Shown here piece by piece: positions 1 through 8,076 of a DNA stretch of 8,076 bases. Numbering within the stretch: the stretch's first letter is position 1; the number at the start of each line of letters is the position of its first letter. The stretch lies in the IMG/VR virus record IMGVR_UViG_2531839474_000011; one strand, 5' to 3'. The position numbers and the translations under genes are program-made. The notes under the pieces are model-generated. The model did not search any database. It worked only from the letters and a program-made list of their open reading frames with translations, and was not told the DNA's origin. The DNA comes from a virus. Taxonomy: Duplodnaviria; Heunggongvirae; Uroviricota; Caudoviricetes.

Positions 1-1284
1 TTACTTCTTCGCCTCTGCAACCACTTTACTACCCACGCCGCGGTTATTGTATTCCCACATGCGGTTGTAGTTAGTGTCATTCAGATTGCGCTGTATTTCG
101 TCGTTATCATCTACGCTGCCGGTATTACCCGCAAACGGACGATTAGAGATCACCGCATCGGCCCACGGTTTAGCCGTGTTAAAACCTTCGTTGATGGCGC
201 TATCACGGATCACCACCTGACCGTTGGTATTGGCATCAACATCCAGCGAGCGGCCCAGTTGCGCCACACCATCACCGAAAGCATTGAAACGGCTGTTTAC
301 GGCGAGGAAACCGTAGTAAATGTTGGACAGCGTAGCCGGTGCAAACACATACGCTTCTTGCTGAGTACGTGAGTTCACCACGCGGAATTCGGTGTTATCG
401 AACACCACTGCGCCGCGACCAGAAACGATATCCACATCCCCTTCAATGTAGCTGTTGGTCACCAGCGTACGCGGCTGACGATTTGTTTCCAGACGGTTCT
501 GCACACCGCTGTTGGTGACAAAGAAGGTGTTCTGACGACCGAGAATGTTAACGTTGTTAATCTGTACCTGGTCACCATCAGTACGCAGTGCCACCGCCGG
601 ATGGTTACCTGCATCTACGCTATCGCCCAGCGTGTTTTCGATGGTCAGATTTTGCAGTTGCAGGCCATTGTTTTGTGACCAGAAGACCGCAGAGCAGAGA
701 ACACCGATACTGTCGCTGCGTTTGCTCTGGCAGCTATCGTACATATACCACGCTGGTTTACCTGGCATATATTTGCCGCGCGGGTTGACGTCGTGACGCC
801 AGTCGGCAGGGCTCATGCCACCATCAAGGGAAAGCCCAATCTTCACATCAATCGGTTTTTCACCTGTACCGTACAGAGTAATTCCACCCGGAGCGGCAGG
901 GACATATACCGTTCCCTGATACTCACCAGGCATCACGGCAATATACTGGCGCTTGTTGGTACGCTTGATAATTGCCGCATCTACCGCCGCCTGAATCGTG
1001 GTATGCGTTACACCTTGAGTGCCCGCCGGGCCGACAACAAAGTCAGGTTGCGCAGGCAGGGTAATCGGGGAAGGATTCCACGCTGCAGCACCTGGTGTCA
1101 GGGATGCAAAATAGTGTTGAGCATCGAAATTCTGCGCTTCTTTTGCCGACAGAATCGGGCGAGAAGAGGTACCAGGCGCGGTTTGATCAGAAGGACGTTG
1201 ATCGGGCGGGGTTGAGCTACAGGCGGTCAGCGTCACGCCAAAAGCCAATGCCAGCGCCAGACGGGAAACTGAAAATGTGTTCAC
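1..1284 (-). CDS. ybhC: YbhC-like lipoprotein (pectinesterase-family, putative acyl-CoA thioesterase); host gene flanking attB-lambda
   Basis: Complete 427-aa ORF. GTG start at 1284-1282 with GGAG Shine-Dalgarno 7-8 nt upstream; TAA stop at 3-1. N-terminus MNTFSVSRLALALAFGVTLTAC is a lipoprotein signal peptide with lipobox LTAC. Recognised from memory as the gene on the gal side of attB-lambda. Confidence 0.8.
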   Translation of the reverse strand: MNTFSVSRLALALAFGVTLTACSSTPPDQRPSDQTAPGTSSRPILSAKEAQNFDAQHYFASLTPGAAAWNPSPITLPAQPDFVVGPAGTQGVTHTTIQAAVDAAIIKRTNKRQYIAVMPGEYQGTVYVPAAPGGITLYGTGEKPIDVKIGLSLDGGMSPADWRHDVNPRGKYMPGKPAWYMYDSCQSKRSDSIGVLCSAVFWSQNNGLQLQNLTIENTLGDSVDAGNHPAVALRTDGDQVQINNVNILGRQNTFFVTNSGVQNRLETNRQPRTLVTNSYIEGDVDIVSGRGAVVFDNTEFRVVNSRTQQEAYVFAPATLSNIYYGFLAVNSRFNAFGDGVAQLGRSLDVDANTNGQVVIRDSAINEGFNTAKPWADAVISNRPFAGNTGSVDDNDEIQRNLNDTNYNRMWEYNNRGVGSKVVAEAKK

Positions 1285-1330
1285 AGGTTGCTCCGGGCTA
1301 TGAAATAGAAAAATGAATCCGTTGAAGCCT

Positions 1331-1345
1331 GCTTTTTTATACTAA
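1331..1345. other. attL: lambda att common core (GCTTTTTTATACTAA); junction is attL (B-O-P')
   Basis: Exact 15-bp lambda core. Left flank GAAGCCTG matches the bacterial attB arm; right flank GTTGGCATTATAAAAAAGCATTGCTTATCAATTTG matches the phage P' arm. int lies about 80 bp to the right, as in lambda. Confidence 0.9.
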
Positions 1346-1425
1346 GTTGGCATTATAAAAAAGCATTGCTTATCAATTTGTTGCAACGAACAGGTCACTA
1401 TCAGTCAAAATAAAATCATTATTTG
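1346..1425. promoter_or_regulatory. P' arm of attL: IHF H' site and tandem Int arm-type sites P'1-P'3
   Basis: IHF-like motif TATCAATTTGTTG at about 1371-1383. Repeated arm-type-like elements GTCACTATCAGTCAAAATAAAATCATTATT at about 1392-1425. Overlaps the 3' end of int as in lambda attP. Confidence 0.7.
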
Positions 1426-2489
1426 ATTTCAATTTTGTCCCACTCCCTGCCTCTGTCATCACGATACTGTGATGCCATGGTGTCCGACTTATGCCCGAGA
1501 AGATGTTGAGCAAACTTATCGCTTATCTGCTTCTCATAGAGTCTTGCAGACAAACTGCGCAACTCGTGAAAGGTAGGCGGATCCCCTTCGAAGGAAAGAC
1601 CTGATGCTTTTCGTGCGCGCATAAAATACCTTGATACTGTGCCGGATGAAAGCGGTTCACGACGAGTAGATGCAATTATGGTTTCTCCGCCAAGAATCTC
1701 TTTGCATTTATCAAGTGTTTCCTTCATTGATATCCCGAGAGCATCAACATGCAATGTTGTTGGGATGGCAATTTTTACGCCTGTTTTGCTTTGCTCGACA
1801 TAAAGATATCCATCTACGATATCAGACCACTTCATTTCGCATAAATCACCAACTCGCTGCCCGGTAACAACAGCCAGTTCCATTGCAAGTCTGAGCCAAC
1901 ATGGTGATGATTCTGCTGCTTGATAAATTTTCAGGTATTCGTCAGCCGTAAGTCTTGATCTCCTTACCTCTGATTTTGCTGCGCGAGTGGCAGCGACAGG
2001 GTTTGTTGTTATATGGCCTTCAGCTATTGCCTCTCGGAATGCATCGCTCAGTGTTGATCTGATTAACTTGGCTGATGCCGCCTTGCCCTCGTCTATGTAT
2101 CCATTGAGCATTGCCGCAATTTCTTTTGTGGTGATGTCTTCAAGTGGAGCATCAGGCAGACCCCTCCTTATTGCTTTAATTTTGCTCATGTAATTTATGA
2201 GTGTCTTCTGCTTGATTCCTCTGCTGGCGAGTATTTTTTCGTAGCGATCAAGCCATGAATGTAACGTAACAGAATTATCACTGTTGATTCTCGCTGTCAG
2301 AGGCTTGTGTTTGTGTCCTGAAAATAACTCAATGTTTGCCTGTATTGCTTCAGTAATTGCTATCCTCCTGTCTCTGCCTAATCCGAACTCTTTACCCGTC
2401 CTTGGGTCCCTGTAGCAGTAATATCCATTGTTTCTTATATAAAGGTTAGGGGGTAAATCCCGGCGCTCATGACTTCGCCTTCTTCCCAT
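1419..2489 (-). CDS. int: lambda integrase (tyrosine site-specific recombinase)
   Basis: 356-aa ORF beginning MGRRRSHERRDLPPNLYIRNNGYYCYRDPRTGKEFGLG and ending ...HLLGHKSDTMASQYRDDRGREWDKIEIK. Matches lambda Int in length and sequence from memory; contains the tyrosine-recombinase catalytic region (HELRS...HLLGH...Y). Position is adjacent to attL. Confidence 0.97.
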   Translation of the reverse strand: MGRRRSHERRDLPPNLYIRNNGYYCYRDPRTGKEFGLGRDRRIAITEAIQANIELFSGHKHKPLTARINSDNSVTLHSWLDRYEKILASRGIKQKTLINYMSKIKAIRRGLPDAPLEDITTKEIAAMLNGYIDEGKAASAKLIRSTLSDAFREAIAEGHITTNPVAATRAAKSEVRRSRLTADEYLKIYQAAESSPCWLRLAMELAVVTGQRVGDLCEMKWSDIVDGYLYVEQSKTGVKIAIPTTLHVDALGISMKETLDKCKEILGGETIIASTRREPLSSGTVSRYFMRARKASGLSFEGDPPTFHELRSLSARLYEKQISDKFAQHLLGHKSDTMASQYRDDRGREWDKIEIK

Positions 2490-2685
2490 TTCTGATTCTC
2501 TTCAAAAGGCTACCTGTTACTGGTCGATTTAAGTCAACCTTTACCGCTGATTCGTGGAACAGATACTCTCTTCCATCCTTAACTGGAGGAGGGAATATCC
2601 TGCATTCGCGCACCCATCGACGAACTGTTTCAAGGCTTCTTGGGCGCCGCTGGCGTGCGTTCCACTCCTGAAGTGTTAAGTACAT
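2467..2685 (-). CDS. xis: lambda excisionase Xis (72 aa)
   Basis: MYLTLQEWNARQRRPRSLETVRRWVRECRIFPPPVKDGREYLFHESAVKVDLNRPVTGSLLKRIRNGKKAKS. ATG at 2685-2683. Overlaps int by 23 nt as in lambda. The 30-codon upstream extension in the ORF track is not used. Confidence 0.93.
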   Translation of the reverse strand: MYLTLQEWNARQRRPRSLETVRRWVRECRIFPPPVKDGREYLFHESAVKVDLNRPVTGSLLKRIRNGKKAKS

Positions 2686-2697
2686 CGCAAAGTCTCC

Positions 2698-2711
2698 GCA
2701 ATTACACGCAA
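2698..2711 (-). promoter_or_regulatory. cII-binding box TTGC-N6-TTGC of the pI (int) promoter, inside the xis 5' region
   Basis: Minus strand reads TTGCGTGTAATTGC (direct TTGC repeat, 6-nt spacer) 13 nt upstream of the xis ATG. This places the pI transcript start inside xis, so pI transcripts encode Int but not Xis (known lambda arrangement). Confidence 0.65.
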
Positions 2712-2733
2712 GAAAAAACCGCATTGATGCGGC
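2710..2733 (-). terminator. putative intrinsic terminator (5-6 bp GC stem + T-run) downstream of the IS2-interrupted gene
   Basis: Minus strand GCCGCATCAATGCGG followed by TTTTTTCTT. A second perfect 7-bp hairpin GCCTCAC-ACTCG-GTGAGGC lies at 2769-2787 without a T-run. The T-run runs into the cII box of pI. Confidence 0.4.
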
Positions 2734-2802
2734 GATGGTAGGTCTGGATATCATTGAGCAATGAACAGGCCTCACCGAGTGTGAGGCGGTGTTATTTCAT
2801 GG

Positions 2803-2846
2803 TTAGTCCTTGCGTAGCTCGCTGATTCTTCTGTAAGTCTCTGGTG
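2803..2846 (-). pseudogene. 3' remnant (last 14 codons + stop) of the accessory gene split by IS2
   Basis: Joining 4183 to 2846 across the IS2 and its 5-bp duplication restores an uninterrupted frame ending ...KIHGNK-APETYRRISELRKD with TAA at 2805-2803. Confidence 0.6.
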
Positions 2847-2851
2847 CTTTG
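2847..2851. repeat. IS2 target-site duplication, left copy (CTTTG)
   Basis: CTTTG immediately outside the IS2 left end; identical 5-mer at 4183-4187 immediately outside the right end. 5 bp is the duplication size known for IS2. Confidence 0.85.
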
Positions 2852-2892
2852 TAGACTGGCCCCCTGAATCTCCAGACAACCAGTATCACTTA
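2852..2892. repeat. IS2 left terminal inverted repeat (IRL)
   Basis: Imperfect inverted complement of 4142-4182. Confidence 0.75.
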
Positions 2893-2942
2893 AATAAGTG
2901 ATAGTCTTAATACTAGTTTTTAGACTAGTCATTGGAGAACAG

Positions 2943-3308
2943 ATGATTGATGTCTTAGGGCCGGAGAAACGCAGACGGCGTACCACACAGGAAAAGATCG
3001 CAATTGTTCAGCAGAGCTTTGAACCGGGGATGACGGTCTCCCTCGTTGCCCGGCAACATGGTGTAGCAGCCAGCCAGTTATTTCTCTGGCGTAAGCAATA
3101 CCAGGAAGGAAGTCTTACTGCTGTCGCCGCCGGAGAACAGGTTGTTCCTGCCTCTGAACTTGCTGCCGCCATGAAGCAGATTAAAGAACTCCAGCGCCTG
3201 CTCGGCAAGAAAACGATGGAAAATGAACTCCTCAAAGAAGCCGTTGAATATGGACGGGCAAAAAAGTGGATAGCGCACGCGCCCTTATTGCCCGGGGATG
3301 GGGAGTAA
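2943..3308 (+). CDS. insC: IS2 InsC (OrfA; helix-turn-helix transposase subunit/regulator)
   Basis: 121 aa: [56 protein letters not shown]... Start ATG at 2943 is preferred over the upstream ATG at 2898 given in the ORF track. Confidence 0.9.
3260..3266 (+). other. programmed -1 ribosomal frameshift heptamer A-AAA-AAG (produces the InsCD fusion transposase)
   Basis: AAAAAAG in the insC zero frame (gcA AAA AAG tgg = A-K-K-W), at the start of the insC/insD overlap. Characteristic of IS2 and IS3-family elements. Confidence 0.75.
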
Positions 3309-4171
3309 GCTTAGTCAGCCGTTGTCTCCGGGTGTCGCGTGCGCAGTTGCACGTCATTCTCAGACGAACCGATGACTGGATGGATGGCCGCCGCAGTCGT
3401 CACACTGATGATACGGATGTGCTTCTCCGTATACACCATGTTATCGGAGAGCTGCCCACGTATGGTTATCGTCGGGTATGGGCGCTGCTTCGCAGACAGG
3501 CAGAACTTGATGGTATGCCTGCGATCAATGCCAAACGTGTTTACCGGATCATGCGCCAGAATGCGCTGTTGCTTGAGCGAAAACCTGCTGTACCGCCATC
3601 GAAACGGGCACATACAGGCAGAGTGGCCGTGAAAGAAAGCAATCAGCGATGGTGCTCTGACGGGTTCGAGTTCTGCTGTGATAACGGAGAGAGACTGCGT
3701 GTCACGTTCGCGCTGGACTGCTGTGATCGTGAGGCACTGCACTGGGCGGTCACTACCGGCGGCTTCAACAGTGAAACAGTACAGGACGTCATGCTGGGAG
3801 CGGTGGAACGCCGCTTCGGCAACGATCTTCCGTCGTCTCCAGTGGAGTGGCTGACGGATAATGGTTCATGCTACCGGGCTAATGAAACACGCCAGTTCGC
3901 CCGGATGTTGGGACTTGAACCGAAGAACACGGCGGTGCGGAGTCCGGAGAGTAACGGAATAGCAGAGAGCTTCGTGAAAACGATAAAGCGTGACTACATC
4001 AGTATCATGCCCAAACCAGACGGGTTAACGGCAGCAAAGAACCTTGCAGAGGCGTTCGAGCATTATAACGAATGGCATCCGCATAGTGCGCTGGGTTATC
4101 GCTCGCCACGGGAATATCTGCGGCAGCGGGCTTGTAATGGGTTAAGTGATAACAGATGTCTGGAAATATAG
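3266..4171 (+). CDS. insD: IS2 InsD (OrfB; DDE transposase catalytic domain, rve/integrase core)
   Basis: 301-aa ORF in the -1 frame relative to insC, starting [20 protein letters not shown]... and ending ...[31 protein letters not shown]. The in-frame start codon at 3266 is GTG. Confidence 0.9.
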
Positions 4172-4182
4172 GGGCAAATCCA
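4142..4182. repeat. IS2 right terminal inverted repeat (IRR)
   Basis: Imperfect inverted complement of IRL; ends ...TATAGGGGCAAATCCA at 4182. Confidence 0.75.
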
Positions 4183-4187
4183 CTTTG
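4183..4187. repeat. IS2 target-site duplication, right copy (CTTTG)
   Basis: Identical to 2847-2851. Confidence 0.85.
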
Positions 4188-4483
4188 TTTCCGTGTATCT
4201 TCATTTCAGACTTCAACAGAGCAACGAGGGAATCCCATTCGTTGAGGATTCCTTTGAATGCCGGAACGCGCTTTGCAACCTTGTTGAATGAATCTCTGAT
4301 TTCTGGAATCTGCTCAACAAGTGCAACGCATCGTCTGAAATCGGCTGCGTCATGGGGAGCGCCGAAGTGATGACCATAGATATTCTTTTTCAGTCCACAT
4401 GCGATTGAGGCAAGAGTTGCGCTACTGATGCCAACATCGCCAGTCGATTGCCATTTCAAAACCTTCATAGCCAAATCTGACAT
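4183..4483 (-). pseudogene. 5' portion of a phage accessory gene of unknown function, cut by IS2 14 codons before its stop
   Basis: Likely start ATG 4483-4481 (MSDLAMKVLKWQSTGDVGISSATLASIACGLKKNIYGHHFGAPHDAADFRRC...) with GGAGA Shine-Dalgarno 6 nt upstream. The ORF-track start at 4510 lacks a Shine-Dalgarno and sits in a terminator hairpin. The frame continues into the IS2 IRR, where 13 IS2-encoded residues ([13 protein letters not shown]) replace the native C-terminus. Confidence 0.6.
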
Positions 4484-4494
4484 TTCTTGTCTCC

Positions 4495-4517
4495 AATAAA
4501 AAACCGCCATCAGGCGG
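4495..4517 (-). terminator. putative intrinsic terminator between the zinc-ribbon ORF and the IS2-interrupted gene
   Basis: Minus strand CCGCC-TGAT-GGCGG followed by TTTTTTATT; the T-run directly abuts the GGAGA Shine-Dalgarno of the next gene. Confidence 0.45.
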
Positions 4518-4583
4518 CTTGGTGTTCTTTCAGTTCTTCAATTCGAATATTGGTTACATTGTTTTCATATATGAATAAATAAA

Positions 4584-4763
4584 TTAGCTTTTTTCGTTGC
4601 CTTCGCGTTCTTTATTAATTTTGACAAAATCGTTTTTACCACGCTCTCCAAATACGTCTTTAGAGTCGTTGTATCCGCAATCGCAGCACACATAATCATC
4701 AGACCATCCACGCATTGTTTTTTCTTTTGCAATATTTCCAGAACCGCATTTTGGACAAGACAT
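4584..4763 (-). CDS. small Cys4 zinc-ribbon protein (59 aa), function unknown
   Basis: MSCPKCGSGNIAKEKTMRGWSDDYVCCDCGYNDSKDVFGERGKNDFVKINKEREGNEKS with CxxC...CCxC. Strong GGAGG Shine-Dalgarno 7 nt upstream of ATG 4763; the longer 70-aa version starting at 4796 has none. AT-rich local composition. Confidence 0.55.
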   Translation of the reverse strand: MSCPKCGSGNIAKEKTMRGWSDDYVCCDCGYNDSKDVFGERGKNDFVKINKEREGNEKS

Positions 4764-4859
4764 ATCACTACCTCCAAAGCATGAGAGAGATGACAACGTA
4801 ACATTGATTGGAGATTAACAATAGATTGCTGATGTAAAAGATATGTATAAGCTTAGCTA

Positions 4860-5507
4860 TCAAAGAGGAGGTTCTGGTAGTTGCATCCAGTCGGTTACAT
4901 TGCGACTCTGTGTTTCGAAAAATTCATCACCATTGCGGACAATATCGAAAAACTCTCCGTCTCGATATTGCGCATAAAGAACGAATGCGCCATCACATAA
5001 AATAATTACGTGCTGACCATCATCTGGCATTAGCTCACTACAGCTTATCCAACCATCCGGAGTTACCGGAGAGTTGCCGGGTTCTTTAATGTGCAAACGA
5101 GGCTCACCATCTTTTGGTTCAGGCCACTGACGCTCCATGTTGATCTTCAATTTATTTTCCATAGCAGCGGTAATTTCAGCATCACTGATACCGGCACGGC
5201 GCTGTGCATCCCACAACAGGAACTGCATATCAGCCCACTCGCTGAGATCGTCAGGTTCGGCTGCGGCTTCCAGAGCCTCTTTTGAGAGGTGTTTCAGTGG
5301 ACCAATGGGGCCAACGCAGCCAAATGTGGAGTCAGACCATTTGGCATGCTCGTGGCGAACCCGCTCGCGTTCCAGTGAGGCGAGAGCGATTTTAAATGCT
5401 GTAAGCATGTGTGCTTGATCGTTATCGAGTCCGAATGGCATTTCATCTCGTGCTGACTCAATACTGGTAATCGTATTTTGTAGCCATTCCATGGTAAAAG
5501 TGCTCAT
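4860..5507 (-). CDS. 215-aa phage accessory protein; two-domain architecture resembling the DUF550/DUF551 class found near Ea22-like genes (unverified)
   Basis: ATG overlaps the upstream stop in an ATGA junction (5504-5507). Acidic N-terminal region; C-terminal region GWISCSELMPDDGQHVIILCDGAFVLYAQYRDGEFFDIVRNGDEFFETQSRNVTDWMQLPEPP. The domain assignment is from memory only. Confidence 0.65.
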   Translation of the reverse strand: MSTFTMEWLQNTITSIESARDEMPFGLDNDQAHMLTAFKIALASLERERVRHEHAKWSDSTFGCVGPIGPLKHLSKEALEAAAEPDDLSEWADMQFLLWDAQRRAGISDAEITAAMENKLKINMERQWPEPKDGEPRLHIKEPGNSPVTPDGWISCSELMPDDGQHVIILCDGAFVLYAQYRDGEFFDIVRNGDEFFETQSRNVTDWMQLPEPPL

Positions 5508-5875
5508 CGTAAAATATCCTCTATACTGGTAAGCCCTTCATTATTTAGCCAGATCATTGCGTCATCCGGCAACTTGCTGTCTGGTTTTGCGTTTTTGAGA
5601 GAGGAACTCAGTCGCTTAATCCACATTGTCAGCTCAGTAATGCGCCTGTGTTTGCCTTCCAGCTCAACGCGCAGCCTCCCTACCGTTAGTGCAATATCCT
5701 CGTTCTCCTTGTCGCGGCGTTTGATGTATTGCTGGTTTCTTTCCCGTTCATCCAGCAGTGCCAGCACAATCGATGGTGTTACCAGCTCATGGAAAAGGTC
5801 CGCGTCAAATCCCCAGTTGTCATGCATTGCCTGCTCTGCCGCTTCACGCAGTGCCTGAGAGTTAATTTCGCTCAC
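5504..5875 (-). CDS. Ea22-like protein, short variant (123 aa)
   Basis: N-terminus MSEINSQALREAAEQAMHDNWGFDADLFHELVTPSIVLALLDERERNQQYIKRRD resembles the lambda Ea22 N-terminus from memory. The rest is predicted coiled coil and the protein is shorter than lambda Ea22 (182 aa). GTG start with GAGAGG Shine-Dalgarno; GTGA overlap with the upstream stop. Confidence 0.7.
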   Translation of the reverse strand: MSEINSQALREAAEQAMHDNWGFDADLFHELVTPSIVLALLDERERNQQYIKRRDKENEDIALTVGRLRVELEGKHRRITELTMWIKRLSSSLKNAKPDSKLPDDAMIWLNNEGLTSIEDILR

Positions 5876-6093
5876 TTCGAACCTCTCTGTTTACTGATAA
5901 GCTCCAGAACTTCCTGGCAACTTGCACAAGTCCGACAACCCTGAACGGCCAGGCGTCTTCGCTCATCTATGGGATCGCCACACTCACAACAATGAGTGGC
6001 AGATATAGCCTGGTGGTCCAGGCGGCGCATTTTTATTGCTGTGTTGCGCTGTAATTCTTCAATTTCTGATGCTGAATCAATGATGTCTGCCAT
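5872..6093 (-). CDS. DksA/TraR-family C4 zinc-finger protein (73 aa), TraR-like RNA polymerase secondary-channel regulator
   Basis: MADIIDSASEIEELQRNTAIKMRRLDHQAISATHCCECGDPIDERRRLAVQGCRTCASCQEVLELISKQRGSK. CxxC-x14-CxxC spacing and 73-aa length, as in F-plasmid TraR and the lambda TraR homolog. Confidence 0.8.
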   Translation of the reverse strand: MADIIDSASEIEELQRNTAIKMRRLDHQAISATHCCECGDPIDERRRLAVQGCRTCASCQEVLELISKQRGSK

Positions 6094-6142
6094 CTTTCAT
6101 TAATCCCTGAATTGTTGGTTAATACGCTTGAGGGTGAATGCG

Positions 6143-6169
6143 AATAATAAAAAAGGAGCCTGTAGCTCC
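6143..6169 (-). terminator. putative intrinsic terminator (GGAGC-TACAG-GCTCC + TTTTTTATTATT)
   Basis: 5-bp GC-rich stem with a long T-run on the minus strand, in the 98-nt gap between the 93-aa ORF and the TraR-like gene. Confidence 0.35.
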
Positions 6170-6191
6170 ATGATGATTTTGTTTTTCATGC

Positions 6192-6473
6192 TCACCGTTC
6201 CTTAAAGACGCCGTTTAACATGCCGATCGCCAGGCTTAAATGAGTCGGTGTGAATCCCATCAGCGTTACCGTTTCGCGGTGCTTCTTCAGTACGCTACGG
6301 CAAATGTCATCGACGTTTTTATCCGGAAACTGCTGTCTGGCTTTTTTGATTTCAGAATTAGCCTGACGGGCAATGCTGCGAAGGGCGTTTTCCTGCTGAG
6401 GTGTCACTGAACAAGCCCCATGTCGGCAAGCATAAGCACACAGAATATGAAGCCCGCTGCCAGAAAAATGCAT
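6192..6473 (-). CDS. hypothetical protein (93 aa), start uncertain
   Basis: ORF MHFSGSGLHILCAYACRHGACSVTPQQENALRSIARQANSEIKKARQQFPDKNVDDICRSVLKKHRETVTLMGFTPTHLSLAIGMLNGVFKER. No clear Shine-Dalgarno at the ATG, which lies 10 nt after the orf63 stop, so coupling is possible. An alternative GTG start at V23 has a GGGG motif upstream. Confidence 0.45.
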   Translation of the reverse strand: MHFSGSGLHILCAYACRHGACSVTPQQENALRSIARQANSEIKKARQQFPDKNVDDICRSVLKKHRETVTLMGFTPTHLSLAIGMLNGVFKER

Positions 6474-6483
6474 TCAGTGGTTG

Positions 6484-6675
6484 TCATACCTGGTCTCTCT
6501 CATCTGCTTCTGCTTTCGCCACCATCATTTCCAGTTTTTGTGAAAGGGATGTGGCTAACGTATGAAATTCTTCGTCTGTTTCTACTGGTATTGGCACAAA
6601 CCTGATTCCAATTTGAGCAAGGCTATGTGCCATCTCGATACTCGTTCTTAACTCAACAGGAGATGCTTTGTGCAT
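6484..6675 (-). CDS. orf63: lambda Orf63-like protein (63 aa)
   Basis: [69 protein letters not shown] Shine-Dalgarno. Size, 28-nt overlap with the upstream gene and position relative to exo match lambda orf63. Confidence 0.7.
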   Translation of the reverse strand: MHKASPVELRTSIEMAHSLAQIGIRFVPIPVETDEEFHTLATSLSQKLEMMVAKAEADERDQV

Positions 6676-6830
6676 ACAGCCCCTCGTTTATTATTTATCT
6701 CCTCAGCCAGCCGCTGTGCTTTCAGTGGATTTCGGATAACAGAAAGGCCGGGAAATACCCAGCCTCGCTTTGTAACGGAGTAGACGAAAGTGATTGCGCC
6801 TACCCGGATATTATCGTGAGGATGCGTCAT
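6648..6830 (-). CDS. orf60a: lambda Orf60a-like protein (60 aa)
   Basis: [63 protein letters not shown] at 6830 forms an ATGA overlap with the exo stop, as in lambda. The ORF-track start two codons upstream (6836) is an alternative. Confidence 0.7.
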
Positions 6831-7507
6831 CGCCATTGCTCCCCAAATACAAAACCAATTTCAGCCAGTGCCTCGTCCATTTTTTCGATGAACTCCGGCA
6901 CCATCTCGTCAAAACTCGCCATGTACTTTTCATCCCGCTCAACCACGACATAATGCAGTCCTTCACGCTTCATACGCGGGTCATAGTTGGCAAAGTACCA
7001 GGCATCTTTTCGTGTCACCCACATGCTGTACTGCACCTGGGCCATGTAAGCCGACTTTATGGCCTCGAAACCACCGAGCCGGAACTTCATGAAATCCCGG
7101 GAGGTAAACGGGCATTTCAGCTCAAGGCCATTGCCGTCACTGCATAAACCATCGGGAGAGCAGGCGGTGCGCATACTTTCGTCGCGATAGATGATCGGGG
7201 ATTCAGTAACATTCACGCCGGAAGTGAATTCAAACAGGGTTCTGGCGTCGTTCTCGTACTGTTTTCCCCATGCCAGCGCCTTAGCATTAACTTCCGGAGC
7301 CACACCGGTGCAAACCTCAGCCAGCAGGGTGTGGAAGTAGGACATTTTCATGTCAGGCCACTTCTTTCCTGAGCGGGGCTTGGCTATCACGTTGTGAACT
7401 TCTGAAGCGGTGATGACGCCGAGCCGTAATTTGTGCCATGCATCATCCCCCTGTTCGACAGCTCTCACGTCGATCCCGGTACGCTGCAGGATAATGTCCG
7501 GTGTCAT
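6827..7507 (-). CDS. exo: lambda exonuclease (Red-alpha; 5'-3' dsDNA exonuclease)
   Basis: 226 aa, [69 protein letters not shown]...[11 protein letters not shown]. Recognised as lambda Exo. ATGA overlap with the bet stop. Confidence 0.95.
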
Positions 7508-8076
7508 GCTGCCACCTTCTGCTCAGTGGCTTTCTGTTTCAGGAATCCAAGAGCTTTCACTGCTTCGGCCTGTGTCAGTTCTGACGATGCGCGAATGTCG
7601 CGGCGAAATATCTGGGAACAGAGCGGCAATAAGTCGTCATCCCATGTTTTGTCCAGGGCAATCAGCAGAGTGTTAATCTCCTGCATGGTTTCATCGTTAA
7701 CCGGAGTAATGTCGCGTTCCGGCTGACGTTCTGCGGTGTATGCGGTATTTTCGACAATGCGCTCGGCTTCATCCTTGTCATAGATACCAGCAAATCCGAA
7801 GGCCAGACGGGCACACTGAATCATGGCTTTATGCCGTAACATCCGTTTGGGATGCGACTGCCACGGCCCCGTAATTTCTCTGCCTTCGCGGGTTTTGAAT
7901 GGTTCGCGACGGCATTCATCCATCCACTCGGTAACGCAGATCGGATGATTACGGTCCTTGCGGTAAATCCGGCATGTACAGGATTCATTGTCCTGCTCAA
8001 AGTCCATGCCATCAAACTGCTGGTTTTCATTGATGATGCGGGACCAGCCATCAACGCCCACCACCGGAACGATGCC
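7504..8076 (-). CDS. bet: lambda Bet (Red-beta single-strand annealing protein), C-terminal 190 codons; 5' end lies beyond the window
   Basis: In-frame to the window edge, ending ...[26 protein letters not shown] with TGA at 7506-7504. Matches the lambda Bet C-terminus from memory. The ATG at 8064 in the ORF track is internal. Confidence 0.95.

Follow-up and report, generated by a model that had tools for sequence, protein, structure and literature searches.

The left end of a lambda-type prophage probably divides the promoter region of ybhC, with little apparent effect on ybhC expression

A close described counterpart of the locus analyzed here is the attL junction of phage HK022 beside torS (Carey et al. 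2019, eLife, PMC6814406). In HK022, int faces outward and ends the series of phage genes at about 73 nt from the junction; the gene directly downstream is that of the host. Integration partly ablates a host promoter beside attB and leaves a second host start cut off by the prophage; in natural strains, occupation of the site is common. The junction between a lambda-type int and ybhC shares all of these traits. The two systems differ in other respects: experiments demonstrated a phage-borne start and strongly altered torS expression for HK022 (PMC6814406), whereas for lambda and ybhC no start is known in P' and arrays reveal no difference in ybhC between uninduced lysogens and non-lysogens. They also differ in occupancy, which is about 5% of genomes for the HK022 site and 35% for the lambda/ybhC site. 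A second point of comparison is the rise in expression of host genes beside the prophage, such as the gal operon, upon lambda induction, through escape replication and N-dependent read-through; there, transcription from pL proceeds leftward through int and attL into the gal-side DNA, of which ybhC is the first gene.

The window, i.e. the whole stretch of 8,076 nt from the Caudoviricetes record IMGVR_UViG_2531839474_000011, holds at positions 1282-1440 a lambda attL (B-O-P') junction at the canonical lambda attB, as confirmed by alignment. As the left end of a lambda-type prophage adjoining E. coli ybhC, the region is ordinary. Read along the minus strand, the stop codon of int (1421-1419) is followed by the P' arm (1418-1346), the core (1345-1331), 46 nt of host DNA, and the GTG of ybhC at 1284. 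The 15-bp lambda att core GCTTTTTTATACTAA (1331-1345, given without strand; TTAGTATAAAAAAGC on the ybhC strand) was placed from phage matches and alignment. The BLAST match to phages has its first base at 1331 (lambda 27724), and positions 1346-1440 are identical base for base to the P' arm of lambda attP and the 3' end of int. From 1330 leftwards, the sequence is identical to that of MG1655; hence the B arm (1285-1330, minus strand) is the 5' untranslated region of ybhC. The core thus sits at the boundary between phage and host DNA, flanked by a P' arm (1346-1418, no strand) identical to that of lambda and by a host arm identical to that of MG1655, and is faced by the adjacent gene of a lambda-family tyrosine integrase. 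In the P' arm, a match to the consensus TATCAATTTGTTG at 1371-1383 is presumably the H'-type IHF site, and we take the repeats at about 1392-1422 to be the arm-type sites of Int; both were matched by eye and named from what is known of lambda attP. The junction resembles lambda attL in K-12 by its identical core and P' arm, by the host site between ybhB and ybhC, and by the orientation of int.

The two genes that face each other across the junction are transcribed in the same direction. The ORF list gives an int of 356 aa (1419-2489, minus strand), identical to lambda Int at 353 of the 356 positions (99%), whose stop codon is 73 nt from the core, and a ybhC coding sequence for an outer-membrane lipoprotein of 427 aa (1-1284, minus strand), with a gap of 134 nt between them. 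The start codon of ybhC is the GTG at 1284-1282, in agreement with the annotation of MG1655. Its position is constant across 25 genera, the codon being ATG, GTG, or TTG in other genera, and the Shine-Dalgarno sequence GGAG, read from the sequence at 1291-1294 (minus strand), belongs to a GGAGC that is conserved in other genera. The first-pass annotation, which had put int directly upstream of ybhC on the same strand and the ybhC start 47 bp from the core, was correct on both points (46 nt lie between core and start codon, 47 if the first base of the GTG is counted).

Unlike lambda, the prophage of the window diverges to the right of xis. The xis frame (72 aa, 2467-2685, minus strand, ATG at 2685) occupies the place where an excisionase is annotated in related genomes. 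Just upstream of its ATG, on the same strand, we read TTGC-N6-TTGC (2698-2711), which we take, from the biology of lambda, to be the cII recognition repeats of the pI promoter. A sequence scan revealed a terminator-like hairpin with a T-run (GCCGCATCAATGCGGT, 2712-2733, minus strand) immediately upstream of pI; the hairpin found at the equivalent position in lambda differs in sequence. Further upstream in the leftward phage operon lies an IS2 of 1331 bp (2852-4182, plus strand), identified from its annotation in related genomes, flanked by a 5-bp target duplication CTTTG (2847-2851 and 4183-4187), and with its transposase on the strand opposite to int. It is missing from the corresponding place in the closest genomes. 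The closest relatives also lack the immunity region, and the closest complete one lacks the immunity/pL region. The outward -35 of IS2 is located in its right end. An outward IS2 promoter driving int was considered and rejected, as the left end faces xis and the hairpin with its T-run (2733-2712) intervenes.

Among 5426 complete E. coli genomes, 1919 (35%) carry the same attL junction, and 1921 carry an attR running from B' and the core through the P arm to tI. The adjacency of int and ybhC is therefore structural, not a matter of statistics, and represents a known type of arrangement that occurs often.

What the junction does to ybhC depends on the native promoter. The main transcription start of ybhC in MG1655 is at 806546, with 22 reads in exponential and stationary phases (Cho et al. 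2014, PMC3923258, Tables S4 and S6), and falls in a region bound by sigma70 (Cho et al. 2014, PMC3923258). The published string TTTGTCTTTTTACCTTCCCGTTTCGCTCAAGTTAGTATAAAAAAGCAGGCT ends at the base that is position 1326 of the window (minus strand), 5 nt downstream of the core. A minor start at MG1655 806517, placed at window position 1297 (minus strand) by matching the 51-nt published string, had 21 reads in the glutamine condition (Cho et al. 2014, Table S4, PMC3923258). The region upstream of this second start lies wholly within the B arm and the core and is thus retained in lysogens.

The comparison of 25 enterobacterial genera revealed a conserved block of about 38 nt that spans the core and consists, on the ybhC strand, of GCTTCCCGTTTCGCTCAAC, the core TTAGTATAAAAAAGC, and AGGCT. 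Another 10 nt upstream, a motif AACTTTTT stands at fixed spacing from the 18-nt B' part of the block. Mean conservation reaches 1.77 bits per column in the 18 nt of the B' side, 1.72 in the core, and 1.15 in AACTTTTT, against 0.16 further upstream and 0.51 downstream. The block persists where the upstream neighbour is a divergent hutI instead of ybhB, and it persists at distances ranging from 41 to 239 nt from the ybhC start, and therefore belongs to ybhC. Hence, a host promoter region overlaps attB and is broken by integration: the block spans the core and the mapped start is 5 nt away. Judging from the sequence comparison, the host DNA displaced by the prophage appears to be a genuine regulatory element, half of the ybhC promoter. 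This supports the earlier proposal that native promoter elements beyond the core are replaced in the lysogen, since the B' side is conserved like the core and the sigma70-associated start is just downstream. The core would carry the -10 region, with TATAAA or TAAAAA as the candidate hexamer.

The motifs themselves are of little help. In the upstream region of ybhC, whether native or from the lysogen, sigma70 scans with and without weighting returned nothing above shuffled sequence, and the candidate -35 is poor in both contexts (TTCCCG in the native one, TTTTTT in the lysogen). We counted these scans neither for nor against promoters; therefore, the promoter assignment rests on conservation and on one low-count set of start sites (22 reads). 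Supplements of a SMRT-Cappable-seq study have no ybhC entry. A by-eye comparison of the conserved block with sites for sigmaE, sigma32, sigma54, sigma28, PhoP, CpxR, and IHF gave no convincing fit. The weak consensus matches and the small number of reads leave some room for the view that the block is a host element of another kind, for instance a small RNA or a site to which a protein binds, with ybhC transcribed from elsewhere; the opposite shifts of ybhC and ybhB in a delta-rpoS strain also hint at more complex control. We consider this very unlikely. An Rfam search of the MG1655 intergenic region gave only chance-level matches, in genera with a divergent neighbour nothing non-coding upstream of ybhC is conserved besides the block, and the start, which falls in DNA bound by sigma70, coincides with the downstream edge of the block.

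We thus propose, as the more probable reading, that lambda attB is the core of ybhC's own promoter and that a lysogen keeps ybhC at about the same low level, with read-through from the prophage only when int is transcribed. At the empty site, the block of about 38 nt would drive a low-level sigma70 transcript from the start 5 nt downstream of the core. Integration would leave ybhC with the -10 region, the start site, a 42-nt leader, and the minor downstream start, and would trade everything from about -20 upwards, i.e. the -35 and the upstream half, for the P' arm with its IHF and Int arm sites. The upstream half, still intact, would move to attR together with the second copy of the core, pointing into the P arm, towards sib and tI. 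In the repressed lysogen, ybhC would be transcribed from the hybrid P'/core promoter and from the start within the B arm.

This trade could also be costly. In one alternative, the removal of the -35, of the upstream block, and of any bound factor cripples transcription, and lysogens are in effect ybhC knock-downs. The displaced 18 nt are nearly invariant in 25 genera, with AACTTTTT at fixed spacing, which implies function; the block may be a binding site for a factor whose loss would matter. By a by-eye count, the lysogen shares only 7 of the 18 bases at these positions. However, the second start at 1297 is entirely on the ybhC side of the junction, and the presence of the junction in over a third of complete E. 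coli genomes indicates that any cost is tolerated. Expression data also argue against this alternative, which we regard as rather unlikely: arrays comparing an uninduced lambda lysogen with a non-lysogen show no decrease of ybhC (log2 -0.12, p 0.80; Osterhout 2007, PMC2147009). Steady-state ybhC is thus not altered in the lysogen at time 0 in the published lambda arrays, which are insensitive for a weakly expressed gene and concern wild-type lambda in K-12 rather than a prophage bearing IS2. In MG1655, ybhC is expressed stably enough to serve as a reference gene in qPCR (PMC3903629). A literature search combining ybhC with lambda, prophage, promoter, or regulon returned no study of its expression in lysogens. 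Altogether, the published data suggest little change in ybhC expression upon prophage insertion.

The same array values weigh against the opposite alternative, a promoter in the P' arm or the 3' end of int that drives ybhC constitutively and raises or rewires its expression, as for torS in HK022. This phage has a sigma70 start inside the prophage near attL for which its authors identified no clear -10 or -35 (PMC6814406); a negative motif scan is therefore weak evidence. The int-proximal 55-60 nt or so of the P' arms of HK022 and lambda are nearly identical, the lambda arm contains a perfect TATAAT at 1357-1352, and there is a 9/12 match, ATGACA-16-CAAAAT, at 1459-1432. But the TATAAT lacks a -35 at 16-18 nt, and where HK022 has its best specific candidate, TTGACT-17-ATTAAT, the lambda equivalent reads TGCAAC, with no usable -10. 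With ybhC unchanged in uninduced lysogens, we find a constitutive promoter of this kind quite improbable.

The remaining route from phage to host gene is transcription through int. The first-pass annotation had assigned the post-int terminator and the sib region to the other end of the prophage, and this holds: the lambda tI hairpin (27582-27539) is on the P-arm side of the core, so that, as in lambda, tI and sib lie past the core, on its P side, and end up at attR, and the 1921 genomes with a matching attR carry the P arm through tI. This layout, that of the retroregulation of int by sib/tI in lambda, is judged from lambda and from other genomes, the attR of the window's own genome being beyond the window. 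The search for terminators that had been called for revealed no intrinsic terminator between the int stop and ybhC, P' arm included, when scanning for compact GC-rich hairpins with a U-tract; the scan did detect lambda tI, used as positive control (-19.6 kcal/mol). The gap, which is A/U-rich and free of C-over-G bias, yielded nothing but extended A/U-rich structures whose tails are poor. The long hairpin GUUCGUUG...CAACGGAU with its U-rich stretch was rejected as an attL-specific terminator because its stem is interrupted and A/U-rich and its tail is poor; the inner palindrome also occurs in attP, where pI transcripts run on to tI.

With tI and sib at the other end and no terminator in between, read-through from int into ybhC is physically possible, though at most transient. 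The contribution of int would come from pL transcripts antiterminated by N, in the interval between induction and excision, or for a short time from pI transcripts. That ybhC mRNA in the lysogen stems mainly from read-through is a reading to which we give very little weight, despite the two co-directional genes, the short A/U-rich gap, and the absence of tI and sib from attL. While the lysogen is repressed, pL is silent, and pI requires cII. In this prophage, moreover, the hairpin with its T-run and IS2 lie upstream of xis and int, and the nearest relative lacks the pL region. After induction of a lambda lysogen, ybhC does rise, by log2 +1.26 at 40 min and +1.63 at 60 min, i.e. about 2.4- and 3.1-fold, together with its neighbours, as in the enhancement of gal-side genes (PMC2147009). 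Unlike in the gal case, this rise does not exceed that of neighbours on both sides, including the bio-side genes ybhB and uvrB across the prophage, and no effect specific to ybhC was reported; the authors credit the rise of prophage neighbours mainly to escape replication and gene dosage (PMC2147009). Gal-side host genes remain induced with a replication-defective lambda (PMC2147009, Table 2), which favours read-through, but ybhC is absent from the genes listed as still induced with this phage (PMC2147009). The earlier suggestion that int transcripts read into ybhC thus stands as regards the open path, and finds no significant effect in the lambda arrays. Likewise, the expectation that ybhC abundance differs between lysogen and non-lysogen is not borne out before induction, and after induction the increase stays within that of its neighbours.

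A more tentative extension of the preferred reading, which we consider possible but a good deal less probable than the reading itself, concerns both copies of the core and, with them, the duplicated -10 region. The activity of the hybrid ybhC promoter could follow the occupancy of the P' arm by IHF and Int, and hence the state of the prophage. The host promoter rebuilt at attR would fire into the P arm, where tI and the RNase III site of sib would block host transcription from entering the prophage. If so, tI and sib would gain a second role in the lysogen, as an insulator, and ybhC would read out the occupancy of the attL intasome in about one third of E. coli strains.

Given the frequency of the junction, two versions of the region upstream of ybhC coexist in nature. 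Were the expression of ybhC to change with the swap, this would amount to a regulatory polymorphism that depends on a prophage, as for HK022 and torS, and a very common one; to judge from the available data, the effect is small. Of greater use is the coincidence between the classical lambda attachment site and the -10/start region of what is probably a conserved host promoter, which would explain the conservation of the site across Enterobacteriaceae. Many constructs integrated at the lambda attB would likewise sever ybhC from the upstream half of its promoter.

The junction in the window has the anatomy of textbook lambda. On the minus strand lie xis (2685-2467), int (2489-1419), a non-coding stretch between int and ybhC (1418-1285), and ybhC itself (1284-1). 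When the window is aligned with both MG1655 and lambda, the common core GCTTTTTTATACTAA falls at 1331-1345; 1346-1440 matches the P' arm and int 3' end of lambda base for base, and from 1330 leftwards the sequence is identical to the MG1655 DNA upstream of ybhC. The BLAST match to phage genomes opens exactly at 1331, which is lambda 27724, the annotated recombination core, and the integrase is identical to lambda Int at 353 of 356 positions. Therefore, the junction is the attL (B-O-P') of a prophage with a lambda integration module, inserted between ybhB and ybhC, lambda's canonical site. This confirms the junction described in the first-pass annotation, whose positions and spacings hold: ybhC begins with GTG (1284-1282), 46 nt from the core, and int, on the same strand as ybhC, stops 73 nt short of the core. 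Over 1331-1364, the T-tract of the core and the A-tract of P' form an A/T-rich inverted repeat, GCTTTTTTATA ... TATAAAAAAGC, carried by both attP and attL and giving a 12-bp hairpin in either transcript.

Among ybhC loci of 80 species, we compared the core-anchored upstream regions of 25 genus-level representatives. They have in common, on the ybhC strand, the block AACTTTTT - N10 - CTTCCCGTTTCGCTCAAC / TTAGTATAAAAAAGC / AGGCT. Information content averages 1.77 bits per column in the 18 B' nt next to the core, 1.72 in the core and 1.15 in the AACTTTTT motif; it is 0.16 further upstream and 0.51 further downstream. The block is retained with either upstream neighbour, co-directional ybhB or divergent hutI (Salmonella), and whether the ybhC start is 41 or 239 nt away. 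Because it is kept despite these differences in neighbour and distance, it belongs to ybhC. The lambda attB (core, 18 nt of B' and AGGCT; positions 3328-3378 of our MG1655 locus) is a nearly invariant non-coding sequence in about 25 genera of Enterobacteriaceae. The AACTTTTT motif lies upstream of it at a fixed spacing, and the would-be -35 position in between varies.

Start-site mapping in MG1655 gave three ybhC starts (Cho et al. 2014, PMC3923258). The one at 806546 (22 reads, exponential and stationary phase) is within a sigma70-bound region, with a sigma70 motif called; it is the last T of the 51-nt string TTTGTCTTTTTACCTTCCCGTTTCGCTCAAGTTAGTATAAAAAAGCAGGCT and corresponds to window 1326, which lies 5 nt past the core towards ybhC. 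A second, at 806517 (21 reads from one condition), corresponds to window 1297, wholly on the ybhC side, and the third falls within ybhB. On the basis of the conservation and the mapped start, we assign the -10 region of ybhC's main promoter to the lambda core, where the hexamer would be TATAAA or TAAAAA, and its -35 or upstream half to B'. In consensus scans of the native and lysogen upstream regions neither scores above shuffled sequence, so the ybhC promoter is invisible to such scans alone. Expression of ybhC is steady enough in MG1655 for use as a qPCR reference gene (PMC3903629).

In the lysogen, ybhC retains the core with its -10 region, the start site, the leader and the minor start, and all DNA upstream of the core is P' DNA: the native CTTCCCGTTTCGCTCAAG is exchanged for CTTTTTTATAATGCCAAC, with 7 of 18 bases in common by our own count. 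The promoter replacement proposed in the first-pass annotation is real, and conservation and the mapped start ground it better than its author could know. The displaced upstream half is held by attR with its own copy of the core; a synthetic attR query (B'-core-P arm through tI, built from the MG1655 and lambda loci) was covered in 1921 genomes. A complete host promoter rebuilt there would point into the P arm towards sib/tI, and tI, some 140-190 nt from the core in the P direction, may shield the prophage from that promoter.

This configuration is ordinary. Using 171-nt junction queries and a coverage of at least 80%, we found the attL junction in 1919 of 5426 complete E. coli genomes (35%) and the empty attB in 3489 (64%). 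E. albertii and other Escherichia species show the same geometry, as does Salmonella enterica subsp. arizonae (L013, 2007-2500), where the prophage uses this 15-bp core, also in this orientation, with an integrase whose aligned part has only 34% identity to lambda Int. In the arizonae locus about 137 nt separate the integrase from the ybhC start, the P' arm likewise opens with TGCTTTTTTAT, and an IHF-like site in P' contains AACTTTTT. A 632-bp sequence from a Streptosporangium vulgare assembly (NZ_JBHMBS010000150.1), 99% identical to E. coli ybhC and the attB upstream region, is almost certainly E. coli contamination.

The first-pass annotation also held that int transcripts from pI or pL could read into ybhC. 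A simple scan revealed no terminator on the minus strand over 1100-2700, and a hairpin-plus-U-tract scan of 1470-1240, which recovered lambda tI at -19.6 kcal/mol as positive control, yielded nothing but long, A/U-rich structures whose tails are poor. In the most stable local fold the A-tract of P' pairs with the T-tract of the core; the palindrome they form is also present in attP, where pI transcripts continue through to tI. The 134-nt gap between int and ybhC is A/U-rich and free of C-over-G bias. Read-through would be structurally unimpeded, to judge from the sequence, because no terminator was found in the gap and pI transcripts pass the palindrome in attP; tI and sib are, as previously proposed, at the other prophage end. 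While a lysogen is repressed, pL is silent and pI depends on cII.

The cII recognition repeats of pI, TTGC-N6-TTGC, are intact (2711-2698), with a terminator-like hairpin and T-run directly upstream of them (2733-2712, minus strand). Since lambda (L001, 1810-1829) has a hairpin at the same place with another stem (GCCGCATCAATGCGGT in the window, AAGCCGCCTGATGGCGGTTT in lambda), it is the structure that is kept, not the sequence. A complete IS2 of 1331 bp (2852-4182), flanked by a 5-bp target duplication, CTTTG, at 2847-2851 and 4183-4187, breaks a small phage ORF upstream of xis, its transposase antisense to the leftward phage operon. It is a recent insertion, since it is absent at this position from the closest complete genomes, which are 99.3-99.4% identical. 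In one of these relatives (NZ_CP148323.1) the prophage goes from gam straight to a ren fragment, emrE and ybcK, without kil, cIII and the immunity region (N, cI, cro, cII, O, P), and is a defective, DLP12-like hybrid. The window stops within bet; should its prophage share this deletion, int could never be driven by pL or by cII-activated pI.

A literature search returned no paper on ybhC expression in lysogens. Arrays comparing a lambda lysogen with a non-lysogen after UV induction (Osterhout et al. 2007, PMC2147009, Table S4) give log2 ratios for ybhC of -0.12 at 0 min (p 0.80), -0.65 at 20 min (p 0.21), +1.26 at 40 min (p 0.0097) and +1.63 at 60 min (p 0.0006), on a platform that has little sensitivity for weakly expressed genes and compares abundance, not start sites. 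Genes flanking ybhC in either direction show a similar or larger rise (ybhB, +1.35 at 60 min; ybhD, +2.65 and +2.40), a regional increase that the authors put down for the most part to escape replication. When the phage is replication-defective, gal-side ybhD, b0770-b0771 and modB remain up, and ybhC is absent from the list (PMC2147009). These data indicate that a lambda prophage has no steady-state effect on ybhC and that the rise upon induction is modest and non-specific. For the uninduced state they come close, for abundance only, to what the first-pass annotation named as speaking against its reading. Of that reading, promoter replacement and the physical possibility of read-through stand, but the arrays show no steady-state consequence and only a modest induced rise.

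The closest functional precedent is the attL of HK022 upstream of torS, where the host promoter adjoining attB is ablated, a sigma70 start lies inside the prophage, without recognisable -10 or -35 according to the authors, and torS is up-regulated (PMC6814406). Over roughly the int-proximal 55-60 nt, the P' arm of HK022 is nearly identical to that of lambda. At the position of the best HK022 candidate, TTGACT-17-ATTAAT, lambda has no usable -10. The ybhC case joins a known phenomenon, the overlap of a phage attachment site with a host promoter. In stationary-phase delta-rpoS cells, ybhC is about 5-fold up (log2 6.3 to 8.7) and its upstream neighbour ybhB about 5-fold down (9.4 to 7.2), with bioA and ybhJ constant (Table S7, PMC3923258). 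A possible cause of these opposite shifts is read-through from ybhB that interferes with the ybhC promoter; another is competition between sigma factors. With a prophage between them, ybhB and ybhC (b0773/b0772) would be uncoupled.

What the first reader, a model, noticed from the sequence alone, without database searches (positions are those of the whole stretch)
2803..4483. Reconstructable accessory gene (about 114-123 aa) of unknown function, cut near its 3' end by IS2
Removing the IS2 and one copy of CTTTG restores an uninterrupted frame: MSDLAMKVLKWQSTGDVGISSATLASIACGLKKNIYGHHFGAPHDAADFRRCVALVEQIPEIRDSFNKVAKRVPAFKGILNEWDSLVALLKSEMKIHGNKAPETYRRISELRKD. It occupies the slot right next to xis where lambda carries ea8.5, but I do not recognise it as Ea8.5. 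Hairpin plus T-run elements sit on both sides of it on the coding strand, which is a moron-like arrangement. The interrupted allele still encodes all but the last 14 residues.
Basis: partly seen in the sequence, partly recalled or inferred. Interest (0 to 1): 0.6.

Follow-up and report, generated by a model that had tools for sequence, protein, structure and literature searches.

The report
IS2-broken copy of phage ORF114
A small, widespread phage gene of unknown function (first listed as ORF114 of phage 434) sits next to the excision gene of a lambda-like prophage and has been cut by a jumping gene; the cut is an ordinary gene-killing event.

Summary
A complete 1331-bp IS2 (2852-4182, 5-bp duplication CTTTG) splits a minus-strand gene (4483..2803). 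Removing IS2 and one CTTTG gives a 345-nt, 114-aa ORF. That ORF is 345/345 nt identical to intact genes in other E. coli, 96.5% identical in protein to ORF114 of phage 434 and 97.4% to HK022 gene 32. It occurs in 963 of 5,426 complete E. coli genomes.

It is not lambda Ea8.5. It is PHROG 1229 ("unknown function"): at least 2,832 clusters at 50% identity, with no Pfam, NCBIfam, PADLOC or PDB relative. The confident seven-helix model has no structural analogue. W11, G18, S20, S21, P43, D45, D48, R51, C52 and W83 are invariant or nearly so.

Relatives lie in early operons of many phage types, usually near recombination or anti-nuclease genes. No promoter-like site was found, so the "moron" reading is only half supported.

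The IS2 allele loses conserved helix 7 and is probably dead. This junction is in none of 5,426 complete genomes. Function stays unknown. My best guess, at low confidence, is an early lytic accessory factor that binds or acts on a conserved nucleotide or nucleic-acid ligand. The gene and the IS2 are known things; only the unexplained family is of interest.

The parts
4183..4483 (-). 5' fragment of the ORF114-family gene: codons 1-100 plus one base. ATG at 4483-4481.
   Evidence: Matches PHROG 1229 over its full length after reconstruction.
2803..2851 (-). 3' fragment of the same gene: rest of codon 101 to codon 114, plus TAA stop at 2803-2805. It includes one copy of the target duplication (2847-2851).
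   Evidence: The joined CDS is 345/345 nt identical to intact genes.
2852..4182 (+). Complete IS2 (IS3 family): IRL at 2852, IRR at 4182, orfA 2943-3308, orfB frame 3266-4171, A6G frameshift site at 3260. The transposase runs opposite to the interrupted gene.
   Evidence: 100% identical to annotated IS2 in L002. The end sequences match those described in PMC3299598.
4183..4187 (.). Second copy of the 5-bp target-site duplication CTTTG. The first copy is at 2847-2851.
4142..4483 (-). Hybrid ORF actually encoded now: 100 native residues plus [13 protein letters not shown] read from the IS2 IRR end (113 aa).
   Evidence: Found as a called gene only on scaffold JH659569.1 of GCA_000261145.1. In the AF2 model the new tail has pLDDT 58-66.
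4491..4494 (-). Shine-Dalgarno GGAG, 7 nt upstream of the ATG at 4483.
   Evidence: Read directly from the sequence.
4501..4520 (-). Upstream hairpin plus T-run (AAGCCGCCTGATGGCGG TTTTTT). It is the same element that precedes xis in lambda, and it overlaps the 3' end of an orf55 remnant.
2718..2733 (-). Downstream hairpin plus T-run (GCCGCATCAATGCGG TTTTTT) between the gene and xis. It lies at the same position, between ORF114 and xis, as the terminator annotated t'-I in the phage 434 record.
2769..2787 (.). G+C-rich hairpin 16 nt after the stop codon. Its T-run is on the + strand only.
2467..2685 (-). xis (72 aa), the downstream neighbour. Context only.
   Evidence: excisionase WP_001303849.1 at the equivalent place; 97.9% nt identity to lambda across attL, int and xis.
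1419..2489 (-). int. The attL core GCTTTTTTATACTAA at 1331-1345 joins it to host ybhC (1-1284). Context only.

Best explanation
SHOWN. The feature is a copy of the lambdoid-phage gene first recorded as ORF114 of phage 434 (also HK022 gene 32; PHROG 1229). It lies in a lambda/434-type prophage integrated at attB-lambda, next to ybhC. A full-length, apparently active IS2 inserted at codon 100/101, and this appears to be recent or rare.
- The gene lies in the leftward early region, between the Red genes and xis/int.
- It has a Shine-Dalgarno site but no recognisable promoter of its own.
- It is bracketed by two intrinsic-terminator-like hairpins.
- The encoded protein is a compact seven-helix domain.
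- W11, G18, S20, S21, P43, D45, D48, R51, C52 and W83 are invariant or nearly so across relatives that share only 25-40% identity.
- The fold has no match in the PDB.

INFERRED.
(a) Expression comes from the early leftward (pL-type) transcript under N antitermination during lytic growth or induction, not from the repressed prophage.
(b) The invariant Ser-Ser / Asp-x-x-Asp-x-x-Arg-Cys cluster sits at helix N-termini. I read it as a binding or catalytic site for a universally conserved, probably phosphate-bearing ligand (a nucleotide, nucleic-acid end or tRNA), not for a host-specific protein. The reason is that the same residues are kept in phages of Proteobacteria and Actinobacteria and in a predicted giant-virus protein.
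(c) The role is a dispensable early accessory one: host takeover, counter-defence, or support of the adjacent recombination and anti-nuclease module.
(d) The IS2 allele is a null or near-null, because conserved helix 7 (residues 102-111, A-P-x-T-Y...L) is replaced by 13 unrelated residues.

CONFIDENCE. Identity and anatomy about 0.95. Loss of function about 0.7. The functional class in (b) and (c) about 0.35. The single confidence number given for this explanation (0.8) refers to the statement as a whole, weighted towards the shown parts.
For: Identity:
- reconstruction of the ORF.
- PHROG 1229, E = 1e-51, positions 1-114 against 1-113 of 116.
- 100% identity to Stx1a_EH2115, 97.4% to HK022, 96.5% to 434 'ORF114'; 254 phage records cover at least 80% of the protein.
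- annotations in HK022 and 434.
- present in 963 of 5,426 genomes.

Selection:
- dN/dS is 0.13-0.16 against 434 and HK022.
- The profile search finds 2,832 representatives at E <= 1e-3 and 640 at E <= 1e-10.
- The invariant residues come from 90 diverse members.

Fold:
- AF2 pLDDT 92.6, pTM 0.86, seven helices.
- Foldseek against PDB finds nothing at E < 3.
- PDB sequence searches are negative.
- BFVD returns only uncharacterised homologues.

Context of relatives, always in early regions:
- With ERF and integrase.
- With RecT, an exonuclease and xis/int.
- Translationally coupled between a PD-(D/E)XK exonuclease and an SMC-like ATPase.
- Next to RdgC in Salmonella phage Solent.
- In the Mu-like early region with Gam.
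- In blocks of small genes in Vibrio podophages.

Expression: no promoter-like sites; terminators flank the gene.

Family pI ranges from 5.1 to 9.4, so it is neither a consistent DNA mimic nor a consistently basic DNA binder.
Against: - No experiment or annotated homologue gives a function.
- The invariant residues could be structural (helix caps, a buried salt bridge) rather than a ligand site. I could not inspect the model coordinates to see whether they cluster.
- Guilt by association with recombination genes is weak, because early-left operons are general dumping grounds for accessory genes.
- The consensus promoter scan is crude and cannot exclude a weak or non-sigma-70 promoter, so expression in the lysogen is not excluded.
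- AF2 still folds residues 1-100 of the truncated allele with confidence, so residual activity cannot be ruled out.
- pL and N lie outside the window (the scaffold ends in bet), and the closest relative is a prophage remnant. The operon may therefore not be expressible at all in this strain.
Confidence: 0.8

Rival explanations
1. Lysogen-expressed 'moron'. The cassette would be an independently transcribed add-on that benefits the host, for example by phage exclusion or a growth effect, and IS2 removed that benefit.
For: Relative to lambda it is an insertion of about 425 bp bounded by two hairpin plus T6 elements that share GCGGTTTTTT. Terminator-like sites flank it. It is present or absent among lambdoid phages.
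Against: There is no sigma-70-like promoter in either the interrupted or the intact locus. It has no PADLOC hit. Homologues occur inside early gene strings of phages with no integrase seen nearby (Vibrio podophages, Sashavirus Solent, and a contig with RtcB and dNMP kinase), which does not fit a lysogeny-specific role. It is co-oriented with, and inside, the pL-type operon.
Confidence: 0.1
2. Accessory factor of the phage recombination and anti-nuclease module. It would work with Exo/Bet, Erf, RecT, RdgC or Gam-type proteins on DNA ends.
For: Neighbours in unrelated phages include ERF, RecT plus exonuclease, a PD-(D/E)XK exonuclease and an SMC-like ATPase with overlapping stop and start codons, RdgC two genes away, Mu-type Gam and lambda exo/bet 2.3 kb away in the window.
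Against: The partner gene is different in each case and no one neighbour is conserved. In 434, HK022 and the window the immediate neighbours are unrelated small genes (orf55, or an Eag/Lar-like Zn ribbon). Family pI is not consistently basic. There is no fold similarity to known recombination mediators.
Confidence: 0.2
3. tRNA or RNA-end related factor. The domain would bind tRNA 3' ends or nucleotides, and would protect or help repair tRNA attacked by host nucleotidyltransferase or anticodon-nuclease defences.
Confidence: 0.1
4. The ORF is not a real gene, or the IS2 'interruption' is an assembly artefact.
For: The window comes from the end of a draft scaffold, and the IS2 junction is absent from all 5,426 complete E. 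coli genomes.
Against: The family is full length, under purifying selection and very large. Both junctions carry a perfect 5-bp duplication with complete IS2 ends, which is the signature of true transposition and not of mis-assembly.
Confidence: 0.02

Closest known systems
ORF114 of phage 434 (GenBank M60848) and HK022 gene 32 (HK022_32, AUM59808.1)
   Same: 96.5% and 97.4% protein identity over all 114 residues. Same position immediately upstream of xis, and same flanking terminator (t'-I in the 434 record).
   Different: The window copy is split by IS2. Its upstream neighbour is an Eag/Lar-like Zn-ribbon gene, with only a 48-bp remnant of orf55, whereas 434 and HK022 have an intact ORF55.
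PHROG 1229 (phage protein family, function unknown)
   Same: Full-length profile match, E = 1e-51. The same domain is found in P22-like Salmonella phages, Stx phages, Vibrio, Yersinia, Mannheimia, Haemophilus Mu-like, Arthrobacter and Clavibacter phages.
   Different: Nothing in sequence. The family has no curated Pfam or NCBIfam model and no assigned function.
Lambda Ea8.5 and lambda orf55 (lambdap35), the genes in the corresponding lambda slot
   Same: Small non-essential genes between xis and ea22 in the leftward early operon.
   Different: No sequence similarity to Ea8.5. In lambda the ORF114 cassette is simply absent, and xis is followed directly by the hairpin and orf55.
IS2 (IS3 family insertion sequence)
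   Same: 1331 bp, IRL and IRR ends, orfA/orfB with A6G frameshift site, 5-bp target duplication, 100% identity to an annotated IS2.
   Different: None. This insertion site was not found in 5,426 complete E. coli genomes.

Membership tests
IS2 (IS3 family) | Element of about 1.33 kb with imperfect 41/42-bp terminal inverted repeats (IRL 5'-TAG..., IRR ...TCCA-3') | tested here: met
   1331 bp, and the ends are as described (end sequences in PMC3299598).
IS2 (IS3 family) | [quoted passage not shown] | tested here: met
   orfA 2943-3308, orfB frame 3266-4171, A6G at 3260. The identical copy is annotated 'IS2 family transposase, programmed frameshift'.
IS2 (IS3 family) | 5-bp direct duplication of the target | tested here: met
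   CTTTG at 2847-2851 and 4183-4187.
434 ORF114 / HK022 gp32 / PHROG 1229 | Full-length sequence match to the family profile | tested here: met
   E = 1e-51, residues 1-114 against profile positions 1-113 of 116. 96-100% identity to named members.
434 ORF114 / HK022 gp32 / PHROG 1229 | Conserved signature W11, G18-x-S20-S21, P43-x-D45-x-x-D48-x-x-R51-C52, P60-E61, W83-D84, A101-P102-x-T-Y105 | tested here: met
   All are present in the reconstructed protein. The IS2 allele lacks the last motif.
434 ORF114 / HK022 gp32 / PHROG 1229 | Biochemical or biological function | not testable with these tools
   No member has an assigned function in any library or record seen.
Lambda Ea8.5 | Sequence similarity to lambda Ea8.5 (NP_040611.1) | tested here: not met
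   BLASTP gives no alignment at E <= 100.
Moron (independent transcription unit inserted between phage genes) | Extra DNA relative to a close relative, inserted between two genes | tested here: met
   The cassette is absent from lambda. The junctions lie at a duplicated hairpin plus T6 element.
Moron (independent transcription unit inserted between phage genes) | Own promoter upstream of the gene | tested here: not met
   0 sigma-70-like sites in window 2400-4900 and in the intact locus L001 2700-3800. This is a consensus scan only, so weak promoters are not excluded.
Moron (independent transcription unit inserted between phage genes) | Terminator downstream of the gene | tested here: met
   Hairpin plus T-run at 2733-2718, at the position of the terminator annotated t'-I in the 434 record.
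Known anti-phage defence proteins (PADLOC-DB) | Match to any defence-system protein model | tested here: not met
   0 families at E <= 1.
Curated domain families (Pfam-A, NCBIfam) | Match to any model | tested here: not met
   0 hits for the protein. No recurrent hit among 69 diverse members.

The most novel reading that the evidence does not exclude
The ORF114 / PHROG 1229 domain is an undescribed enzymatic or ligand-binding fold. Its invariant Ser-Ser / Asp-x-x-Asp-x-x-Arg-Cys site would let very diverse phages, in their early programme, sequester or modify a universal nucleotide-type molecule such as an immune second messenger, a tRNA end or a DNA end. That would make it a new counter-defence or host-takeover family. 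The evidence here does not exclude this: the family is large, under purifying selection, has no PDB analogue and no curated model. Nothing here positively shows it either.
Probability: 0.25. Interest if true: 0.6.

Novelty: already known. Interest (0 to 1): 0.22.

Why it matters
For this locus, little. An IS2 hop has knocked out one non-essential prophage gene in one draft E. coli genome, and both the gene and the IS are long catalogued.

The wider point is that ORF114 is a very common phage gene that nobody has explained:
- It is in about 18% of complete E. coli genomes.
- The family has at least 2,800 sequence clusters across phages of several bacterial phyla.
- It has been in the sequence records of phages 434 and HK022 for decades.
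- It has no curated domain model, no solved structure, a confidently predicted fold without analogues, and a strictly invariant polar motif.

That makes the family, not this broken copy, a reasonable target for a function screen. The naturally truncated allele offers a ready-made control.

Tried and rejected
1. Pfam, NCBIfam and PADLOC scans of the protein gave nothing. A Pfam scan of 69 diverse members gave only scattered noise.
2. Fold searches of the pLDDT-92.6 model:
   - Foldseek against PDB found nothing at E < 3.
   - BFVD returned only uncharacterised homologues.
   - The afdb50 library was unavailable.
3. PDB sequence and profile searches with A3 and A4 had a best E of 0.06-0.4, which I treat as noise.
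4. Fusion partners. Pfam and PHROG scans of 20 longer family members found no recognisable partner domain, except one CCA-adding enzyme fusion and one weak Zn ribbon.
5. Conserved-partner idea (the Zn-ribbon neighbour as a two-gene module) was rejected. The upstream neighbour is ORF55 in 434, HK022 and phi315 and is unrelated to the Eag-like gene here.
6. The 'DNA methyltransferase' annotated over a partial hit in phage phi315 is a neighbouring or overlapping ORF call, not a fusion that says anything about function.
A degenerate DNA pattern for the P-x-D-x-x-D-x-x-R-C motif was judged too unspecific and was not run.
8. Several encoding-contig look-ups returned only 1.5-2.5 kb contigs with no useful context.
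9. Literature searches for ORF114, phrog_1229, exo-xis/HK022/mEp043 with anti-defence terms, and IS2 int-constitutive found no paper that characterises this protein.
10. The 123-aa reading was rejected. The ATG at 4510 lies inside the terminator stem, whereas GGAG precedes the ATG at 4483, and PGAP and the 434 record both aa.
11. P0016 (122 aa) was checked as a possible second copy of the truncated allele. It is a different, N-terminally recombinant protein.
Full report
**1. What is in the window**

The window is the end of a draft E. coli scaffold (JH659569.1, assembly GCA_000261145.1). From left to right it contains:
- host ybhC (1-1284, minus strand);
- the lambda attL core GCTTTTTTATACTAA (1331-1345);
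- int (1419-2489) and xis (2467-2685);
- the feature in question;
- a string of leftward early genes.

The early genes are an Eag/Lar-like Zn-ribbon gene, a MazZ-like dATP/dGTP pyrophosphohydrolase, an Ea22-like gene, a TraR/DksA-like gene, DUF1382, DUF1317, exo and a truncated bet. From attL to just upstream of xis the DNA is 97.9% identical to lambda. From attL through the whole ORF114 cassette it is 97.4% identical to the phage 434 record.

**2. Check of the observation**

A 1331-bp element lies at 2852-4182. Its ends are the IS2 IRL (TAGACTGG...) and IRR (...AAATCCA). It has open orfA and orfB frames and the A6G frameshift site at 3260. It is 100% identical to an annotated IS2 in E. coli strain 582 (end sequences as described in PMC3299598). 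CTTTG flanks it on both sides (2847-2851 and 4183-4187).

Removing IS2 and one CTTTG joins 4483..4188 to 2851..2803 on the minus strand. The present allele encodes residues 1-100 followed by [13 protein letters not shown] read from the IS2 end.

The start is the ATG at 4483, with GGAG 7 nt upstream. The alternative ATG at 4510, which gives the "123 aa" version, lies inside a terminator stem.

The reconstruction is validated independently:
- Its protein is 100% identical to genes in two phage records.

The IS2 junction itself is in none of 5,426 complete E. coli genomes. The hybrid ORF is on record on only one contig. The insertion is therefore strain-specific, and probably recent given that the IS2 copy is intact.

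**3. What the gene is**

It is not new. The phage 434 int-xis record (M60848) annotates it as ORF114, at 96.5% protein identity. It is also in mEp043, mEp213, mEp234, many Stx1 and Stx2 phages and P22-like Salmonella phages.

It is present in 963 of 5,426 complete E. coli genomes, with up to four copies, and is always annotated "hypothetical protein". It matches PHROG 1229 ("unknown function") over its full length, E = 1e-51.

It has no detectable similarity to lambda Ea8.5.

**4. The slot and the "moron" question**

In lambda, xis is followed upstream by a hairpin plus T-run, then orf55 (lambdap35), then ea8.5. In 434 and HK022 the order is xis, terminator, ORF114, ORF55.

On the coding strand the window aligns with lambda as follows:
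- The 3' end of orf55 and the hairpin AAGCCGCCTGATGGCGGTTTTTT are identical to lambda.
- Then the cassette follows: Shine-Dalgarno site, ORF114, and a G+C-rich hairpin.
- The cassette ends with a second hairpin, GCCGCATCAATGCGGTTTTTT.
- After that the lambda sequence CTTGCGTGTAATTGCGGAG...ATG(xis) resumes.

The cassette is therefore an indel of about 425 bp, bounded by two hairpin plus T6 elements that share GCGGTTTTTT. The scan found 6 terminator-like sites against 2.4 +/- 1.5 in shuffles.

A moron also needs its own promoter. The consensus scan found none, either in the window or in the intact locus. The gene is co-oriented with the leftward early operon. I therefore infer that it is expressed from the early transcript, with N-type antitermination reading through the flanking terminators. 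This follows from established lambda biology and was not tested here. pL and N lie outside the window.

**5. The protein family**

A profile search of 1.84 billion representatives found 2,832 proteins at E <= 1e-3 and 640 at E <= 1e-10. Most are stand-alone proteins of 105-135 aa.

Among 90 diverse members, P43, D45, D48, R51, C52 and W83 are identical in all 90. W11, S20, S21 and G18 are identical in 87-89 of 90. G30, L55, P60, E61, D84, L86, E93, A101, P102 and Y105 are strongly conserved.

dN/dS against the 434 and HK022 alleles is 0.13-0.16.

There is no Pfam, NCBIfam or PADLOC model, even when 69 diverse members are scanned one by one.

AlphaFold2 gives a confident seven-helix model with pLDDT 92.6 and pTM 0.86. 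The structure searches found no analogue:
- Foldseek against PDB found nothing at E < 3.
- PDB sequence searches were negative.
- BFVD returned only uncharacterised homologues, among them a weak match to a Sylvanvirus (giant virus) protein (E = 0.05, 20% identity).

By the secondary structure of the model, S20 and S21 start helix 2 and P43-x-D45 caps helix 3. D48, R51, C52 and L55 lie on one face of helix 3. Family pI ranges from about 5 to 9.4, so there is no consistent DNA-mimic or DNA-binder character.

**6. Context in relatives**

In every lineage I looked at, the gene sits among early genes, often near recombination or anti-nuclease functions:
- ERF and integrase;
- RecT, an exonuclease, a methylase, a Lar-like gene and xis/int;
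- between a PD-(D/E)XK exonuclease and an SMC-like ATPase, with overlapping stop and start codons;
- two genes from RdgC in Sashavirus Solent;
- the Mu-like early region with Gam;
- near integrase and repressor in an Arthrobacter phage;
- blocks of small unnamed genes in Vibrio podophages and in a 95-kb coliphage;
- a contig with RtcB, thymidylate kinase and dNMP kinase.

No single neighbour is conserved. Fusions are rare and mostly uninformative. The one exception is a CCA-adding enzyme plus HD protein that carries this domain at its C-terminus. It is on a 1.9-kb contig.

**7. Most likely mechanism**

Shown: the gene's identity, its anatomy, its conservation, and the lack of any known fold relative.

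Inferred:
- ORF114 is a dispensable early lytic-cycle accessory protein.
- Its invariant polar cluster binds or acts on a universally conserved ligand, probably one bearing phosphate. The same residues persist in phages of distant hosts, which argues against a host-specific protein target.
- The biological role is host takeover, counter-defence, or support of the adjacent recombination module. I put this functional class at about 0.35.

The rivals, detailed in their own section, are:
- a lysogen-expressed moron (0.1);
- a recombination accessory factor (0.2);
- a tRNA-end related factor (0.1);
- an artefact (0.02).

The IS2 allele lacks helix 7 (residues 102-111), which carries the conserved A-P-x-T-Y...M...L pattern typical of a core-packing amphipathic helix. 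AlphaFold2 keeps residues 1-100 unchanged but gives the substituted tail pLDDT 58-66. I judge loss of function likely, at about 0.7, but not proven.

**8. Comparison with the known, and verdict**

Membership of IS2 and of the ORF114 / PHROG 1229 family is met on every sequence feature that could be tested. Membership of Ea8.5 fails. The moron definition fails on the promoter criterion.

The finding is an accurate piece of sequence reading. What it found is a catalogued gene disrupted by a catalogued IS. The locus is ordinary. What remains of interest belongs to the family as a whole: it is very common, unexplained, structurally unmatched and has no curated model.

Noticed in passing
window 4584-4763 (-): The upstream neighbour is a 59-aa Zn-ribbon protein (CPKCG...CCDCG) that PGAP names 'Eag protein'. 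On the source scaffold it carries a weak Pfam hit to Lar_restr_allev (restriction alleviation). A larger Lar-like gene also lies near an ORF114 homologue in locus L015.
   Followed up: partly
window 4494-4557 and 2709-2733, compared with lambda 29102-29165: The ORF114 cassette is an indel relative to lambda. It is bounded by two related hairpin plus T6 terminators that share GCGGTTTTTT. A 48-bp remnant of the 3' end of lambda orf55 survives upstream, where the sequence then switches to unrelated DNA. This is a clean example of a mosaic joint at a terminator.
   Followed up: yes
proteins P0015, P0018, P0030, P0037, P0051, P0053, P0063: Public assemblies hold many chimeric ORFs in which the C-terminal part of ORF114 is joined to the N-terminus of a neighbouring early gene (MazZ-like, ERF, Ea22-like or Kil). 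The join is sometimes at short shared motifs such as AGIS / VGIS. This suggests frequent deletion or recombination joints inside this gene.
   Followed up: partly
[not shown]
   Followed up: no
window 2852-4182: The IS2 copy is 100% identical over 1331 bp to the IS2 of another strain and has intact reading frames, so it is probably active and recently inserted. It lies about 165 bp upstream of xis, with its transposase running opposite to xis/int. From memory only: IS2 insertions near lambda xis/int were classically linked to int-constitutive mutants. The scan found no outward promoter here, and I could not verify that literature.
   Followed up: partly
locus L007 (P0177) and locus L012: One metagenomic protein fuses a CCA-adding enzyme plus HD domain to an ORF114-like C-terminal domain. 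Another homologue shares a gene string with RtcB RNA ligase. This is a weak lead towards tRNA-end biology.
   Followed up: partly
window 2467-2775 (-): The mechanical ORF list extends xis to 102 aa from a GTG at 2775. The real xis is the 72-aa frame starting at the ATG at 2685 (MYLTLQEW...). The extension runs through the terminator hairpin.
   Followed up: yes
window 4860-5507 (-): A 215-aa protein combines a dATP/dGTP pyrophosphohydrolase (MazZ-like, PF04447) domain with DUF551. It is another early accessory gene that lambda lacks at this position.
   Followed up: no

Follow-up and report, generated by a model that had tools for sequence, protein, structure and literature searches.

A complete copy of the insertion sequence IS2 has recently transposed into a lambda-like prophage of E. 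coli M919 that occupies the lambda attachment site, where it interrupts a phage gene located upstream of xis. The insertion is real but routine, and nothing about it departs from known biology. In our judgement it is probably a recent standard IS2 insertion that is near-neutral, lineage-specific and situated in a dispensable region, and prophage excision is probably little changed by it. Its importance beyond annotation is small. It does offer a clean, datable example of an IS element hitting a dispensable prophage gene whose ancestral allele is still circulating and common, and in the long run this IS2 copy may matter as a starting point for IS-mediated prophage decay.

The IS2 element and the interrupted phage gene

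The window, i.e. the whole stretch of 8,076 nt that was analysed, starts with the host gene ybhC (1–1284, minus strand), which adjoins the attL core GCTTTTTTATACTAA (1331–1345), recognized by comparison with lambda. The next gene is int (1419–2489, minus strand), encoding a protein of 356 aa that has arm-binding and tyrosine recombinase domains and shows three differences from lambda Int. It is followed by xis (2467–2685, minus strand), encoding a 72-aa member of the Exc family (Pfam Exc, 3.9e-41) with a single difference from lambda Xis, G59S. The cII-binding box of the promoter pI (TTGC-N6-TTGC, TTGCGTGTAATTGC, 2698–2711, minus strand) is identical to that of lambda. The leftward early genes at the other end of the window include exo (6827–7507, minus strand) and the first 573 nt of bet, which reach up to position 8076.

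Positions 1331–2722, comprising the att core, int, xis and 37 bp beyond, are 98.1% identical to lambda, and the identity is 97.2% for positions 5657–8076, from the end of ea22 through bet. The middle of the window, between these two lambda-like stretches, is non-lambda accessory DNA. Positions 4584–5875 hold accessory genes that replace lambda ea8.5 and most of ea22. They encode a 60-aa zinc-ribbon protein (annotated as Eag and weakly matching the restriction-alleviation family Lar), a 215-aa protein in which a dATP/dGTP pyrophosphohydrolase domain is fused to DUF551, and a short Ea22-like protein. Position 8076 is the very end of scaffold JH659569.1 (1.37 Mb, draft genome GCA_000261145.1 of E. 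coli M919) and lies inside bet. The remainder of the prophage is probably located on other M919 contigs, with the assembly broken at a bet/gam repeat that is shared with another prophage.

The IS2 element belongs to the IS3 family and occupies positions 2852–4182 (plus strand, 1331 bp), starting with TAGACTGGCCCCC and ending with GGGGCAAATCCA. Many copies in complete E. coli genomes that are annotated as “IS3-like element IS2 family transposase” match it from end to end with 100% identity. An inverted-repeat search and a gapped alignment defined the imperfect terminal repeats, which align with one gap, i.e. the left repeat IRL of 42 bp (2852–2893, plus strand), which faces xis, and the right repeat IRR of 41 bp (4142–4182, plus strand), which faces the upstream phage genes. 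The gene orfA (2943–3308, plus strand) encodes the InsC/TnpA repressor of 121 aa, and orfB (3266–4171, plus strand) encodes the catalytic DDE/rve part of 301 aa. The two genes overlap, and the sequence motif of the A6G window is present (3260–3266, plus strand), at which a −1 frameshift yields OrfAB. Both proteins were matched over their entire lengths by IS2-specific NCBIfam models, with scores above the respective cut-offs, i.e. TnpA by NF006928 (residues 1–121 of 121, 276.4 bits versus 229) and TnpB by NF006918 (residues 1–301 of 301, 727.6 bits versus 597). Pfam matches in the IS2 proteins were HTH_Tnp_1, rve and rve_3 (PF00665, PF13683). A 42-bp IRL, a 41-bp IRR and an A6G frameshift window have all been described for IS2 (PMC3299598).

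The original prediction had named a full 1331-bp IS2 with genes running opposite to the phage operon. The identity to annotated copies, the passed NCBIfam cut-offs and the terminal repeats bear out the former point, and the strands bear out the latter, as the IS2 genes are on the plus strand and all phage genes of the window, including the leftward operon, are on the minus strand. Like other elements of the IS3 family, IS2 transposes by a copy-out-paste-in mechanism via a figure-of-eight and a minicircle. The sequence requirements for minicircle transposition appear intact in this copy, which is standard and apparently functional. The internal IS2 sequence of the short-read scaffold may represent a consensus of several copies.

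IS2 is flanked by perfect CTTTG direct repeats, as had been predicted, with the left copy at 2847–2851 and the right copy, confirmed by direct inspection, at 4183–4187. The chance of a 5-bp match at the exact flanking positions is about 1 in 1024. The empty site was built in silico by deleting IS2 and one CTTTG, and the resulting 2000-bp query was compared with the complete E. coli genomes. An uninterrupted allele was found in three of them, each time in one piece (NZ_CP148323.1, 99.9%; NZ_CP148334.1, 99.8%; NZ_AP022107.1, 98.8%), so that the search for it that had been suggested along with the prediction was successful. CTTTG is present as a single copy in the empty-site allele, e.g. in the relative Z1323HEC0477 (L001). 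The proposal of a simple transposition event is thus well founded on the target duplication, the collinear flanks and the existence of an empty-site allele; the terminal repeats and the duplication were also both present when they were rechecked on realignment.

Placement of IS2 at this locus by scaffolding or gap-filling of the draft genome would be a different explanation, and we assign it a negligible probability. It is true that the source is a draft scaffold (GCA_000261145.1) that ends inside a repeated phage gene, and that IS copies are typical trouble spots for assemblers. However, each junction coincides to the base with a known IS2 terminus, and the perfectly duplicated 5-bp sequence on either side of the element is present as one copy in the empty allele. 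An erroneous join would not create a target-site duplication, which argues against an artefact.

The IS-free relatives that are closest to the window are themselves damaged. In Z1323HEC0477 (L001, 11108–11998), gam runs straight into a partial ren and emrE, with the entire immunity and replication region missing. In Z1323HEC0423 (L007, 14168–16912), bet is split by IS100.

The element had been expected to lie between genes, upstream of xis. It is indeed upstream of xis, the ATG of which is at 2685, 166 bp from IS2, but it is located inside a coding sequence and not between genes, since it cuts a conserved phage gene of 114 codons after codon 100. The 5′ part of the interrupted ORF, i.e. codons 1–100 and the first base of codon 101, is at 4183–4483 (minus strand). 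The orphaned 3′ remnant, i.e. the last 14 codons and the stop codon, is at 2803–2846 (minus strand). In its present form, the ORF (4142–4483, minus strand) is a fusion that has its stop inside IRR, and the last 14 residues of the phage protein, its conserved C-terminus, have been exchanged for 13 IS-encoded residues that follow the 100 native ones. This 113-aa fusion protein (EIF86662.1, ESMG_01271) is recorded on one contig only, that of E. coli M919. The in silico restored 114-codon protein, which ends with HGNKAPETYRRISELRKD followed by the stop, is identical at every position to a protein recorded on at least 1000 public contigs. The gene call ESMG_01271 of E. coli M919 should be corrected to an IS2-truncated gene of the family phrog_1229.

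The interrupted ORF matches phrog_1229 from end to end (E = 1.1e-51), a family with no assigned function, and the intact gene in the empty-site genome L001 is annotated as hypothetical protein WP_001281197.1. An ORF of the same 114 codons is also found upstream of xis in HK022, with 97% identity, and homologues are encoded by an Stx1a phage (100%), by phage Gally, and by Salmonella, Klebsiella and Vibrio phages. Because of the end-to-end family match and the occurrence of the same ORF in HK022 and other phages, the comparisons identify it as a real gene, which is an accessory gene of the leftward early operon. Searches of Pfam, NCBIfam, PADLOC and PDB with the 114-codon ORF gave no sequence match, and the model that AlphaFold predicted from the single sequence (mean pLDDT 49.9) was of insufficient quality for a fold search.

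In comparison with lambda, the 114-codon ORF (2723–4493 without IS2) forms an additional cassette next to xis, on its upstream side. Related hairpins, each with a T run, border the cassette on both sides; the upstream one is the homologue of the lambda hairpin in front of pI and xis, and the downstream one is a variant. The cassette resembles a moron-type gene insertion in which a terminator was either duplicated or recruited. The stop codon of the 114-codon gene is followed immediately, ahead of a hairpin at 2769–2787, by a two-codon mini-ORF (ATG AAA TAA, 2791–2799, minus strand), which is probably meaningless.

Frequency of the insertion and of IS2 in related prophages

Among the complete E. 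coli genomes, none covers more than 84% of the window, i.e. everything but IS2, and none has this insertion. The 30-nt left junction had no match in species-representative genomes or in JGI metagenome contigs. The insertion allele at the CTTTG site is therefore private to M919, while the type of event is common. IS2 matches 4854 of the 5426 complete genomes, at a median of four places per genome. Among 50,697 phage records, only 10 contain IS2, and one of these is the lambda-like phage PhiR11_1, for which E. coli K-12 MG1655 is listed as the host.

Other lambda-like prophages at the ybhC/att-lambda site have repeatedly acquired IS2 in their leftward early regions, in independent events. Three of them have the same orientation as in the window, i.e. 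those of strain 582 (L002; IS2 at 6706–8036, target duplication ATTTC), of the APEC O78 lineage (L003; 6074–7404, target duplication GTAAG), and of 14EC020 (L006; about 9050–10390, between an ea10-like gene and N). The opposite orientation is found in FDAARGOS_1249 (L008; IS2 at about 3760–5100) and in RL465 (L009; about 3870–5210).

The first three cases (L002, L003 and L006) all had the orientation of the window, and selection for a polar orientation was considered as a cause and rejected. The initial search had favoured this orientation, because only IS2 on the same strand added to the coverage. A control search with IS2 flipped in silico retrieved a comparable set with the opposite orientation, which was verified in L008 and L009, and there is hence no evidence for selection on orientation. 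The leftward early region is best read as tolerant of IS2 insertions and dispensable.

Transcription into xis and the expected effect on excision

The IS2 ends that face outward next to phage genes had been pointed out in the original prediction, and activation of phage genes from these ends was evaluated. An outward promoter at an IS2 end would drive xis and int, or would generate transcripts that are antisense to the phage early genes. An outward-directed −35 box is located in IRR, and a fusion promoter can arise from it if the flank contains a correctly spaced −10 box (PMC9330008, PMC3299598). Here, IRR is directed away from xis, and the flanking hexamers at 16–18 bp from its −35 box are CTTTGT, TTTGTT and TTGTTT, none of which is a usable −10 box. 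A promoter consensus scan of positions 2400–4900 on both strands yielded no promoter-like site. It is IRL that faces xis, and this left end of IS2 is not known to carry an outward promoter. Promoter activity of the outward-facing ends is thus without a counterpart in the sequence, and gene activation is an extremely improbable consequence of the insertion.

The second predicted effect was a shortage of Xis and an impaired excision of the prophage. It had been deduced from the lambda logic that Xis is made from the pL transcript and that pI makes Int only. This logic is correct for lambda, and the window has retained the pI cII box. The box (2711–2698, minus strand) is situated downstream of IS2, where it overlaps the xis start. 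As a consequence, Int synthesis from pI is expected to be untouched by IS2, pI would serve int only, and xis must be reached by transcripts from upstream.

Transcripts approaching xis encounter two terminator-like hairpins. One of them, with a T run, is located upstream of the interrupted ORF (4501–4520, minus strand; −13.4 kcal/mol, z = −3.0). The other, with a T6 run, is found immediately upstream of the cII box and xis (2718–2733, minus strand; −8.3 kcal/mol, z = −0.8); it is weak and can be regarded as a putative terminator. The lambda hairpin that precedes xis is homologous to the hairpin at 4501–4520, and lambda also has an equivalent at the place of 2718–2733. For leftward transcripts, the insertion has extended the untranslated distance to the start of xis from 117 nt to 1456 nt. 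The antisense IS2 RNA contains 390 C versus 318 G, and several 78-nt windows have a C/G ratio of at least 1.4, a measure that is heuristic only.

One reading of these features is a polar block, in which IS2 terminates leftward pL transcription before xis, so that induced cells are short of Xis and the prophage excises poorly or is locked in. IS2 is known to carry Rho-dependent terminators (PMC3737525), and the 1456 nt of untranslated, IS2-antisense RNA ahead of xis are C-rich relative to G. In addition, pI is located downstream of the xis start and cannot supply Xis. Nothing would override the block if N or nutL had been lost, and some relatives are without the immunity region. If it were true, the prophage would be a natural example of IS-mediated prophage anchoring, an outcome that is at odds with the predictions of classical lambda genetics.

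In lambda, transcripts from pL pass several terminators before they reach xis, and polymerase modified by N resists terminators of both the Rho-dependent and the intrinsic kind across many kilobases. Relief by N of the polar effects of IS insertions in gal was reportedly found by Adhya, Gottesman and de Crombrugghe in 1974. After induction of lambda, N-modified pL transcription extends beyond attL into gal, the transcription of which is increased about 13-fold (PMC2147009). An N-like protein is encoded in the closest complete relative, NZ_CP148334.1 (L007; PF25694, 91.5 bits). Because hairpins precede xis already in lambda and in the IS-free allele, pL transcripts that reach xis would already be antiterminated, with or without IS2. 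Furthermore, IS2 is found in both orientations in this region, with no sign of selection for one of them. A prophage that has lost the functions of pL, N or nutL would be defective for reasons that are unrelated to IS2. Taken together, a polar block is unlikely, and the predicted Xis shortage and excision defect are doubtful and weakly supported, given that the hairpins before xis exist without IS2 and that the closest complete relative has the N-like gene.

The preferred reading of a near-neutral insertion leads to the following scenario. IS2 has transposed into the phrog_1229 gene just after codon 100, duplicating CTTTG, and leftward transcripts must now cross 1456 nt of untranslated, IS2-antisense RNA with more C than G before they reach xis. 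Unmodified RNA polymerase would be stopped there by Rho, and it would also be stopped by the hairpins that are already present upstream of xis. In contrast, polymerase modified by N at nutL would read through IS2. The supply of Xis and Int after induction, and hence excision, would be little changed. This scenario assumes that M919 has retained pL, N and nutL, which would lie beyond the contig end inside bet, and relatives of the prophage are often decayed.

A more far-reaching idea is that IS2 partly uncouples xis from pL. After induction, replication and packaging would start while the prophage is still integrated, or excision would not occur at all. In such a delayed-excision state, the flanking host DNA (ybhC-gal and bio) would be amplified and possibly transduced, and the recurrent IS2 hits would reflect selection for prophage anchoring. 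We regard this idea as very improbable.

Comparison with known systems

The element itself does not differ from the reference IS2 (InsC/InsD, OrfAB), with which it shares length, sequence, terminal repeats, frameshift window and 5-bp duplication. The insertion site alone is particular to the M919 copy. Other prophages at the ybhC site also have IS2 in the leftward early region, but with different target genes and different duplications. HK022 has the same 114-codon ORF upstream of xis, whereas this gene is broken by IS2 in the window.

The similarity to lambda is high at both ends of the region under discussion. The genes int and xis are 98% identical, and lambda and the window share the att core, the pI cII box, the hairpin in front of xis and the gene order bet-exo-orf60a-orf63. 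The two differ in the central part, where lambda has ea8.5 and part of ea22, and the window has phrog_1229, the Eag-like zinc ribbon and the dATP/dGTP pyrophosphohydrolase-DUF551 protein.

As in galEP3 (gal3) and the classical polar IS2 insertions, IS2 with its Rho-dependent terminators is located within a polycistronic operon of the prophage, ahead of genes that rely on read-through. In contrast to galEP3, however, the operon in the window would normally be transcribed by polymerase under N-type antitermination, which is expected to ignore the terminators of IS2.

Follow-up and report, generated by a model that had tools for sequence, protein, structure and literature searches.

What fills the interval between xis and the recombination genes of a lambda-like prophage where it departs from lambda, and do the genes found there amount to a new functional system? 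We analysed a stretch of 8,076 nucleotides (the window) in which a first-pass annotation had described, at 4183-6093, a mosaic accessory module between xis and orf63 with a gene set other than that of lambda. The region belongs to a known class of accessory mosaics, already catalogued, and is not one system. It is very probably the part of the exo-xis ('ea') region that varies, its promoter-distal half, filled by cassette exchange; in an intact phage it would be read from pL, and it would code for separate host modulators.

Organization of the prophage and extent of the non-lambda DNA

The window holds DNA of a lambda-like prophage integrated at attB-lambda, adjoining ybhC (Table 1). Collinearity with lambda starts at the first base of the attL core, which corresponds to lambda 27724. 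The window is collinear with lambda over 1331-2733 (attL, int, xis; 97.9% nucleotide identity) and again over 5657-8076 (97-98% identity). The non-lambda DNA is 2734-5656, except for a 64-bp lambda island at 4494-4557. It occupies part of the xis-exo interval, and its phage genes share the strand of int, xis, exo and bet. Every phage ORF from int (1419) to bet (7504 onward) is on the minus strand, and the window ends inside bet. DUF1317, DUF1382, orf61, orf73 and the N-terminus of Ea22 are present, in DNA 97% identical to lambda. A 100% identical, IS2-free copy is annotated in RefSeq.

Table 1. Features of the window (minus strand, −; plus strand, +).
Feature	Position	Strand	Description or evidence
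ybhC	1-1284	−	Host gene
attL core, GCTTTTTTATACTAA	1331..1345		Joins host ybhC to the prophage P' arm; sequence read directly
int, lambda-type	1419-2489	−	Lambda identity and RefSeq annotation of identical relative
xis, lambda-type	2467-2685	−	Lambda identity and RefSeq annotation of identical relative
Terminator-like hairpin and T-run	2709..2733 (stem 2718-2733)	−	Just upstream of xis
Patch common to P22	2737..2809		xis side of slot A; 86% identity to L06296 1370-1441 (blastn)
orf114, 3' fragment	2803..2851	−	Final 14 codons, stop, one target-duplication copy
IS2, complete	2852..4182	+	1331 bp; 100% identical to APEC O78 IS2 copy
orf114, 5' fragment	4183..4483	−	100 codons; phrog_1229
Recombination patch 1	4494..4557	−	98% identical to lambda 29102-29165 and to P22
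eaG	4584..4763	−	59-aa Cys4 zinc-ribbon protein; GGAGG ribosome-binding site ahead
eaA homologue	4860..5507	−	215 aa; PF04447 and PF04448
Short Ea22/EaD-family gene	5504..5875	−	123 aa; PF13935, 77.2 bits (cut-off 27)
Recombination patch 2	5648..5758		Inside ea22/eaD; equals lambda 30168-30278
orf73	5872..6093	−	TraR homologue, 73 aa; PF01258

The alignment with lambda places the breakpoints at 2733/2734 and 5656/5657. The mosaic is real, though smaller and less novel than had been claimed. Its extent had been given as 4183-6093 and is corrected here to 2734-5656. Position 4183 is simply the right end of IS2, and the interrupted gene and its flank extend to the left of IS2, at 2734-2851. The five ORFs reported earlier are all present, all on the minus strand, and so is the AT-rich dip, with a GC content of 0.38-0.40 over 4351-4950 compared with about 0.45-0.57 elsewhere. 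The statement that the region differs from lambda stands for the non-collinear 2734-5656, but two of the five genes listed as different are partly or wholly those of lambda. One of them, a TraR-like ORF, is lambda Orf73 (96% amino acid identity), because collinearity with lambda holds from 5657. The other, an Ea22-like ORF, is non-lambda only beyond its first 73 codons, since collinearity resumes within ea22.

The interval from xis to exo in lambdoid prophages is non-essential, and to read its content here as an accessory mosaic agrees with the variability described for it previously (PMC8614690). In Donaldson 2021 (PMC8614690) the block orf60a-orf63-orf61-orf73-ea22 is conserved and the set of genes that comes after it varies. 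The same order, with the variable set toward xis, is matched in the window, and the divergence begins in ea22.

Slot A contains orf114 interrupted by IS2

Slot A, between xis and the terminator t'I, holds an orf114 of the phage 434/Huey type, where P22 has eaC and lambda has nothing. The hairpin at 2709-2733 is lambda t'I in its 434-type variant. It forms the final lambda-collinear segment before the mosaic, and its counterpart carries a terminator annotation in phage 434. In P22 the match to 2737-2809 adjoins eaC.

The segment 2852-4182 is an IS2 element of the IS3 family by its size, inverted repeats (2861-2893 and 4142-4174), two overlapping transposase ORFs (2898-3308 and 3266-4171) and 5-bp target duplication (CTTTG, at 2847-2851 and 4183-4187). 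The orf114 fragments on either side were placed by alignment to the uninterrupted gene (L001:4302-4646). The reading frame of the 5' fragment continues through 13 codons of IS2 to a stop at 4142. The entry of IS2 was a later event, which cost orf114 its last helix. The intact orf114 protein gave a confident all-alpha model (pLDDT 92.5), for which solved structures offered no relative. Its homologues are spread over 276 phage records that range from enterobacterial phages to those of Vibrio and Arthrobacter.

Slot B contains a P22-type module

Slot B is a P22-type module: eaG comes with an eaA homologue and with a different C-terminal end for Ea22/EaD. Lambda has in the same slot orf55, ea8.5 and the part of ea22 that codes for its C-terminal domain. 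The sequence common to lambda and P22 in this region is confined to lambda 29102-29165 and 30168-30278, and the non-lambda DNA at 4558-5656 falls exactly between these two patches. Patch 1 holds the t'I terminator hairpin (4501-4520) and the final 16 codons of lambda orf55 (VTNIRIEELKEHQAA*, 4510-4557). The P22 record L06296 labels it 'identical to 29106..29165 in bacteriophage lambda' and terminator t'I. For patch 2 the same record states that '98 out of 111 bp are identical to 30168..30278 in bacteriophage lambda'. By blastn, 4477-4899 is 96.7% identical to P22.

These joints suggest cassette exchange, in which homologous recombination at short conserved patches would put alternative gene sets into fixed slots. 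For slot B the swap would run from the t'I patch to the coiled-coil patch in ea22/eaD (from 5648/5657). Within eaA, too, joints coincide with domain boundaries, near 5391 and near 5026-5070.

Proteins of the variable region and its lambda-type flank

The eaA homologue consists of a leader (about residues 1-39), a DUF550 core (about 46-146) and DUF551 (152-214). Both domains exceed their Pfam cut-offs: PF04447 (DUF550) gave 142.7 bits against 23 (E = 4.5e-42, residues 51-145) and PF04448 (DUF551) 64.6 bits against 22 (residues 152-214). P22 EaA has the same two domains, with 78% identity in the core and 45% in DUF551. The motif E77-A-L-E80...E90-W-A-D93 (ExxE...ExxD) does not vary among 18 relatives (77-99% identity to the query), and it aligns to EIGE/EVAD of MazZ (PDB 7ODY) in a weak sequence match (E = 0.028). 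Structure prediction for the full 215 aa gave a poor model (pLDDT 58), so the MazG-like fold is a putative one, based on Pfam, the motif and the weak PDB sequence match. As judged from its sequence, the protein would most likely hydrolyse (d)NTPs as a metal-dependent pyrophosphohydrolase and in this way trim the nucleotide pool; a DUF550 protein demonstrated to hydrolyse dATP and dGTP, to dNMP and PPi, is that of phage SH-Ab 15497 alone (PMC12884076). DUF551 would act as a portable partner-binding domain. It has been described as a portable domain in the Ea22 NMR paper (PMC10834534), where Ea22 organization is also reported to be mosaic. PHROG matches show the same N- and C-terminal modules reused in other families.

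EaG shares 93% amino acid identity with P22 EaG and is named Eag protein in RefSeq. It is a small zinc-ribbon protein that would act with a partner. Its C-terminal tail differs by frameshift among relatives. No signal of purifying selection was seen in EaG, with pN/pS of about 0.85 against VSe13 and no synonymous and three non-synonymous changes against Huey, both from very small counts. Values of 0.07-0.17 were obtained for orf114 (0.07 against Huey), the DUF550 core (0.13), the Ea22 N-terminus and orf73 against lambda.

In the short Ea22, residues 1-73 are lambda-type, with 70 identities to lambda Ea22 over the first 81 aligned positions, and residues 74-123 form an alternative tail in place of the lambda C-terminal domain. 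The similarity to lambda stops at about residue 73-81 and no match was found among PDB sequences; the lambda-type dimerisation domain, solved by NMR, is absent. The protein is therefore an Ea22-family variant and not an orthologue of full-length lambda Ea22. It is 50% identical to P22 EaD. It would keep the N-terminal region and the Ead/Ea22 core as in lambda, with another C-terminal tail. The junction between this tail and the next gene is seen again in ST64B and N15.

Orf73 is part of the conserved lambda block and lies outside the variable module. It scores 35 bits against PF01258 (cut-off 24.9) and is marginally below the cut-off for TIGR02419 (56.1 against 59.7). Its D3-I-I-D6-S-A8 motif and six cysteines match those of lambda Orf73; an N-terminal DxxDxA and a CxxC...CxxC zinc site are the hallmarks of TraR/DksA proteins (PMC8614690). 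The lambda record NC_001416 carries no orf73 annotation. Lambda Orf73 binds RNA polymerase and turns off rRNA and r-protein promoters (PMC9239242).

Expression and present state

Two gene pairs overlap by 4 nt at their stop and start codons, ea22-eaA (ATGA) and orf73-ea22 (GTGA). A promoter search over 2400-6500 found no site on the gene strand and a single promoter-like site on the opposite (plus) strand. The common direction with exo, xis and int, the tight packing and the lack of a promoter argue for read-through from pL: in the intact phage, the genes would be read within the N-antiterminated early-left transcript, through the t'I-type hairpins.

Whether they are still read in this chromosome is a separate matter. 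The region could be an inert relic of a decaying, promoterless prophage, with its exo-xis genes unexpressed and without current function, and we regard this as possible but rather doubtful. IS2 breaks orf114 and sits between the upstream genes and xis-int, and independent IS2 insertions in the same interval are seen in two further prophage variants that share this attachment site. The closest uninterrupted relative (99.6% identical over 4183-8076) has lost the whole kil-to-P immunity and replication region, and with it kil, cIII, N, pL, cI, cro, cII, O and P; there gam abuts a ren fragment and emrE. In the lineage of this relative the operon has lost its promoter and may be silent, and the one promoter-like site near the genes, as noted, faces the wrong way. 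However, the immunity region of the present prophage lies beyond the window and the deletion is known from the relative. Apart from orf114, every ORF is intact and has identical copies in several genomes, and the gene families are under purifying selection across phages. Genes of cryptic prophages, including that of the DUF551 protein YfdS, can also affect host stress phenotypes (PMC4776307, PMC10834534). A relic would concern present activity and is compatible with the cassette origin and architecture.

Separate genes or one system

If the five genes were one coordinated system for host takeover, exclusion or anti-defence, they should be inherited as a unit, and this we consider very improbable. 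Their location between xis and exo is a recognised hotspot of accessory genes, they are co-directional, the two 4-nt overlaps are consistent with co-translation, and a nucleotide pyrophosphohydrolase might conceivably break down the nucleotides of immune signalling or exhaust the dNTP supply. The modules nevertheless assort independently. Phage 434 has orf114 only and Huey has orf114 and eaG without eaA; VSe13 and P22 have eaG, eaA and eaD with eaC replacing orf114; lambda has none of orf114, eaG and eaA. Among 5426 complete E. coli genomes, orf114 was found in 963, the eaG module in 331 and the ea22-tail/eaA-leader junction in 70, a difference of more than tenfold. At least 80% of 4183-6093 was present in only 15 of them, and some piece of it in 4289. 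Recombination joints run through the genes themselves, which would break a co-adapted system, and two of the five belong to the ordinary gene complement of lambda. No ORF had a meaningful match to a defence model of PADLOC-DB v2, where the hits were noise at the level of zinc ribbons (E 0.007-0.04). A single-gene alternative is that EaG acts in the manner of Lar/RalR, in type I restriction alleviation or as a small DNase toxin, like the zinc-ribbon protein whose gene lies between recT and xis in the Rac prophage. In size, Cys4 pattern and position between recombination genes and xis it resembles K-12 ralR; 10 of 14 EaG family members match Pfam Lar_restr_allev below its threshold (22.8 bits, E = 1e-4), and many EaG clusters bear a precomputed PF14354 label. 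Yet EaG stays below the curated cut-offs (PF14354, 22.8 against 28.6 bits; TIGR03655, 14.5 against 39.6), generic zinc-ribbon models (HVO_2753, TFIIB) match it equally well, and its profile aligns to the K-12 RalR sequence with an hhalign probability of 17%. An exhaustive profile search returned only 21 relatives, and none of the 10 scanned with Pfam reached the Lar threshold. We therefore judge this role improbable.

The proteins of the region are probably separate non-essential modulators of the host and not one machine, which for all except Orf73 we infer. The region had also been put forward as the best candidate for an undescribed function. This holds weakly, for the biochemistry of EaG, EaA and orf114; otherwise the region is a P22-type ea module and no new cassette. 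The literature searched contained no enzymatic or phenotypic data for lambdoid or P22 EaA, EaG or orf114 proteins. That at least one of orf114, the EaA-type enzyme and EaG is an effector of counter-defence or host takeover, working by a new mechanism, seems unlikely to us, and no result points to it specifically. One example would be cleavage, by the MazG-like domain, of an immune signalling nucleotide or of a (d)NTP on which a defence system depends, with DUF551 as targeting domain.

The region is a clean case of modular exchange between lambda-like and P22-like sets at short conserved patches, one of them a terminator and the other a segment coding for a coiled coil, and the principle reaches domain boundaries inside genes. 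As a discovery it carries little weight. It corrects the picture with respect to lambda, with exact breakpoints and with orf73 and the Ea22 N-terminus recognised as lambda's own. It also flags widespread phage families, namely orf114/phrog_1229, EaG and EaA-type DUF550-DUF551 proteins outside Z-genome phages, with possible effects on lysogeny, nucleotide pools and defence evasion.

Comparison with known phages

Like Rac Lar/RalR, EaG is a Cys4 zinc-ribbon protein of about 60 aa whose gene sits, in a lambdoid prophage, between xis and the recombination genes. Unlike Lar/RalR, it misses the curated Lar thresholds and is not accompanied by a detectable antisense RNA: neither a RalA-like nor any other Rfam RNA was found. 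The eaA homologue has PF04447 and the metal-binding ExxE...ExxD residues in common with the enzymes of Z-genome (2-aminoadenine) phages, SH-Ab 15497 and S-2L MazZ, but its DUF550 is fused to DUF551 and not to DUF5664. There is no purZ/datZ context, so it cannot be feeding Z-base synthesis here.

In phages 434 (OL657226) and Huey (PQ850609) the segment xis - terminator variant - orf114 - t'I is collinear with the window at 97% identity, and in both orf114 is without IS2. The order is xis-terminator-orf114-orf55 in 434 and xis-orf114-eaG in Huey. Huey resembles the window further, into eaG, but its gene beyond eaG is not eaA. Beyond t'I, 434 keeps the full orf55, followed by plus-strand genes for membrane proteins.

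[quoted passage not shown] The body of orf55, ea8.5 and the C-terminal dimerisation domain of Ea22 are missing; eaG, the eaA homologue and the unrelated Ea22 tail stand in their stead, and orf114 is an additional gene between xis and t'I.

The ea region of P22 (L06296) has the order eaC - t'I - eaG - eaA - eaI - eaD. The order t'I hairpin - eaG - eaA-type - eaD/ea22-type is common to P22 and the window, and in both the module is flanked by the same two patches of lambda identity. The window lacks eaI of P22, has orf114 in place of eaC, and, unlike P22, has lambda-type int-xis and orf73-to-bet blocks. Its eaA homologue is shorter than P22 EaA (215 against 317 aa), with another N-terminal leader and a diverged DUF551 (45%), and its ea22/eaD gene is a lambda/P22-type hybrid whose 50-aa tail is rare in sequenced phages.

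Location of the prophage and its relation to lambda

The window starts with the E. coli gene ybhC, followed by the lambda attachment core. After the core, the minus strand carries int, xis, several small ORFs, exo and the start of bet, in this order. On its sequence, the window covers the left end of a lambda-like prophage inserted at attB-lambda. Coordinates of the features are listed in the table.

Features of the window and of related prophages
Feature	Position	Strand	Remarks
ybhC (E. coli gene)	1-1284	minus	start of window
Lambda attachment core	1331-1345		GCTTTTTTATACTAA, read in sequence
Third conserved patch	2737-2809		xis side of the orf114 slot; 86% identity to P22
orf114, 3' part	2803-2851		last 14 codons, stranded
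IS2	2852-4182		1331 bp; 100% identical to annotated IS2
orf114, 5' part	4183-4483 (native part)		100 native codons, then 13 from IS2
t'I hairpin	4501-4520		inside patch 1
eaG	4584-4763		Cys4 zinc-ribbon ORF, 59 aa
eaA homologue	4860-5507		215 aa
Gene overlap	5504-5507		4 bases, ATGA
Ead/Ea22 ORF	5504-5875		123 aa
Gene overlap	5872-5875		4 bases, GTGA
orf73	5872-6093		TraR/DksA ORF, 73 aa
IS2 of E. coli strain 582	about 4206-5536 of its locus
IS2 of APEC O78	3574-4904 of its locus
gam/ren-emrE segment of NZ_CP148323	locus L001 8458-9739, L011 1-3100		past the right end of the window

Blastn of the window against lambda (NC_001416) gave three matches in total: window 1331-2733 with lambda 27724-29126 (97.9%), 4494-4557 with 29102-29165 (98.4%) and 5657-8076 with 30177-32597 (97.2%). 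The first-pass annotation had taken 4183-6093 as a module of five genes unlike lambda; by this comparison the non-lambda part extends from 2734 to 5656. All five ORFs exist, one of them split by IS2, and the AT-rich dip was confirmed (GC 0.38-0.40 across 4351-4950). The TraR-like ORF is no departure from lambda. Because window 5657-8076 matches lambda, it is lambda Orf73, with 70 of 73 residues identical. orf73 is not annotated in NC_001416, and this gap probably misled the first-pass annotation. The Ea22-like ORF is lambda's own in residues 1-73 and is unlike lambda only beyond them, where it lies within 2734-5656.

A mechanical ORF list stretches xis upstream into a 102-aa GTG-initiated frame (2467-2775, minus strand). 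The counterpart of the lambda gene is xis as annotated, with 72 aa (2467-2685), and the longer frame is probably spurious. A terminator-like hairpin followed by TTTTTT was found at 6155-6169 on the minus strand, in a lambda-type spacer between orf61 and orf73 (folding z-score -2.7).

IS2 insertion in orf114

The RefSeq chromosome NZ_CP148323, the closest IS2-free relative, is 98.8% identical to window 2-2852 and 99.6% identical to window 4183-8076, and the two matching blocks share six bases in it. The alignment identifies an inserted IS2 as the difference between the two sequences, with a 5-bp duplication, CTTTG, on both sides. IS2 cuts the 114-codon gene orf114, separates xis-int from the genes upstream and points against the operon.

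IS2 occurs in the xis-to-ea22 interval of three attB-lambda prophage variants, namely those of the window, E. coli strain 582 and APEC O78. All three copies run against the direction of the operon, at different sites. One insertion common to attB-lambda prophages was ruled out, as each copy has its own target duplication (CTTTG, ATTTC and GTAAG); the different sites and duplications therefore make the three insertions independent. The recurrence of IS2 could stem from a target preference of the element, or from selection for cutting xis/int or the ea genes off from upstream transcription.

A P22-type ea cassette between two conserved patches

RefSeq names the genes of the region as hypothetical protein, Eag protein, dATP/dGTP pyrophosphohydrolase domain-containing protein and ead/Ea22-like family protein. 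In the P22 ea-region record (L06296) the order is eaC, t'I terminator, eaG, eaA, eaI, eaD, and t'I is annotated there as "identical to 29106..29165 in bacteriophage lambda". The zinc-ribbon protein of the window shows 93% identity to P22 EaG. The 215-aa protein shows 78% identity to P22 EaA in the DUF550 core and 45% in DUF551, with PF04447 and PF04448 present in both proteins, and the short Ea22 shows 50% to P22 EaD. By blastn, the sequence common to lambda and P22 in this region consists of only two patches. Patch 1 (window 4494-4557) also retains the final 16 orf55 codons of lambda, and patch 2 begins at window 5648/5657 (lambda 30168-30278); for eaD, the P22 record counts 98 of 111 bp as identical to lambda over this stretch. 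Because window 4558-5656 falls exactly between these sole patches, we read it as a P22-type ea cassette in a lambda backbone, apparently exchanged via homologous recombination at the two short conserved patches.

Joints were also found inside genes. The phages that the sequence resembles change at about 5391 and about 5026-5070, and at these points the eaA homologue passes from N-terminal leader to DUF550 core and from the core to DUF551. Segment 5392-5656, comprising the Ea22 tail and the start of the next gene, is rare among sequenced phages; its only further occurrences are diverged gene-junction modules of ST64B, N15 and FSL SP-016. The terminal modules reappear in other families (PHROG matches), and recombination between these genes is also documented by chimeric database proteins. 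That Ea22 is mosaic and that DUF551 is a portable domain was already known (PMC10834534), as was the variable gene set past ea22 (PMC8614690).

The orf114 slot

orf114 lies between xis and t'I, and is therefore bracketed by two related terminator-like hairpins. Direct repeats of 25 nt, 80% identical, were found at 2709-2733 and 4494-4518, each encoding, on the minus strand, a hairpin of terminator type followed by a T-run. The repeats flanking orf114 look like a duplication of the t'I terminator made upon gene insertion. We considered whether orf114 might be a 'moron' transcribed from a promoter of its own; it is flanked by two terminator-like hairpins, but the search gave no promoter-like site on its strand, and the idea was rejected. 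Homology of orf114 to DUF550 was likewise rejected. It had been prompted by a 92-aa match carrying PF04447 (database protein P0183), but P0183 and a second protein, P0135, turned out on inspection to be recombinant chimeras with the joint at a shared 'GIS' stretch.

Many database proteins fuse orf114 fragments to DUF550, ERF, Ea22 or Kil (P0135, P0138, P0150, P0157, P0173, P0183). Such fusions may have arisen naturally, by recombination or by deletion within the region, and could mislead homology searches.

Proteins encoded by the region

Lambda Orf73 is an RNA polymerase-binding protein with an inhibitory effect on rRNA and r-protein promoters, and it increases phage yield 3- to 4-fold (PMC9239242). 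The window Orf73 retains D3, D6 and every cysteine. The eaA homologue retains the MazG-type ExxE...ExxD residues E77, E80, E90 and D93, which align with solved MazZ and are invariant across 18 relatives (77-99% identical). A DUF550 enzyme of one Z-genome phage converts dATP and dGTP to dNMP and PPi (PMC12884076); the eaA homologue of the window is without purZ/datZ context. Its role would most likely be nucleotide-pool manipulation. A literature search on the functions of P22 Ea proteins returned nothing useful.

The EaG family is very small, with 21 representatives in 1.84 billion proteins by exhaustive profile search, and its conservation is limited to the zinc-ribbon half. In the C-terminal tail, EaG relatives alternate between two frames, including the Salmonella phage 22 copy (P0199, 'Eag protein'), and some read through into the orf55 remnant. 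A 79-aa ORF (4565-4804, minus strand) overlaps eaG in an alternative frame, and phage Huey annotates this frame instead. EaG is unlikely to be a Lar/RalR protein of the Rac prophage type; the resemblance was sub-threshold in all comparisons, in a family of so few representatives.

Values of pN/pS were 0.07-0.17 for orf114, the DUF550 core, the Ea22 N-terminus and orf73 (the last against lambda), and such purifying selection supports these as real genes. eaG has few substitutions, without a purifying-selection signal.

Expression and distribution

The accessory genes are co-directional with exo and xis, and a GGAGG ribosome-binding site precedes eaG. By analogy with lambda and P22, early expression would start from pL, with N antitermination passing the t'I-type hairpins.

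In NZ_CP148323, gam is directly followed by a ren fragment, emrE and ybcK (a DLP12-like segment). This prophage lacks kil, cIII, N, pL, cI, cro, cII, O and P and keeps Q and the lysis, head and tail genes. As the kil-to-P segment is absent, it has no pL, N or repressor and is defective, its immunity region gone. The window ends in bet; if the source host carries the same deletion, the cassette may be silent there.

Among 5426 complete E. coli genomes, orf114 was found in 963, the eaG module in 331 and the ea22-tail/eaA-leader junction in 70. Some piece of window 4183-6093 was present in 4289 genomes, and at least 80% of it in 15. Subsets of modules vary from phage to phage, and no PADLOC defence model was matched by the ORFs of the region. 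Given this independent assortment, the varied subsets and the lack of a PADLOC match, we conclude that these would be separate accessory genes in a common operon and not one machine. No tRNA was found in the window, and no Rfam match at E <=1 except one chance match within int.

Comparison with known lambdoid phages

The finding is real yet ordinary lambdoid mosaicism; public annotation already contains its components, the homology patches on either side and an identical copy. The first-pass reading was right about a mosaic with accessory genes; it erred in taking as a single module what is partly lambda's own genes and a P22-type cassette already annotated. Modest interest remains in three widespread, functionally uncharacterised protein families. 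Phages 434 (OL657226) and Huey (PQ850609) have the same arrangement as the window, xis-hairpin-orf114-t'I, at 97% identity, whereas P22 has eaC where the window has orf114. With the P22 ea region (L06296), the window shares the series t'I, eaG, eaA-type gene and eaD-type gene.

Follow-up and report, generated by a model that had tools for sequence, protein, structure and literature searches.

The start of a 215-aa open reading frame (ORF) overlapping the stop of an Ea22-like gene raises the question of whether this frame is a broken-off piece of a longer Ea22-type protein or a gene in its own right, and of what its product might do. The window, by which we mean the whole 8,076-nt stretch of DNA that was analyzed, is an arm of a lambda-like prophage, and the features discussed here are collected in Table 1. 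We found a protein identical to the 215-aa product in RefSeq (WP_000103027.1), named "dATP/dGTP pyrophosphohydrolase domain-containing protein," and the exact sequence on 558 contigs, a distribution that, together with the RefSeq coding sequence (CDS), lies far beyond chance. A preliminary description of this DNA had allowed for the frame having no domain matches and no conservation; the opposite was found, namely two Pfam domains and the 558 contigs. The 215-aa gene is thus a real, already catalogued and ordinary lambdoid-prophage gene. Its exact module combination occurred in 22 of 5426 complete Escherichia coli genomes, and parts of it in 2192 of them (~40%), while an exhaustive homologue search (E up to 1e-3) returned 4292 clusters at 50% identity. 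Among phage records, the nearest matches came from a part of the P22 sequence that bears no annotation, from Klebsiella phage genes labeled "EaA protein," and from Stx-phage ORFs that are hypothetical or unannotated.

Table 1. Features of the 215-aa gene and its upstream neighbor, in window coordinates.
Feature	Position	Strand	Basis
PF04447-PF04448 protein CDS, complete (215 aa + stop)	4860..5507	−	Pfam; RefSeq WP_000103027.1
DUF551 (PF04448), residues 152–214	4866..5054	−	Pfam; five-stranded SH3/Tudor-like beta barrel predicted
Variable DUF551 core, ~codons 164–202	4902..5018	−	DNA unalignable to an otherwise 96% identical gene
PF04447 (formerly DUF550) MazZ-like all-alpha core, residues 51–145	5073..5357	−	E = 4.5e-42; hhalign
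Predicted metal-binding motif E77-x2-E80 ... E90-x2-D93	5229..5279	−	Aligned to MazZ E35, E38, E50, D53
N-terminal head, residues 1–43, up to conserved junction ALASLERE	5379..5507	−	Homologue alignment; model
ATGA, start codon of the 215-aa ORF and stop codon of the Ea22-like gene	5504..5507	−	Read directly
Upstream Ea22-like gene, 123 aa, GTG start, lambda-like to window 5657, other C-terminal tail	5504..5875	−	
GAGG, Shine-Dalgarno-like, 10 nt 5′ of the ATG, within the 3′ end of the Ea22-like gene	5518..5521	−	Read directly

The 215-aa ORF begins with ATG on the minus strand, the strand having been left unstated in the preliminary description. That description had reported that its start overlaps the Ea22-like stop as ATGA, and a direct reading of the letters confirmed this: the plus strand reads TCAT at 5504–5507, hence ATGA on the minus strand, in which the ATG of the 215-aa ORF (5507–5505) overlaps the TGA (5506–5504) of the 123-aa ORF. 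The identical 4-nt overlap was also present in another E. coli prophage (locus L007) and between sb32 and sb31 of Salmonella phage ST64B. Judging by its sequence and position, the GAGG upstream of the ATG presumably serves as a ribosome-binding site. The 123-aa ORF proved to be Ead/Ea22-like (PF13935, E = 2.4e-21; 77.2 bits against a cut-off of 27). The minus-strand gene order, which runs ybhC, int, xis, an IS2 insertion, a 122-aa ORF, the Eag Zn-ribbon gene, the 215-aa ORF, the Ea22-like gene, a TraR/DksA-type gene (orf73), three small exo-xis genes (hypothetical, DUF1382, and DUF1317), exo, and bet, agrees with that of the lambda exo-xis region, and the prophage is located at the lambda attachment site, adjoining ybhC.

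A crude consensus search found no sigma-70-like promoter on the coding strand in 4100–6900, in keeping with a gene expressed as part of the leftward early operon. We also considered that the gene might be a "moron" with a promoter of its own, and set this candidate aside when no coding-strand promoter match was found, such a scan being weak evidence. Rfam returned nothing across the window. In NZ_CP148323, a near-identical reference, the prophage stops just past gam; its ren is truncated, and emrE and ybcK come next (L001 10158–12468). Only a remnant is present there, possibly without pL/N control, so that pL-driven expression in this host is uncertain. The window's own end lies in bet, short of the gam region.

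The preliminary description had suggested that the two ORFs could be a split version of a longer Ea22-type protein, pointing to the 123-aa length of the upstream one, and had named a separate effector as the alternative. Lambda Ea22 is 86% identical to residues 1–81 of the upstream ORF and unrelated to the rest of it, and nothing in it meaningfully resembles the 215-aa ORF, for which BLASTP gave only a 17-residue match (E = 0.019) and in which Pfam found no PF13935 domain. Since DNA identity to lambda ends at window 5657, inside ea22, the 123-aa length reflects a mosaic exchange, in which another tail has taken the place of the C-terminal part, rather than a split. This tail also ends ST64B sb32 (49% over 55 aa) and members of several PHROG families, and the head of the 215-aa ORF also starts ST64B sb31 (56% over 52 aa). 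The folds differ as well, with DUF551 modeled as an all-beta barrel and the C-terminal domain of lambda Ea22 reported to form a mixed alpha-beta dimer (PMC10834534). A Salmonella homologue that is 77% identical has no Ea22-like neighbor and is preceded by a 10-nt intergenic gap, and in every listed genome with the tail-head gene junction, which was intact in 55 genomes, RefSeq holds two separate intact CDSs. The evidence therefore favors the separate effector: the 215-aa ORF is an independent accessory gene with its own head module and Shine-Dalgarno sequence, and no broken-off piece of Ea22.

The split reading, in which both ORFs would be halves of an ancestral long Ea22-type protein, working together as a unit or joined again through a frameshift at the ATGA, is largely refuted by these observations, and we regard it as very improbable. 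It draws on the ATGA overlap itself, on the conservation of the tail-plus-head junction in ST64B, and on some rare fusions: one close homologue, P0065, found on a single contig, joins Ea22, DUF550, and DUF551 in 370 aa, and among 150 family representatives the Ea22 domain (PF13935) occurs in 2, as against DUF551 in 41. DUF551 has also been reported in one Ea22 variant of Stx phages, V2 (PMC10834534), and in E. coli O111 an Ea22-like gene with a frameshift contains DUF551 junction DNA. However, P0065 retains the internal "MSTITKE" start and so looks like a read-through, and a phmmer search with the Ea22-like ORF against all collected homologues gave no match, indicating that the rare Ea22 fusions use divergent Ea22 parts. 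That the upstream tail is common to other Ea22-like proteins, that the downstream head is common to unrelated proteins, and that the head-bearing gene exists without an Ea22 neighbor likewise argue against two halves of one protein.

The independent 215-aa protein consists of three modules, a helical head (residues 1–43), a MazZ/DUF550-type core (~44–146), and a DUF551 barrel (147–215). The preliminary description had counted two domains and had recognized DUF551 among them; it was right about this domain, which Pfam placed at PF04448 (E = 1.5e-17; 64.6 bits against 22, covering profile positions 1–67 of 68), but its count was too low, as the ~43-residue helical head and the PF04447 core bring the total to three. 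The HMM search that it had proposed was positive for both DUF551 and the DUF550/pyrophosphohydrolase domain, and its statement that the function is unknown is outdated for the central domain, the PF04447 family having biochemically characterized members. Its acidic N-terminal region is real, with a net charge of −4 over residues 1–43, yet weakly specific in a protein whose overall pI is 4.5; the most acidic part of the protein is DUF551, at −10. The head also matched PHROGs 5117, 660, and 3323 and was modeled, at low confidence, as a helical hairpin. NCBIfam had no model for the 215-aa protein, and PADLOC-DB, which covers anti-phage defense, gave no family at E up to 0.01. The full-length AlphaFold model, built from 32 close homologues, reached a pLDDT of 59.6 overall and 34–58 in the enzyme core, with the helices correctly placed; the model was poor and was set aside for the core, and a Foldseek search with it was uninformative, returning no match in the PDB at E up to 0.001.

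The PF04447 match scored 142.7 bits against a gathering cut-off of 23, its residues corresponding to profile positions 2–96 of 97, and the current Pfam name of the family is "dATP/dGTP pyrophosphohydrolase." Assays of two enzymes underlie this name: those of the DUF5664-DUF550 fusion from Acinetobacter phage SH-Ab 15497 and of S-2L MazZ (PMC12884076, PMC8342488). The latter (PDB 7ODY), the (d)GTP pyrophosphohydrolase of the Z cluster, itself passes the PF04447 cut-off (44.4 bits) and is thus in the same Pfam family as the 215-aa protein. Single-sequence and profile searches of PDB sequences gave weak MazZ matches (E = 0.53 and 0.026), a point settled with the S-2L mazZ gene sequence and hhalign, which aligned the core profile to MazZ with 91.7% probability (E = 7.6e-7, 31% identity over 89 columns).

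The roles of the MazZ metal ligands and pocket residues, along with the activity and crystal structure of the enzyme, have been described (PMC8342488). Besides the ExxE...ExxD ligands, the hhalign alignment matched the pocket residues W57, D100, K119, N123, R126, W128, R137, and H139 to MazZ W15, D60, K76, N80, R83, W85, R94, and H95, of which D60 contacts guanine N2 and K76, N80, R83, W85, R94, and H95 come from the second chain (PMC8342488); a C-terminal beta-hairpin segment (PKDGEPRLHIK vs. ADNGAMRHI) is also shared. There were two mismatches in the pocket, MazZ K31 being replaced by H73 (with K72 adjoining) and I56 by F96, and specificity could therefore differ. Among 32 close homologues, each aligned ligand and pocket residue was either invariant or conserved to 90% or more, and the same columns reached at least 90% conservation in 150 family representatives; E77, E80, E90, and D93 were invariant both in the 32 homologues and in a further alignment, with the equivalent columns at 90% or more in the 150 representatives. 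With the four metal ligands and most of the pocket kept, the 215-aa protein is likely to be an active metal-dependent purine (d)NTP pyrophosphohydrolase. Its substrate would be that of the enzymes of 2-aminoadenine (Z-genome) phages, an extrapolation from ~31% sequence identity.

There are also clear differences from these enzymes. S-2L MazZ comprises one domain of 105 aa, and its gene is flanked by datZ and purZ, whereas the 215-aa protein, ~31% identical to it, adds the head and DUF551 and is encoded in a lambdoid exo-xis region without PurZ or DatZ. The SH-Ab 15497 protein, an assayed dATP/dGTP pyrophosphohydrolase whose DUF550 domain is assigned by name in the two papers (PMC12884076, PMC8342488) to the family of the 215-aa protein's core, comes from a Z-genome phage and has as partner a second nucleotide-hydrolase domain (DUF5664) instead of DUF551. 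The DUF550 proteins of Z-phages form a monophyletic group of their own (PMC12884076).

In the DUF551 domain, W153 and W207-L210-P211-P213-P214 were invariant in the 32 close homologues, in line with the conserved family frame W...W(M)xLPxPP. A domain-only model reached a pLDDT of 90.9 with five strands, and the DUF551 core is predicted from it to be an acidic SH3/Tudor-like barrel; a fold search of BFVD matched solely DUF551 proteins or uncharacterized and unnamed phage proteins. The variable core of this domain is bounded by the conserved junctions PVTPDGWISCSE.MP and (T/D)HWMxLPEPP, and identical flanks enclose at least a dozen unrelated DUF551 cores. DUF551 is a portable cassette.

This modularity, a nearly invariant enzyme core with a swapped head and a swapped DUF551 core, is the less ordinary point of the 215-aa gene. 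The enzyme core was near-invariant across the alignments of 32 close homologues and 150 representatives, and the head and the DUF551 interior were swapped wholesale between the junctions ALASLERE, PVTPDGWISCSE.MP, and HWMPLPEPP. Otherwise near-identical close homologues bear other head types, one of which also begins unrelated proteins of YYZ-2008 and VT2-Sakai, and in a comparison with an otherwise 96% identical gene, DNA identity ended at window 5020 and returned at 4899. On the larger scale, window 5657–8076 (bet, exo, and into ea22) is 97% identical to lambda, with a sharp boundary at about codon 73 of the Ea22-like gene, and window 1331–2722 (int and xis) is 98% identical; between these lambda-like stretches, the C-terminal part of lambda Ea22, ea8.5, and a 55-aa ORF have all been replaced. 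Conserved boundary sequences have been described earlier in lambdoid early-left operons, and the exchange of heads and DUF551 cores is accordingly typical mosaicism and not a new phenomenon.

At window 5379–5656, the upstream gene's final ~55 residues, the ATGA overlap, and the ~52 residues with which the downstream gene begins form a "junction block" that is kept in ST64B (L015 887–2334; sb32/sb31, 49% and 56%), where the gene bodies are unrelated. Its conservation suggested that tail and head might form an obligate interacting pair; we down-weighted this candidate because a Salmonella prophage (L003) has the head without such an upstream tail, which recombination junctions fit better.

Taken together, we consider it likely that the 215-aa ORF is an independent exo-xis accessory gene whose product combines a MazZ/DUF550-type purine pyrophosphohydrolase with a head and DUF551, is translated in a coupled manner, and has a role in the nucleotide pool. 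The gene would lie on one leftward early transcript with orf73 and the Ea22-like gene (the "ea" part of exo-xis), its translation would be coupled to that of the Ea22-like gene through the ATGA overlap, and its own GAGG would assist. By homology, the core would form dimers or tetramers whose active sites lie where the chains meet, E77, E80, E90, and D93 would bind divalent metal ions, and the enzyme would split a purine (deoxy)nucleoside triphosphate, with dGTP the likeliest substrate and dATP a possible one, into the monophosphate and pyrophosphate. The acidic DUF551 barrel would be non-catalytic and would most likely tether the enzyme to a protein partner, its interior being swapped between prophages as a cassette. 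No adenylosuccinate-synthetase-like (PurZ) or HD-phosphohydrolase (DatZ) ORF was found in the window or within 6 kb on either side in the reference genome, and the enzyme is therefore not feeding 2-aminoadenine synthesis. In a temperate phage with normal DNA, it probably serves to adjust or clean the purine nucleotides of the host at an early stage, which is the least supported step of the scheme.

Other roles for the same enzyme can be weighed against this pool-adjusting one. The MazG-like core might instead cleave (p)ppGpp or another guanine signal as a counter-defense, with DUF551 targeting a defense component. A phage MazG-like protein, Atd1, causes ppGpp depletion and confers protection from TIR effectors (bioRxiv 10.1101/2022.06.09.495361), the guanine-contacting Asp (D100) is kept, and variable DUF551 cassettes resemble an arms-race feature; the gene also lies in an early accessory region, beside a Zn-ribbon protein with weak Lar-like similarity, and Lar-DUF550 fusions exist in 2 of the 150 representatives. 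Atd1, however, is described merely as MazG-like, whereas the characterized relatives named DUF550 or MazZ, among them S-2L MazZ with its confirmed PF04447 membership, act on dGTP, GTP, or dATP (PMC8342488, PMC12884076), and the PADLOC families gave no match. By analogy with Atd1, such a hydrolase would weaken stringent or abortive-infection responses at an early stage of infection; we consider both the activity and this effect improbable. A cleaning function directed at damaged or non-canonical purine dNTPs, such as oxidized dGTP, would protect the replicating phage genome when the prophage is induced by SOS or oxidative stress. MazG-family enzymes commonly sanitize nucleotide pools, and the very strong conservation of the enzyme core accords with such a task. 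The DUF551 protein YfdS of prophage CPS-53, which adjoins YfdR, has in addition been linked to peroxide tolerance (PMC4776307; PMC10834534). But the YfdS phenotype concerns DUF551 and not DUF550, and the conserved MazZ-like pocket favors recognition of canonical guanine, so this analogy leaves house-cleaning, too, an improbable reading. Finally, the DUF550 core might be a dead scaffold, kept merely as an oligomerization platform that displays DUF551, as the swapping of heads and DUF551 cores suggests that display of a binding module matters and as the poor full-length model might be taken to indicate. The family-wide (near-)invariance of the four metal ligands and most of the pocket would be unexpected in a pseudoenzyme, and we give a dead scaffold hardly any credence.

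A bolder extension of the preferred purine pyrophosphohydrolase would make DUF551 a fast-swapped, mostly acidic targeting cassette that docks the enzyme on host or rival-phage proteins, with the tail-ATGA-head junction perhaps linking it to an Ea22-like tetramer. The pair would then be a modular effector working early, either to tilt the lysis-lysogeny decision or to oppose immunity based on nucleotides, through a local drain of dGTP/dATP or of guanosine alarmones. We put this forward as conceivable, though unlikely.

Relatives with known names place the gene further. In Salmonella phage P22, tblastn found 63% identity over residues 46–215 in an unannotated record, a match that we take to be eaA, and the literature search retrieved no functional study of P22 eaA. 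In Klebsiella phages, the tblastn matches to "EaA protein" genes (~54% identity) were restricted to the DUF550 core; both the P22 and the Klebsiella EaA proteins differ from the 215-aa protein in having other head and DUF551 cassettes. A homologue in a P22-like Salmonella prophage lies in the early accessory region near int. YfdS of E. coli CPS-53 and stand-alone phage DUF551 proteins have PF04448 in common with the 215-aa protein; YfdS, in contrast, lacks the DUF550 core. The phenotypes reported for YfdS are solely sensitivity to peroxide and a share in the multicopy suppression of replication over-initiation, and the adjacent YfdR is an HD-domain protein and a structural homologue of the nucleotidase YfbR (PMC4776307); a YfbR-like Pfam profile has been used for DatZ (PMC12884076). 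With YfdR beside YfdS and DUF550 joined to DUF551, DUF551 thus adjoins nucleotide-hydrolase-type proteins of two folds. Lambda Ea22 and its Stx-phage variants, including V2 with its reported DUF551 (PMC10834534), belong to the neighboring gene of the same exo-xis operon; the 215-aa protein differs in having neither a PF13935 match nor similarity to lambda Ea22, whose C-terminal domain is alpha-beta.

The main value of these findings is a correction, in that a named, widespread prophage gene takes the place of an Ea22 fragment. Beyond this, temperate phages with ordinary DNA carry an enzyme whose characterized relatives serve 2-aminoadenine genomes. If purine pools were reshaped early after infection or induction, this would bear on the bias of the exo-xis region of lambda and Shiga-toxin phages towards lysogeny, and on the use made of DUF551, which is among the commonest unexplained phage domains.

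Several minor observations concern the surroundings of the gene. Directly downstream, the Eag Zn-ribbon protein (window 4584–4796, minus strand) resembled the restriction-alleviation protein Lar weakly, below the threshold (E = 1.8e-4), and Lar domains were fused to DUF550 cores in two of the 150 family representatives; a functional link is possible. Between Eag and the 122-aa ORF lies a terminator-like GC-rich hairpin followed by a T-run (window 4501–4520, minus strand), within a 64-bp segment (4494–4557) that is 98% identical to lambda 29102–29165, just left of xis. The IS2-type insertion occupies window 2853–4182, between xis and the 122-aa ORF, and encodes InsC/InsD-like ORFs on the plus strand (2898–3308 and 3266–4171). 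It is missing from NZ_CP148323, an otherwise 99.6% identical E. coli genome, has ~5–6 bp duplicated at its ends, and replaces the 3′ end of a hypothetical gene, which encodes 114 aa in the reference and 122 aa here. In the E. coli prophages L007–L010, which have the same order of orf73, Ea22-like, and DUF550-DUF551 genes, a 354-aa DndB-domain gene (2197–3261) lies between the DUF1317 gene and orf73, and ea8.5 comes after the DUF550 gene.

Follow-up and report, generated by a model that had tools for sequence, protein, structure and literature searches.

Where phage lambda carries ea22, the prophage analyzed here carries a reading frame of 123 codons, 59 residues shorter than lambda Ea22 (182 aa). 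Such a short version provokes two questions: is it a damaged copy of ea22 or an intact gene of a different make, and what would its product do? We addressed them computationally in the window, i.e., the whole stretch of 8,076 nucleotides in which the reading frame lies.

The window comprises Escherichia coli chromosome and the left end of a lambda-like prophage, which is integrated at att-lambda, beside ybhC. From the att core onward, the minus-strand genes are int, xis, a gene interrupted by IS2, a small gene encoding a zinc-ribbon protein, an EaA-like gene, and the 123-codon reading frame; beyond it, on the same strand, lie orf73/TraR, genes like orf61, orf63, and orf60a, exo, and bet. This segment is the exo-xis part of lambda's leftward early (pL) operon. 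The reading frame directly follows orf73 on the pL-transcribed (minus) strand, which is the position of a lambda-type ea22, and the order bet-exo-orf60a-orf63-orf61-orf73-ea22, all minus, is 97% identical to lambda as far as codon 73. The features that frame the locus are the following.

1-1284, minus strand: ybhC.
1331-1345: core of the lambda attachment site, GCTTTTTTATACTAA.
4860-5507, minus strand: EaA-like gene, 215 aa, with DUF550 (dATP/dGTP pyrophosphohydrolase; PF04447, E=4.5e-42) and DUF551 (PF04448, E=1.5e-17).
5504-5875, minus strand: complete Ead/Ea22-family gene, 123 aa, GTG start, TGA stop (open-reading-frame list, PF13935, RefSeq).
5872-6093, minus strand: lambda-type orf73, encoding a TraR/DksA-type zinc-finger protein (PF01258, phrog_54, TIGR02419), inside the lambda-homologous block.

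Both neighbors, orf73 and the EaA-like gene (a label that comes from the annotation of its relatives), overlap the 123-codon gene by 4 nt each. In all ten other loci examined (nine plus locus L016), the gene is likewise preceded by orf73 and followed by a DUF550-DUF551 gene. The IS2 insertion in the neighboring gene is a mark of decay elsewhere in the prophage. A scan of the window against Rfam returned no match. A PADLOC search with the 123-residue protein gave a match at chance level only (E=0.007, 13 bits), which does not place it in a defense system; four of the five neighboring proteins had no match in that search, and the fifth, the 70-residue zinc-ribbon protein, had one at chance level (Cas12u2, E=0.0093, 13.4 bits).

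The coordinates, minus strand, length, GTG start, and quoted sequence given for this gene in an original prediction, made from the DNA alone, all agree with the list of open reading frames. Its product matches the Pfam family Ead_Ea22 (PF13935 / IPR025153) over residues 2-79 with E=2.4e-21 and 77.2 bits, against a cut-off of 27; by the family description, P22 Ead is grouped there with lambda Ea22. A coding feature on the opposite strand, a 94-residue reading frame at 5574-5858 (plus) that matches phrog_13760 (E=2.7e-18) within a 124-codon stop-free run, is very improbable and was judged a shadow reading frame despite that match: it is the wobble-aligned antisense frame, in which such runs persist wherever the sense gene avoids TTA, CTA, and TCA (only three occur here), it starts with TTG, its translation is of low complexity and rich in Ser, Leu, and Arg, the equivalent frame in lambda is broken into shorter runs, it opposes the direction of the whole pL operon, and all RefSeq annotations call the minus-strand gene.

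We then consider how much of the gene is lambda. A comparison of the window with lambda 27700-32900 (blastn) located homology at 1331-2733, 4494-4557, and 5657-8076 only. The last of these blocks is continuous at 96-97% identity (window 5657-8076 = lambda 30177-32597) and ends abruptly at 5657, inside the gene. Past this point, lambda homology returns for 64 nt (4494-4557) and then, from 2733 on, through xis, int, and the att core. The gene and its surroundings thus fall into these parts.

5657-5875, minus strand: lambda-derived 5' part, codons 1-73, encoding the N-terminal segment and the first part of a heptad helix; 94.5% nucleotide identity to lambda 30177-30395.
5507-5656, minus strand: non-lambda 3' part, codons 74-123, encoding about three heptads and then a helix-loop-helix tail (ELTMWIKRL...KPDSKLPDDAMIWLNNEGLTSIEDILR); without lambda homology.
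4558-5656, minus strand: non-lambda substitution cassette of 1.1 kb, which has taken the place of lambda 29166-30176 (ea8.5 and the 3' two-thirds of ea22) and whose upstream end forms the breakpoint within the gene.

Codons 1-73 are of lambda type because the 96% DNA identity runs from 6500 down to 5657 and then ends; 69 of their 73 residues are the same as in lambda Ea22. At the protein level (BLASTP against lambda Ea22), 70 of 81 residues are identical (E=7e-50), and similarity ceases past residue 81; the weak resemblance between the joint and that residue arises because the exchange took place in register within the helix. From these data, we conclude that the gene is a natural chimera, with lambda DNA from bet to codon 73 and a foreign cassette from codon 74. 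The mosaic breakpoint that the original prediction had placed within the gene could therefore be mapped by DNA homology, at 5657/5656, directly after codon 73. The likeness to the Ea22 N-terminus that it had proposed is real and specific; its extent, given as about 55 residues, was an underestimate. The GTG start that it had singled out is present, yet is no peculiarity, being the ancestral lambda start: lambda ea22 agrees base for base in the GTG, in the ribosome-binding site (GAGAGG), and in the GTGA by which the gene overlaps the stop codon of orf73, so the start does not distinguish this gene. The corresponding feature, read from the sequence, is as follows.

5872-5887, minus strand: translation start region, with a Shine-Dalgarno-like GAGAGG (5887-5882) and the GTG (5875-5873) overlapping the TGA of orf73 (5874-5872).

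Could the gene nonetheless be what truncation or a frameshift has left of a full-length, lambda-type ea22, or an artefact of sequencing? Its shortness and the IS2-borne decay nearby speak for such a reading, which we consider scarcely credible. The C-terminal domain of lambda Ea22 was found in no frame of the window (tblastn), which excludes a frameshifted lambda gene, and no single insertion or deletion restores a lambda-like C-terminal domain; the pseudogene reading is refuted. Moreover, the DNA homology stops cleanly and is followed by a different, conserved sequence, whose encoded protein is maintained across phages in spite of saturated synonymous sites (see below). In every locus seen, the downstream gene is intact and its start codon overlaps the stop codon. 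Finally, the length of 123 aa is constant among many alleles (93-100% identity) in thousands of assemblies, with more than 2500 index blocks of assemblies involved. Neither of the two outcomes named beforehand as telling against a mosaic, a lack of specific N-terminal similarity to Ea22 or full-length collinearity with it through a frameshift, was thus observed.

The gene is also common. An identical protein is present in RefSeq (WP_001289876.1, "ead/Ea22-like family protein") and occurs in several complete genomes; NCBIfam holds no specific family for it. The locus was found in 51 of 5426 complete E. coli genomes (~1%). The exact sequence is present in 223 contigs, a 99% variant in 534, and a 95% variant in at least 1000, the last being indexed in 2587 blocks of assemblies. 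A comparison of alleles gave a pN/pS of ~0.2 in the lambda-derived half and the foreign half alike, based on only 14-16 substitutions. Hence the 123-codon gene is an intact, widespread short form of ea22, with the lambda gene's back half exchanged for a different sequence. Its sequence is already catalogued, and it is an ordinary case of the published mosaicism of ea22.

How does the encoded protein compare to known members of the family? It is encoded at the same place as lambda Ea22 (NP_040612), between xis and orf73 in the pL operon, and shares with it the start signals, the heptad register, and the Ead_Ea22 match. In contrast, residues 74-182 of lambda Ea22, i.e., its distal coiled coil and its alpha/beta dimeric C-terminal domain, are absent from the 123-residue protein. 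The NMR structure of that domain is a mixed alpha/beta dimer of residues ~102-182 (PMC10834534); no counterpart was detected past residue 81 by BLASTP, in any frame, or in the PDB. A C-terminal tripeptide K/R-G-E is common to the Ea22 proteins of lambda, Phi24B, 933W, and P27 (PMC7093339). Lambda Ea22 ends in KGE, whereas the present protein ends in SIEDILR. Profile match, synteny, and predicted architecture place the protein in the Ead/Ea22 family, but it is no lambda-type Ea22 in the strict sense (Dydecka 2020, Goddard 2024), because it has neither the C-terminal domain of lambda Ea22 nor a K/R-G-E terminus.

The genes called ea22 are mosaic, with variable C-termini (PMC7093339; PMC10834534), and the Ea22 variants of Stx phages (V1, V2, V3) are built on the same principle as the present protein, with C-terminal parts that can be exchanged behind a common N-terminal segment and coiled-coil core (PMC10834534, PMC8614690). 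933W provides a natural case of a shortened ea22, with L0065 as a separate gene behind it (PMC8614690). The differences are equally plain. The Stx variants have a 63-residue N-terminal insert that the 123-residue protein lacks, their C-terminal domains are larger and unrelated to its tail, and matches to Stx-phage proteins cover residues 1-93 of the query only, at 57% identity; V2 ends in a DUF551 domain, whereas here DUF551 is located in the next gene. The tail is of a type outside the published lambda, V1, V2, and V3 classes of Ea22.

A monomeric model from AlphaFold2 (AF2), computed with a deep alignment, has a mean pLDDT of 86.5 and values of ~90 at residues 81-110; with a shallow alignment of near-identical alleles, the tail was modeled with low confidence. 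The model contains helices at residues 6-18 and 25-31, a long helix (34-96), a loop (97-101), and two further helices (102-112 and 118-122). The predicted fold would thus consist of a short N-terminal helical segment, a single helix of ~60 residues (34-96), and a helix-loop-helix tail of ~27 residues. When V37 is taken as an "a" position, the a/d residues from 61 to 93 read I, V, L, L, K, I, L, I, L, L, nine of the ten being hydrophobic. This register is common to lambda, also past the joint, and continues for about three heptads beyond it, to approximately residue 96. [quoted passage not shown] The original prediction had described the C-terminus as a divergent coiled coil. Divergent it is, and the heptads do extend to ~96; residues 97-123, however, are modeled as the loop and two short helices. 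A sequence search of the PDB gave no match above chance, Foldseek found no match with E<1 against the PDB, and against BFVD it found only N15 gp45, already known from sequence; these searches therefore provided no fold-based clue to function.

N15 gp45 leads on to the nature of the foreign half. The module encoded by codons 74-123 is also present at the C-terminus of N15 gp45, Sb32 of the Salmonella phage ST64B, ArgO145 gp10, and Rac HP4, where ~45 residues at the extreme C-terminus are 55-64% identical to the tail of the 123-residue protein. Their other parts differ: Sb32 is likewise Ead/Ea22-like, but with long inserts, whereas the N-terminal parts of N15 gp45 and ArgO145 gp10 are unrelated to lambda Ea22. 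Residues 73-123 match the C-terminal ends of three PHROG profiles (phrog_660, phrog_924, and phrog_8171; E=5e-16, 6e-11, and 4e-08). The motif, which was found at the extreme C-terminus here as well, may be written ELTMW(V/I)KRL..SL+.A.PDSKL...AM.YL...GLIS.ED.LR. A word-indexed protein search with the 50-residue tail alone returned a single match, the query being too short for the index. When 1.84 billion cluster representatives were searched exhaustively with HMMER, on the other hand, the tail was located in 251 clusters (at 50% identity); the proteins are 51-395 aa long, and in nearly all of them the match ends on the last residue. Among 150 tail-bearing representatives scanned with Pfam, Ead_Ea22 was present in 22, DUF550 in four, and DUF3850/ASCH in two; the majority lacked any Pfam domain, and the tail itself is covered by none of the Pfam families. 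One apparent hit, P0123 (756 aa, with seven "tail" stretches), was rejected: it is a repeated GTPase segment that matched spuriously through low complexity and is no tail protein.

The pattern of conservation in the tail is pronounced. Three residues (K87, L89, and L122) are invariant in the 150 cluster representatives, and 20 more positions are conserved in at least 90% of them: E81, L82, M84, W85, R88, S92, L93, S100, K101, L102, A106, M107, 109, L110, G114, L115, 116, 118, D120, and R123. At three of these the 123-residue protein departs from the family residue, with W for Y at 109, T for I at 116, and I for V at 118. Over 43 codons compared between phages, the tail DNA is 58-68% identical, pS is 0.76-0.91 in most pairs, and pN is 0.16-0.25. 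Saturated synonymous sites combined with a low pN thus indicate selection on the tail peptide, and by this comparison of sequences the tail is under strong purifying selection. We conclude that the tail is a portable C-terminal module of hundreds of otherwise unrelated prophage early proteins and that it is conserved as protein. The divergent coiled coil that had been proposed for this end of the protein thereby gives way to a recurrent, portable tail module.

The end of the tail contains a second kind of information. The last codons of the gene are GAG GAT ATT TTA CGA TGA, and the overlapping ATG is the start codon of the DUF550-DUF551 gene. The junction, read from the sequence, is as follows.

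5504-5521, minus strand: junction with the next gene, in which GAGGA (5521-5517), formed by the codons of E119 and D120, is separated by 9 nt from the ATGA (5507-5504) where stop and start overlap.

Because a GAGGA, a 9-nt spacer, and an overlapping ATG coincide with its end, the tail would also carry a translational-coupling signal: its last codons supply a Shine-Dalgarno sequence and the overlapping ATGA, through which translation of the next gene is predicted to be coupled. The same ending, GAGGAT-N8-ATGA, is found in the genes for N15 gp45, ST64B Sb32, and ArgO145 gp10, with GTGA in Rac HP4 (five contexts examined). The gene after the tail often starts with MxTxTKEWLQ; here, its product begins MSTFTMEWLQ.

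These observations raise the question of whether it is chiefly the DNA or RNA of the tail that is conserved, as a recombination linker and a carrier of the ribosome-binding and ATGA signal. The peptide would then be functionless in itself, and the protein would act, if at all, through its N-terminal 73 residues. The encoding of GAGGA-N9-ATGA by the last five codons in the five contexts accords with this idea, as do the almost unfailing position of the module at the extreme C-terminus and the frequent MxTxTKEWLQ-like beginning of the following gene, which is what a conserved junction should look like. Still, we regard it as improbable. The divergence of the DNA and the contrast between pS and pN point to selection on amino acids across all 43 codons, well beyond the last five; DNA so diverged is a poor substrate for recombination; three tail positions are invariant and 20 nearly so; and AF2 models it confidently when given a deep alignment. 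One may instead imagine the two properties united, with the ~45-residue tail being an undescribed portable domain that recombination has attached to many unrelated "cargo" proteins of prophage early regions. It would direct them to one common partner in the host or phage, or to a common oligomeric state, and would bring the next gene's ribosome-binding site and start in its own codons, a combined protein-docking and translational-coupling cassette driving modular exchange in lambdoid ea/exo-xis regions. This broader proposal is possible, if doubtful.

What, then, might the protein do? Deletion of ea22 in lambda and in the Stx phage Phi24B lowers lysogenization and raises burst size or phage yield (PMC7093339; PMC10834534), so that the link to the lysis-lysogeny decision drawn in the original prediction has a footing in the literature. 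Ea22 forms tetramers, and for the pro-lysogenic effect the C-terminal domain by itself does not suffice (PMC7093339; PMC10834534). The C-terminal parts vary between phages while this effect is kept (PMC7093339, PMC10834534, PMC8614690).

Joint action with the downstream EaA-like protein is a serious alternative. In its strict form, the short Ea22-like protein would be a partner or regulator of the DUF550-DUF551 enzyme, the two genes being equivalent to a fused Ea22-DUF551, and would not itself be a lysis-lysogeny factor. The ATGA overlap and the adjacency of the two genes in each of the ten other loci are in keeping with such a partnership, as are several further observations: variant V2 has DUF551 as its C-terminal domain (PMC10834534), the C-terminal domain of the split 933W ea22 is the separate gene L0065 (PMC8614690), a phage gene annotated as Ea22 (H171) matches the DUF551 part of the downstream protein, and DUF550 occurs in some tail-bearing proteins (P0168 and P0194; four of 150). 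Adjacency, however, is expected anyway, because both genes lie on the same substitution cassette. Further, the genes downstream of N15 gp45, Sb32, ArgO145 gp10, and Rac HP4 differ from the one here, and the tail-bearing genes of N15, ST64B, and ArgO145 have different downstream partners or none. On balance, we deem the strict form of this partnership unlikely.

The explanation that we favor, and regard as likely, joins the strands above: the gene is an intact short Ead/Ea22 chimera in the pL operon of a lambda-like prophage, with a portable tail, coupling to both neighboring genes, and an oligomeric, pro-lysogenic accessory role inferred for its product. The 123-residue protein would be made early from pL and, by analogy with the lambda tetramer, would oligomerize through its heptad helix. 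Like Ea22, it would be a non-essential accessory factor that tips development toward lysogeny, and the tail, standing in place of the lambda C-terminal domain, may serve for contact with a partner or for capping. Its most likely role is thus probably that of an oligomeric, non-essential early accessory protein that biases the phage toward lysogeny. This role is extrapolated from the Ea22 proteins of lambda and Phi24B at full length, whose C-terminal domains are unlike the present one; with neither lambda's C-terminal domain nor K/R-G-E at its end, the 123-residue protein may have lost or altered the pro-lysogenic activity.

For the field as a whole, the locus changes little: the mosaicism of ea22, with a conserved N-terminal and coiled-coil core, interchangeable C-termini, and split versions, has already been published. 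It does constitute a natural domain swap, with the first 73 residues of lambda Ea22 nearly unchanged, a lambda-like exo-xis block around them, and the lambda C-terminal domain missing, and it can therefore be used to ask which activities of Ea22 need that domain. The recurrent tail, doubling as a coupling signal, is a small, clean illustration of segment exchange between lambdoid phages at in-frame joints. Nor is the joint after codon 73 the sole site of exchange: in an alignment of proteins of 123-168 aa, the same core and tail are fused to many different N-terminal inserts, and the gene accordingly has at least two recombination zones.

The N-terminus of the DUF550-DUF551 protein, whose gene lies immediately downstream of the Ea22-like gene, constitutes a second portable module besides the C-terminal tail.

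4860-5507, minus strand: DUF550-DUF551 protein, with the N-terminal module MSTFTMEWLQNTI...FGLD...ALASLE (also found in two comparison loci, at 1225-1641 in L003 and 1641-2474 in L004)

This module is common to N15 gp45, ST64B Sb31 and, judging from their consensus, most proteins that carry the tail. Both elements are present in a single family, phrog_660, and the two often flank one gene junction.

The Ea22-like gene itself contains an open reading frame on the opposite strand.

5574-5858, plus strand: antisense ORF of 94 aa with a TTG start; match to phrog_13760 (E=2.7e-18)

It occupies the wobble-aligned antisense frame, and its translation is rich in Ser, Leu and Arg. We consider it most likely to be a shadow ORF, which suggests, in turn, that this PHROG arose from erroneous antisense ORF calls within ea22 genes.

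Three further features concern the orf61 region and its surroundings.

6155-6169, minus strand: terminator-like hairpin in the interval that separates the orf61-like gene from orf73; sequence GGAGCTACAGGCTCC, then TTTTTT
6192-6473, minus strand: ORF of 93 aa over the orf61 region, where relatives annotate a 71-aa protein
2565-3629 in L008 and L010 (related prophages): DndB-domain gene, 354 aa, replacing orf63/orf61

The orf61-region protein of the relatives is named “cell division protein ZapA” in one record and “hypothetical protein” in another. A Pfam search of the 93-aa ORF returned no match, so “ZapA” appears to be an over-annotation. Some relatives with the same 123-aa Ea22-like gene harbor the DndB-domain gene instead of orf63/orf61; this gene is a further substitution cassette of the exo-xis block. 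The hairpin, which is located on the operon strand within the lambda-homologous block, may correspond to a known pL-operon terminator that is passed via N antitermination.

The remaining features lie toward the host junction.

1331-1345: exact lambda att core, GCTTTTTTATACTAA, adjoining ybhC
2853-4182: IS2, with ORFs at 2898-3308 and 3266-4171, plus strand
4142-4510, minus strand: prophage gene disrupted by IS2, 114 aa, phrog_1229

The att core marks the prophage/host boundary, and the int and xis genes (1419-2685) share 98% identity with lambda. The 102-aa “xis” obtained by ORF calling is over-extended; the gene proper encodes 72 aa. IS2 was inserted at the 3' end of the phrog_1229 gene, such that IS-derived sequence stands in place of the last 14 residues of the protein when compared to the IS-free relative NZ_CP148323 (L016). 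The window and this relative differ in length by 1336-1337 bp, a value consistent with an IS2 of 1.33 kb together with a short duplication of the target.

Follow-up and report, generated by a model that had tools for sequence, protein, structure and literature searches.

Does the small open reading frame between the orf61-like and ea22-like genes of a lambda-like prophage encode an RNA polymerase (RNAP) regulator of the TraR type, and would it be expressed with the early-left genes? We addressed these questions in an 8,076-nt stretch of DNA (the window) that corresponds exactly, in reverse complement, to the last 8076 nt of scaffold JH659569.1 in assembly GCA_000261145.1. Based on sequence identity, motifs, fold, synteny, coupling geometry and purifying selection, the reading frame is very probably a natural allele of lambda orf73, a gene for a TraR-family RNAP regulator, in a lambda-like prophage of E. 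coli integrated at att-lambda beside ybhC.

The orf73 gene and its prophage setting

Read on the minus strand from right to left, the gene order is bet-exo-orf60a-orf63-orf61-orf73-ea22-like-pyrophosphohydrolase/DUF551-zinc-ribbon-114-aa gene-xis-int-attL-ybhC. The phage genes all share a single strand, like those of the lambda pL operon, and the integration site is the lambda attachment site. That orf73 is present confirms the identity of the window as the early-left arm, attL-proximal, of a prophage of the lambda type at ybhC. The scaffold ends within bet, probably because repeated lambdoid DNA broke the assembly there. The features around orf73 were as follows:

7504..8076, minus strand: bet, truncated where the window and the scaffold end; the rest of the operon lies further upstream, beyond view
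6827..7507, minus strand: exo (lambda exonuclease)
6648..6836, minus strand: orf60a (DUF1317), containing a hairpin at 6766..6744
6484..6675, minus strand: orf63 (DUF1382), called by Pfam
6192..6473, minus strand: orf61-like gene, long 93-aa form, matching phrog_303 over its full length; upstream neighbour of orf73
5504..5875, minus strand: ea22-like gene, 123 aa (Pfam Ead_Ea22, 77 bits against a cut-off of 27), lambda-like for approximately its first 75 codons and divergent thereafter
4860..5507, minus strand: dATP/dGTP pyrophosphohydrolase-DUF551 gene, 215 aa, overlapping the ea22-like gene by ATGA at 5507..5504; absent in lambda
4584..4796, minus strand: zinc-ribbon reading frame, 59 aa from the MSCPKCGSGN start, with sub-threshold Pfam matches
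2853..4182: IS2 (orfA 2898..3308, orfB 3266..4171), interrupting the 3' end of the 114-aa gene (phrog_1229)

In orf61, the A-run near 6343..6348 has one A fewer than that of lambda, which removes the lambda frameshift and early stop, and the first 10 codons of lambda are lost through a G-to-T change (CACGGA to CACTGA). That lambda Orf61 is truncated with respect to Stx phages has already been noted (PMC8614690). In relatives, PGAP calls a 71-aa version. The zinc-ribbon reading frame scored 22 bits against the Lar restriction-alleviation family, for which the cut-off is 28.6, and is named 'Eag protein' by RefSeq in a relative. Finally, IS2 lies between xis and this Lar-like gene, approximately 49 nt before the end of the 114-aa gene, with about 5-6 nt duplicated at the junction. 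The prophage that bears it may be decaying.

The gene itself is delimited by the following signals:

5872..6093, minus strand: orf73 coding sequence, 73 codons with an ATG start and a TGA stop; allele of lambda orf73 and TraR homolog
6104..6108, minus strand: AGGGA, a Shine-Dalgarno-like element read from the sequence, 10 nt before the ATG of orf73
5872..5875, minus strand: GTGA stop/start overlap of orf73 and the ea22-like gene (TGA at 5874..5872, GTG at 5875..5873)
5882..5887, minus strand: GAGAGG, Shine-Dalgarno element of the ea22-like gene, within the 3' end of orf73 and 6 nt before the GTG

The product of orf73, as translated from the window, is MADIIDSASEIEELQRNTAIKMRRLDHQAISATHCCECGDPIDERRRLAVQGCRTCASCQEVLELISKQRGSK. 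In the lambda imm21 record, ribosome-binding sites are annotated at the place equivalent to AGGGA and at the same place as GAGAGG, and the GTGA junction is identical in lambda. Translation of the ea22-like gene would be coupled to that of orf73 through this overlap. The preliminary description had proposed a 73-aa reading frame coupled by GTGA to an Ea22-like gene, and both elements held up: the frame runs from ATG to TGA on the minus strand at 5872..6093, the GTGA lies at 5875..5872 on the same strand, and the downstream gene is recognized as Ead_Ea22.

At the protein level, 70 of the 73 residues are identical to those of lambda Orf73 (96%) in a gap-free alignment, the differences being N26D, V49A and D62V. 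All three are at positions that vary in a 46-homolog alignment, in which A49 is the family consensus. The D26/A49/V62 allele would be expected to behave as lambda Orf73 does. The surrounding DNA (1.2 kb) is 96.5% identical to lambda 30177-31121. The lambda alignment extends from orf63, across orf61 and orf73, as far as the first ~225 nt of ea22, where it breaks off. While orf73 is unannotated in the lambda RefSeq record, the lambda imm21 record annotates it as a 'DksA/TraR C4-type zinc finger domain-containing protein' with a 4-nt overlap with ea22.

The identical protein was indexed in 102 blocks of a public collection and corresponds in RefSeq to WP_000763360.1, a 'TraR/DksA family transcriptional regulator'. 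Four nucleotide alleles of orf73 yielded a pN/pS of 0.14-0.34, which indicates selection on the protein. A pseudogene or chance reading frame was rejected based on the identity to lambda Orf73, the 102 indexed blocks, the pN/pS values, and the Pfam and PHROG matches. Indeed, orf73 in the window is an already known gene, present as an intact and ordinary copy.

Family, motifs and predicted fold

Profile searches placed the protein in the DksA/TraR family. It scored 35 bits against Pfam zf-dskA_traR (PF01258; cut-off 24.9) and matched phrog_54 ('DksA-like zinc-finger protein') with an E-value of 6.5e-25. NCBIfam TIGR02419 (C4_traR_proteo) was matched over profile positions 1-64 of 64 with an E-value of 4e-15. 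The score of 56.1 bits is just short of the curated cut-off of 59.7, with no feature missing. The score against the equivalog model for F-plasmid TraR, NF010268, was 24.8 bits, far below its cut-off of 108, and the window protein is therefore a homolog of TraR and not an ortholog of the conjugative-plasmid protein.

Conservation was evaluated in an alignment of 46 sequences, made up of the window protein and 45 full-length homologs that are 57-96% identical. D6, A8, E12, S31, C35, R46, C56, Q60, E64 and L65 were invariant among the 46, and D3, C38, R47, C53 and C59 were at least 90% conserved. The N-terminus, M-A-D3-I-I-D6-S-A8, contains the DxxDxA motif and aligns to D3, D6 and A8 of TraR. 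Similarly, C35, C38, C56 and C59 align to TraR C37, C40, C58 and C61, and the basic pair R46-R47 aligns to TraR R48, which contacts the rim helices, and R49, which contacts beta' Si3. The C-terminal helix that contacts beta Si1 in the TraR family is present, with E64 aligned to TraR E66. A lack of the acidic tip residues had been named beforehand as evidence against a TraR-type protein; both D3 and D6 are present.

The zinc-finger assignment required one refinement. The protein has six cysteines, of which C35, C38, C56 and C59 form the expected CxxC-17-CxxC arrangement and C36 and C53 are additional. The C4 zinc finger of the preliminary description is thus better described as 'C4 plus two'. 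Among the 46 homologs, C53 belongs to the positions conserved to at least 90%, and position 36 is variable (C, I, E, G, A, S or V).

We then evaluated the fold using an AlphaFold2 model built on the 46-homolog alignment. Its mean pLDDT was 77.6, and approximately 88-90 over residues 31-70, with helices at residues 5-25, 44-49 and 57-70. The best Foldseek match was RNAP-bound TraR (6n57_M; probability 1.00, TM 0.54, E-value 1.9e-3), followed by 5w1s_M, YbiI and DksA. The modest E-value is expected for an extended 73-residue protein. The rmsd to TraR was ~5 A, and a published model of free lambda Orf73 shows the same kind of helix-angle difference (PMC8614690). Altogether, every hallmark of TraR was recovered in this protein, namely DxxDxA, the zinc finger, R46-R47 and the acidic C-terminal helix (E64), and 6n57_M was the best fold match.

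The same data bear on whether Orf73 could instead be a ppGpp-requiring factor of the DksA type or a paralog of host YbiI. PF01258 is common to DksA and TraR, and the best E-value among PDB sequences belonged to E. coli YbiI (2kgo, 1e-4), marginally before TraR. Nevertheless, the YbiI match covers residues 29-65 only, whereas TraR in its RNAP complexes (5w1s, 6n57 and others) matches residues 1-64 and provides the best structure. The YbiI-type model NF008243 gave 37 bits against a cut-off of 96. DksA proper is ~150 aa, with an acidic tip on a coiled coil; the window protein, at 73 aa, falls within the ~70-75 aa of the TraR family and has a single N-terminal helix in place of such a coiled coil. 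Further, lambda Orf73 is independent of ppGpp (PMC9239242), and the gene occupies the lambda orf73 position in a prophage. YbiI or DksA membership was accordingly rejected because of the protein length, the residues covered by the alignments and the model scores, and we consider a DksA- or YbiI-type factor exceedingly improbable relative to an autonomous TraR-type protein.

Transcription of orf73

The preliminary description had assigned the gene to the early-left pL operon. Synteny with lambda and with relatives agrees with this placement, while pL and N themselves, together with the repressor gene, lie beyond the window. As the scaffold ends inside bet, the operon membership of orf73 rests on synteny with lambda and on relatives in which the allele is identical.

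Upstream DNA is visible at seven loci with the identical allele. At six of them, a cI-like S24 repressor, cIII and kil lie upstream of orf73 and share its orientation. Five of the six contain gam-bet-exo, the remaining one (L011) having a different recombination module, and Pfam called an N gene in four of the six repressor-bearing loci. One relative with both N and the repressor (L008) matches the window at 99.97% identity across 3.9 kb and is without IS2. Another (L013) has a promoter-like site, TTGACC-17-TAAATT, between the repressor gene and N. The picture differs in E. coli Z1323HEC0477 (L004 / L012), whose att-lambda prophage encodes an identical Orf73: a deletion between gam and a ren fragment has removed N, pL and cI. 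In this strain, gam is fused to the ren fragment and followed by emrE-ybcK-ybcN-ninE-rusA (DLP12-like), the whole immunity region having gone.

Judging from synteny and from these relatives, pL and N are presumably present in the window's prophage, and pL likely controls orf73 in the source strain. By synteny, orf73 would be co-transcribed from pL with bet-exo-orf60a-orf63-orf61. A scan of 5400..6900 found no sigma-70-like promoter on the orf73 coding strand. The sole sigma-70-like match, at 6119..6148, lies on the plus strand and was at the level of shuffled sequence, and an orf73-specific promoter was rejected. The spacer preceding orf73 contains one further element:

6145..6169, minus strand (stem-loop 6169..6155): intrinsic-terminator-like hairpin GGAGC-UAC-AGGCUCC (GGAGCUACAGGCUCC) with U6 after it, located in the spacer between orf61 and orf73, 52 nt before the ATG

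This hairpin is present in the minimum free energy fold. The hairpin and its T-run are identical in lambda (~30,680), and L013 has the same element. The folding of the spacer as a whole is not unusual (z -1.48), and our claim is limited to the local hairpin. Additional terminator-like hairpins occur upstream of it, including that at 6766..6744 in orf60a. With several such hairpins upstream, one of them directly 5' of orf73, we infer that transcription of orf73 probably depends on antitermination by N and would be delayed-early.

The spacer hairpin was also evaluated as lambda tL3. We take tL3 to lie just downstream of exo, judging from the lambda segment in pKD46 (31088-33241). This position fits the hairpin at 6766..6744 in orf60a rather than that at 6169..6155, and the latter was rejected as tL3. 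A literature search on tL3 returned no name for the spacer hairpin.

Conceivably, orf73 is an intact but silent remnant in a defective prophage, cut off from pL and N, without early expression or a current role. Z1323HEC0477 shows that the identical protein can be carried without N, pL and cI. In the window, IS2 is present at 2853..4182, the upstream part of the prophage is out of view, and orf73 is preceded by a terminator-like hairpin and by no promoter-like site on its own strand. On the other hand, the cI-like repressor and early-left genes are retained in 6 of the 7 identical-allele loci, including the 99.97% identical relative. The reading frame, ribosome-binding site and coupling overlap are intact, and the pN/pS range given above indicates selection on the protein. 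Moreover, orf73 is uninterrupted, as IS2 is inserted downstream of it in the direction of transcription. We consider a silent remnant quite unlikely, and retain expression from pL as the preferred reading.

Lambda Orf73 and other known systems

Lambda Orf73 was purified and tested by Gopalkrishnan et al. (mBio 2022; PMC9239242), and the experiments that the preliminary description had proposed, namely alignment with TraR, transcription from rrnB P1 and complementation of dksA, have thus already been published for the lambda protein. Specifically, lambda Orf73 inhibited rrnB P1 without ppGpp at an IC50 of ~50 nM, like TraR, and also inhibited rpsT P2 without ppGpp. It competed with DksA for RNAP at the DksA site, and either D3N or D6N abolished its activity. 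Once induced, it complemented a dksA null mutant on minimal medium. When expressed from pL in vivo, it decreased rrn and rpsT expression to 29% and 45%, respectively, and slowed growth. Ribosome profiling detected its expression 5-20 min after induction, and lysogens with D3A or D6A substitutions or an in-frame deletion yielded 3-4 fold less phage (all PMC9239242). A review of the exo-xis region modelled Orf73 on RNAP-bound TraR and gave the same hallmarks (PMC8614690). By analogy, the 96% identity to lambda Orf73 (PMC9239242) and the synteny support a secondary-channel regulator of RNAP in the early-left operon, as had been suggested for the window protein.

A mechanism can be proposed on this basis. 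The N-terminal helix would reach down the RNAP secondary channel, placing D3-x-x-D6-x-A8 near the active site. The globular domain, with four cysteines to bind zinc, would sit with R46 and R47 on the rim helices and beta' Si3, and the C-terminal helix would contact beta Si1. RNAP would thus be bound without DNA contact and without ppGpp, and open complexes would be destabilised at kinetically sensitive promoters such as those for rRNA and ribosomal proteins. Less ribosome synthesis would in turn slow host growth; in lambda, the corresponding gain in phage yield is ~3-4 fold.

The range of promoters affected is narrower than had been anticipated for the window protein. Reprogramming of both rRNA and amino-acid promoters had been suggested, and the first part agrees with the inhibition of rrnB P1 by lambda Orf73. 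The second part is not established, as thrABC, argI and rpoH P3 showed little or no activation by lambda Orf73, unlike with TraR (PMC9239242). Nor was transcription from the lambda lytic promoters tested increased (PMC9239242). The authors of that study suggested that the extra cysteines may account for the missing activation (PMC9239242). We give very little credence to C53 creating a different or redox-sensitive metal site in the Orf73 subfamily, which could explain repression without activation, or to the IS2-marked prophage having lost N, pL and cI, as in Z1323HEC0477, with the intact and selectively maintained orf73 driven by a different promoter and serving the host as a domesticated brake on ribosome synthesis that needs no ppGpp. 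Whether Orf73-type proteins activate any promoter is a question already posed in the literature.

The physiological role of Orf73 could also be other than the shut-off of rRNA promoters, with the lysis-lysogeny decision or a block of host replication initiation ('bin') as its main function. The exo-xis review describes orf73 and ea22 as pro-lysogenic, with deletion lowering survival and lysogenisation (PMC8614690), and orf73, ea22, ea8.5 and orf55 have been jointly implicated in inhibiting host replication initiation. In vitro, dnaA P2 was inhibited by lambda Orf73 at ~420 nM (PMC9239242). In contrast, Orf73 from a single-copy prophage caused at most a weak decrease in dnaA mRNA, whereas rrn and rpsT were decreased 2-3 fold (PMC9239242), and the clean D3A and D6A point mutants lower phage yield (PMC9239242). 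The published phenotypes conflict, in that an earlier infection study reported a lower phage yield with Orf73 and the review regards the gene as pro-lysogenic. All of the lysogeny and replication phenotypes could stem downstream from the same binding to RNAP, such that this alternative concerns the physiological role of Orf73 and not its mechanism. We regard it as rather unlikely and favour inhibition of rRNA promoters as the main role.

The significance of the locus is mainly one of correct annotation: the gene is that of a textbook phage, and biochemical and genetic work has already characterised its product. The closest known system is lambda Orf73 (alias Orf2310; exo-xis region, lambda ~30392-30613), which has the same length and the same six cysteines, including the extra C36 and C53. 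Its gene occupies the same slot between orf61 and ea22, downstream of exo-orf60a-orf63 and on the int/xis strand, and shares the GTGA overlap, ribosome-binding-site region and upstream hairpin. The two loci differ upstream, where orf61 in the window is the long, unframeshifted form, and downstream, where ea22 in the window is a mosaic of 123 aa and the pyrophosphohydrolase-DUF551 gene replaces the C-terminal half of lambda Ea22.

F-plasmid TraR (PDB 5W1S, 6N57/6N58 and 6PSQ-6PSV) also has 73 aa. The alignments proposed in the preliminary description were consistent with its assignment, at ~31% identity to TraR and 70/73 to lambda Orf73. The DxxDxA motif (residues 3-8), CxxC-17-CxxC, the RR pair and the acidic C-terminal helix of TraR all align with the window protein, and the mutagenesis of D3 and D6 in lambda Orf73 indicates that TraR and lambda Orf73 share a mechanism (PMC9239242). 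TraR is encoded in a tra operon and activates promoters. The window protein, in contrast, belongs to a phage early operon and has two extra cysteines, and lambda Orf73 activates thrABC, argI and rpoH P3 little or not at all.

E. coli DksA belongs to the same PF01258 family, and shares with lambda Orf73 the binding site on RNAP and the class of inhibited promoters. However, DksA has 151 aa, an acidic tip on a coiled coil and a need for ppGpp for full activity, and the window protein is half its size. Finally, E. coli YbiI (PDB 2KGO) has only the zinc-finger core in common with the window protein (window residues 29-65, E-value 1e-4).

Follow-up and report, generated by a model that had tools for sequence, protein, structure and literature searches.

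A conserved, probably coding 27-codon reading frame beneath 'orf61' of lambda-like prophages

Introduction

How the short segment that follows orf63 in lambda-like prophages should be divided into genes is the question raised by the window examined here, a stretch of 8,076 nt (the whole of the DNA that was analysed) from a virus record of the Caudoviricetes, IMGVR_UViG_2531839474_000011. By its gene content the window is a lambda-like prophage, and its minus strand carries, from right to left, bet, exo, orf60a (DUF1317), orf63, the region reported here, orf73, an Ea22-like gene and others. Within that region a single minus-strand frame reads ATG (6503-6501) AGA GAG ACC AGG TAT GAC AAC CAC TGA (6476-6474) ATG (6473-6471) CAT, which is a 9-codon ORF whose stop codon directly abuts the ATG of a 93-aa ORF. 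The first-pass annotation of the window, which had pointed out this arrangement, left three explanations standing: a longer gene of 103 codons interrupted by a nonsense codon, a short coupling ORF, or a mosaic junction at which the genome departs from orf61 of lambda. It had also doubted the start of the 93-aa ORF, and named alignment with lambda as a key test.

The matter reaches beyond one prophage. The block was found in 3326 of 5426 complete E. coli genomes, Stx prophages included, the 93-aa model is in wide use (phrog_303, more than 1000 contigs, NC_004914 and the exo-xis literature), and the reported influence of this region on the choice between lysis and lysogeny and on the induction of Stx prophages can be interpreted only with correct gene models. 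The answer reached here is an ordinary one, namely that the 9-codon ORF, the TGA and the first 22 codons of the 93-aa ORF are an out-of-frame view of normal genes. Conservation and substitution patterns indicate, with a probability of roughly 0.85, that positions 6404-6503 are coding in a frame that was missed earlier, and that the genes are orf63, a 27-codon ORF (ORF27) and a 71-aa gene, joined to one another by 4-base overlaps. Further results are the conserved 27-codon ORF, unannotated in the references examined, and the chimeric nature of lambda orf61; the 71-aa model is already in RefSeq.

Materials and Methods

Related loci (n = 198) were picked by means of a 26-nt DNA anchor that lies within orf63, outside the region tested, and they collapsed to 27 haplotypes over positions 6530-6401 and to 79 haplotypes over 345 nt. 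This DNA-anchored sample replaced an initial one that had been chosen by identity to the 71-aa protein of the window and in which the TGA allele was under-represented (2 of 92). In the frame test the neutral expectation is about 25% synonymous changes.

Results

Layout of the locus

The features of the segment are collected in Table 1. The two halves of the apparent stop-start junction dissolve when the neighbouring frames are followed. The ATG at 6503 sits within the 3' end of orf63 and is formed by the orf63 codons GAT-GAG out of frame, while the adjacency of TGA and ATG is ACT-GAA-TGC (Thr4-Glu5-Cys6 of ORF27) in another frame, and has no significance of its own. The Cys/His-rich N-terminus that had been noted for the 93-aa product, 'HILCAYACRHGAC', is there as a string of residues, but it represents the hydrophobic codons of ORF27 translated out of frame.

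Table 1. Features of the orf63-orf73 segment; window coordinates unless lambda is named.
Feature	Position	Strand	Remarks
orf63 (DUF1382, 63 aa)	6484..6675	-	Pfam PF07131, E=3e-31; annotated in lambda and RefSeq
orf63/ORF27 stop/start overlap	6484..6487	-	ATGA in context GTATGA; orf63 stop TGA at 6486-6484
ORF27	6404..6487	-	ATG + 26 codons + TGA; product MTTTECIFLAAGFIFCVLMLADMGLVQ
ORF27/71-aa gene stop/start overlap	6404..6407	-	GTGA in context CAGTGA
71-aa gene	6192..6407	-	GTG start; TGA stop at 6194-6192
A6 run inside 71-aa gene	6342..6347	-	A7 in lambda
Next small ORF	6100..6195	-	31 codons from GTG 6195, or 29 codons from ATG 6189
orf73, TraR-like	5872-6093	-	
9-codon ORF + TGA (MRETRYDNH*)	6474..6503	-	orf63 tail and ORF27 codons 1-5 out of frame; not a gene
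Polymorphic T/G/A	6476	-	silent third base of Thr4 (ACT/ACG/ACA) in ORF27; first base of 'TGA' in the orf61 frame
93-aa ORF	6192-6473	-	MHFSGSGLHILCAYACR is an alternative N-terminus to MTPQQENALR of the 71-aa product
N-terminal 22 codons of 93-aa ORF (MHFSGSGLHILCAYACRHGACS)	6408..6473	-	ORF27 out of frame
Lambda annotated orf61 (lambdap37, NP_040613)	30839-31024 (lambda)		start is the ATG homologous to 6503

Four start codons compete in this segment, and pairing with the anti-Shine-Dalgarno sequence at a functional spacing was seen for only two of them, that of ORF27 (-5.6 kcal/mol, 6 nt spacing) and GTG 6407 of the 71-aa gene (-4.7 kcal/mol, 7 nt spacing), both of them weak. Before ATG 6473 the best pairing is -3.8 kcal/mol at 13 nt, which is no functional Shine-Dalgarno and agrees with the lack of one recorded earlier for the 93-aa ORF, and for ATG 6503 the nearest best pairing is 14 nt distant.

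Variation among related loci

Neither the upstream ATG nor the TGA of the reported arrangement is fixed. At position 6476 the 198 loci carry T in 78, G in 79 and A in 41, giving TGA, GGA and AGA respectively in the orf61 frame, and the TGA allele is present in 54 of the 79 distinct long haplotypes. The upstream ATG at 6503 is replaced by ACG in 41 loci. Taking the codons at 6503, 6476 and 6407 together, the commonest types were ATG/GGA/ATG (n=76), ATG/TGA/ATG (n=65) and ACG/AGA/ATG (n=41), the remainder being rarer types, and the configuration of the window itself, ATG/TGA/GTG, was found in 13 of 198. Among these loci the orf61 frame is not conserved in any of its versions. The suggestion of a 9-codon coupling ORF can be set aside on these grounds, its start and its stop both being unconserved.

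The frame of ORF27 behaves differently from the orf61 frame over the same bases. In the ORF27 frame 13 changes were synonymous and 10 nonsynonymous (P=0.0015), and by codon position 3/1/2 they fell as 14/5/4 (P=0.006); this selection test draws on 23 changes within the lineage, and recombination or sequencing noise may account for some of them. In the orf61/93-aa frame the same bases gave 5 synonymous and 17 nonsynonymous changes (P=0.72), a neutral-looking pattern that also disposes of the nonsense-interrupted gene proposed earlier, as its frame is without purifying selection. Among recurrent alleles, defined as those present in at least two distinct long haplotypes, 10 of 12 were at the third codon position of ORF27. 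The ORF27 peptide is unchanged in 177 of the 198 loci, whereas the orf61-frame reading yields 19 peptide variants, the commonest of them in 67 loci. The frame of the 71-aa gene, used as a positive control, gave 18 synonymous and 19 nonsynonymous changes (P=0.0016), with 15 synonymous and 5 nonsynonymous among its common alleles. Third positions of ORF27 are at least as variable as those of the 71-aa gene, so no constraint from a second, overlapping frame is seen.

Conservation extends to the junctions. ORF27 and both of its 4-nt overlaps are retained in all 198 loci, and the sequence (G/C)ATGACA at the orf63/ORF27 overlap likewise occurs in 198 of 198. In the most diverged copy, that of ev203, ORF27 is open and differs by two amino-acid changes and three silent ones.

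Distribution and predicted nature of ORF27

Relatives of ORF27 below about 91% DNA identity were not found by tblastn and sensitive blastn among phages and plasmids, and the diverged DUF1382 genes of phiV10, Sergei and a P1-like record are not followed by an ORF27-like ORF. As far as these searches reach, ORF27 is a young, lineage-restricted ORF. It had no significant match in Pfam, PHROGs, NCBIfam or PADLOC, and it is annotated neither in the RefSeq annotation examined, where the interval is empty, nor in the lambda reference. The peptide string was not found in the exo-xis papers searched, and a review of lambda ribosome profiling lists, for this block, two extra peptides and no more, one of 7 aa and one of 31 aa. 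A few GenBank genomes call a 27-aa hypothetical protein at this position, so ORF27 has not gone wholly unseen.

The product is hydrophobic, with a GRAVY of 1.62 and a best 15-mer, CIFLAAGFIFCVLML, of hydropathy 2.87, and is predicted to be a small single-helix peptide that is probably membrane-inserted. KdpF, AcrZ and the type I toxin peptides TisB and ShoB are small hydrophobic single-helix proteins of a comparable kind; ORF27 would resemble them in its 27 aa, in its one hydrophobic stretch, long enough for a single helix, and in its place in an early operon, and it differs from such small membrane proteins in having no significant similarity to any family of the four databases just named.

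The 71-aa gene

The 71-aa product MTPQQENALRS...FKER is read from GTG 6407, the 23rd codon of the 93-aa ORF. RefSeq has exactly this GTG-initiated 71-aa gene (WP_000188870.1) in a genome that matches the window at 100% identity. Of the related loci, 184 have ATG at this start and 14 have GTG. When the 71-aa core served as query in an exhaustive phmmer search, about 20 diverged homologs were recovered (32-65% identity), of which 19 measure 68-78 aa and one 89 aa. They match end to end (query 1-71 to protein 1-71), 18 of 20 beginning at the column of GTG 6407, and they share the motif M-x5-NALRxIAR...GxLNG. The N-terminal extension beginning HFSGSG was found in none of these roughly 20 diverged homologs. 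At distant loci the 71-aa gene shares a 4-nt overlap with unrelated upstream genes, and in one of them (L234) the 71-aa homolog is followed by a TraR-like gene, the same as in the window. The doubt expressed earlier about the start of the 93-aa ORF was justified. RefSeq uses GTG 6407, and the homologs are a shorter protein with normal gene structure, initiated by GTG here and by ATG in most loci, which is the outcome that the first-pass annotation had named as decisive against its own reading.

An AlphaFold2 (AF2) model of the 93-aa ORF places helices at residues 25-48, 54-71 and 76-86 (93-aa numbering), with a pLDDT of about 90 in the helical core and of 44-54 at residues 1-20. The low confidence of these first residues agrees with the report of Donaldson (2021), in which residues 1-23 were left out as modelling inconsistently and lambda Orf61 was termed truncated (PMC8614690). 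What is truly conserved of 'orf61' is the 71-aa gene, whose product is a three-helix protein according to the model; the 22 codons that precede it in the 93-aa ORF most likely contribute nothing to that protein. ATG 6473 is kept and the 93-aa frame is open in all loci, a conservation that the ORF27 codons Glu5-Cys6 would enforce anyway, and it is possible that a longer isoform is occasionally translated from the 93-aa ORF.

As regards the identity of the protein, no match was found in NCBIfam or PADLOC, and a Foldseek search of the AF2 model against the PDB gave no match at E<1 (best E=1.7). NCBI names many 71-aa and 93-aa copies after ZapA (PF05164), to which there is a weak local match over residues 24-57, the only one in Pfam; the score of 16.2 bits against a cut-off of 23.8 bits, together with the lack of an NCBIfam match and of a PDB fold match, led to the rejection of this name. 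The label 'homeodomain' is likewise unsupported by the Foldseek comparison with the PDB, again with nothing at E<1. An Rfam scan of the window returned no match.

Mosaic phages

In mosaic phages the junctions lie exactly at gene borders. PhiR30_1 has an N6-adenine methyltransferase gene in place of orf63, and homology to the window starts exactly at the ATG of ORF27; the methyltransferase gene ends in a stop codon that overlaps it (GCATGA), with a GGGAGG 4 nt upstream. In L106 a 250-aa gene replaces both orf63 and ORF27, and the 71-aa gene begins at the homologous ATG with a GAGG of its own. Two further loci, L107, which is a prophage remnant, and L108, which carries an IS66 insertion, were uninformative on the start.

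Comparison with lambda and Phi24B

Lambda and the window are collinear at this locus, with about 98% DNA identity, and differ by point changes and a 1-base indel only; the idea of a mosaic junction relative to lambda was accordingly dropped. The alignment, which was rightly singled out as the key test, shows TGA in the window against GGA in lambda, a one-base difference. Lambda has G for T at 6476 (GGA), A for G at 6416 and at 6407, and one A more than the window in the run at 6347-6342. All three point differences fall inside ORF27; each is silent in its frame and changes an amino acid in the orf61 frame, and the A at 6407 gives the lambda 71-aa gene an ATG start. The extra A ends the 71-aa frame of lambda after 29 codons. 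Among the 198 loci this run is A6 in 174 and A7 in 18, and 15 of the 18 A7 loci have the lambda haplotype. ORF27 is intact in lambda (complement 30925-31008).

The annotated 'orf61' of lambda is made up of 32 out-of-frame codons, 22 true codons and a 7-codon frameshifted tail. The G that lambda carries at the silent site keeps the frame open, the true 71-aa frame is entered at its Met, and the lambda-specific extra A then leads out of it and ends the ORF at 61 codons. By this alignment lambda orf61 is an annotation chimera and no real protein-coding unit. When the window was examined for orf61 as annotated, the ATG at 6503 was present, while an open frame to the core and conservation of the N-terminal 32 codons were not. 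In Phi24B, the 'Orf61' encoded by vb_24B_7c contains the 71-aa core as residues 23-93, to which the 93-aa model adds 22 unconstrained residues, and in lambda orf61 the core is present as residues 33-54 only. With its TGA and its GTG start, the window leaves the 71-aa reading as the only one that works in all genomes.

Discussion

The arrangement that first drew attention to this locus was correctly observed and largely misinterpreted, the third frame with ORF27 having been missed. Several other readings have to be set against the one preferred here. It is improbable that the 93-aa ORF, begun at ATG 6473 as in the Phi24B-type 'Orf61', is the real protein and that ORF27 is open by chance, even though the frame is open in all loci and the model is widely annotated and used in the literature: the 22 N-terminal codons evolve neutrally, nearly all of their common variants change an amino acid, there is no Shine-Dalgarno, the N-terminal pLDDT is low, and the extension is missing from every diverged homolog, while L106 and the distant loci begin at the 71-aa position and the coding-type constraint lies in ORF27. 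Still poorer odds are given to an ancestral gene of about 103 codons, begun at ATG 6503 and killed by the TGA, of which the window copy would be a pseudogene rescued by an internal start. Such a gene would draw on the 76 of 198 loci with ATG, GGA and an open frame, on the long ORF called in some genomes (e.g. P0001) and on lambda orf61, which starts at the same ATG. The TGA of 78 loci and 54 of 79 haplotypes, and the ACG start of 41 loci, speak against it, as do a frame that is without selection, a 20-nt overlap with orf63 without a Shine-Dalgarno, and an extension that occurs in no homolog. Programmed recoding, in which the TGA would be read through or decoded as selenocysteine to give a fused product, has the in-frame TGA-ATG arrangement in its favour and nothing besides, and it is effectively refuted by polymorphism of the in-frame stop (TGA/GGA/AGA 78/79/41); the upstream ATG is often missing, the window has no Rfam match, and the chance of this reading is close to nil.

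A different kind of objection accepts that ORF27 is translated and denies its product any role, the ORF serving purely as a coupling relay in which openness and overlaps matter and the peptide is functionless. The 4-nt overlaps at both ends in all loci would suit a relay, as would the narrow distribution of ORF27, its want of distant homologs, and the distant relatives of the 71-aa gene that directly overlap other upstream genes without an ORF27. A relay would tolerate amino-acid changes, yet 177 of 198 loci share one and the same peptide and the recurrent alleles lie at third codon positions in 10 of 12 cases; ORF27 is moreover intact beside a different upstream gene in PhiR30_1. On balance a functionless relay is considered unlikely, and a coding ORF27, with a peptide sequence under selection, is the reading followed below.

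The revised gene models bear on published work with lambda. The recombineering arms of the lambda delta-orf61 deletion stop within codon 13 of ORF27 on one side and start again at codon 15 of the 71-aa frame on the other (PMC4699033), and the published allele lacks ORF27 codons 13-27. As the lambda 71-aa gene is already frameshifted, the deletion would, judging by the primers, mainly remove the C-terminal half of ORF27, and this could help to explain why its effects were weaker in lambda than in Phi24B, where the 71-aa gene is intact. A tentative proposal, which sequence evidence makes conceivable rather than likely, is that ORF27 encodes a true small membrane protein, expressed early by lambda and Stx phages, and that at least part of the pro-lytic phenotypes ascribed to lambda 'orf61' is due to ORF27 or is polar. 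If true, a small membrane protein would have been missed for decades beneath a mis-drawn orf61. On the revised gene models, structural and genetic work based on the 61-aa or 93-aa sequences modelled or deleted the wrong unit.

Overlapping ATGA or GTGA coupling of stop and start codons is common in bacterial and phage operons, for example in the trp genes and the early genes of lambda. The present segment is like these in its 4-base overlaps at three junctions, kept in every locus examined, and its weak Shine-Dalgarno sequences, and unlike them in that a very short ORF stands between two putatively coupled genes. From the frames, overlaps, conservation, substitution pattern, homolog boundaries and mosaic junctions described above, we infer translation and re-initiation along the following lines, with a membrane location and a function for the peptide that are likewise conjectural. 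The segment would be a tightly packed, coupled part of the early operon, of the form orf63 -ATGA- ORF27 -(A/G)TGA- 71-aa gene -(A/G)TGA- 29/31-codon ORF. Ribosomes that finish orf63 at its UGA would start again at the AUG of ORF27, which overlaps that stop. At the UGA of ORF27 they would do so once more, on the overlapping start codon of the 71-aa gene, which is GUG here and AUG in most loci. In this scheme ORF27 would serve to relay translation and would also encode a hydrophobic peptide of 27 residues, probably inserted in the membrane and with a sequence maintained by selection. At the far end of this series, GTG 6195 of the next small ORF overlaps the stop of the 71-aa gene as GTGA, and its alternative start at ATG 6189, from which 29 codons are read, has a Shine-Dalgarno pairing of -8.0 kcal/mol; this ORF contains a terminator-like hairpin at 6155-6169, and some phage records list it as a CDS of 29 aa.

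The 71-aa gene and its neighbors

The conserved core of orf61 is a 71-aa gene, of which the 93-aa protein is a longer model, and its copy in the lambda reference is frameshifted, because a run of A residues is seven long there (A7; locus L001, NC_001416, 1698-1883; window 6342-6347) while it is six long (A6) in 174 of the 198 related loci sampled by a DNA anchor inside orf63. The lambda haplotype accounts for 15 of the 18 loci with A7; in the other three, which have different haplotypes, the extra A could have arisen by repeated slippage or be an error of sequencing. Copies of the lambda type that share this frameshift were also seen on low-coverage contigs of unrelated assemblies (loci L088-L101, genome contig matches), including those of Shewanella, Bradyrhizobium, Kitasatospora, Paenibacillus, Oceanobacillus, and Pseudomonas, and these are almost certainly contamination by lambda control DNA.

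Many copies of the 71-aa and 93-aa protein are named 'cell division protein ZapA' by NCBI. This identity was not accepted, and the name looks over-annotated, since the Pfam ZapA match was below threshold (16.2 versus 23.8 bits), NCBIfam gave no match, and a fold search gave no significant match. In a phmmer search, the 71-aa core matched several long proteins of 299-1578 aa (P0100, P0111, P0115, P0117, P0122, and P0126-P0128), with 3-9 distinct matching segments per protein and 26-39% identity; large proteins seem to contain tandem copies of a helical unit related to this core.

The published lambda delta-orf61 allele (primer table of PMC4699033) starts inside codon 13 of ORF27, the 27-codon hydrophobic mini-gene that lies between orf63 and the 71-aa gene (lambda 30925-31008). 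Judged by sequence, this allele is a truncation of ORF27 and not the deletion of a real 61-aa protein. The last 14 codons of orf63, immediately before its overlap with ORF27, were unusually variable, with six nonsynonymous changes versus one synonymous, which suggests that the C-terminal tail of the orf63 product is unconstrained.

Downstream of the 71-aa gene is a 29/31-codon ORF, M[SM]KNKIIMELQAPFLLFAFTLKRINQQFRD, with a good Shine-Dalgarno sequence (-8.0 kcal/mol) for the ATG at 6189. A 31-aa peptide from ribosome profiling of lambda is recounted in PMC8614690, and this ORF is probably the same peptide.

Features of the window
Feature	Position	Strand	Remarks
427-aa lipoprotein-like ORF	1-1284		adjoins lambda-type integrase (1419-2489)
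IS3-family insertion sequence	2898-4171	plus	within prophage, between xis and rest of early-left genes
70-aa zinc-ribbon ORF	4584-4796	minus	sub-threshold Lar restriction-alleviation and HVO_2753 zinc-finger matches
215-aa dATP/dGTP pyrophosphohydrolase + DUF551 protein	4860-5507	minus	
29/31-codon ORF	6100-6195	minus	GTGA overlap with 71-aa stop
Terminator-like hairpin GGAGCTACAGGCTCC, then T-run	6155-6169		inside 29/31-codon ORF
Last 14 orf63 codons	6487-6528	minus	

Other genes of the window

The IS3-family element is oriented opposite to the surrounding early-left genes, and has a 136-aa HTH_Tnp_1 ORF that is overlapped by a 301-aa ORF with an rve integrase core. Where the window carries the 70-aa zinc-ribbon ORF and the 215-aa protein, lambda has different b-region genes. 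At window 1-2489, the 427-aa ORF and the integrase presumably resemble the arrangement of ybhC beside the lambda attachment site.
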